46,819 nucleotides of DNA from Puniceicoccales bacterium (GTDB taxonomy: Bacteria > Verrucomicrobiota > Verrucomicrobiia > Opitutales > LL51). The stretch spans positions 1-46,819 of the forward strand of contig JAIRYA010000064.1 in assembly GCA_031268005.1 (NCBI GenBank). The letters run 5' to 3'. The notes beneath the pieces were generated by a model, which did no database searches, was not told the DNA's origin, and worked only from the letters and a program-made list of their open reading frames with translations. How positions within the stretch are numbered: the first letter of the stretch is position 1; every line of letters begins with the position of its first letter. Shown here in pieces: positions 1-46,819 of this stretch. The position numbers and the translations under genes were made by a program.

Positions 1-270
1 TTGGCTGCGAAAGCTGAAAATACAGGTTTTCTAAAGACGGCAATGGATGCCTTCAAAGATAATGACAAACAACTACAAACGGAAATTTTAAAAGATATAA
101 TCAATGCCTGTATAGAAGAAAAAGAAGAAGAAGAAGGAATAAAACTGCTAGCGAAAGTTATAGAAGGCTACGACGATACAACCAAGAATGATCTGCTAAA
201 TTTACTAAAAAACGACGACAAATATAATTCCCTGGAGGAAGCAATGGAGCTGAATAGAAAAAATCAATAA
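1..270 (+). CDS. C-terminal fragment of a hypothetical protein (Glu/Lys-rich), truncated by the window edge
   Basis: Open frame from the window start to a stop at 268-270. No recognisable motif. Followed by a hairpin at 403-426. Confidence 0.4.
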   Translation: MAAKAENTGFLKTAMDAFKDNDKQLQTEILKDIINACIEEKEEEEGIKLLAKVIEGYDDTTKNDLLNLLKNDDKYNSLEEAMELNRKNQ

Positions 271-402
271 AAATGATTGGAAAAAGAGCAATAAAGTCAA
301 TGAAAAGATGACTGTGAGCGGAGGGAATTGGGAAAAGCAATATCGATGAAGGACGAATAGTCGTTCCCTGGAATATGCAATTACAAAATAATCGCAAAAG
401 GT

Positions 403-426
403 GGGAGCGAAATGCGATTCGCTCCC
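403..426. terminator. Candidate bidirectional intrinsic terminator between convergent genes
   Basis: GGGAGCGAA-atgcga-TTCGCTCCC forms a perfect 9-bp stem. On the minus strand it is followed by a T-rich tract (ACCTTTTGCGATTATTTTG). It lies between the stops at 270 (+) and 460 (-). Confidence 0.5.
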
Positions 427-459
427 ATCGTAAATGAAAACTTTTGAGATTTTATTGCC

Positions 460-1557
460 CTACAAAACGGTCGCCACAAGGATGTAGAAAAAAACGATCA
501 GCAATGCAATATCTCGGAAAAGATTGTTTTTCTTAGCCCTTATCTTTGCGATTAGGGGTAAAATTCCTGCGATGATATTGAGAAATATACCTCCCGCAAA
601 TTCCAGTGTGCGAATGAAAATGGAAGGATTGTAAGCGGAAATTGCAAAGGGTAAAAAAACGGTAATTCCAAGGATGGGCAACTTCATCACCTTTCCAGAA
701 AAACAATCCTGCAATGCATTTCCCACGCTTAGGGAAACGCCGATGAGTGAGGTAATAATCGCAAAGAATGAAAAAATTTGCCCCCACAGCTCGCACAATT
801 GCATGCCTTCCTTTTGACTCAAAATGGCAAAAACCGGCAATCCCTGGGCTAATCCCCAACTCAATTCCTCCGGTCTCAGTGCCCGGAAACTAACCCAAAG
901 AATAGCCACATTGAACAAAAATGGGAAAAATGTTCCCCAAATGATCGCTTTCCCTATTGATTTCCTATCAAAATCGAGCTGGCGACAAATAAAGGGTACC
1001 GCTCCGTGAAATCCATAGCTACACAAAATAACCGCCAGTGAATGATTCAAAATACCCAAATCGCCGATGCCCGCAAATGCCTCGCCTTTGACTTGAAATA
1101 TCGAGAAAATTAACGCACCAAAGGCAACCATAAACCCTCCCGTCAATAGCACATTTAGGGGACCAATCGAACGAAATCCATGGAATAATAGGACAGCAAC
1201 AAACAGAAGCAAAGCTCCACGGCAAGGGAATGATATTCCGGAAAAAATGCTTCCCAAGCCTGTCCAGTATGCGACCAATAGGCAAAAAAATAGGGTGAAG
1301 TAGGCGATGGCGAAAATGATCATACCGGGCTTACCCAATGTCTTCCGAAACAGCGACGGCAAATCAAAGGAACGGGTCTCAATCACAAAATCGGCTAAAA
1401 TTTGTCCCGTATATAGCATTGCCACATAGAGGATGAAAATAGCGAGAAATGAAGGCAAAAACCCTACACCACCCAAAGCGACCGGTAGCCCAAGAACACC
1501 GGCACCTATTGCATTTCCAGCAATAAATAAGACAATTTGAATTAATTTTTTATCCAT
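460..1557 (-). CDS. Aromatic amino acid permease, Trp/Tyr permease (HAAAP, Mtr/TyrP-like) family
   Basis: 365 aa and polytopic. The N-terminus IAGNAIGAGVLGLPVALGG...LYTGQILAD...FRKTLGKPG aligns by eye to the Mtr/TyrP signature GGTIIGAGMFSLPV...ITKDLLGKG. Confidence 0.7.
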   Translation of the reverse strand: MDKKLIQIVLFIAGNAIGAGVLGLPVALGGVGFLPSFLAIFILYVAMLYTGQILADFVIETRSFDLPSLFRKTLGKPGMIIFAIAYFTLFFCLLVAYWTGLGSIFSGISFPCRGALLLFVAVLLFHGFRSIGPLNVLLTGGFMVAFGALIFSIFQVKGEAFAGIGDLGILNHSLAVILCSYGFHGAVPFICRQLDFDRKSIGKAIIWGTFFPFLFNVAILWVSFRALRPEELSWGLAQGLPVFAILSQKEGMQLCELWGQIFSFFAIITSLIGVSLSVGNALQDCFSGKVMKLPILGITVFLPFAISAYNPSIFIRTLEFAGGIFLNIIAGILPLIAKIRAKKNNLFRDIALLIVFFYILVATVL

Positions 1558-1902
1558 AATATTTTACCTTTCTTTTTTCGAATGCCGAGGCAAATACCAC
1601 AAATAAAAAATCCGCAGCACCTGCCGCGGAAACGAAACGAAATGCCTCAGTTTACCACGGCAAACCACCGTAGTAATAAAAATAGCTGAACTGCCATTTC
1701 GTCTTCAAGATGTTTGATAGGAGCAAAAAAATTTTAACGTGTCAAGTATTGTTTTATAAAAAAATAAACTATTAGCGCGTGAATGGCGAAAATGAATGAA
1801 ATGAAAAAAGGAAAAAGGGTTCCGCAACTCCTTGCGAATGCAAGACCGAACCCGCGGGGTGGCATCCTATTTCGTCGGTTTCGTTTTTTAGGAAAAAATG
1901 AC

Positions 1903-1931
1903 TTGACAAAATTGCTTTTTTTGAGCGTAAT
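1903..1931 (+). promoter_or_regulatory. Sigma70-like promoter candidate (TTGACA-N17-CGTAAT)
   Basis: TTGACA at 1903-1908, a 17-nt spacer, and CGTAAT at 1926-1931. A GGAGAG Shine-Dalgarno follows ~8 nt before the ATG at 1955. Confidence 0.4.
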
Positions 1932-1954
1932 CACCCCCGGTACGGAGAGAATTT

Positions 1955-2293
1955 ATGGATATAAATGCATACGACATTAATATCGATGCGCAGGCGATAG
2001 AGATTTTTTCAAATGGAGTGATAGCTATTGTTACGGCGGATAGTGAAATTGCGAAAAAGTTTGAAACTCTTACGGAAATCGAGCGCAATAATGTGATCCA
2101 TTCGCTAATGGAGCATAGGGATATGCCCAATCAAAGCGGGCGCTGCATATATTCTTTGTATGACGATTTTGGTATGGTAAACGGGGCGGTAATATTTAAG
2201 TATTTGCGAAGTGGATTTTTGAGTAAAAGAAGACCCATTTTATATAAATTTACGGCATTTAATATCCATAAAAATAAGAATGATTCCCTTTAA
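1955..2293 (+). CDS. Hypothetical protein, 112 aa
   Basis: The ORF has an upstream canonical-geometry promoter and a GGAGAG SD. No recognisable motif. Confidence 0.45.
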   Translation: MDINAYDINIDAQAIEIFSNGVIAIVTADSEIAKKFETLTEIERNNVIHSLMEHRDMPNQSGRCIYSLYDDFGMVNGAVIFKYLRSGFLSKRRPILYKFTAFNIHKNKNDSL

Positions 2294-2564
2294 AATGGTA
2301 TTTCCGATTTTTAATTAGATAATTGGGGTAAAATAAAAAAATAGTTTTTTTCCGCATTTTATGGGTAGGATAAAATTTCCGGAAGGTTGTTTGCGGTATT
2401 TGTATAGCTTATATGGCTGTGGGATTGGAGAGAAGAAAAAGAATATTTAGAAAAAAATAGGTCAAATGTATAAAATAAGTATTGACCAGGAGGGATATGA
2501 TTTGCAGATTCTGTGGCAGAGAGTCGTAGTATGGTGTCTCTTATAGTGGAACGGACGCAGTCGG

Positions 2565-2640
<76 letters not shown>

Positions 2641-2679
2641 TTGCAGAGAATTTTAATTATTTAAGAAAAGGATTAGTTA

Positions 2680-3870
2680 ATGGCAAAAGAAACCTTCGAA
2701 AGAACGAAACCTCACGTTAATGTGGGCACTATTGGTCACGTTGATCACGGTAAATCAACCTTGACAACAGCACTCGTCAAAGTGCAGTCGGATAAGGGCT
2801 TGGCGGAATTTAAGTCCTATGCCGATATCACAAAGGGCGGTACGGTGCGCGATTCCACTAAAACCGTCACTATCGCCGTTTCGCACGTCGAATACCAGAG
2901 TAATAATCGCCACTATGCCCACGTCGATTGTCCCGGGCACGCTGATTTTGTCAAAAATATGATTACCGGTGCGGCGCAGATGGACGGGGCTATTCTAGTC
3001 GTCAGTGCGACGGATGGTTTGATGCCACAGACCCGTGAGCATATTCTTTTGGCACGGCAGGTGGGTGTTCCAAAAATCGTAGTCTTTTTGAATAAGGTCG
3101 ACATTTTCGATGACCCGGAATTGCTCGATATCGTCGAAATGGAAATTCGCGATTTGCTGACGAAGTATGAATTCAATGGGGATAAAGCTACGGTTGTTCG
3201 GGGTTCGGCTTTGGCGGCATTGGAGGGAAAGCCGGAAGGTGTGGAAGCAATCGGGAGGCTTTTGGAGGCACTCGATAGGGATATTCCCGTGCCGCAGCGC
3301 GACATTGAGAAACCCTTCCTCATGTCCGTTGAGGATGTATTTTCCATTACGGGGCGGGGAACGGTTGCGACGGGACGCATTGAGCGTGGCATTGTAACCG
3401 TCGGTGACGAAGTTGAGATTGTTGGTCTTGGCGATACGAAAAAGACAATTTGTACGGGTGTTGAAATGTTCCGTAAGCTTCTCGATAAGGGTCGTGCCGG
3501 AGACAATGTCGGTTTATTACTTCGCGGACTTGAAAAGAAAGGAGTGGAGCGGGGGCAGGTGATTGCAAAGCCGAAGAGTATTACGCCCCATGCGAAAGCG
3601 AAGGCAGAAATTTACGTCCTAACAAAGGATGAGGGGGGGCGTCATACGCCGTTCTTCAATGGCTATCGTCCACAGTTTTTCTTGGGGACGGCGGATGTTA
3701 CGGGGGTTGTGAGTTTGCAGGAAGGTACGGAAATGGTGATGCCGGGCGATAATTTAAATGTGGTGCTCGAGTTGCAAAAGGCAGTTGCCATGGAAAAGGG
3801 ACAACGCTTTGCGATTCGTGAAGGCGGTCATACCATTGGTGCGGGGCGTATTGTGGAGATTATCGAATAA
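2680..3870 (+). CDS. tuf: Elongation factor Tu
   Basis: [10 protein letters not shown]-loop, [12 protein letters not shown], and full-length 396 aa. Confidence 0.98.
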
Positions 3871-3925
3871 AATTGGCAAAAAATGTTAGTGGAGGACTGG
3901 AGAAGTCCCTGCGTTGACGATTAGG

Positions 3926-4001
3926 AGGAGAATAGCTCAATTGGAAGAGCAACGGTCTCCAAAACCGTAGGTTGGGGGTTCGAGACCCTCTTCTCCTGCC
4001 A
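3926..4001 (+). tRNA. tRNA-Trp (anticodon CCA), CCA encoded
   Basis: 76 nt. Acceptor AGGAGAA/TTCTCCT, anticodon stem ACGGT/ACCGT with loop CTCCAAA, T-arm GGGGG-TTCGAGA-CCCTC. The tuf/secE position is classical. Confidence 0.9.
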
Positions 4002-4034
4002 GCTGTGTTATGAAAATAAAATTTTAAAAAATTT

Positions 4035-4250
4035 ATGAAAAATCCATTGAGGCGAGTAGGTATATTTTTTGGTGAAACGGTAAATGAGTTAAAGATAACC
4101 TCATGGCCTACGCAGAAGGAGATGCGTCACTACGTTGCGGTTGTTCTAGTCGGTATGGCGATTTTGGGCATTTATGTTTCAATTGTTGACTTTTCACTGA
4201 TGCATGTCGTTGAATTATTTAGCAATTGGGTGCGAGGAAGTCTCGGATAG
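4035..4250 (+). CDS. secE: Preprotein translocase subunit SecE
   Basis: 71 aa with ELKKxxWP-like NELKITSWPT followed by a single TM helix. Synteny with nusG. Confidence 0.85.
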   Translation: MKNPLRRVGIFFGETVNELKITSWPTQKEMRHYVAVVLVGMAILGIYVSIVDFSLMHVVELFSNWVRGSLG

Positions 4251-4269
4251 TGGAATTGTAATAGAATTT

Positions 4270-4836
4270 ATGGTGCTTTTAATGCAGGATTCACGCTGGT
4301 ATGCTTTGCAGGTTTTTTCTAATCAGGAGGCTAAGGTAAAGGTATATCTCGATAAATTCGCAGCCCACGAAGGTGTAACCATTGAGGAAATTCTTGTGCC
4401 TTCGGAGCGCGTTATCGAAATTAAGAATGGTAAGCGCTATAATCGCGTTAAAAAGTTTTATCCGGGCTACGTTTTTATTCGGATGAAATTATACGATGAG
4501 GATGAAAAATTGCTCCAATCGCAGTGGTATTTCGTTCGCAATGCCCAAGGTGTACTCAATTTTGTGGGTGGCGATCGTCCCGTCCCCCTAAAGGAAGAAG
4601 AAGTGAAGCGGATTTTGGATCAGGCAAAGGTGGCGGCAGCGGCGCCTCCCGTGCAACGCGTGCAATTTAAAGTTGGCGATAGGGTTAAAATTGTCGATGG
4701 TCCTTTTTCGGAATCCCTGGGGGCGATAGGGGAAATTGATTTTGAAAATGGGAAGATGCAAGTGTCGGTATCCCTATTTGGACGGGAAACACCGGTTGAA
4801 TTAGAATTTTGGCAAGCGGAAATTATAAGGGAATGA
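4270..4836 (+). CDS. nusG: Transcription termination/antitermination factor NusG
   Basis: [15 protein letters not shown]-domain start and a C-terminal KOW ([11 protein letters not shown]). The start could be ATG 4270 or 4282. The track start at 4204 overlaps secE and is rejected. Confidence 0.9.
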
Positions 4837-4840
4837 AATT

Positions 4841-5266
4841 ATGGCAAAGAAGGTAGTGAAGCAAATCAAATTACAATTACCTGCGGGTGCGGCAAATCCG
4901 GCACCTCCAGTTGGTCCTGCATTGGGTAGTGCCGGTGTAAATATTATGGGTTTTTGCAAAGAATTTAATGCGAGGACAAAGGATATGGCGGGGATGATTA
5001 TTCCCGCGGTGATTTCAGTCTATGCCGACCGTTCCTTTACCTTTGAATTAAAATCGCCACCGGCTTCCGTACTGTTACAGAAGGCGGCGGGGATTGGGAA
5101 GGGATCGGGTGTTCCCAATCGCACAAAGGTCGGGAAAGTGACCCACAGGCAGCTCGAAGAAATTGCGGAAACCAAAAAGGCGGATCTCAACGCCGAAGAT
5201 CTCGATGCGGCGGTGAAAATGATCGCAGGGACGGCACGCAGCATGGGCATTGAGATTATTGCCTAA
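4841..5266 (+). CDS. rplK: 50S ribosomal protein L11
   Basis: [20 protein letters not shown] signature. Confidence 0.96.
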
Positions 5267-5387
5267 AAATTTTTAATTGAGTTATGCCCTAGGGCGTAAA
5301 CATAAGTGTCCAGATGGCTATTTTTTTTGAGAGTTTTTAATAAAAAATCTTGACAAAAAGAAGACACGCTATTGTTCCTCGGCCATT

Positions 5388-6059
5388 ATGAGAATTAAAA
5401 TATATTTCACATTGCTGTCACTTATGTTTATATTTAGGTTGCCTGGGAATGTGGAGGCATGTTTTTGGCTATTACCGGAAGATAAGGAAGCAATAGAGGA
5501 TTGGAATCACAGTGATCATTTTTTTTGGGTGCCCAGCTCGTCGGATTTCCATAAAATGATTTCCTTCCATTATTTACTGCCCGGAGTTTGGCAATGGTTT
5601 GTGCTTATTTTGCAAATTATTTTTAATTTAAGTTGTTTATTGCTAAGGATGCCCTGGATTTGCTTGAAGACAATTGTCTGCTTTTTTAGGGAAAAGAATA
5701 CCAACATTTGGCAAGATTTTCGATGCACTATTAAGAATATTCTATGGTATTCCCAAATTTACCGCCGTTTATGCAGTATTTCGATCATGCGTTGCTTTCA
5801 GTCTTTTAATTTTTTTTTACTGGGAAGTCTAACTATTTTTATCTTTTCCTTTATTCCCTTCTTTGCTTATAGTGAGAGGCTTTCTAAGCGGTCGATTTTT
5901 TCTGTGCGATCGACTTTATTAGCGTCAGAAAACTTTGAGGTTTTATTACAAATCCTTCTTTATTGCGCTTTGCCGGCGGTATTTATATATGCTTTTTGCG
6001 TCGCTGCAAAATATTTACGATTTTCCGCTAAATATTTTCGAGCCGCCTTTCAGGAATAA
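5388..6059 (+). CDS. Hypothetical polytopic membrane protein inserted between rplK and rplA
   Basis: A 223-codon ORF in visibly more AT-rich DNA, where stop codons are frequent, so an open frame this long is unlikely by chance. It has several F/I/L/C/W-rich hydrophobic stretches. No recognisable motif. Confidence 0.45.
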   Translation: MRIKIYFTLLSLMFIFRLPGNVEACFWLLPEDKEAIEDWNHSDHFFWVPSSSDFHKMISFHYLLPGVWQWFVLILQIIFNLSCLLLRMPWICLKTIVCFFREKNTNIWQDFRCTIKNILWYSQIYRRLCSISIMRCFQSFNFFLLGSLTIFIFSFIPFFAYSERLSKRSIFSVRSTLLASENFEVLLQILLYCALPAVFIYAFCVAAKYLRFSAKYFRAAFQE

Positions 6060-6169
6060 TCCTTGGCGATTTTTGTGGGGTTGTAGCATTTTTGGGGAAA
6101 ATTGGAAAAAATAATAAAAAACAACTTGACAAGGTCGAAAATTGCCGTAGCCATATTTATAATTTGTTT

Positions 6170-6865
6170 ATGAAAAAACGAAGCAAACGTCAGATAAAGG
6201 GGCAGGAGGTCGCTGATCGAAGTCAGTGCTTTTCTGTTGAGAATGCCGTTGCACTGCTCGAAAAAATGCCAAAGGCTCGTTTTGATGAAACCGTTGCGCT
6301 TTCCATTCACCTTGGAGTGGATCCGAAGCAGAGCGATCAAATGGTTCGTGGCGTTGTGAGTTTGCCAAATGGTAGTGGAAAAAAGGTGAAGGTTCTCGTG
6401 TTTACGGAAAAACCGGAAGAGGCCATTGGGGCGGGAGCTGATTTTGCGGGACTTACGGATTTGATTGAAAAAATTCAATCGGGGTGGCTTGATTTTGACG
6501 TGGCGATTTCCACAACTTCTGCGATGAAACAGGTTCGCGATGTTGCCCGAATTTTGGGCCCACGTGGAATTATGCCAAATCCCAAATCGGGAACCGTTTC
6601 GGACGACATCGTGGAAGCGGTGCGTCAGGTAAAAGCCGGTCGCGTCGAATTCAAGATGGATAAAACGGCGAATATGGCCGTTGTAGTGGGGAAGCGTTCC
6701 TTTGAAACGGAAAAATTAGTTGAAAATATTAAGACTGCCATAGAAGCGGTGCAAAAGGCAAAGCCGGCCGGTGTCGTCAGTGGTTTTGTTAAAAATATTG
6801 CCTTGAGTGCAACGATGGTATCGCCCGGGATTAGGCTGGAACAAAGTATTTATGGTGCATTTTAA
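6170..6865 (+). CDS. rplA: 50S ribosomal protein L1
   Basis: MKKRSKRQ...FDETVALSIHLGVDPKQSDQMVRG...LPNGSGK. The start was moved to the ATG at 6170, codon 27 of the track ORF. Confidence 0.93.
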   Translation: MKKRSKRQIKGQEVADRSQCFSVENAVALLEKMPKARFDETVALSIHLGVDPKQSDQMVRGVVSLPNGSGKKVKVLVFTEKPEEAIGAGADFAGLTDLIEKIQSGWLDFDVAISTTSAMKQVRDVARILGPRGIMPNPKSGTVSDDIVEAVRQVKAGRVEFKMDKTANMAVVVGKRSFETEKLVENIKTAIEAVQKAKPAGVVSGFVKNIALSATMVSPGIRLEQSIYGAF

Positions 6866-6877
6866 AGGGGGAATATT

Positions 6878-7396
6878 ATGAGGCCGGAAAAGAAATTTTT
6901 AGTTCAGGAAGTTTCCGAGTATCTTGGGAAATCGGATTATGTTTATTTTGCGAATTTTGTGGGTGTAACGGTTGCTAAAATTTCTTCGTTGCGCAAAGAT
7001 CTAAGGGACGATGGAGCGGAATGTCACGTTGTTAAAAATAGTATTTTAAAAGTAGCGCTCGATGGAATGGGGTGTGCTCCATTGGATGAAAAATGTTTTG
7101 AGGGGCATACGGCGATTATTACGGGGGGCAGCGATCCTTCGGGTGTCGCGAAAATATTGTTTAAATTTGCTAAAAGCAATGAGGAGAAAATGGCGATCAA
7201 GGGAGGTGTTCTCTCAAAGAACCAGTTTACGATTGAAGAAATTAGAGCATTGTCCGAATTGCCGTCCTTGGAAGTCTTGCGTGCGCAGGTTTTGGCGTTG
7301 TTTAATACGCCGGCGCAGCAGTTGGTGCGCGTGCTGAATGCGGTGCCGCAGGGTGTGGTCAATGTTTTACAGGCAAAGCTTAGGCGGAGTGAATGA
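6878..7396 (+). CDS. rplJ: 50S ribosomal protein L10
   Basis: Length and synteny between rplA and rplL. LRxxLRxxGaexxVvKN motif (LRKDLRDDGAECHVVKN). Confidence 0.92.
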   Translation: MRPEKKFLVQEVSEYLGKSDYVYFANFVGVTVAKISSLRKDLRDDGAECHVVKNSILKVALDGMGCAPLDEKCFEGHTAIITGGSDPSGVAKILFKFAKSNEEKMAIKGGVLSKNQFTIEEIRALSELPSLEVLRAQVLALFNTPAQQLVRVLNAVPQGVVNVLQAKLRRSE

Positions 7397-7480
7397 TTTT
7401 TATTGAAAAGAAATGGGTTTAGGAGAAAAACTCTTAAATGGCAATGGTTGCCGCTAAATTTGTTTCTGGAGGAAAATAAA

Positions 7481-7867
7481 ATGGCGAATATTACAAAAAA
7501 TGAGGTTATTGAGTGGCTAAGTTCTCAAACCGTGCTTGAAATTGCCGGTTTGGTGAAGGATTTAGAAGAAAAATGGGGCGTTAGTGCAAGTGCTCCAGTT
7601 GCTGCGGTAGCGATGCCTGCTGCGGGCGGTGCCGCCGCCGAGGTCAAGGAGGAAAAAACGGAATTTGATGTCATTTTAGCGGCGATCGGTGAAAAGAAAA
7701 TTGATGTCATTAAGGAAGTTCGTGCCATTACGGGTCTTGGTTTGAAGGAAGCAAAAGATCTCGTCGAGGGGGCTCCCAAAACGGTAAAAGAAAGTATTTC
7801 CAAGGCCGATGCGGAAGAAGTGAAAAAGAAATTGGAAGCGGCAGGTGCAAAAGTAGAACTCAAGTGA
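7481..7867 (+). CDS. rplL: 50S ribosomal protein L7/L12
   Basis: An Ala-rich hinge and the C-terminal domain [34 protein letters not shown] precedes the ATG at 7481. Confidence 0.95.
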
Positions 7868-7895
7868 TTGAATTGTTTTATTGGGATAAGTGGTG

Positions 7896-7935
7896 CAGTT
7901 TTGTGAGAAATCTTTGTCTTACAGAACTGTTTTTT
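7896..7935 (+). terminator. rplL-rpoB intergenic hairpin plus T6, a candidate attenuator/terminator
   Basis: CAGTTTTGTGAGA-aatctttg-TCTTACAGAACTG forms a 13-bp stem with 2 G-U pairs, followed directly by TTTTTT. The position matches the known rplL-rpoB attenuator of other bacteria. Confidence 0.6.
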
Positions 7936-7988
7936 GGCATTATGTGTGGGATTTTTGCTTACAAAAGGTTCGTGTTTTCTAGTATAAT

Positions 7989-10900
7989 ATGACTAATAGA
8001 GTTAATTTTGGCAAATTGGACGAAGTAGTATGTCCGCCTAGTTTTATAGAAAATCAAATAAATTCATTTAGGGAATTTTTGCAAAGCGATGTTGCCGTTG
8101 GCAGTCGAAAAAATGTTGGCTTGGAAAGCGCTTTTCGCGATTTTTTTCCCATAGAAAGTTATGATGGAAAATGTCGATTGGAATATGTTTCATTTCGCGC
8201 CTGTGAGCCTCGACATAGCGAGGATTTTTGCATACGCGATGGAACGACCTACGCGGGTTCGCTGTACGTGACTTTGCGTCTCTGCGAAGAAGGGGAGATG
8301 CGAGAGGAAGAAATTTACTTCGGCGAATTACCCATAATGGGGGAGCGGGGTTCCTTTGTGATCAATGGCGCGGAACGTGTCGTCGTTAGCCAACTGCATC
8401 GCTCCCCTGGAATTTGTTTTGAGGAGACACTGCATGCCAGTGGAAGGCCACTCCACGCTTTTCGAATTATACCGGATCGGGGAACGTGGCTTGAAGTTCA
8501 ATTTGATCAAAATGATTTACTCTATGTCTATTTGGATCGCCGTCGCCGCCGTAGAAAATTTCTATTGACGACCCTATTGCGTGCGTTTGGCAATGGATCG
8601 GATCAGGATGTTTTAAATCTTTTTTATAGGATTGAAAATAGGAAATTATCGTCCTTTAAAATTGATGATAATTTGGCGAATTATGTTCTCATCGATGACG
8701 CTGTCGATGCAAAGGAGGGGATTGTTTTGGCGCGGGCCCATGAGTCCCTATCAAAGGGATTGGTTCAAGCCTTTGGGGTGGCGGGCATTGAACGTTTGGA
8801 CGTTGTCAATGTCTCGGTGGATGGCGGTCTACTAATTCGTACGCTGAAGAAGGATCCCGCAAAGAATACGGAGGACGCATTGCGCGAAATTTATAAGCGC
8901 CTACGGCCGGGTGAGCCGGTGACGACGGGTAATGCGGCGGGAACGATGTCCCGTTTATTTTTGGAACGGAAGCGCTACGATCTCGGACGCGTTGGGCGTA
9001 GGAAATTGAACCAGCGTTTAAAGCTCGATAAAAGTCTCGAAGATCGTCTCGTCGATACGGCCGATATCGTAGCGGCAACGAAGCTTTTATGCCGCTTGAA
9101 ACAGGGAGATGGATACGTGGACGATATTGATCATTTGGGTAACCGTCGCGTTCGAAATGTGGGAGAATTGTTGGTCAATCAATGCCGTTCGGGTTTGGGA
9201 AAGATGGAGCGGCTGATTCGCGAACGCATGGCGCTATTTGATAATAGTGTCGATACGATTGTGCCGCAAAAGCTCGTCAATCCCAAAATTTTTATGGGAT
9301 CGGTTCGTGATTTTTTTGCGCGCAGTCAACTGTCGCAATTCATGGATCAAATTAATCCCCTTTCGGAGTTGGCACACAAGCGGAGATTGTCGGCATTGGG
9401 GCCCGGTGGTTTGAGTCGTGATCACGCAAGTTTTGAGGTGCGCGACGTTCACATTTCCCACTATGGTCGCATTTGTCCGATTGAGACACCGGAGGGACCA
9501 AACATAGGTTTGATTAATTCGCTGAGTACTTTTGCCCATATCAATGAATTTGGTTTTATCGAGACGCCCTATCGCGTCGTTAGAAATGGTCGGGTAACCG
9601 ATGAGGTGGTTTACTTGGATGCAACGGATGAGGGGGATTGTATTATTGCTCAGGCGAATTCGGAAGTTGACGGCGAAGGTAATTTACTGGGAAGTGTTGC
9701 GGCGCGTCAGCGGGATCTCATTTTGGAAGTTGAGCCGGAGAAGGTCAATTACATGGATGTTTCGCCGAAGCAGGTGATTTCGGTGGCTGCGGGGTTGATA
9801 CCCTTTTTGGAGCACGATGATACGTCCCGTGCGCTAATGGGTGCAAACATGCAACGGCAGGGGGTGCCACTACTATCGCCGGAAGCCCCTTTTGTGGGGA
9901 CGGGCCTTGAGACAAAGGTAGCCGTTGACTCGAAGAGTGTCGTTTCGGCCATTGGGGATGGTATCATTGCCTCCGTCGATGCGACGCGTATTGTCGTGAC
10001 GAAGGATGGTAAAATGCCCAAAAAATTAGATGCAAAGGGAGATCCATCGGCGGGGGTTTATGTTTACAATTTGCGTAAATTTGTCCGCTCCAATGGCACC
10101 ACTTGTTTCAATCAACACCCCATTGTCACTAAGGGACAGGAGATTAGGGCGGGCGATCCCCTGGCCGATGGTGCGGGGACGGATCAGGGCGAATTGGCAT
10201 TGGGACGCAATGTTTTGGTGGCGTTTATGCCTTGGAATGGGTATAATTTCCAGGATGCCATTGTCTTGAGCGATCGCCTTGTCAAGGAGGACGTTTTTAC
10301 TTCCGTTCACATCGAAGAATTTGAAATTGTTGCCCGGGATACGAAATTGGGTGCGGAGGAAATTACGCGGGATATTCCCAATGTGGGCGACGAGGCTCTG
10401 AAAAATTTGAATCGCGATGGCATTATTCGCATCGGTGCGGAAGTTAAGGCCGGCGACATACTGGTTGGAAAAATTACGCCAAAAAGTGAGACGGATTTAG
10501 CTCCCGAAGAAAAATTACTCCGTGCGATTTTTGGTGAGAAAGCGGCCGATGTGAAGGACACTTCGCTGGTGGTACCACCCGGATGCGAAGGAATTGTGAT
10601 GGATGTTAAATTTTCCAGTAGCATTGACCATGAAAAGGAGGATATTTCGGAGTCCGATCTTCGCCGTCGCGTGAAGAAGGCAAATGAGGAATTTCGCGGA
10701 CAATTGGAGAAATTGCAGGACGACCTCACCGAATCGCTTTCGAGCATATTGTTGGGCGAAAAAATTCCACTCGATATTTCCAATGGGGAAACGGGGGAGA
10801 TTATTATTCCAGCCAATCGCAAAATCACGAAGACGCTATTGCGCCGCATTGCCGCATGTTTCGATTCCCTGGAAATTCCAGCTTCGCCGGTAAAAAATCG

Positions 10901-11756
10901 TATTTTAGAAATCATCGGTGCCTATCGCGAGAAATTTACGGATCTGGAAAATGAACGCCTTCAAAGGGTTGAAGCCATTGAGGCGGGCGATGTCGGGGAA
11001 AGTGGCGTGATTAAGAATGTGAAGGTTTACATTGCCAATAAGCGTAAAATTCATGTGGGCGATAAAATGGCGGGGCGCCACGGCAATAAGGGGGTGGTAT
11101 CGAAGGTTGTTCATCGCGAAGATATGCCATTTTTACCCGATGGAACGCCGGTGGATATCATTTTAAATCCTCTGGGTGTGCCCAGTCGAATGAATGTGGG
11201 GCAGGTTATGGAGACGCACCTCGGTTGGGCCTGTGAAAAATTGGGAATAAAAATTGCAACGCCGGTCTTTGACGGTGTTCCCGAAAGTCAAATTCGGGAG
11301 TATTTGAAAAAGGCAGGATTACCCGAAAGTGGCAAAAGTGTGCTTTTCGATGGGCGTACGGGGGAGCGTTTTGATCAGGAAGTTGTCGTTGGATATATTT
11401 ATATGATGAAACTCAATCATTTGGTCGCCGATAAGATCCATGCGCGTGCGGTTGGGCCCTATAGTCTTATAACGCAGCAACCTTTGGGCGGTAAGGCACA
11501 ATATGGCGGGCAACGTTTCGGAGAAATGGAGGTTTGGGCGCTGGAAGCCTATGGTGCGGCCTACACATTGCAGGAGATGTTGACGATCAAATCGGATGAC
11601 GTGCAGGGGAGAACAAAGGCCTATGAGTCACTGGTAAAGGGGGATCGGTCTTTGCAGGCTGGAGTGCCTCAGTCATTTAATGTTTTGATGAAGGAAATAC
11701 AAAGTTTGTGTCTCGACATTCGTTTGGAGCACGATGAAATTTACACGGAAAAATAA
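7989..11756 (+). CDS. rpoB: DNA-directed RNA polymerase subunit beta
   Basis: 1255 aa. Contains RRLSALGPGGL, GRHGNKGVVS, NPLGVPSRMN and GGQRFGEMEVWALEAYGA. Confidence 0.98.
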   Translation: MTNRVNFGKLDEVVCPPSFIENQINSFREFLQSDVAVGSRKNVGLESAFRDFFPIESYDGKCRLEYVSFRACEPRHSEDFCIRDGTTYAGSLYVTLRLCEEGEMREEEIYFGELPIMGERGSFVINGAERVVVSQLHRSPGICFEETLHASGRPLHAFRIIPDRGTWLEVQFDQNDLLYVYLDRRRRRRKFLLTTLLRAFGNGSDQDVLNLFYRIENRKLSSFKIDDNLANYVLIDDAVDAKEGIVLARAHESLSKGLVQAFGVAGIERLDVVNVSVDGGLLIRTLKKDPAKNTEDALREIYKRLRPGEPVTTGNAAGTMSRLFLERKRYDLGRVGRRKLNQRLKLDKSLEDRLVDTADIVAATKLLCRLKQGDGYVDDIDHLGNRRVRNVGELLVNQCRSGLGKMERLIRERMALFDNSVDTIVPQKLVNPKIFMGSVRDFFARSQLSQFMDQINPLSELAHKRRLSALGPGGLSRDHASFEVRDVHISHYGRICPIETPEGPNIGLINSLSTFAHINEFGFIETPYRVVRNGRVTDEVVYLDATDEGDCIIAQANSEVDGEGNLLGSVAARQRDLILEVEPEKVNYMDVSPKQVISVAAGLIPFLEHDDTSRALMGANMQRQGVPLLSPEAPFVGTGLETKVAVDSKSVVSAIGDGIIASVDATRIVVTKDGKMPKKLDAKGDPSAGVYVYNLRKFVRSNGTTCFNQHPIVTKGQEIRAGDPLADGAGTDQGELALGRNVLVAFMPWNGYNFQDAIVLSDRLVKEDVFTSVHIEEFEIVARDTKLGAEEITRDIPNVGDEALKNLNRDGIIRIGAEVKAGDILVGKITPKSETDLAPEEKLLRAIFGEKAADVKDTSLVVPPGCEGIVMDVKFSSSIDHEKEDISESDLRRRVKKANEEFRGQLEKLQDDLTESLSSILLGEKIPLDISNGETGEIIIPANRKITKTLLRRIAACFDSLEIPASPVKNRILEIIGAYREKFTDLENERLQRVEAIEAGDVGESGVIKNVKVYIANKRKIHVGDKMAGRHGNKGVVSKVVHREDMPFLPDGTPVDIILNPLGVPSRMNVGQVMETHLGWACEKLGIKIATPVFDGVPESQIREYLKKAGLPESGKSVLFDGRTGERFDQEVVVGYIYMMKLNHLVADKIHARAVGPYSLITQQPLGGKAQYGGQRFGEMEVWALEAYGAAYTLQEMLTIKSDDVQGRTKAYESLVKGDRSLQAGVPQSFNVLMKEIQSLCLDIRLEHDEIYTEK

Positions 11757-11768
11757 GGAATTTTTGGC

Positions 11769-14700
11769 ATGCGTACGGAAGAAGTAAAAGAGTTTTTAGG
11801 ATTTGATCAGGATAGTGAATTCGATACCGTTGCGATATCGATTGCTTCCCCCGATGCAATTCGTTCTTGGTCAAAGGGGGAGATAAAAAATCCCGAGACG
11901 ATCAATTATCGTACATTTAAGCCCGAGCCGGGAGGTCTTTTTTGCCAAAGAATTTTCGGGCCCGTTAAGGACTATGAGTGCGCCTGTGGGAAGTATAAGC
12001 GTATCAAATATAAGGGCATTGTTTGCGATCGCTGTGGCGTGGAAGTGACGCTTTCCAAGACGCGCCGTGAGCACATGGGGCACGTCGAATTGGCGGTTCC
12101 CGTTTCGCACATTTGGTTTCTAAAAAGTTTGCCGAGTCGTTTGGGATTATTACTCGACATATCCGTTCGCGACATTGAAAAAGTTGTCTACTACGAGAAT
12201 TACATGGTGACGGATCCGGGTGTGACGCCGCTCAAAAAGCGTCAATTGCTGCAGGAACAGGAATATGAGATGCTGCGAAGGGAGTACGGCGATGACGTAT
12301 TTGTGGCGAAAATGGGTGCCGTAGCGATTCGGGAGATTCTATCCGAAATTGATCTCGAGGAGATGGTTTACAATATTCAAGAGGAAATGTATGCTTCCAA
12401 TTCGAAGCAGGTGAAAAAAAAATTGGCAAAGCGCTTGAAAATTGTTTCCGGTTTTTTGCATTCGGGGTCGCGGCCGGAGTGGATGATTTTGGAAGCACTT
12501 CCCGTATTGCCGCCCGATTTGCGTCCATTGGTGCCTCTGGATGGCGGGCGTTTTGCGACGAGTGATTTAAATGATCTCTATCGGCGTGTTATTAATCGCA
12601 ACAATCGACTAAAAAGTTTAATGCAACTTAAAACGCCCGATGTCATCGTTCACAATGAGATGCGCATGCTACAGGAGGCGGTTGATGCACTATTTGACAA
12701 CGGTCGCCACGGAAAATCGGTTTTGGGTGCGGGAAATCGTCCCCTAAAATCTTTGGGTGACATGCTCAAGGGAAAGCAGGGGCGTTTTCGTCAAAATTTA
12801 TTGGGAAAGCGCGTCGATTACAGTGGCCGTTCGGTAATCGTTATTGGGCCGGAATTAAAATTGCACCAGTGTGGATTGCCGAAAAAAATGGCACTGGTGC
12901 TGTTTGAACCTTTTATTATTCGGCGTTTGAAGGAATTGGGTTTTGTGCACACCGTGCGCAGTGCGCGCAAGATGATTGAGAATCAGGATCCCGAGGTTTG
13001 GGACATTTTGGAAGAGGTCACGCGGGAGCATCCCATTCTTTTAAATCGTGCACCGACCTTACACCGCCTGTCAATTCAAGCCTTTGAGCCCATTTTGATT
13101 GAGGGTGAAGCCATTCGTTTGCACCCACTGGTGTGCACGCCATTTAATGCGGATTTTGACGGGGACCAAATGGCGGTTCACGTTCCTTTATCCATTGAGG
13201 CCATTTTGGAGTGCAAGTTGTTGATGATGGCAACGCAAAATATGTTTTCTCCATCGAGCGGTAAGCCCATTTTGACGCCCTCCCAGGATATTATTTTGGG
13301 GGTCTATTATTTGACCTATGAGCCCAAGCAAAGTGAGCAGCGTATTCCCCTAATGGGAAATGTGGAAGAGGTGTTAATGGCTGAGGCTCAGGGGATTGTA
13401 ACGAAGCAGGATTGGATTCATTTGGCAAATCCCGATTATGGTAAGGTAACGCGCTATGGAAATTCCAAGGATCGCATCATTAAAACGACGGTTGGGCGTG
13501 TTATTTTTAATCAAATTTTTCCCAAATCGCTTGGCTTTATCAATTTTTCCGTAGGAAAGGGAATGCTGAGCGATCTCATCGTGGGAACCTATAAAATTTC
13601 GGGACAAAAGGAGGCAAATCAGATGTTGGATCGCCTAAAAAATCTCGGATTTTACACGGCGATGAAGGCGGGACTTTCCATCGGGGTTATCGATATGATT
13701 GTGCCCGAGGAGAAGAAAGATATTATTTCTAAGGCACGGAAGAAGGTTGATGACGTGGACACGCAATTTCGCAAGGGTATTATTACGCAAGGCGAGCGCT
13801 ATAATAAAATTGTTGATATTTGGACGAACGCTACGGATGAGGTTGCGCAGGTTGTTTTCGATCATTTGATGCAGAACGAAAATAAGGATTATATCAATCC
13901 CGTTTATCTTATGATGGATTCTGGGGCGAGGGGAAATCGTCAGCAGGTGCGCCAGCTCTGTGGCATGCGTGGTCTAATGGCAAAACCTTCGGGGGAAATT
14001 ATTGAGCGTCCCATTTTATCCTCGTTCCGTGAGGGATTATCGGTGTTGGAGTATTTTATTTCGACGCACGGTGCGCGCAAAGGATTAGCCGATGTGGCGT
14101 TGAAGACGGCGGATGCGGGATATATGACGCGCAAATTATGTGATGCGGCGATGGATTGTATTGTCTCCTGCGAGGACGACGGTTGTCGCAATGGCATTTG
14201 GAAGCAGGCCATCATGGATGGCGATGAGGAAATCGTCAGTTTGCAGGAGCGCATTATTGGCCGCTGTGCGGCAGAGGATGTGTGTAATCCAATTAATTCC
14301 GAGGAAAAATTTATGATTGCGGGAGGCTTAATTACGGCGGATGTTGCAAAAAAAATTGATGAGGCCGGTATCGAACGCGTCAAAATTTTGTCGCCCTTGA
14401 CGAGCATGAAAAATAATGGTATTCCTGCGATTGCCTATGGCATTGATCCGGCGACGAACAGTATGGTAGCCTGCGGATCCGCCGTTGGTATTATTGCGGC
14501 CCAATCCATCGGTGAGCCGGGAACGCAGTTGACGATGAGAACATTCCACATTGGTGGTGTGGCGAGTCAGGTTTTGAGGGCACCGGAATATCGTGCAAAG
14601 TCGGAGGGTATGGTTCAGCAGAGGGGTTTGCGTCTCGTACATACGGCGGACGGTGCCAGTATCGTCTTAAATAAAACGGGTTATCTTATTTTATTGGATA

Positions 14701-15908
14701 AAAACGGCCGTGAAATTGAGAATTATAGCATTATTCCAGGAACAGTACTGCTTCAAGCGGATGGTCAATCGGTTAAAAAAGATGAATTACTAGCGGCTTG
14801 GGATCCGCATCATGTGCCAATTATTGCTGAATTTTCGGGGCGTGTACGTTTCAGGGATATTCTTTCGGGGATTACGATTAAACGCGATATCGACGAGTCC
14901 AGTGGGCATATTACAACGGTGGTTGTGGAACATAAGGAGGAACTCAATCCAACCATTGAAATTGTGGTGGAAAATCATGGAGAAGAGCGCATTGTTGCGG
15001 CCTATTCGATTCCGACGGGGGCGCAAATTTTAGTCGATGATGGCAATCAAATTTTAGGGGGATCGCTTTTAGCTAAAACGCCGCGTTCCGCTTCGAAGAC
15101 GCAGGATATTACGGGGGGATTACCGCGCGTAGCGGAATTGTTTGAGGCGCGTCGTCCGAAGGAAGCAGCCGAGATGGCGAAAATTGATGGCGTCATTTCC
15201 TTCGGTGGGATGATTCGCAATAAGAGGCGTATTTGGATAACGGATACGGAAACGGGGCGTCGGGAGGAACATTTAATTCCCCATGGGATGCATTTGGTCA
15301 TTCACGAAGGCGATTTTGTCAATCGTGGGCAAAATTTAACGGAGGGTGCGGCGGATCCCCATGAAATTTTGAATATTTTGGGGACGTCGGCGGTTCAGGA
15401 GTATCTAATTGCAGAGGTTCAAAAAGTTTATCGCATGCAGGGCGTAACCATTAATGATAAGCACATCGAATTAATTGTGGCAAGGATGTTGCGCAAAATT
15501 AGGATTACGGATCCCGGAGATTCGGATTTCTTTTGGGGAGAGCAGATCGAAAAGGATTTATTTCTCGAGAAAAATGAGGAAATTATTGAGGCAGGGGGAA
15601 AACCTGCGGAAGCGGAGCCGGTTCTTCTAGGCATTACGAAGTCCTCATTGGAGACGGAAAGCTTCATTTCGGCGGCATCGTTCCAGGAAACGACGAAAGT
15701 ATTGACCGATGCGGCGACATTGGGACGGGTGGATGAATTGAAAGGCTTTAAAGAAAATGTAATTATGGGACATTTAATTCCCGCGGGAAGTGGTTTGTCA
15801 TCGTGCAGGCGTTTAAAAGTTTGCACCCTATTTTCGGGGGAAAGTGAGGAAATTAGTCCCAAGGAGGAGGTTGCCGCCGTTGCGGTGGAGGAAGTTTGTA
15901 TTTCTTAA
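11769..15908 (+). CDS. rpoC: DNA-directed RNA polymerase subunit beta prime
   Basis: 1379 aa. Zn-finger CxCGKY..C..CGVEV, the catalytic NADFDGDQM motif, and a [13 protein letters not shown] trigger-loop region. Confidence 0.98.
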
Positions 15909-15985
15909 TATTTTTTTTAAATAAAGACTTGATCTTGTTAAATTTAGTTCTAGCTTAACGGAAAACTTAAAATTGTAAATTTTTA

Positions 15986-16369
15986 ATGCCTACTATTAAT
16001 CAGTTAGTAAAATCGCCGCGTGTGAATGTGATCGTTAAATCGAAGGCACCGGCGCTGCGTGAAAATCCATTCCGCCGTGGGGTGTGCGTGCAGGTCATGA
16101 CGCGTACGCCGAAGAAACCGAATTCCGCCATTCGCAAGGTGGCGAAAGTGCGCCTAACCACTGGAATTGAAGTCATTGCATACATTCCCGACGAGGGACA
16201 TAGTTTGCAGGAACACAGTATCGTGTTGGTGAGGGGGGGGCGCGTGAAGGATTTACCCGGTGTGCGCTATCATATCGTACGCGGGGCTTTGGATTGTTCC
16301 GGTGTTGAAAAGCGTCGCAGAAGTCGCTCGAAGTATGGCGTAAAGCGTCCAAAGGAAAATAAAAAGTAA
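15986..16369 (+). CDS. rpsL: 30S ribosomal protein S12
   Basis: MPTINQL...[16 protein letters not shown]...[13 protein letters not shown]. Confidence 0.97.
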
Positions 16370-16383
16370 GATAAGAGGGGTAT

Positions 16384-16857
16384 ATGTCGCGGCGTAGAAG
16401 AGCAGAAAAGCGTGAATTTGAAAAGGATCCGAGGTTTAGTAGTACTTTGATCGGGCAATTGATTAACATTGTTATGGAGCATGGTAAGCGTTCCCTGGCC
16501 TGTTCGATCGTTTATGGAGCCATTGAAAAAGCGAGCGAGGAACTGGCAAAGGGGGATCCCGTGGAGCTTCTAGTGGGGGTTTTAGAAAATGCTCGCCCGA
16601 AGGTGGAAGTAAAGAGTCGTCGGGTGGGTGGAGCAACCTATCAAGTTCCGATGGAGGTTCCCTATATTCGCCAGCAAGGCTTAGTGTTCCGCTGGTTAAT
16701 TGAGGCGGCGAAGTCGCGGAAGGGCAAGGCGATGAAAGAGGCACTGGGTCAGGAAATTATAGATGCCTATAATAATACGGGCAATGTGGTGAAGAAAAAG
16801 ACGGAAATGCATCGCATGGCGCAAGCGAATCGGGCATTTGCGCATTTTGTTTGGTGA
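16384..16857 (+). CDS. rpsG: 30S ribosomal protein S7
   Basis: MSRRRRAEKRE...VEVKSRRVGGATYQVP...AHFVW. Confidence 0.97.
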   Translation: MSRRRRAEKREFEKDPRFSSTLIGQLINIVMEHGKRSLACSIVYGAIEKASEELAKGDPVELLVGVLENARPKVEVKSRRVGGATYQVPMEVPYIRQQGLVFRWLIEAAKSRKGKAMKEALGQEIIDAYNNTGNVVKKKTEMHRMAQANRAFAHFVW

Positions 16858-16872
16858 TAGGGGAAGTGGAAG

Positions 16873-19029
16873 ATGGCAAATGATAAAAAAATTTCGGCGG
16901 TAAACTCTTCGAATCGAAAAACTCCCCTGGAACACACGCGCAATATTGGAATCGCGGCACACATTGATGCGGGAAAGACAACGACGACGGAACGCATTCT
17001 ATACTATGCGGGTGTTGTGCATAAGATGGGCGAGGTTCATGAGGGAACGGCGGTGACGGATTGGATGGAGCAGGAGCGGGAGCGGGGTATTACGATTACG
17101 TCGGCGGCAATCAGCTGTGGATGGAAAACAAAGGTTGGCTTATTTTCGGGGATTAATCACCAAATTAATTTAATTGATACGCCGGGACATGTCGATTTTA
17201 CGGCGGAAGTGGAGCGCTCACTGCGGGTATTGGATGGTGCAATTGGGGTATTTTGTGCGGTAGCCGGGGTACAGCCCCAGTCGGAGACGGTTTGGCGACA
17301 GATGGATAAGTATGGGGTTCCGCGGATTGCATTTATTAATAAAATGGATCGCACGGGAGCAAATTTTCTCGGTGCAATCGAGGATATTCGCACAAAATTA
17401 GGAAAAAATGCGCATCCATTGTATCTCAATATGGGGGCGGAGGATAAATTTGAGGGCTTGATTGACTTGATTTCCATGAAGGCCTGTATCTACGATAGTA
17501 AGGATCCATTGGGGGAGAAATTTGACGTTGTCGATATTCCGACGGAGTATGCGGAGCAGGCGAAAAAATATCGCGAATTTTTAATCGAGGCATTGGCGGA
17601 TGACGACGATGAATTGGCAGAAAAATACCTCGGCGGTGAAGAAATTTCGGAGGATGCTATTCGTTCGGCGATTCGCAGGGCGACGCTATCTTTGAATTTT
17701 GTGGGCGTGATTCCCGGGAGTGCGTTTAAGAAAAAGGGTGTTCAAATGTTGCTGGATGCGGTGGTTGATTTTTTACCTTCTCCCTTGGATTTACCACCGA
17801 CGAAAGCGTTTTTAGATGACGGTTCTGAAATTGAAATCAAGCCCGATGATGCGGATAAAATGACCGCATTGGGGTTCAAATTGATGAGTGATCCCTATGT
17901 GGGAAAGTTGGTATTTTGTCGCGTGTACAGTGGTCAGTTAAAAAAAGGTGACACGGTATATAATCCCCGTACGCGAAAAACGGAACGCGTCAGTCGTTTG
18001 ATGATCATGAAAGCGAATGATCGGGAGGACATTGACGTTGCCTATTCGGGGGATATTTGTGCCATCATTGGCGTGAGGGGGATTGCAACGGGAGATACCC
18101 TTTGCGAGCGTTCCTTTGAAGGAATTTTGGAGCCGCCTACATTTCCGGAGCCGGTTATTAGTATGTCAATTGAGCCCAAATCGAAGGCCGATCAAGAAAA
18201 ATTAGCCGTTGGTTTGCAAAATTTATCGGAGGAAGATCCCACCTTTAAGGTGACGACGAATTCGGAAACGGGACAGACTTTAATTGCGGGAATGGGGGAA
18301 TTGCATCTTGAAATTATTTGCGATCGTCTTTTTCGGGAGTTTAATGTGGATGCGACATCGGGGCGGCCACAAATTGCCTATCGGGAGACCATTACGGGCG
18401 AAGCGGCAGGTGAAGGTAAATTTATTCGCCAATCGGGAGGTCGTGGGCAATATGGGCATGCGGTAATAAAAATAGAACCGGGAAAGCGCGGAGAGGGGGC
18501 CGTGGTTTTGAATGAAATTGTCGGAGGTGTGATACCGAAGGAATATATCAAGCCGACTCAGGAGGGAATTCTTGAGGGGGCGACGAATGGCGTTGTGGCG
18601 GGATATCCGGTTATTGATTTTTGCGCACGCATTGTCGATGGTAGTTTTCATGAGGTCGATTCATCGGAAATGGCATTCAAGATGGCGGGTATTTTTGCCT
18701 TTAAGGATGCGATGAAAAAGGCTTCACCCATACTGTTGGAGCCGATTATGAAGGTGGAAGTTTCGACGCCCGAGGAATATCAGGGAGATGTTGTCGGTGA
18801 TTTAAATCGCCGCCGTGGACAAATTCAAAATATGGAGACGCGTGGGACGTTGGCAAATATTACGGCTTTTGTTCCATTGGAAATGATGTTTGGCTATGCG
18901 ACGGATGTGCGTTCGTTGACGAAGGGGCGTGCGAGTTATTCCATGGAGCCTTCGCATTTTGAGCAAGTTCCGACGAATTTATTGCAAAAAATTGTGGAGA
19001 CGTCAAGTCGTGCGGCGGCTCGTTCGTAA
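16873..19029 (+). CDS. fusA: Elongation factor G
   Basis: [35 protein letters not shown]. 718 aa. Confidence 0.97.
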
Positions 19030-19050
19030 TATTTTAAGTAAGGTGTTCAT

Positions 19051-19356
19051 ATGGCACAAAGAATTAGGATAAAGTTAAAAAGTTTTGATTATCGTTTGGT
19101 TGATCAATCGGCGGTGGAGATTATAGAAACAGCGAAGCGTTCCGGGGCTCGTGTGATGGGGCCAGTGCCGTTGCCGACGCGCAAGGAGCGCTTTACGGTG
19201 AATCGTTCGCCCCACGTTGACAAAAAATCGATGGATCAATTTGAGTTAAGGGAGCACGATCGTCTAATTGATATTCATGAGCCAACGGCTGATACGGTTG
19301 ATGCTTTGCGGCGGTTGAATTTGCCGGCCGGTGTTGATATTTTGATTAATGTTTGA
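19051..19356 (+). CDS. rpsJ: 30S ribosomal protein S10
   Basis: [10 protein letters not shown]...[20 protein letters not shown]. Confidence 0.96.
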
Positions 19357-19452
19357 ATTTTAAAATATTCTTGACAGATTGTTTTTGTTGAGAAGAACGG
19401 ATAGAACTAATACGGGTTGGGCTGATAAAAAGTGAATTTGCCGCTTAGAGTT

Positions 19453-20103
19453 ATGAAAGACAGGAGAATAGTTTTAGGGGAAAAGGTTGGAATGACGCAG
19501 GTATTTGATCAGCAGAACTGTCTCATTCCTGTTACGGTTATGAAGGCCGTACCTTGTTTTGTTTCCCAGTTAAAAGATGAAAAAAAGGATGGCTATAAGG
19601 CCGTTCAGCTGGCCTATGGAAGTCGCAAGGAATTGAATATGTCTAATCCCCTAAAAGGTCATCTGAAAAATGTGGGATTGAAGAGTTGTGAAGGATTTCG
19701 AGAATTTCGCGTCCAAGATTTGGATACTTATAAAATGGGAGATGCCATTGATTTTTCGATTTTTCAAACCGGTGAGCTCATCGATGTAATTGGAAAAACG
19801 AAGGGGCGAGGATTTCAGGGCGTTATGAAGCGCCATGGATTTTCTGGGGGGCCCGCTTCCCATGGTTCGATGTTTCATCGCCGAGGGGGTTCCTATGGTT
19901 GTCGCCAATGGCCGGGGCACGTCTATAAGGGGCGTAAAATGCCAGGCCACGATGGTTGTTTGATGCGTACGATGCAAAATTTAGAGATTGTAGAGTTGAT
20001 TTTGGAAAAAAATTTACTTTTGTTGCGAGGAAGTTTGCCAGGATTCAATGGAGGTTTAGTTATATTGCGAAAGGCAAAAAAGGTAAAACAACGGGCGAGT
20101 TAG
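19453..20103 (+). CDS. rplC: 50S ribosomal protein L3
   Basis: GEKVGMTQVFD and GKTKGRGFQGVMKRHGFSGGPASHGS. ATG 19453 is preferred over the upstream GTG at 19432. Confidence 0.93.
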   Translation: MKDRRIVLGEKVGMTQVFDQQNCLIPVTVMKAVPCFVSQLKDEKKDGYKAVQLAYGSRKELNMSNPLKGHLKNVGLKSCEGFREFRVQDLDTYKMGDAIDFSIFQTGELIDVIGKTKGRGFQGVMKRHGFSGGPASHGSMFHRRGGSYGCRQWPGHVYKGRKMPGHDGCLMRTMQNLEIVELILEKNLLLLRGSLPGFNGGLVILRKAKKVKQRAS

Positions 20104-20107
20104 TATA

Positions 20108-20728
20108 ATGAAATTGAAGATTTACAATCAGGAGGGTGTTTTTTTAGAAGATCGCGATTATAATATTCCGGTTTTCGAAGAAGATCGTGGAGTTGCCGCG
20201 GTAAAATTTGCGATTGAGGCGATACAAGCGAATAAGCGCCAAGGAAATGCTTCCACGAAGCGGCGTTCCGATGTGAGAGGTGGAGGAAAGAAACCTTTTC
20301 GGCAGAAGGGAACGGGGCACGCTCGTCAGGGATCTAGCCGCAGTCCGTTGATGCCGGGTGGCGGCGTTGTTTTTGGGCCACATCCGAGGGATTACCGCAA
20401 AAAAGTGAATAAAAAAGTTAAAAAATTGTCTTTGGCGCGTTCTCTCTACGATTGTGCGGATGAGTTATTGATTTCAATTGTCGATAGTTTTCCGGAAAAT
20501 TTTAAAAAAACAAAAGAATTTTCTACGTTTATTGAAAAAATTTTCCCCATGGGGAGTATTCTTATTGTGGATAATTGTTTTGAGGATTCCTGGGTATGTT
20601 CCGTGCGAAACTTGGATCGCGTTTTTATGATTGACGCGGCGTCGATTAATGCGTTGGATTTAAAATCATACGATCATTTTTTGGTGAGTGAAGTTGGTTT
20701 TTCGCAGCTATTGGATCGGGTGAGGTGA
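20108..20728 (+). CDS. rplD: 50S ribosomal protein L4
   Basis: GGGKKPFRQKGTGHARQGSSRSPLMPGGGVVFGP. Confidence 0.95.
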   Translation: MKLKIYNQEGVFLEDRDYNIPVFEEDRGVAAVKFAIEAIQANKRQGNASTKRRSDVRGGGKKPFRQKGTGHARQGSSRSPLMPGGGVVFGPHPRDYRKKVNKKVKKLSLARSLYDCADELLISIVDSFPENFKKTKEFSTFIEKIFPMGSILIVDNCFEDSWVCSVRNLDRVFMIDAASINALDLKSYDHFLVSEVGFSQLLDRVR

Positions 20729-21018
20729 GGTGTGTCATGGGTAATATTTTGAAGAAAATTTGTTATACGGAAAAATTTACAGTTTTAGCATCAAAATACA
20801 ATCAATATGTTTTTGATGTTGATCTATCGAGTACAAAGGGCGAAATTGCGGAAGCGGTTCATTCTTCTTTTGGTGTTAAAGTTAGGGCAGTGAATATTAT
20901 CCGTCGCGATGGAAAAACTCGGCGGAACAAAATGAAACGCGGAGCTTACGGCGTTACTTCTAAGCGTAAAATAGCGATTGTTACGCTAAAAGAGGGAAAT
21001 AAAATAGAAATTATTTAA
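20725..21018 (+). CDS. rplW: 50S ribosomal protein L23
   Basis: KxEIAEAV...FGVKV..VNI and KKAIVTLKEG-like KIAIVTLKEGNKIE. A GTG start at 20725 overlaps the rplD stop. An alternative ATG lies at 20737. Confidence 0.9.
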   Translation: MRCVMGNILKKICYTEKFTVLASKYNQYVFDVDLSSTKGEIAEAVHSSFGVKVRAVNIIRRDGKTRRNKMKRGAYGVTSKRKIAIVTLKEGNKIEII

Positions 21019-21026
21019 GGATAAAA

Positions 21027-21875
21027 ATGACAATTATTTTACATAAACCGAAAACGCCGACGCAGCGGTTTTTAGCACTCAATAGGAGAGCGTTATGGAA
21101 AGATAGGCCCGAAAATTTGCTTACTGCTAGTAAGCATCGATGTAAGGGGCGGAACTGCTACGGTCGCATTACTTCCCGCAGGAGAGGGGGAGGGCATAAG
21201 CGATTGATGCGTCTAGTTGATTTTTTTCGCGATAAATTGGATGTTCCTGCCTGCGTAGAGCGCATTGAATATGATCCGAATCGTTCGGCCGATATTGCTT
21301 TATTGAATTATGTCGACGGTGAAAAACGTTATATTATAGCGCCTCGGGGTTTAAATATTGGTGATTTTGTGGTGAGTTTAAATACGGCCCCAAGGGATTT
21401 TTCCGTGGGAATGTCTTTGCCATTGGCATTGATTCCGTCGGGTATTTTTGTCCATTGCTTAGAAATTGAGCCGGGAAGGGGGGCGGCCATTGCCCGTGGT
21501 GCGGGAATTGGTGCACAGATTGTTGCCTTTGACGGCGGCTATGCGACCATTAAAATGCCTAGCGGGGAAATTCGTCTGTTAAATGCGAAATGTCGTGCAA
21601 CGATCGGTCAAGTTGGAAATAGTGATCATGGCAAACAATCTCTGGGTAAAGCTGGGCGCAATCGTTGGCTGGGGCGGCGTCCTCGTGTGCGAGGTGTCGT
21701 CATGAATCCGGTGGATCACCCGATGGGAGGCGGCGAGGGACGTACTTCTGGCGGTGGTCATCCGGTGTCTCCCTGGGGGCAGTTGGCCAAGGGGTATCCG
21801 ACGCGCAAGCGTTCGCAAAAATCGAATCGCATGATTTTAGTGCGAAGAAATGGTAGAAAGGTCAAAAAGGGGTAG
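21027..21875 (+). CDS. rplB: 50S ribosomal protein L2
   Basis: GRNCYGRITSRRRGGGHKR, IEYDPNRSA.IALL, and VRGVVMNPVDHPMGGGEG. Confidence 0.97.
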   Translation: MTIILHKPKTPTQRFLALNRRALWKDRPENLLTASKHRCKGRNCYGRITSRRRGGGHKRLMRLVDFFRDKLDVPACVERIEYDPNRSADIALLNYVDGEKRYIIAPRGLNIGDFVVSLNTAPRDFSVGMSLPLALIPSGIFVHCLEIEPGRGAAIARGAGIGAQIVAFDGGYATIKMPSGEIRLLNAKCRATIGQVGNSDHGKQSLGKAGRNRWLGRRPRVRGVVMNPVDHPMGGGEGRTSGGGHPVSPWGQLAKGYPTRKRSQKSNRMILVRRNGRKVKKG

Positions 21876-21878
21876 ATT

Positions 21879-22148
21879 ATGGCACGTTCCGCTAAAAAAG
21901 GTTTTTTTGTGGATCCAAATTTAATGGATAAGGTCGATAGGGCGCAGGCTGCGGATAGTCGAAAGCCCATAAAAACTTGGTCGCGTCGTTCGACGGTTAC
22001 GCCGGACTTTGTGGGTTTGAATTTTCAGATACATAATGGTAAATCGTTTATTGACGTTTACATAACAGAGAATATGGTAGGGCACAAGTTAGGAGAATTT
22101 TCTCCAACACGTACGTTTAAGACTCATAATCCTCATACGCAGAAATAA
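21879..22148 (+). CDS. rpsS: 30S ribosomal protein S19
   Basis: [11 protein letters not shown]...[22 protein letters not shown]...[14 protein letters not shown]. Confidence 0.96.
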
Positions 22149-22150
22149 AA

Positions 22151-22486
22151 ATGGAAGTTAGAGCGTCATCGAAATATGTCCGCATGTCCGACAAGAAAGT
22201 GCGCGATATAACGCGCGTTATTGCCGGTAAAAATGCCGAAGAAGCGTTGCAATTTTTGAAATTTATACCGAAAAAATCGGCGCGTTTTGTGGCAAAAACG
22301 TTGGCGAGTGCGATTGCCAATGCTTTCTGTAAGGGAGTAAATACGGAAGTACTTGTTATCAAGGAGGTGATTGCCGAACAAGGCATCGCTTTAAAACGCT
22401 CCGTACCGGCTTCGAGAGGGTCTGCGCATCCCATTCGGAAGCGCACGAGTCACATAAAAATAATATTAACAGATAACTTGAAATAG
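22151..22486 (+). CDS. rplV: 50S ribosomal protein L22
   Basis: RMSDKKVRDITRVIAGKNAEEALQFLKF.PKK and synteny. Confidence 0.94.
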   Translation: MEVRASSKYVRMSDKKVRDITRVIAGKNAEEALQFLKFIPKKSARFVAKTLASAIANAFCKGVNTEVLVIKEVIAEQGIALKRSVPASRGSAHPIRKRTSHIKIILTDNLK

Positions 22487-22489
22487 ATT

Positions 22490-23122
22490 ATGGGACAAAA
22501 GGTTAATCCTATAGGGCTTCGTTTGTTTGTTCGTCGAAACTGGAGTTCCCGTTGGTATGCGACGAAAAAAAATTATCCTATATTTTTAAAAGAGGATTAT
22601 GATATTCGTACATTTTTGCGAAAAAAATTGTCTTTTGCTTCATTTTCGGAGATTTTCATTGAAAGGGCTGGTGAACGCGTTCGCGTTAAAATTTTTACGC
22701 CTCGACCGGGAGTCATCATCGGTCGAAAAGGGCAAGATCTCGAAATTTTATGTGAGGATTTAAAGGCTGTAATTGGGCGCGAGGTTTTGATTGATATTCA
22801 AGAAATTCGTAAACCGGATTTGGTGGCTCAGCTGGTTTCGGAAAATATTGCTTTGCAATTGGAACGTCGAATTTCTTTTCGACGTGCGATGAAAAAGGCG
22901 ATTCAATCGGCGATAAGTTTAGGTGTCGATGGAATAAAAATTCGCTGCGCTGGACGCTTAGGTGGGGCGGAAATTGCCCGTTCGGAATCTTTACGCGAGG
23001 GGCGTGTTCCATTGCATACGCTGAAGGAAAATATTGATTATGGTTTTTCAGAGGCCAGTACGGTTTATGGAAAAATTGGTGTTAAATGTTGGATTTGTCG
23101 CAATGACGCCATAAAAATTTAA
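22490..23122 (+). CDS. rpsC: 30S ribosomal protein S3
   Basis: MGQKVNPIGLRL and a KH domain with GRLGGAEIARSE. Confidence 0.96.
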   Translation: MGQKVNPIGLRLFVRRNWSSRWYATKKNYPIFLKEDYDIRTFLRKKLSFASFSEIFIERAGERVRVKIFTPRPGVIIGRKGQDLEILCEDLKAVIGREVLIDIQEIRKPDLVAQLVSENIALQLERRISFRRAMKKAIQSAISLGVDGIKIRCAGRLGGAEIARSESLREGRVPLHTLKENIDYGFSEASTVYGKIGVKCWICRNDAIKI

Positions 23123-23139
23123 TTGGATAGGAGCAGGTC

Positions 23140-23568
23140 ATGAGTAAATTATCTCCGGCACGAACGAAATACAGAAAAATTCAAAAGGGACGCAATAGAG
23201 GAAATGCAAAAGGGGGCGATTTTTTAGCCTTTGGCGATTGCGGTATCCAAGCTTTAGATCGAGCGAGTATGTCGGCATCGCAAATTGAGGCGGCTCGCGT
23301 GGCAATTTCGCGCCATCTCAAACGAAAGGGGAAGCTATGGGTTCGTGTTTTTCCTCAAATTCCTGTGACTAAAAAGCCGGCTGAAACGCGTATGGGAAAG
23401 GGAAAGGGGGCGGTTGAATATTGGGCAGCGGCGGTGAAGCCGGGTTTAATTTTATTTGAATTGGCAGGGATTCCCCTAAGTTTAGCGCGTGAAGCCTTTC
23501 GTTTGGCGGATTTTAAATTGCCATTTCGCTGCCGTTTTATAAGCCGTGAAGAATTGGAGAGTTATTAG
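23140..23568 (+). CDS. rplP: 50S ribosomal protein L16
   Basis: P.RTKYRK.QKGR, RMGKGKGAVEYWAA.VKPG.ILFE. Confidence 0.96.
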   Translation: MSKLSPARTKYRKIQKGRNRGNAKGGDFLAFGDCGIQALDRASMSASQIEAARVAISRHLKRKGKLWVRVFPQIPVTKKPAETRMGKGKGAVEYWAAAVKPGLILFELAGIPLSLAREAFRLADFKLPFRCRFISREELESY

Positions 23569-23569
23569 T

Positions 23570-23779
23570 ATGAAAAATAGCATGGAAAATTTTCGTGAAA
23601 AATCCGAAAGGGAGTTATTTCAAAGTTTAAAAGAATCGGAAAAGTCTCTATTTGATTTGCACATGAAAAGATGTTCTTCCCAATTGGAGAAGCCTCATAT
23701 GCTTATTTTGTTAAAAAAACAAATTGCAAAAATTAAGACTTTTTTGAAACAAAAGGCTTGCAAAAATTGTAATAAGTAA
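23570..23779 (+). CDS. rpmC: 50S ribosomal protein L29
   Basis: FREKSERELFQSLKESEKSLFDLHMK matches the L29 pattern. The start was moved to the ATG at 23570, just after the rplP stop. Confidence 0.85.
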   Translation: MKNSMENFREKSERELFQSLKESEKSLFDLHMKRCSSQLEKPHMLILLKKQIAKIKTFLKQKACKNCNK

Positions 23780-23784
23780 AAAGT

Positions 23785-24060
23785 ATGTTGGCTATGGAAC
23801 AAAGAAGGAGTCGAAAATGTTTACAGGGTGTCGTGGTGGGATGTTCCGGTGTTAAAAGTATAAAGGTGATATATTCTTACAAGGTTCCCCATTCCCTTTA
23901 TCGCAAAGAGGTGCAACGGAAGACGGTTTTGCATGTGCACGATGAAAAAAATGAGTGTCGTGTGGGCGACAAAATTGAAATTATGGAAACGCGTCCGATG
24001 AGTAAGATGAAACGTTGGCGTGTGGTAAATATTATGGAGAAAATGCCTGTCTTGGAGTAA
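23785..24060 (+). CDS. rpsQ: 30S ribosomal protein S17
   Basis: [10 protein letters not shown]...[28 protein letters not shown]. An alternative start is ATG 23794 (MEQRRSRK). Confidence 0.92.
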
Positions 24061-24068
24061 AATTTTTT

Positions 24069-24434
24069 ATGTTACAGCAGCAAAGTATATTGGATGTTGC
24101 GGATAATACGGGAGCCAAAAGGGCAATGATGATCCGTCGGCTTGGGCAAACTACGCGTACAGCTGGAATTGGCGATGTGATTGTGGTTTCCATTAAACAA
24201 AGTATTCCGGAGGCTATGGTAAAAAAGGGGAGTGTGGCCCATGCGGTGATCGTGAGAACGGCAGCGACGATTGCGCGGGAAGATGGAAGCTATTTGCGTT
24301 TTGATCGCAATGCGTGCGTTATTATTGACGATAAGGGTAATCCAAAGGGAAGCCGTATTTTTGGGCCCGTTGCCCGCGAGTTGCGGCAGAAAAATTTTAT
24401 GAAAATTATTTCTTTAGCACCGGAGGTGATATAG
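24069..24434 (+). CDS. rplN: 50S ribosomal protein L14
   Basis: [17 protein letters not shown]...IRFD.NA.V.I...[16 protein letters not shown]. The start was moved to ATG 24069. Confidence 0.96.
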
Positions 24435-24679
24435 TGAAGTACAAAATTAAAAAAAATGATGAAGTTGTTGTAATTTCCGGATCCCATAGGGGGAGTCGCG
24501 GTAAGATTTTAGAAGTTTTACGTGATTCTTGTAGGGTTATTATAGAAGGTGTTGGTCTAAAAAAGAGATATATTAAAAAGGATCAAAATCACCCGGAAGG
24601 GGGCGTCGTTGAACAGGAGAGTAGTATCCATTATTCCAATGTCATGAAGGCGATGATTTTTGATAAAAAGAGGGGGTAG
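24434..24679 (+). CDS. rplX: 50S ribosomal protein L24
   Basis: KIKKNDEVVVISGSHRGSRGKIL (KOW). The GTG start overlaps the rplN stop (TAGTG). Confidence 0.92.
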   Translation: MKYKIKKNDEVVVISGSHRGSRGKILEVLRDSCRVIIEGVGLKKRYIKKDQNHPEGGVVEQESSIHYSNVMKAMIFDKKRG

Positions 24680-24742
24680 TCTAAGTAATTTTTTAATGCT
24701 TTTGGGAGTTGCATTGGCTTCGATCTCAAGGGAAGGAAAGTA

Positions 24743-25291
24743 ATGAGGAAGTTAGTTTTTAAGGAGTATTATTTCGAAACAGTTGTGCCAGCGTTGATAG
24801 AATTGTATGGTTATGGAAATAAGCATTTGGTTCCTTGGTTGGAAAAAATTGTTGTTAATTCAGCAATTGCTTCGGATTGGGATAAAAATTTTATTGCAGA
24901 GGTGGAGCGCGATATCGCTATGGTTTGTTGCCAAAAGCCAATTGTTGTTAAGGCAAAAAAAAGTATTTCTAATTTTAAGCTTCGCAAAGGAATGCCGAAT
25001 GGTTTTAAAGTAACTTTAAGGGGGAATGCGATGTATGATTTTTTCTATAAACTAGTTTCAATTGTCCTGCCGGCTGTGCGTGATTTTCGCGGCGTTTCCA
25101 ATAAACTGGACGGCTGTGGCAACTATACTCTTGGGATCGTTGATCACACGATTTTTCCTGAAGTTACGGTTGGTAAGGAGCGAAAAATTGTGGGCATGGA
25201 TGTTACTTTTGTGACATCTGCAAAAACGGATCATGAGGGTCGTGATTTATTGCGATTATTTGGGGTTCCTTTTAGAAAGAAAAGTGCGTAG
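24743..25291 (+). CDS. rplE: 50S ribosomal protein L5
   Basis: VVPALIELYGYGN...P.LEKIVVN and GNYTLGI.DH.IFPE. Confidence 0.95.
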   Translation: MRKLVFKEYYFETVVPALIELYGYGNKHLVPWLEKIVVNSAIASDWDKNFIAEVERDIAMVCCQKPIVVKAKKSISNFKLRKGMPNGFKVTLRGNAMYDFFYKLVSIVLPAVRDFRGVSNKLDGCGNYTLGIVDHTIFPEVTVGKERKIVGMDVTFVTSAKTDHEGRDLLRLFGVPFRKKSA

Positions 25292-25302
25292 CGGAGTAGA
25301 TC

Positions 25303-25608
25303 ATGGCAAAAATTTCCATAATTAAACGAAATGAAAAGAGAAAGGCGCTTGTCGCAAAATTTGCAGTGCAGCGTGATGCTTTGAAGAAAATTTTGAAAAA
25401 TCCCAAAACGACGGATACGGATTTTTTTGTTGCCAGTCGAAAATTGGCAAAATTGCCTCGAAATTCTTCGTCGACGAGGGTGCGCAATCGCTGTTCGATT
25501 ACGGGAAGAGGACGTGCCTATTATCGAAAGTTCGGTGTTTCGCGAATTCAATTGCGTGAATTGGTTTCCTATGGAAAAATTCCCGGTGTAATAAAGGCTT
25601 CTTGGTAA
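25303..25608 (+). CDS. rpsN: 30S ribosomal protein S14 (long, non-zinc type)
   Basis: MAK.S.I.RNEKRK.LV.KF...R and the C-terminus [23 protein letters not shown]...G.IPGV.KASW. 101 aa. Confidence 0.95.
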
Positions 25609-25609
25609 A

Positions 25610-25999
25610 ATGGATACAATTGGAGATTTTTTAACGATTATTCGAAATGCGAATGCTGTGGGGAAGCAAATCTGTTCCGCTGCAGCGTCGAATATTAGGG
25701 TAAAATTGGCGGATGTTTTGAAGAGAAATGGCTATATTTGTGACTATGCCATAGAAGAAGTACGCTCCGGAGTAAAAGAAATTTCTTTAAAATTGAAATA
25801 CGTTAGGGGTGTTTCAGTGATTACGGGAATCGTTCGTTGTAGTCGTCCGGGATGTCGCTTATATCACGCCAATCGTTCGATTCCGAGGGTCTATAACAAT
25901 TTGGGAATATGTATTTTGACGACTTCGAAGGGGATTTTATCTGGAAAAGAGGCCCTGCAAAATCACGTAGGCGGTGAGTTGTTGTGTAAAGTTTGGTAA
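25610..25999 (+). CDS. rpsH: 30S ribosomal protein S8
   Basis: DTIGDFLTIIRNA...GYI.DY...LTTS.GILSGKEA....VGGELLC.VW. Confidence 0.95.
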   Translation: MDTIGDFLTIIRNANAVGKQICSAAASNIRVKLADVLKRNGYICDYAIEEVRSGVKEISLKLKYVRGVSVITGIVRCSRPGCRLYHANRSIPRVYNNLGICILTTSKGILSGKEALQNHVGGELLCKVW

Positions 26000-26005
26000 A
26001 AAATC

Positions 26006-26545
26006 ATGAGTAGAATAGGAAAGTTACCCATAGTTGTTCCAAGTACGGTTAGAGTTGCCATAGAAAATGGAATGGTTTCCGTGAGTGGTGTAATAGGAAA
26101 GATATCTCAATCTTTTAATGGTTTGATTCACATTAAATTCGATGGAGGTACCATTGAAGTTTCCCCAAAGGATGATTCCCGCCATGCGCATGCGATGCAT
26201 GGCACGGTGCGTTCGATCATTAATAATATGGTGCAAGGGGTGCAAACGCCCTATTTTAAAGACCTGGAAATTCAGGGAGTTGGCTTTAAGGCAATTTTAA
26301 AGGATCGCGTTTTGGATTTAGTGTTAGGCTATTCCCATCCCGTGCTTTATTCCATTCCGGAGGACATAAAGGTGACCGTAAAAGATGGTACGGCGATTCA
26401 TATTGAAGGCGCCGATAAATTTTTAGTTGGAAAGGTTGCGGCGGATATAAAACGTTTCTATCCGGTGGAGCCTTATAAGGGCAAAGGTGTGCGCATTGTT
26501 GGTGAACACGTTCGCCGAAAGGAAGGTAAAAAATCAGCAAAATAG
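26006..26545 (+). CDS. rplF: 50S ribosomal protein L6
   Basis: MSRIGKLPI.VP..V and LEI.GVGFKA...YSHPV......P.EPYKGKG.R. Confidence 0.95.
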   Translation: MSRIGKLPIVVPSTVRVAIENGMVSVSGVIGKISQSFNGLIHIKFDGGTIEVSPKDDSRHAHAMHGTVRSIINNMVQGVQTPYFKDLEIQGVGFKAILKDRVLDLVLGYSHPVLYSIPEDIKVTVKDGTAIHIEGADKFLVGKVAADIKRFYPVEPYKGKGVRIVGEHVRRKEGKKSAK

Positions 26546-26558
26546 AGGTGGGTATTTT

Positions 26559-26918
26559 ATGAATTTTGATCGTAAGAAAATTTCAAAACACAGGAGGCGA
26601 ATGCGAATCCGTAAGGCGGTTTTGGGGACAGTTTCCCGTCCTCGATTGTCCTTGCATTTTAGTGGTAAGCATATGTATGCGCAGTGCGTTGATGATAGTG
26701 CGGGTAGGACGTTGGTTTATTTGTCGACGGTTTCTAAAGCTCCGGCTGAAAAATTGAAAATGAATGTCGATGGAGCGGCCTCTTTTGGTAAGTTATTTAG
26801 TAAAATTGCGCTTGATTCGGGCATTGGCAATGTTGTTTTTGATCGCGATACAAAGCGTTACCATGGGAGAGTGAAGGCATTTGCGGATTCGGTTCGAGAT
26901 GCCGGTTTAAGGTTTTAG
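26559..26918 (+). CDS. rplR: 50S ribosomal protein L18
   Basis: [17 protein letters not shown]...S.KH.YAQ..DD and FDR....[16 protein letters not shown]. The start was moved to ATG 26559. Confidence 0.94.
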
Positions 26919-26923
26919 TTTTT

Positions 26924-27478
26924 ATGAGTAATTTTAATTTGGAGTCCAATCGGCAAAGAAGGTCCGGATCGATAAGGGAAAGACTGGGCGAGCGAAGAGA
27001 AGACCGCGAGCGCTTGATGGATAAAGTCGTTTTTATTAATCGCTGTGCGAAAGTTGTCAAAGGTGGGCGTCGCTTTGGCTTTGCGGCGTTAGTTGTTGTA
27101 GGTGACGAAGCTGGGCGTGTGGGTGTCGGATTAGGTAAGGCTAAGGAGACGCCGGATGCCGTGAAAAAAGCCGTTGAGCAAGCTAAGAAAAATTTAAAAA
27201 GTTATCCTTTGGCGGGGCATACAATTCCCCATGATGTGCTTGGCGCTTCCGATGGCGGATTGGTAATGTTGCGGCCCGCTGCTCCGGGAACGGGAATTGT
27301 TGCCGGCGGGGGAGTTCGTTTAGTTTTAGAGGTATTAGGAGTAACGGATGTTCTTTCAAAGTCCATGGGATCGAATAATCCTTTCGCGATGGTAGGGGCA
27401 ACGCTCGATGCTTTGGGTAAATTGCGCTCATATTCCTCTGTGATGGCCTTGCGCTATGGTGATGCGAAAAAAGAATAG
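26924..27478 (+). CDS. rpsE: 30S ribosomal protein S5
   Basis: [33 protein letters not shown]...A..KA. Confidence 0.95.
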
Positions 27479-27483
27479 GAGTT

Positions 27484-27936
27484 ATGGTGAAATTATATAA
27501 TTTAGTAAAAGTTGGGTCAAATTGTCAAACGAAGCGTCGCGGCCGCGGCCAGGGCAGTGGCTGTGGCGGAACTTCGGGCCGTGGACACAAAGGAGGGAAG
27601 GCGCGTTCGGGATATTCTCCGGCCCCCTGTTGTTGCGGCATTCCCTACTATCGCCGTTTGCCGAAGCGCGGATTTAATAATAGTATGTTTACGCTGCGTT
27701 TTTTCGGGGTTAATTTGAGTGTTTTAGCAAAGCTTGCGGAAACTCACAGCGAAATTAATAGGGAAATTTTAGTTAAAAGTGGAATTATTAAGTCAAATGA
27801 GGTATCGATTAAAATTTTGGGAAGTGGGGAATTGGCAAAACCGATAAAAGTTACTGCGGATCGATTTTCGAAAAGTGCAAAGCGGAAGATTGAGGCGGTG
27901 GGTGGTTCTGTTATTGAGCGGCCAGAGGGAGCATAA
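27484..27936 (+). CDS. rplO: 50S ribosomal protein L15
   Basis: GRGHKGGKARSG...YRRLPKRGF. It directly follows rpsE, so no rpmD lies between them. Confidence 0.92.
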   Translation: MVKLYNLVKVGSNCQTKRRGRGQGSGCGGTSGRGHKGGKARSGYSPAPCCCGIPYYRRLPKRGFNNSMFTLRFFGVNLSVLAKLAETHSEINREILVKSGIIKSNEVSIKILGSGELAKPIKVTADRFSKSAKRKIEAVGGSVIERPEGA

Positions 27937-27944
27937 GGGATTCA

Positions 27945-29438
27945 ATGTTTGAGGCATTTTTTAATTGTTTAAAGATACAGGAATTGCGTAATAAGTTGAT
28001 TTTTACGCTTGCATTGTTGTTTGTTGCTCGCATTGGGGCGTGCATTCCGTTGCCCGGTTTGGATCCAAAGGCTCTCCATGATTTTTTTGTAACCCAACGG
28101 GGATCGGGCAATAATCTAGTGGGAATGTATAATATGTTTACCGGAGGCGCTTTTTTAAAGGGTGCGATTTTCGGTTTAGGGGTTATGCCTTACATTAGTG
28201 CTTCGATTATTTTCCAGTTGTTGGCAGCGGTTGCCCCCAGCATCGCTCGAATTCAACGGGAGCAGAATGGACATCAAAAAATTGCGCAATATACGCGCTA
28301 TTTGACATTGCTCATTTGTCTAATTCAGGGGGTGCTATTAGTGCTAGCGCTTTCGAATTATCCCGAGAAAATTTTTCCGGGATTTGATCGCTCGATCTAT
28401 GGTGATATTGTTATCATGGGTCGCGGGTGGTTTTTATTCAATTCTACAATTATTCTAACAGCCGGGACGATGATTTTGACGTGGATCGGCGATCGCATTA
28501 CCCAATTGGGGATTGGCAATGGCGTTTCTCTGCTCATTACGGTGGGCATCCTATCTTCGCTTCCAGGTGCAGTTATACAATTGGTGCAAATGTTTACAAA
28601 ACCGGTGGGCGCCGAATCGGCGGAAATGGGCATGCCCCATCTGTTGTTGATGTTAACTTTATTAGTTGTCGTCATTTACAGTATGGTCGCGGTGACGCAG
28701 GCAACGCGAAAAATTCCGGTGCAATATGCCCGCCGCGTAATTGGTCGAAAAATGATGGGGGGGCAAAATTCTTTTCTTCCGTTGAAAGTAAATTATGCGG
28801 GGGTGATGCCCGTTATCTTTGCGAGCACGCTTATTATGTTTCCCCAGCAGATTTTTACCTATATTGCGGGGGCATGGAATCTTCCCTTTTTCGTCAAAAT
28901 TGCCAATGCGTTGATGCATGGCTCAACCATATTCTATGTGATCTATGGAACATTGATTCTCTGTTTTAGCTATTTTTGGGTATCGATTATGTTTAAGCCC
29001 ATGCAAATTGCGGAAGATTTAAAGAAGAGTGGGGGCTATATTCCGGGCGTTCGTCCCGGAAATGATACGGCGAATTTTCTCGATTTTTCGATGACGCGTT
29101 TGACACTTGCGGGGGCGATTTTTTTAACCGTCGTCGCCCTATTGCCGGATTTAATTTCGATTTCATTTGGAATTCCCTATACAATTTCAATGTTTTTTGG
29201 TGGAACGGGAACGCTGATTACGGTGGGTGTTATTTTGGATACGATGCGTCAAATGGAAGTTCAGCTTTTGGAGCGGAATTACGATGGATTTTTACAGAAG
29301 GGAAAGGTGCGTTCCCGTGGCATTCGCGGGGGGTTTGATTTCTCTGAATTTGTGGAATCCTGTAAGAAGATTAGGGGAATACTTTTCATTCTGGCAGGAT
29401 TATTAGTAATCGGCTTGGTGGCTTGGTTATTGAAGTAA
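27945..29438 (+). CDS. secY: Preprotein translocase subunit SecY, with a C-terminal extension
   Basis: GLGVMPYISASIIFQLL, a polytopic profile, and synteny. At 497 aa it is longer than the usual ~440. Confidence 0.95.
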   Translation: MFEAFFNCLKIQELRNKLIFTLALLFVARIGACIPLPGLDPKALHDFFVTQRGSGNNLVGMYNMFTGGAFLKGAIFGLGVMPYISASIIFQLLAAVAPSIARIQREQNGHQKIAQYTRYLTLLICLIQGVLLVLALSNYPEKIFPGFDRSIYGDIVIMGRGWFLFNSTIILTAGTMILTWIGDRITQLGIGNGVSLLITVGILSSLPGAVIQLVQMFTKPVGAESAEMGMPHLLLMLTLLVVVIYSMVAVTQATRKIPVQYARRVIGRKMMGGQNSFLPLKVNYAGVMPVIFASTLIMFPQQIFTYIAGAWNLPFFVKIANALMHGSTIFYVIYGTLILCFSYFWVSIMFKPMQIAEDLKKSGGYIPGVRPGNDTANFLDFSMTRLTLAGAIFLTVVALLPDLISISFGIPYTISMFFGGTGTLITVGVILDTMRQMEVQLLERNYDGFLQKGKVRSRGIRGGFDFSEFVESCKKIRGILFILAGLLVIGLVAWLLK

Positions 29439-29445
29439 GGGTTTC

Positions 29446-30213
29446 ATGATTCCGATAAAAAATTCAGCTGAAATTGAAAAAATGCGACGGGTTGGGGCCA
29501 TTTCCGCAAAGGTATTGGACGAAATTTGTCGCCATGTTGCTGTCGGGGTTTCAACTGCGGATTTAAATGATTTGACAAAAGAGGTCATGGAGCGCCATGG
29601 AGCGGTAAGTACGTCTTTTGGTTTTCGTTCGGGTAAAAAAATCTTTCCCGGTTACGGATGTTTTGCGGTCAATGATGAAATTGTTCACGGCATTCCATCG
29701 GAGAAAAAAATATTGCAAGAGGGTGATATTATTAGTATTGATTTGGCAATGCGAGTGGACGGTTTTGTGGGAGACAACACGCGAACGGTGGGTGTCGGAG
29801 AGATTGCACTGGAAATGCAGCGTTTGATCGATATCACCCAATACGCCTTGCAGGCTGGAATTGATGCGGCGATTGCGGGTAATACGGTGGGGCATATTTC
29901 GGCGGCAATTCAGAGTGTTGCCGATGAAAATGGGTTGGGTGTGGTGCGCGAATTGATTGGCCACGGCATTGGGCGTGAAATGCACGAGGAGCCGGAAGTC
30001 CCCAATTATGGTGTTGCCGGAAAGGGGCCGCAATTGAAGCCGGGCATGACCCTGGCGGTTGAGCCTATGTTTACAATGGGTAAGCCAAAAATTTCGGTGG
30101 ATTCCGATGGTTGGACCATACGCACAGCCGATGGAAAATGGGCTGCTCACAGTGAGCATACTCTTTTAATTACAGAAAGTTTGCCAGAAATCTTGACTTT
30201 GTTAAAAAAATGA
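29446..30213 (+). CDS. map: Methionine aminopeptidase, type I
   Basis: Metal-ligand context DI.SIDL...DGF.GD, GHGIGRE.HE.P, and LAVEPM. Confidence 0.94.
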   Translation: MIPIKNSAEIEKMRRVGAISAKVLDEICRHVAVGVSTADLNDLTKEVMERHGAVSTSFGFRSGKKIFPGYGCFAVNDEIVHGIPSEKKILQEGDIISIDLAMRVDGFVGDNTRTVGVGEIALEMQRLIDITQYALQAGIDAAIAGNTVGHISAAIQSVADENGLGVVRELIGHGIGREMHEEPEVPNYGVAGKGPQLKPGMTLAVEPMFTMGKPKISVDSDGWTIRTADGKWAAHSEHTLLITESLPEILTLLKK

Positions 30214-30259
30214 TTTTCCAAGAACTATATACGAAACATTTTATAAAAAATAAACAATT

Positions 30260-30634
30260 ATGCCACGTTTAATTGGAGTAGATATTCCCAACAATAAAAA
30301 ATTACCCTATGCTTTGCGGTACATTTATGGTGTGGGGCCTTGCCGTGCGGATCTCATTGTGGAGCAGGCGGGCCTCAATCCGGATATGAGGGCACAGGAT
30401 TTAACCGAGGAAAATATTAATAAGATTACCTCCGTTATTATCGAAAACGGATGGAAAGTTGAAGGCGATTTACGCCGTGAGATTATTTCGAATTTGAAGC
30501 GTCTGCAGGCGATTAAGTGTTATCGAGGAATTCGCCACTATCGTGGACTTCCCGTTCGCGGGCAGAGGACTTCGACCAATGCGCGTACGCGCAAAGGGGC
30601 GCGAAAAACGATTGGTGTAATTAGAAAGAAATAG
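30260..30634 (+). CDS. rpsM: 30S ribosomal protein S13
   Basis: [11 protein letters not shown]...AL.YIYG.G and [22 protein letters not shown]. Confidence 0.96.
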
Positions 30635-30639
30635 TAGCT

Positions 30640-31131
30640 ATGACAGAAAATTTAGAATCCAAAGATGCATCCCCAGCCGAGACACCGGAAAAATTAGCCG
30701 ATAAACCCAAAGAATCGGTGCAGGATATTTTAAACGAGGGTGAAGCGACGGATGTCAAGATCCGTAGGGCAAAAAACAGTAAAAATGTTTCCCACGGTTT
30801 CTGTAGTATTTTAGCGACTTTTAATAATACGAAAGTTTGTTTTACGGATTTACAGGGCAATGTCATTTCTTGGTCCAGTTCCGGAAAGTGTAATTTTCGC
30901 GGTTCGAGGAAATCGACGGCCTATGCGGCACAAGTGGTAACCCAAGAGGCCGGGCGTGTGGCCCTTTCGCACGGACTTAAGGAAGTGGAAATTAAGGTAA
31001 AAGGTCCGGGAATGGGGCGCGATGCGGCAATTCGTGCGGTGCAATCTTTAGGGTTAGTGATCAATACAATCACGGATACGACTCCCGTTCCCCATAATGG
31101 TTGTCGTCCCCGTAAGCGTAGGAGAATATAA
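30640..31131 (+). CDS. rpsK: 30S ribosomal protein S11, with an acidic N-terminal extension
   Basis: ATFNNT.V.FTD..GN...WSS.G...F.GSRKST.YAAQ and D.TP.PHNGCRP.K.RR. 163 aa versus the usual ~130. Confidence 0.93.
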   Translation: MTENLESKDASPAETPEKLADKPKESVQDILNEGEATDVKIRRAKNSKNVSHGFCSILATFNNTKVCFTDLQGNVISWSSSGKCNFRGSRKSTAYAAQVVTQEAGRVALSHGLKEVEIKVKGPGMGRDAAIRAVQSLGLVINTITDTTPVPHNGCRPRKRRRI

Positions 31132-31150
31132 TTTTAAATTTTAAAAAACT

Positions 31151-31759
31151 ATGTCCCGTTATACAGGTCCAAAAGCTAGAGTTAATCGACGATTCAATTG
31201 TGAAATTTTTCCTTCTTGCAAGGCGATTGAGCGCAAACCTTATTTTCCTGGAATTCATGGTCCGCGTCTGCGGCGTAAGGTTTCGGAGTATGGCATCGGT
31301 CTCAACGAAAAGCAGAAGTTGCGTTTTATGTACGGTCTGACGGAAAAGCAGTTTCGTTTGACTTTTAATTTGGCGAAATCGAAGCGCGGTGTCACGAGTG
31401 AACAGTTTCTGCGCATGCTGGAGATGCGTTTGGACAGTGTGGTGTATCTTATCGGATTGGCGAGAACGCGCCGTGCGGCACGGCAATTTGTTTGCCACGG
31501 CCATGTTTTTGTGAATGATCAAAAGGTGGATATCCCAAGCTATCGCTGTGTGCCGGGTGACGTCGTTGGGGTTTGTGGACGAGATACTTCGAAGCGCTAT
31601 GCCACGCAGAGCGTTGACGATTGCCGCTACCGCATGGTTCCGACGTGGATAACATTTGATTCGGCTGCACTAAAGGGAAGGATTGAGCGGGAACCCATTG
31701 CCGAAGAATTGGAGCAAAAAATAAATGCCCAATTGATTGTGGAATTTTATAGTCGTTAA
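31151..31759 (+). CDS. rpsD: 30S ribosomal protein S4
   Basis: MSRYTGPK.R..RR, YG..E.QFR, and an S4 domain LE.RLD.VVY..G.A.TRR.ARQ.V.HGH..VN. Confidence 0.95.
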   Translation: MSRYTGPKARVNRRFNCEIFPSCKAIERKPYFPGIHGPRLRRKVSEYGIGLNEKQKLRFMYGLTEKQFRLTFNLAKSKRGVTSEQFLRMLEMRLDSVVYLIGLARTRRAARQFVCHGHVFVNDQKVDIPSYRCVPGDVVGVCGRDTSKRYATQSVDDCRYRMVPTWITFDSAALKGRIEREPIAEELEQKINAQLIVEFYSR

Positions 31760-31771
31760 AGGAAGATCATT

Positions 31772-32758
31772 ATGGTTAGACGTTTAGGAAAGTTTGAATT
31801 ACCTAGAAGAATGGTTCGCGTTGAAGAAACGGCGACGGGTACCTACGGAATGTTCGTTGCGGAACCATTTGAATCAGGTTTTGGCCAGAGCATTGGTAAT
31901 TCTCTTCGTAGAGTACTTTTGGGAGCGATAGAGGGAATTGCTATTTCTTCGCTAAAGATTGCAGGTGTGGCACACGAATTTCAGTCCATCCCGGGGGTCG
32001 TTGAAGACGTTGCCAATATTGTGCTCAATTTAAAAAAAGTTTTATTAAAATCCAGTTCCCGGGAGACAATAAAATTGACGGTTGATGTGGATCGTGAGGG
32101 AAAGGTTACGGCTGCGGATATTGCCAGTGAAATTCCCGTCGAAATTGTCAATCCGGATCAAATTATCTGTACCATTAATGAGGCACGCCATCTATTCATC
32201 GAAATGGAAGCGGAAGTTGGTCGCGGCTATGCCCTGGCCGATGATCGAAAATTTACCACGGATATTGGAACGATTCCCATTGATGCACTCTATAGTCCTG
32301 TGAAATTAGCGCGCTATTTCGTGGAAGATACGCGTGTGGGGCAAATGACCGATTTCGATAAATTGATCTTGGAAATTTGGACCGATGGTCGTGTTTCTCC
32401 TGAGAATGCTTTGAAGGATTCCATTACTATTTTGAAACGCCATCTGGATGTTTTTGATTCCATTAATAGTGAAATGGTTGAATTTGAAGACGGCGTTCGC
32501 GAGGCAAGTGATGAGCAAAATCGTCTGAGAACGCTGATGAATATGAGTGTCAACGAGATTGAGCTTTCGGTGCGTGCGGCTAATTGCCTGAACAATGCCA
32601 ATATTACGACCGTCGGGGAACTGGTTATGAAAGGCGAGGGAGAAATGTTGCGCTATCGCAATTTTGGAAAAAAATCTTTAACAGAGATTAAGAACAAACT
32701 AGAAGAACTGGGGCTATCTTTGGGAATGAAAGTAGACGAACACATGTTGAATTGTTAA
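31772..32758 (+). CDS. rpoA: DNA-directed RNA polymerase subunit alpha
   Basis: GNSLRRVLLG...G.AI. A C-terminal domain with IELSVRAANCLNNANI.TVGEL and RNFGKKSL.EIK..L. Confidence 0.96.
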   Translation: MVRRLGKFELPRRMVRVEETATGTYGMFVAEPFESGFGQSIGNSLRRVLLGAIEGIAISSLKIAGVAHEFQSIPGVVEDVANIVLNLKKVLLKSSSRETIKLTVDVDREGKVTAADIASEIPVEIVNPDQIICTINEARHLFIEMEAEVGRGYALADDRKFTTDIGTIPIDALYSPVKLARYFVEDTRVGQMTDFDKLILEIWTDGRVSPENALKDSITILKRHLDVFDSINSEMVEFEDGVREASDEQNRLRTLMNMSVNEIELSVRAANCLNNANITTVGELVMKGEGEMLRYRNFGKKSLTEIKNKLEELGLSLGMKVDEHMLNC

Positions 32759-32780
32759 TTTTTAGCGGGGAGAATATAAA

Positions 32781-33248
32781 ATGCGGCACGGAAAACATAA
32801 TCATATTTTGGGGGTAAAAAAAGAACATCGCCGGGCGTTGTTGGCGAATTTGGCAGCGGCACTCATTGAACATGGAAGGATTGAAACCACCTTGGCAAAG
32901 GCAAAGGCTTTAAGACCTTTTATCGAAAAAATTATAACATTGGCTAAAAAAGCTCATCAAACGGAAATTGTGGAACAAAAATTACATTTTCGTCGCCTGG
33001 CTATTGCGCGTGTGCGCGATGTTTATGCAATTCATAGGTTATTTGACGAGAAAGTGTCTGAGTTTTTGAAACGTGTGGGAGGGTATGTGCGCATCTATAA
33101 ATTGGTTCCAAGGCAGGGCGATGCCGCCAAAATGGCTATCATTGAATTCGTGGCCGCCGATGATACGGGTTATAAAAAATCAAGAAAAAAGAGAGCGAAG
33201 AGAGTGCAAAAGGCGCCCGTTGAAGAACTTGTAACTCAAGAAGCATAG
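32781..33248 (+). CDS. rplQ: 50S ribosomal protein L17
   Basis: MRHGK....LG....HRRALLANLA.ALI.HGRIETT..KAK.LRP..EK.ITLAK. Confidence 0.95.
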   Translation: MRHGKHNHILGVKKEHRRALLANLAAALIEHGRIETTLAKAKALRPFIEKIITLAKKAHQTEIVEQKLHFRRLAIARVRDVYAIHRLFDEKVSEFLKRVGGYVRIYKLVPRQGDAAKMAIIEFVAADDTGYKKSRKKRAKRVQKAPVEELVTQEA

Positions 33249-33307
33249 ATCTTGTGATCTATGAATGAAATTGGCTCTTTGGCATTGCGTTAGGAAACTT
33301 TCTTGGA

Positions 33308-34459
33308 ATGCAGACACGTAGGTGGGAACGTTTATTCGAGCGCGTTGATCATTTGGATCATGGCACGTTGGTGTCCCTAGTTAAAAAATTCTACCGTCAA
33401 AAGGAAATATTTGAAAAAGTTGTTGACGTCATTAGGGACGGTATCGTAATGCTTGAGTGTAGTGGTCGCGTTCTTTTGGCAAACAATAGCGCAGAAAAAA
33501 TACTCAATGTCCGTGGTCTGCGAAGTATGATTTTTTGGAAATGTGTCCCCGAATTACTTCACCAAATCGATCTCAATAAAATAAAAAAGCATGCCATTAG
33601 TGCGGAATTACATTTGACCTATCCCACGGAAAAATTTTTGAGATTTTATTCCGTGCCGTTTGTGAAAGATTCGGGAGGGCAAATTATTTGCGTGTTTTCC
33701 GATATTACCCAGTCCCTTCAGCAAAAGAAAAATGAAATTGAAGATGAAAAAATCAGTTCGATTCTACTCCTATCGGCGGGCGTAGCCCATGAAATCGGCA
33801 ATCCGCTCAATTCGCTCAATTTGCAATTGGAGTTGCTGCGCTCCCTTATTCGGGGAGAGAATTTACCGGAAATGTCGAAATCACTAACGATTTGTGAGCA
33901 AGAGGTAACGCGTTTACACGGTATCATCAAGAATTTTTTGCAGGCCGTGCGTCCCGTTGCTCCTAATTTTACGGATGCAAATCTACTAGAATTACTCAAT
34001 TTTATCATCAAATTTCTTACGCCGGAGTTGGATGATGCTGAAATTAAAGTTAGGGTGATTGTGGAGGGAGAAATTCCGGTTGTTTTAGCGGATGTCGACC
34101 AGATGAAGCAAGTGTTTTTTAATATCATTAAGAATGCGATGGAGGCAATGGAGCGAAGGAAACAACTGTTCATTTCGGTTTTAACGGATGATAATAGTGT
34201 GGTGCTGAAATTTACGGACAAGGGGACGGGTATTGCTCCGGAGTATATGGGGAAAATTTTTGAGCCCTTTTGCACCTCAAAGGAAAATGGTACCGGCCTG
34301 GGGATGTTTATCGTACAGCGCATTTTGAGGGATCATGGTGCCACCATCGCCGTTGCTTCCCAGGAAGGGTGCGGAACGACGATTACGATTAAATTTCCCA
34401 AAAAAATTCGTGGAACTAGAATGTTGAAAACGGAAAATGGCCATAAGTTGCTTCCCTGA
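33308..34459 (+). CDS. Soluble sensor histidine kinase (PAS - HisKA - HATPase_c), no adjacent response regulator
   Basis: H-box SAGVAHEIGNPLNSL, N-box FFNIIKNAMEAM, G1 DKGTGI, G2 GTGLGM. A PAS-like N-terminal half and no TM segment. Confidence 0.88.
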   Translation: MQTRRWERLFERVDHLDHGTLVSLVKKFYRQKEIFEKVVDVIRDGIVMLECSGRVLLANNSAEKILNVRGLRSMIFWKCVPELLHQIDLNKIKKHAISAELHLTYPTEKFLRFYSVPFVKDSGGQIICVFSDITQSLQQKKNEIEDEKISSILLLSAGVAHEIGNPLNSLNLQLELLRSLIRGENLPEMSKSLTICEQEVTRLHGIIKNFLQAVRPVAPNFTDANLLELLNFIIKFLTPELDDAEIKVRVIVEGEIPVVLADVDQMKQVFFNIIKNAMEAMERRKQLFISVLTDDNSVVLKFTDKGTGIAPEYMGKIFEPFCTSKENGTGLGMFIVQRILRDHGATIAVASQEGCGTTITIKFPKKIRGTRMLKTENGHKLLP

Positions 34460-34460
34460 A

Positions 34461-34670
34461 ATTCATGGACTCCTTGAATTCTTTCATCCAAAACCAGGGG
34501 AGAATTTCCCCTGATTTTGGCACGGAAGAAGAAATTTCTGTTTAAAAAAAGACTCCTTTTGCCCAATGCCTTCGCAATTTGCAAAGGCATTAAACTTATA
34601 AGAGGTCCAGGAGACGGATCTCCTGGCGGGGATCCTAAGGGCGAGTAGCTCTTAGAGAGCAGTTCTCTTA
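34461..34670 (+). repeat. Multi-hairpin intergenic repeat, copy A
   Basis: About 210 bp that aligns by eye at roughly 80-85% to 37629-37940. Hairpins at 34488-34520, 34565-34591, 34607-34626 and 34635-34655. Confidence 0.8.
34488..34520. terminator. Terminator-like hairpin inside repeat copy A, between convergent genes
   Basis: CCAAAACCAGGGGA-gaat-TTCCCCTGATTTTGG. An A-run and T-run at the stem base give a bidirectional-terminator geometry. There is one C-A mismatch. Confidence 0.4.
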
Positions 34671-36284
34671 TAATACCTGGGAAGAAAATTTTTTACCCAG
34701 TGCCAATCGATGAATTTTGGCATTGTGACGTGGATCGACGGGAAAGGATCTACAAAAAAAGAAATCGCGAATGGGTGCCGTCTTTGGAAAACATTGTGCC
34801 AAGTGTCTCAATTTCCGGCGCATTTTCCATTTTTCCCAAAAAAAGAAAGGATAGCAATCCGGTTTCGGAAGAATGGCAATGGCCGGACAAATTTTACCTT
34901 TCCTTTTGATACTGATAAGGGCAGCACGTTCGACGAAGGAATATTTGCAAAACAATGGTTCGATGCAATCGGGATAGTATTCTTCTCCATCCTCCGTGAC
35001 GATGCGTTCGGATTTCCGTCCGCAGAACCAGAGGCGTCCCTTTTCATCTAAAAATCCTAGATCACCCATCCGATGGCAAATTTTTCCATTTTGATGGATC
35101 TTTGCCAGAGCCGTTTTTTCGGGGAGTTGGTCGTATGCTTCTGTCACGTTGCCGCCGGAAACGGTAATTTCACCGATATAGCCCAGGGATAAAAGGTTGT
35201 GTTCATCCATACTTTCGACGATTCCGTCAACGGGGGTAATAATTTGAATTTCGATTCCTTCAACCGGAAAGCCGAGGCAGGTCCCCGCACCATTTTCCTG
35301 TAGGGGGCGGATCTCGCCTAAAATTTCCTCCGCCGAAATCGAACACACCGGTAAACATTCCGTGGCTCCGTAGGGTGTGAAAATTTTCGCACTTGGAGCG
35401 ATGTCTTGAATTTTTTCGAGAACGTTCGCCGTTGCCGAAACCCCCGCCAGAAAAATTTGTTCCAAATTGCGGATTTTTAGATCATTTTCCAAACAATAGT
35501 CGGCGATTTTATTCCACAAAATCGGTGCGCCGAAACTACTCCTTGCTCCCTGATTAAGCATCGTTTCGATGACACTGGGAGCGTGAAAATTTATGGGATG
35601 GGAAAAATCCATGTGGGGAATAATAGATGTCCGCCCAAATAGGGGATTAAATAGGGTAAAAATTGGCAAAAGTGTGACATCTCGAACATTGGATTCCAGT
35701 TGATAGGTGGACCGCAATTTGTGTAATTGATCCACGAAATTGCGCTGCTTATAGGCGACGCCTTTGGCAACTCCCGTCGATCCCGAAGTAAATAAAATCG
35801 CAACGGTATCTTCTGGATCGATATTTTGCACGGTTACGGTTGTCTTTTGAAGCCTTGCAAATGAGCGGCGAACGGCAATCACTTTTCCGTGAATATTTAT
35901 AATTCGACAAAAAATAAGTCCCCCTATGGCGGGTGTGCAAACGATGAAATCCGGTTTTGAAAAATTTCCCAGGCGAGTGAATTCCTTCAAACCGACGCCG
36001 GAATCGATTAAAATCGGGATCGCTCCCACGCGTATTAGTGCGAAAAAAGTACACATCATTTCCATGCCGGGATGTAAAAGCATGAGCACGCGCGAGCCTT
36101 GTGCTAGGCCATTTTTTAGAAATTCTACGGCATATTGATCGATGTGTCTGTCCAATTCTTTGAAATTTAGGCGGCGACAAATGGACGCATGCCCCATGAA
36201 ATTTGTTTTCATTTCGATAACCGCATCCACCGACGGCATCGTTTCTCCGTATTGTTTAATTACCCATGTGAGATTATCTCCCAT
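34668..36284 (-). CDS. Adenylate-forming enzyme (AMP-dependent synthetase/ligase superfamily), substrate unknown
   Basis: LFTSGSTGVAKG (A3), YGATE (A5), GDLGFLDEKGRLWFCGRKSERI (A8), and a terminal RHNAKIHR Lys motif. Confidence 0.85.
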   Translation of the reverse strand: MGDNLTWVIKQYGETMPSVDAVIEMKTNFMGHASICRRLNFKELDRHIDQYAVEFLKNGLAQGSRVLMLLHPGMEMMCTFFALIRVGAIPILIDSGVGLKEFTRLGNFSKPDFIVCTPAIGGLIFCRIINIHGKVIAVRRSFARLQKTTVTVQNIDPEDTVAILFTSGSTGVAKGVAYKQRNFVDQLHKLRSTYQLESNVRDVTLLPIFTLFNPLFGRTSIIPHMDFSHPINFHAPSVIETMLNQGARSSFGAPILWNKIADYCLENDLKIRNLEQIFLAGVSATANVLEKIQDIAPSAKIFTPYGATECLPVCSISAEEILGEIRPLQENGAGTCLGFPVEGIEIQIITPVDGIVESMDEHNLLSLGYIGEITVSGGNVTEAYDQLPEKTALAKIHQNGKICHRMGDLGFLDEKGRLWFCGRKSERIVTEDGEEYYPDCIEPLFCKYSFVERAALISIKRKGKICPAIAILPKPDCYPFFFWEKWKMRRKLRHLAQCFPKTAPIRDFFFCRSFPVDPRHNAKIHRLALGKKFSSQVL

Positions 36285-36285
36285 G

Positions 36286-37545
36286 CTATTTTTTTTCTCT
36301 CAAAGCCGATTCCCGTTCAAGAAGTGTCGGATGGGAGTAGTAAAATGCCGTAAAAAGAGGGTGAGGTGTTAAATTTGATAAATTTTCTCGGTGTAATTTT
36401 CTCAATCCCGAAATTAAAGGTTCCGGCTCTCCTAGAATTTTTAGAGCAAATTGATCCGCTTCGTACTCGTGCTTCCGCGATAGAAAATTTAATAGGGGTT
36501 CGATCCAAAAAGTTATGCCTGTAATCGCAATCGAAAAGATGAGAATGAGGGGAATGAGAGAGTATTCATAGGCAGCGTAAAAACCAAAACTTTCTAGAAA
36601 CCAATTGGTCAGCGAGAGATAGTATAGCATTCCAAAACCACAAAGTGTGCAAATCCCTTCGACGATGAGGTGGGTGCGAATGTGTTGGTGTTTGTAGTGG
36701 CCGATTTCGTGTGCCAGGGTTGCCGTAATTTCTTCGATGGTCATCTGTTGAATGAGCGTATCGTAGAGGACAATGTGACGAAATTTTCCAATTCCCGTAA
36801 AAAATGCATTGGAATGTGCCGAACGCTTACTGCCATCCATGGTGTAGATTTTATTGATGGGAAAATTTGTCAATTGGGCCAGTTCCAGGAGGCGATCTTT
36901 GAGTTCGCCGTCCCCTAGGGGTGTCAATTTGTTGAAAAGCGGCAAAATGAGTAGGGGGTAGATGACGATCATCACGGTTTGAAAAAACATGACCGTGGCC
37001 CATCCCCAAATCCACCAGGAGTTTGGAAATTTTTGAAATAAATACACGACCGCTGAGATGATCGGTAGGCCGAAAAGAAAACTGACGATGTAGCCCTTTA
37101 TCTTATCGGTCCAAAAAATTGTCTGCGTAGAACGATTGAATCCAAAATTTTTTTCCAGGTGAAATTGTCGCCACCAACCGAAAGGAATTGACAAAAAGGA
37201 TAGTAAAATATTGACGGTCACCAGCGTGGCCGCTTGGCCCCAGATTGTGAATCCGAAGTATTTGCTGAGAATTGAAAAGAGAAAGGGTAGGCAGCCCGAA
37301 CAGAGAAAAATAACATCCCAGAAAAAGGTCCAGCCATTGCAAATCGATGAAAATTTAGATTTGGAAAAGGTGTAGTCGATGCTCTTTTGGTAAGTGGGTA
37401 AATCAATAAATTGTTCAAATCCATGGGGAACTTGTTCCCGGTGCTTTAAAATGTGGCGGCTATTAATTTTGCTCAATATTTCTTCGATCAAAAATTTCAA
37501 TGACAAAAATAAAACGAATGTTTTCGTAACGGAATTGACCCACAT
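36286..37545 (-). CDS. Ste24-type zinc metalloprotease (peptidase M48A, CAAX prenyl protease 1-like architecture)
   Basis: A multi-TM N-terminal half, HEIGHYKHQH (HExxH), and a C-terminal YSHPTLLERESAL identical in pattern to the eukaryotic Ste24/ZMPSTE24 YSHPxLLER. Confidence 0.82.
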   Translation of the reverse strand: MWVNSVTKTFVLFLSLKFLIEEILSKINSRHILKHREQVPHGFEQFIDLPTYQKSIDYTFSKSKFSSICNGWTFFWDVIFLCSGCLPFLFSILSKYFGFTIWGQAATLVTVNILLSFLSIPFGWWRQFHLEKNFGFNRSTQTIFWTDKIKGYIVSFLFGLPIISAVVYLFQKFPNSWWIWGWATVMFFQTVMIVIYPLLILPLFNKLTPLGDGELKDRLLELAQLTNFPINKIYTMDGSKRSAHSNAFFTGIGKFRHIVLYDTLIQQMTIEEITATLAHEIGHYKHQHIRTHLIVEGICTLCGFGMLYYLSLTNWFLESFGFYAAYEYSLIPLILIFSIAITGITFWIEPLLNFLSRKHEYEADQFALKILGEPEPLISGLRKLHRENLSNLTPHPLFTAFYYSHPTLLERESALREKK

Positions 37546-37597
37546 AGGTCTCTAAATCTTTTAAAAAATACATTTTCGTCAACGCAAATTCCGAGTT

Positions 37598-37940
37598 TAC
37601 TTGAGGCTTTGCTCAAACTCCACAAGGAATCATGGACTCCTTGACTTCCTTCAGCCAAAAGCAGGGGAAATTTTCCCCTGCTTTTGGAACGGAGAAGGGA
37701 GTTTTGTTTGAAAAAAGACTCTTGTTGCTCAAAGAATTTTCCTAAAAAGAGATTCCCGCCCCGCGGCTTTGCCGCGGGGCCTTTGCTCAGAAAAAGAAAT
37801 CTTGTTTAAAAAAGACTCTTTTGCCCAATGGCTTTGCAATTTGCAAAGGCATTGGGGCTGGTAAAAGGTCCAGGAGATCGGTCTCCTGCGGGGATCCTAA
37901 GGGTGAGTAGCCCTTAGAACAGCCGCGGAGTTCTTGGAAA
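37598..37940 (+). repeat. Multi-hairpin intergenic repeat, copy B (expanded)
   Basis: It has the same module order as copy A plus an extra 5-prime module shared with copy C. It also has an internal duplication carrying a perfect GC hairpin at 37758-37780. Other hairpins lie at 37655-37687, 37827-37853, 37870-37888 and 37897-37917. Confidence 0.8.
37655..37687. terminator. Terminator-like hairpin inside repeat copy B
   Basis: CCAAAAGCAGGGGAAA-tt-TTCCCCTGCTTTTGG, a perfect ~15-bp stem. It lies downstream of the 299-aa gene on the minus strand. Confidence 0.4.
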
Positions 37941-37950
37941 TGATTTTTCC

Positions 37951-38850
37951 CTAGGATTGCACGGTATTTTTTTTGGGAACGTTGGGGTTTTGCGTTTCGG
38001 GGGATTTGGGTTTCCGCGCAGCTTTTAGGGTAGTTTTCATGGGATTGCCATCCGGTATGGCGTCGATAAATTTATCGAGTACGGCGAGATTGGCTCGCTT
38101 TTCTTTGTTGCTTTGATTTTTGTATTGCTCGATCGCTTTTTTTACATCCTGTTTTTTTAAAATGGTATTTTTAGGCGGTTCCTGAAGGTTTGCGCTATGG
38201 GTCATCGCAGTCTGTGCCATACCTGCAATTGCCATACTAGCCAGCGACTCGCCACCATTTTCCGTAAATTTTCCGGAAAGTGCCGTCAAATCGAGGTTCT
38301 TAAACATCGACATGAGCGACATAAATGCACGCATATTTTCCGGGGAAGCGGCTCTTTCTGCTTCTTCGTCATAGGCCTGTTTAATTTGGGAATCGCCGCC
38401 CGTTCGGTCCAAATAATCGAGGATGCCATCGCCGTCCGTATCGGTTGTTAGTATTTCTTCGAGGACGGCCTGGGTCGCTTCGCTAATGGGAGCATCATTT
38501 GTATCTAAATAATTCGGAATGCCGTCCTTATCGTCATCCCCGAGATCAATCTTTTCTCCAGGTTCTTCCGCTCCCTCATTGCCGTTTGTTAGGATTTCTT
38601 CCGCGGTTGTCATGCCATCGGAGGGAATATCGGAGAGATCCACGTCTTCGCTGGAAGGCATCGCACTGGGGGCCGTTTTTTCTAGGGGACTGCTATCCTC
38701 GACGGAGGTAAGTTCACAATGATCACTGGAAGCAAATTCACTGGAGGTGGAGTTGGAATCTCCGGACTCCATGTAAGTTTGGTAAACCTGCATCTTCTCA
38801 ATCATGTCTTTGGGGGAGGAACCATCAATACTTTCAATGGGATTGCTCAT
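37951..38850 (-). CDS. Acidic Ser/Asp/Glu-rich protein with two EF-hand/thrombospondin-type-3-like loops, a candidate secreted effector
   Basis: 299 aa. The N-terminal 60 aa are Ser-rich with no signal peptide. DDDKDGIPNYLD and DTDGDGILDYLD each follow an EEILT motif. The C-terminus is basic. The start lies 2 nt after the stop of the chaperone-like gene. Confidence 0.6.
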   Translation of the reverse strand: MSNPIESIDGSSPKDMIEKMQVYQTYMESGDSNSTSSEFASSDHCELTSVEDSSPLEKTAPSAMPSSEDVDLSDIPSDGMTTAEEILTNGNEGAEEPGEKIDLGDDDKDGIPNYLDTNDAPISEATQAVLEEILTTDTDGDGILDYLDRTGGDSQIKQAYDEEAERAASPENMRAFMSLMSMFKNLDLTALSGKFTENGGESLASMAIAGMAQTAMTHSANLQEPPKNTILKKQDVKKAIEQYKNQSNKEKRANLAVLDKFIDAIPDGNPMKTTLKAARKPKSPETQNPNVPKKNTVQS

Positions 38851-38852
38851 GA

Positions 38853-46819: not shown

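Follow-up and report, generated by a model that had tools for sequence, protein, structure and literature searches.

Mosaic palindromic repeats, probably of the REP/BIME/BOX kind, in intergenic spacers of a reduced-genome Puniceicoccales symbiont of the termite gut

Two intergenic spacers on either side of a ligase/Ste24 gene pair carry similar series of hairpins, raising the question of whether these are terminators or structured RNAs, recombination sites that make the enclosed genes a mobile cassette, or members of a dispersed family of repetitive DNA. We addressed this within the window (the whole 46,819-nt stretch of DNA analyzed), across the source genome and among its relatives. The relevant features of the window are:

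34461-34667, plus strand: copy A, from sequence, alignment to copy B, module matches (H2+, H4, H56+) and the covariance model.
34488-34520, plus strand: H2 of copy A, a long, species-specific hairpin (CCAAAACCAGGGGA gaatt TCCCCTGATTTTGG).
34565-34591, plus strand: H4 of copy A (AATGCCTTCGCAA t TTGCAAAGGCATT).
34607-34655, plus strand: double-hairpin core of copy A, with H5 (CCAGGAGAC gg ATCTCCTGG), linker (CGGGGATC) and H6 (CTAAGGGC gagta GCTCTTAG).
34607-34626 and 34635-34655, plus strand: H5 and H6 of copy A, respectively.
34668-37545, minus strand: ligase (AMP-binding) and Ste24/M48 gene pair between copies A and B, from Pfam and synteny in 10 congeners.
About 37598-37925, plus strand: copy B, full-length (H0a-H1-H2-linker-H3-linker-H4-H5-H6), from sequence and module matches.
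37600-37643, plus strand: 5' modules of copy B, H0a (CTTGAGGC ttt GCTCAAAC) and H1 (CAAGGAATC atg GACTCCTTG).
37654-37687, plus strand: H2 of copy B.
37758-37780, plus strand: H3 of copy B, an optional module and perfect 10-bp GC hairpin (GCCCCGCGGC ttt GCCGCGGGGC).
37823-37858, 37870-37888 and 37897-37917, plus strand: H4, H5 and H6 of copy B, from sequence and alignment.
41891-41936, minus strand: third fragment, a solo H0a+H1 without H2-H6, from module matches.

The initial annotation had described the same hairpin modules in the same order in both spacers, and every module it named was found where it had been placed: the CCAAAAxCAGGGGA palindrome is H2, the AATGxCTTxGCAA/TTGCAAAGGCATT module is H4, the CCAGGAGA hairpin is H5 and the CTAAGGG hairpin is H6. 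Aligned to each other, copies A and B have a mean column identity of 77%, individual blocks reaching 80-94% and copy B carrying an insertion of 96 nt, and BLAST with copy A as query retrieved copy B at E=1.9e-32 and 6.4e-25. Covariance-model R1 matches lie at 34600-34660 in copy A (E=6e-16) and 37863-37922 in copy B, and both copies fold much more stably than shuffled sequence (z = -4.5 and -8.8, respectively). Copy A is a short unit in which a degenerate H1, reduced to its 3' arm (34467-34477), is followed by H2, an AT-rich linker, H4, H5, and H6; its H2 combines an A-tract, a GC stem and a T-tract in the manner of a bidirectional terminator, and the outer GCCC/GGGC pairs of its H4 have decayed. 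The remaining details read from the sequence were likewise borne out: copy B contains the perfect 10-bp GC hairpin and an internal duplication, which is a repeated linker (family D3 of the A/B comparison), its extra 5' module (H0a+H1) recurs inverted as the solo fragment directly downstream of a Ser/Thr kinase stop codon, and the last hairpin does have G-U in copy A but G-C in copy B, with pairing preserved. The claim that both copies exactly fill their spacers is correct for copy A, which occupies the spacer where the histidine kinase and ligase genes converge (kinase stop 34459, ligase stop 34668), but not for copy B, which sits as an insertion upstream of TTGACG, a conserved promoter-like motif of the Ste24-ligase operon, and leaves about 50 nt of conserved, promoter-like sequence beside the Ste24 start.

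A genome-wide repeat search, suggested by the initial annotation, yielded around 60 cores, intergenic throughout, with relatives also carrying the family. The covariance model identified 62 cores in the 0.92-Mb genome of this termite-gut member of the Puniceicoccales (Verrucomicrobiota), and BLAST identified approximately 72 regions on 35 contigs, amounting to 14.8 kb or 1.6% of the genome. None of 46 core-bearing clusters fell inside a convincing gene, and the family occupies about 10% of the genome's spacers. Many copies are clustered in unevenly spaced tandem arrays, many lie at contig ends, and the arrays are neighbored by housekeeping genes. Neighboring units within arrays are 86% alike, compared to 74% for dispersed units. 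Module counts in the source genome, taken by blastn-short, climb toward the 3' core (H0, 25; H1, 22; H2, 25; H3, 33; H4, 59; H5-H6, 58).

Units of about 110-400 nt follow one fixed 5'-to-3' order, [H0]-H1-H2-[H3]-H4-H5-H6, in which conserved linkers (AAAAAGACTC.., AGG, and CGGGGAT) join the seven modules and the 3' end is an asymmetric, sequence-conserved double hairpin (GGTCCAGG..CCTGG-CGGGGAT-..AAGGGC-GNGNA-GCCCTT). H4-H5-H6 are constant and H3 and H0-H2 optional, with arrays alternating between long and short units; H3 occurs in 33 of about 58 units in the source genome and reads CCGCGGC-GNA-GCCGCGG across species, and the sequence of H1 is unchanged in other species. Throughout the genus, and in two further families of its order, the 35-nt H5-linker-H6 core is conserved; it is the sole part recovered by BLAST in congeners (85-91% identity), whereas stems outside it differ via compensatory substitution. 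Within the core, the H5 stem is species-specific and the linker invariant; a pairing of the H5 3' arm with the CGGGGAT linker was considered and dropped, as variation in the arm is not mirrored in the invariant linker. As near-perfect palindromes, the modules take their orientation from their loops only: H6 loops have the orientation-conserved consensus GNGNA (GAGTA in 6 of 43), and those of H3 and H4 are flipped in 20-30% of copies.

The covariation check, also proposed at the outset, showed that the stems covary. Among 62 core sequences from nine genomes, 98.7% of stem cells are paired, with compensatory changes at 6 of 17 pairs and two-sided changes in 74 cells versus 22 in shuffles, none of 500 shuffles reaching 74. 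Identity to the consensus is 90.5% in stems and 71% in other columns. The stems are maintained by compensatory change.

A search pattern based on the invariant linker and H6 matched 118 loci, all of them in termite-gut Puniceicoccales MAGs, and one derived from the source genome's H5 stem matched nothing because that stem differs by species. The same architecture, built from different stems, recurs in eight further MAGs and two further families of the order, and the core sequence is kept among species that share only about 68% protein identity. We read the family as specific to reduced-genome Puniceicoccales symbionts of termite guts; the core was found in no viral contigs. Three congeners have no copies, one of them being a complete genome; other genomes of the genus have 3, 4, 17, at least 34 (in three genomes), 62 and 139, with the highest number sitting in 0.7 Mb without a recognizable transposase. 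Cores in one congener (G007) often alternate strand. Comparison of two genomes 95-97% identical gave no clean filled-versus-empty site, only an internal deletion of 150 nt, around which the two are 96% identical, and some candidate breakpoints at repeats, which could be artefacts of assembly. The family is dispersed, intergenic, and gained and lost between species, growing locally by tandem duplication and decaying by internal deletion.

We propose that the two spacers probably hold previously undescribed mosaic palindromic DNA repeats of the BIME/REP/BOX kind, which are non-coding, non-autonomous and structure dependent, and that selfish DNA of this kind is the most likely identity of the family as a whole. 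The suggestion of a REP/BIME- or MITE-like element family stands insofar as these are dispersed mosaic hairpin repeats with about 60 intergenic copies and counterparts in relatives, but the hallmarks of MITEs, namely inverted-copy ends and, among the families searched, a transposase, were not found. Under the favored reading, the element would act and spread as folded single-stranded DNA exposed in replication, its conserved core would be recognized in trans by a putative enzyme, and any effect on neighboring genes (pausing or termination of read-through, mRNA 3'-end protection) would be a by-product and not the reason for its existence.

Several observations sit uneasily with DNA repeats. No mobilizing enzyme was found in 14 genomes of the genus: Y1/RAYT (PF01797) had no match in the source genome or 13 congeners while control genomes matched, an absence that is strong but not absolute, as the MAGs are 64-95% complete, and Transposase_31 (PF04754), RVT_1 (PF00078), TnpB (PF07282) and IS110 (PF01548) are absent from all 14. 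Neither terminal inverted repeats nor target-site duplications are definable, since the 5' ends are ragged and the borders not sharp, and H0/H1 at one end of the element is not an inverted copy of H6 at the other. The missing clean filled-versus-empty site also counts against DNA repeats, as do a sense bias and an H6 G-T excess in the source genome (below). Furthermore, fairly old copies (74% pairwise identity) with stems preserved in place could reflect a function at the level of the host or of RNA. Two other leads were rejected: 'Rpn-like' tandem paralogues on another contig had no significant Pfam match, and an SfsA nuclease-fold protein is present in repeat-poor or repeat-free congeners and absent from a repeat-rich one. 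The SfsA gene adjoins an element, and the complete genome, which is free of repeats, lacks it.

The best surviving alternative, though an unlikely one, is that the hairpins work as structured RNAs, in cis or independently, and that selection on the RNA fold maintains them, whether as multi-hairpin 3'-UTR terminators, as protectors against 3' exonucleases or as a multi-copy small RNA family. Strong stem covariation, stems conserved in place above linkers, an architecture kept in three family-level lineages and the very stable folds of copies A and B all favor such RNAs, and the source-species H2 resembles a bidirectional intrinsic terminator. Orientation in the source genome points the same way: elements are sense to the upstream gene in a ratio of 27:12, convergent contexts outnumber divergent ones by 11 to 4, and H6 mismatches on the plus strand are G-T in 41 cases versus A-C in 16, alongside the orientation-conserved GNGNA loop. 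However, eight other genomes show no sense bias (30:29) and have 11 divergent versus 13 convergent contexts, so we rejected the bias as a general trait, and other species likewise lack the G-T excess. Orientation follows local GC skew by roughly 2:1 both in the source genome (27:13) and elsewhere (57:31), although this association is modest and comes from short loci and non-independent copies. Absence from three congeners, including the complete genome, and a range of 0-139 copies indicate that the element is dispensable. No promoter-like enrichment was found at the elements, most hairpins have no T-tract, and neither does the H2 of other species; since copies also lie between divergent genes, a general role as stacked bidirectional terminators is unlikely. 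Rfam 15 returned only two tRNAs over the window at gathering score and no family match to the repeats, and at E<=1 three arrays gave chance hairpin matches only, far under gathering score. Flips of the H3 and H4 loops are tolerated, which, with the unbiased orientation elsewhere, the correlation with GC skew, the lack of an Rfam match and the housekeeping neighbors, points to DNA over RNA. A structured-RNA family is consequently not favored, being a less likely reading than DNA repeats.

A more far-reaching proposal, to which we give a rather low probability, casts the element as a replicator defined by its structure and fluid in its sequence: 6-8 hairpins chained over 250-400 nt, with their order and a 35-nt core conserved in three family-level lineages of reduced symbiont genomes and every other stem rewritten by compensatory change. 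If true, it would imply either a new route by which host enzymes of replication or repair move single-stranded DNA hairpins with a bias to one strand of replication, or multi-copy structured RNAs of a new class. Somewhat less probable still are domesticated host DNA sites, bound or cleaved by gyrase, nucleoid proteins, or replication or segregation factors, as proposed for some BIMEs. Such sites would fit a core that is invariant in species with about 68% identical proteins, the correlation of orientation with GC skew, and copies spread over many contigs, but not the absence from a complete genome of the same genus, the wide variation in counts by species, the tandem clustering with uneven spacing or the decay by deletion.

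The enclosed genes themselves tell against a cassette. The order kinase-ligase-Ste24-acidic protein-CesT is conserved in 10 congeners, in most of which both spacers are element-free and the gene order is unchanged. The kinase/ligase spacer measures 2-60 nt and is empty in five congeners; it is filled in the source genome and, independently and with a different module set, in one congener. The spacer upstream of Ste24 is filled in the source genome only, and the orthologous spacers of eight congeners lack the element. Mostly empty spacers and unchanged gene order thus show that copies A and B are two independent insertions into neighboring spacers of an ancestral syntenic block, with the ligase and Ste24 genes as ancestral residents outside the element. 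That the copies are recombination substrates making the pair excisable or duplicable, as the initial annotation had considered, is very improbable: they are direct, 3.2 kb apart and share blocks of 80-94% identity, but these blocks are at best 31-87 nt long with short uninterrupted identical stretches, making them poor substrates for homologous recombination, and with about 10% of spacers occupied in the source genome, adjacent filled spacers are to be expected.

For the window, the idea of a mobile ligase/Ste24 cassette is thereby removed. More broadly, repeats are expected to be lost from obligate intracellular bacteria whose genomes are close to 1 Mb, yet here hairpin repeats make up at least 1.6% of the genome, break assemblies and, from one sister species to another, number anywhere between 0 and 139. 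The family offers a natural experiment in the spread and persistence of palindromic DNA where a RAYT-type enzyme is lacking, supplies strain-typing markers, and is a warning for the assembly and annotation of MAGs from these symbionts.

Among known systems, REP/BIME and REPIN-RAYT sequences are described from Enterobacteria and Pseudomonas (Bertels & Rainey 2011, PMC3116915; PMC3337134; PMC5581495). The present family shares with REP/BIME short palindromic units in tens to hundreds of extragenic copies, mosaics with conserved linker motifs, lineage specificity, predicted hairpins in single-stranded DNA or mRNA, and a non-coding, non-autonomous nature. Like REPs, its palindromes are highly repeated and confined to extragenic DNA (62 cores; 46 clusters outside convincing ORFs), and like BIMEs it is a palindromic mosaic with conserved non-palindromic motifs (seven modules plus linkers). 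In BIMEs the palindromic units alternate in orientation and are bound by IHF, gyrase or Pol I. In contrast to REPIN-RAYT systems, where REPs usually flank a RAYT gene, no RAYT (Y1 HUH transposase) was found in 14 genomes of the genus, and five to eight different hairpins in one fixed head-to-tail order and orientation replace the inverted REP doublets of REPINs. Nor is there the 5' GTAG head of REPs, GTAG appearing only inside some H6 loops, and conservation centers on the 35-nt core with its asymmetric double hairpin.

BOX elements of Streptococcus pneumoniae have the structure boxA-boxB(n)-boxC (Croucher et al. 2011, PMC3049150). Both families are modular, with fixed end modules, optional or repeated internal modules and extensive secondary structure; both have no known transposase, are found in few related species only, are judged parasitic and turn over slowly. 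Fixed terminal and variable internal modules without a transposase are what we found here, but the likeness is one of analogy only: the host phylum is unrelated and the sequence probably so, and the modules here are near-perfect palindromes with species-specific covarying stems and form no ORFs.

MITEs such as the Correia elements of Neisseria are small, non-autonomous, abundant and intergenic, and can alter the expression of neighboring genes. The present family matches them in size, non-autonomy, abundance and intergenic location, but it has no inverted-copy ends, no target-site duplication that could be recognized at its ragged borders and no cognate transposase among the families searched (Y1, IS110, TnpB, Transposase_31). 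Mitochondrial double-hairpin elements, GC clusters and Rickettsia palindromic elements are GC-rich hairpins in small, AT-richer genomes, either organellar or from obligate intracellular bacteria, with no obvious transposase. Rickettsia palindromic elements enter genes by in-frame insertion, something not observed here, and hosts and sequences differ, the comparison being one of descriptions; what is shared is the spread of GC-rich hairpins without an obvious transposase, and the core described here is literally a double hairpin.

The spacers on either side of the ligase/Ste24 gene pair (34668-37545, minus strand) carry two members, copy A and copy B, of a real but undescribed repeat family of an already known kind; a full-text literature search found no description of the element. 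Direct reading of the sequence recovered every hairpin module that the initial annotation had named where it had placed them, and alignment bears out the likeness claimed for the two copies (mean column identity 77%, rising to 80-94% in blocks, with 96 nt inserted in B). The internal duplication and the perfect GC hairpin ascribed to copy B are both present, the former as a duplicated linker (family D3 in the repeat comparison), and its extra 5' module does recur in inverted orientation.

Features of the window
34461-34667, plus strand: copy A, by direct sequence reading
~37598-37925, plus strand: copy B, by direct sequence reading
37758-37780, plus strand: 10-bp GC hairpin (H3) of copy B
41891-41936, minus strand: second occurrence of the extra 5' module of copy B, just past the Ser/Thr kinase stop codon
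37570-37597, minus strand (TTGACGAAAATG...): conserved upstream motif of Ste24, from comparison of nine genomes

Both copies fold as single strands far better than shuffled sequence (z = -4.5 for A, -8.8 for B). The sole Rfam or ARAGORN matches in the window were tRNA-Thr(GGT) at 2565-2640 and tRNA-Trp(CCA) at 3926-4001.

The initial annotation had proposed a genome-wide count of copies and a check for intergenic bias. Against the genome of the window, G000 (919,556 bp in 72 contigs, 43% G+C, 89% completeness), copy A gave 104 BLAST matches, merged repeat regions numbered ~72 on 35 contigs (14.8 kb, 1.6% of the genome), and a covariance model of the core, the conserved 3' double hairpin H5-linker-H6, found 62 copies. 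As many copies sit no more than a few hundred bases from a contig end, the repeats break the assembly, and these copy and region counts are lower bounds. Each of the 46 clusters with a core is intergenic; what few overlaps there are involve short ORFs inside arrays, and the genes adjoining large arrays are housekeeping ones (glyA, ligA, obg, murA, rplS, sufBC, cmk, clpB). Units follow a single order of hairpin modules, [H0a/H0b/H0c]-H1-H2-[H3]-H4-H5-H6 (optional modules in brackets), with counts in G000 of 25 for H0, 22 for H1, 25 for H2, 33 for H3, 59 for H4 and 58 for H5-H6. The 3' part, H4-H5-H6, is constant; long units begin with H0 or H1 and short ones with H3, and the 5' ends of the element are ragged mosaics of H0-type hairpins. 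Some units form head-to-tail arrays.

Head-to-tail arrays in G000 (contig:positions)
C22:15313-15983
C26:4229-5046
C40:10511-11266
C59:593-1350

Adjacent units within an array are 86% identical compared with 74% for dispersed units, which indicates that arrays grow via local tandem duplication. Across G000 copies, Watson-Crick pairing reaches 90% in H4, 93% in H5 and 83% in H6 with numerous compensated variants, and identity to the consensus is 90.5% in stem columns versus 71% in others.

Among 13 congeners, BLAST matched the final 53 nt (H5-linker-H6) alone, at 85-91% identity in 8 of the 13, and found nothing in 27 genomes of other genera; identity of the ligase protein in the same species is only 61-72%. 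By record title, every core-bearing relative is a 'MAG: Puniceicoccales bacterium' of termite-gut origin. The flanks of congener cores keep the full architecture with species-specific stems: the H5 arms are CCAGGAGAC/GTCTCCTGG in G000 and CCAGGGGAT/ATCCCCTGG, CCAGGAGGC/GCCTCCTGG or CCAGGAAAC/GTTTCCTGG in other genomes, and H2 and H4 are long palindromes unrelated between lineages. Conserved across species are H1, the CCGCGGC-GNA-GCCGCGG hairpin of H3, the outer pairs of H5, the CGGGGAT linker and, in H6, the inner stem and GNGNA loop. The covariance analysis that had also been proposed came out clearly: in an alignment of 62 cores from nine genomes, pairing holds in 98.7% of cells, both sides have changed in 74 cells where 22 were expected (a value attained by 0 of 500 shuffles), and 6 of 17 pairs are compensatory, with slid controls dropping to 33-59% pairing.

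Copy numbers in the genus, from covariance models
G004 (complete, one contig): 0 copies
G001: 0 copies
G005: 0 copies
G013: 3 copies
G006: 4 copies
G002: 17 copies
G003, G008, G010: at least 34 copies each
G000: 62 copies
G007: 139 copies

G007 (Po218_bin25; 0.7 Mb, 65% complete) holds many of its 139 core matches in closely spaced alternating-strand pairs (e.g., C81:2280-2799, C53:236-382), an arrangement nearer BIME/REPIN than the head-to-tail arrays of G000. An order-wide covariance-model scan (151 genomes, 89 genera) found the element in only two further lineages, from other families, with 14 copies in G035 (1.3 Mb) and one convincing copy in G055 (1.1 Mb), and no core was found in the viral contigs searched. 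Flanks in these two genomes show this hairpin chain again, built from other stems (L171-L177: GGGAAAACCTTTTTT..AAAAAAGGTTTTCCC, next a small GC hairpin and a long one, followed by GGTCCAGG..CCTGG-CGAGGGG-GGGGC-GAGGA-GCCCC). The element there may have been inherited vertically from long ago or transferred among co-resident symbionts.

We propose that the element is probably selfish DNA that depends on its structure. The structured-RNA reading of the initial annotation draws on the covariation, the conserved architecture and the preservation of stems in place and, in G000 alone, on a G-T excess in H6 and a sense bias. We nevertheless regard an RNA-level role as unlikely, given that neither sense bias nor G-T excess occurs in other genomes, that copies also lie between divergent genes, that zero-copy congeners make the element dispensable, that it has no Rfam match, that promoter or terminator enrichment was not found, and that the loops of H3 and H4 flip. 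These flips (GNA:TNC in H3, 10:5 in G000 and 44:12 elsewhere; A:T in H4, 26:12) point to palindrome dynamics at the DNA level. C-GNA-G triloops such as GCGAAGC form unusually stable DNA mini-hairpins, which may offer a lead. That the element is a domesticated DNA site strikes us as quite improbable.

Orientation has no robust tie to transcription direction, since the bias in G000 (27:12 sense to the upstream gene; convergent versus divergent contexts 11:4) is not matched at 118 loci analysed in eight other genomes (sense 30:29; convergent 13, divergent 11). Agreement with the sign of local GC skew is 27:13 in G000 and 57:31 across seven further genomes (p = 0.007, binomial), a modest lead to a replication-strand effect, as loci are short and copies non-independent.

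Turnover was followed between G008 and G009, whose unique DNA is 92-98% identical. At one shared site ~150 nt inside the element has been lost in one genome, leaving half-arms of H6 and H2; a clean filled-versus-empty site pair was sought between the two genomes and none was obtained. Several alignments stop at elements and resume on other contigs (G009 versus G008: L123 versus L105/L107; L121 versus L167-L169), which may reflect recombination or rearrangement between repeats, or artefactual (chimeric) short-read assembly joins. Searches for Y1/RAYT, Transposase_31, RVT_1, TnpB and IS110 gave no match in the 14 genus genomes and did match control genomes. By tblastn (E<1e-5) against the complete, repeat-free G004, 177 of 745 G000 ORFs (>=100 aa) had no match, a large accessory fraction for a ~1 Mb genome. 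Biotin-synthesis genes, a gene resembling ornithine decarboxylase and numerous large orphan proteins are among these ORFs, and the ones that repeat-rich relatives share are mostly metabolic. One protein absent from G004, an SfsA homologue (G000 C8:20022-20801, minus strand; OB fold plus PD-(D/E)XK 'RE' domain, Pfam E=2e-15), directly adjoins a full-length element, but was rejected as a mobiliser candidate because its genus distribution does not track the repeats. For tandem paralogues at C36:37317-39989, considered as Rpn-family candidates, Pfam gave nothing significant (best E=0.002, short of the cut-off), and PF04754 is absent from the genus.

The initial annotation had also offered, as one option, that direct copies A and B let the ligase/Ste24 pair be excised or duplicated as a cassette. 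We find this very hard to credit, as the congeners examined keep the gene order (155-aa gene, kinase, ligase, Ste24, acidic protein, CesT) and the kinase/ligase spacer is repeat-free in five (G004, G005, G010, G011, G013; 2-60 nt). That spacer is filled in G000 and separately in G009 (~390 nt, same H1, other hairpins different), and the spacer upstream of Ste24 holds the element in G000 only. Judged from the sequences compared, copies A and B are independent, lineage-specific insertions into adjacent spacers of an ancestral gene block; with about one-tenth of G000 spacers occupied by the family, neighbouring filled spacers are expected. Copy B lies directly outside a motif, TTTTCGTCAAC(G/A)(C/A)AA, that the nine genomes compared all keep upstream of Ste24, ~30-45 nt from its start; on the gene's strand TTTTCGTCAAC reads TTGACG, the probable -35 region of the promoter for the Ste24-ligase operon.

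The family is of interest for its order-level conservation of fold with fluid sequence, for the lack of any known mobiliser sought in the genus and for its possible replication-strand bias. The REP/BIME- or MITE-like reading of the initial annotation holds in part: the element differs from REPIN-RAYT systems in the features that define them, since it lacks a RAYT, an inverted doublet and a GTAG head, and from MITEs in having no terminal inverted repeats, but it is a dispersed mosaic that works like BIME/REP mosaics (PMC3116915). It also works like pneumococcal BOX elements, which are modular, have no transposase, are limited to a few species and were judged parasitic by their authors, with effects on co-transcribed genes possible (PMC3049150).
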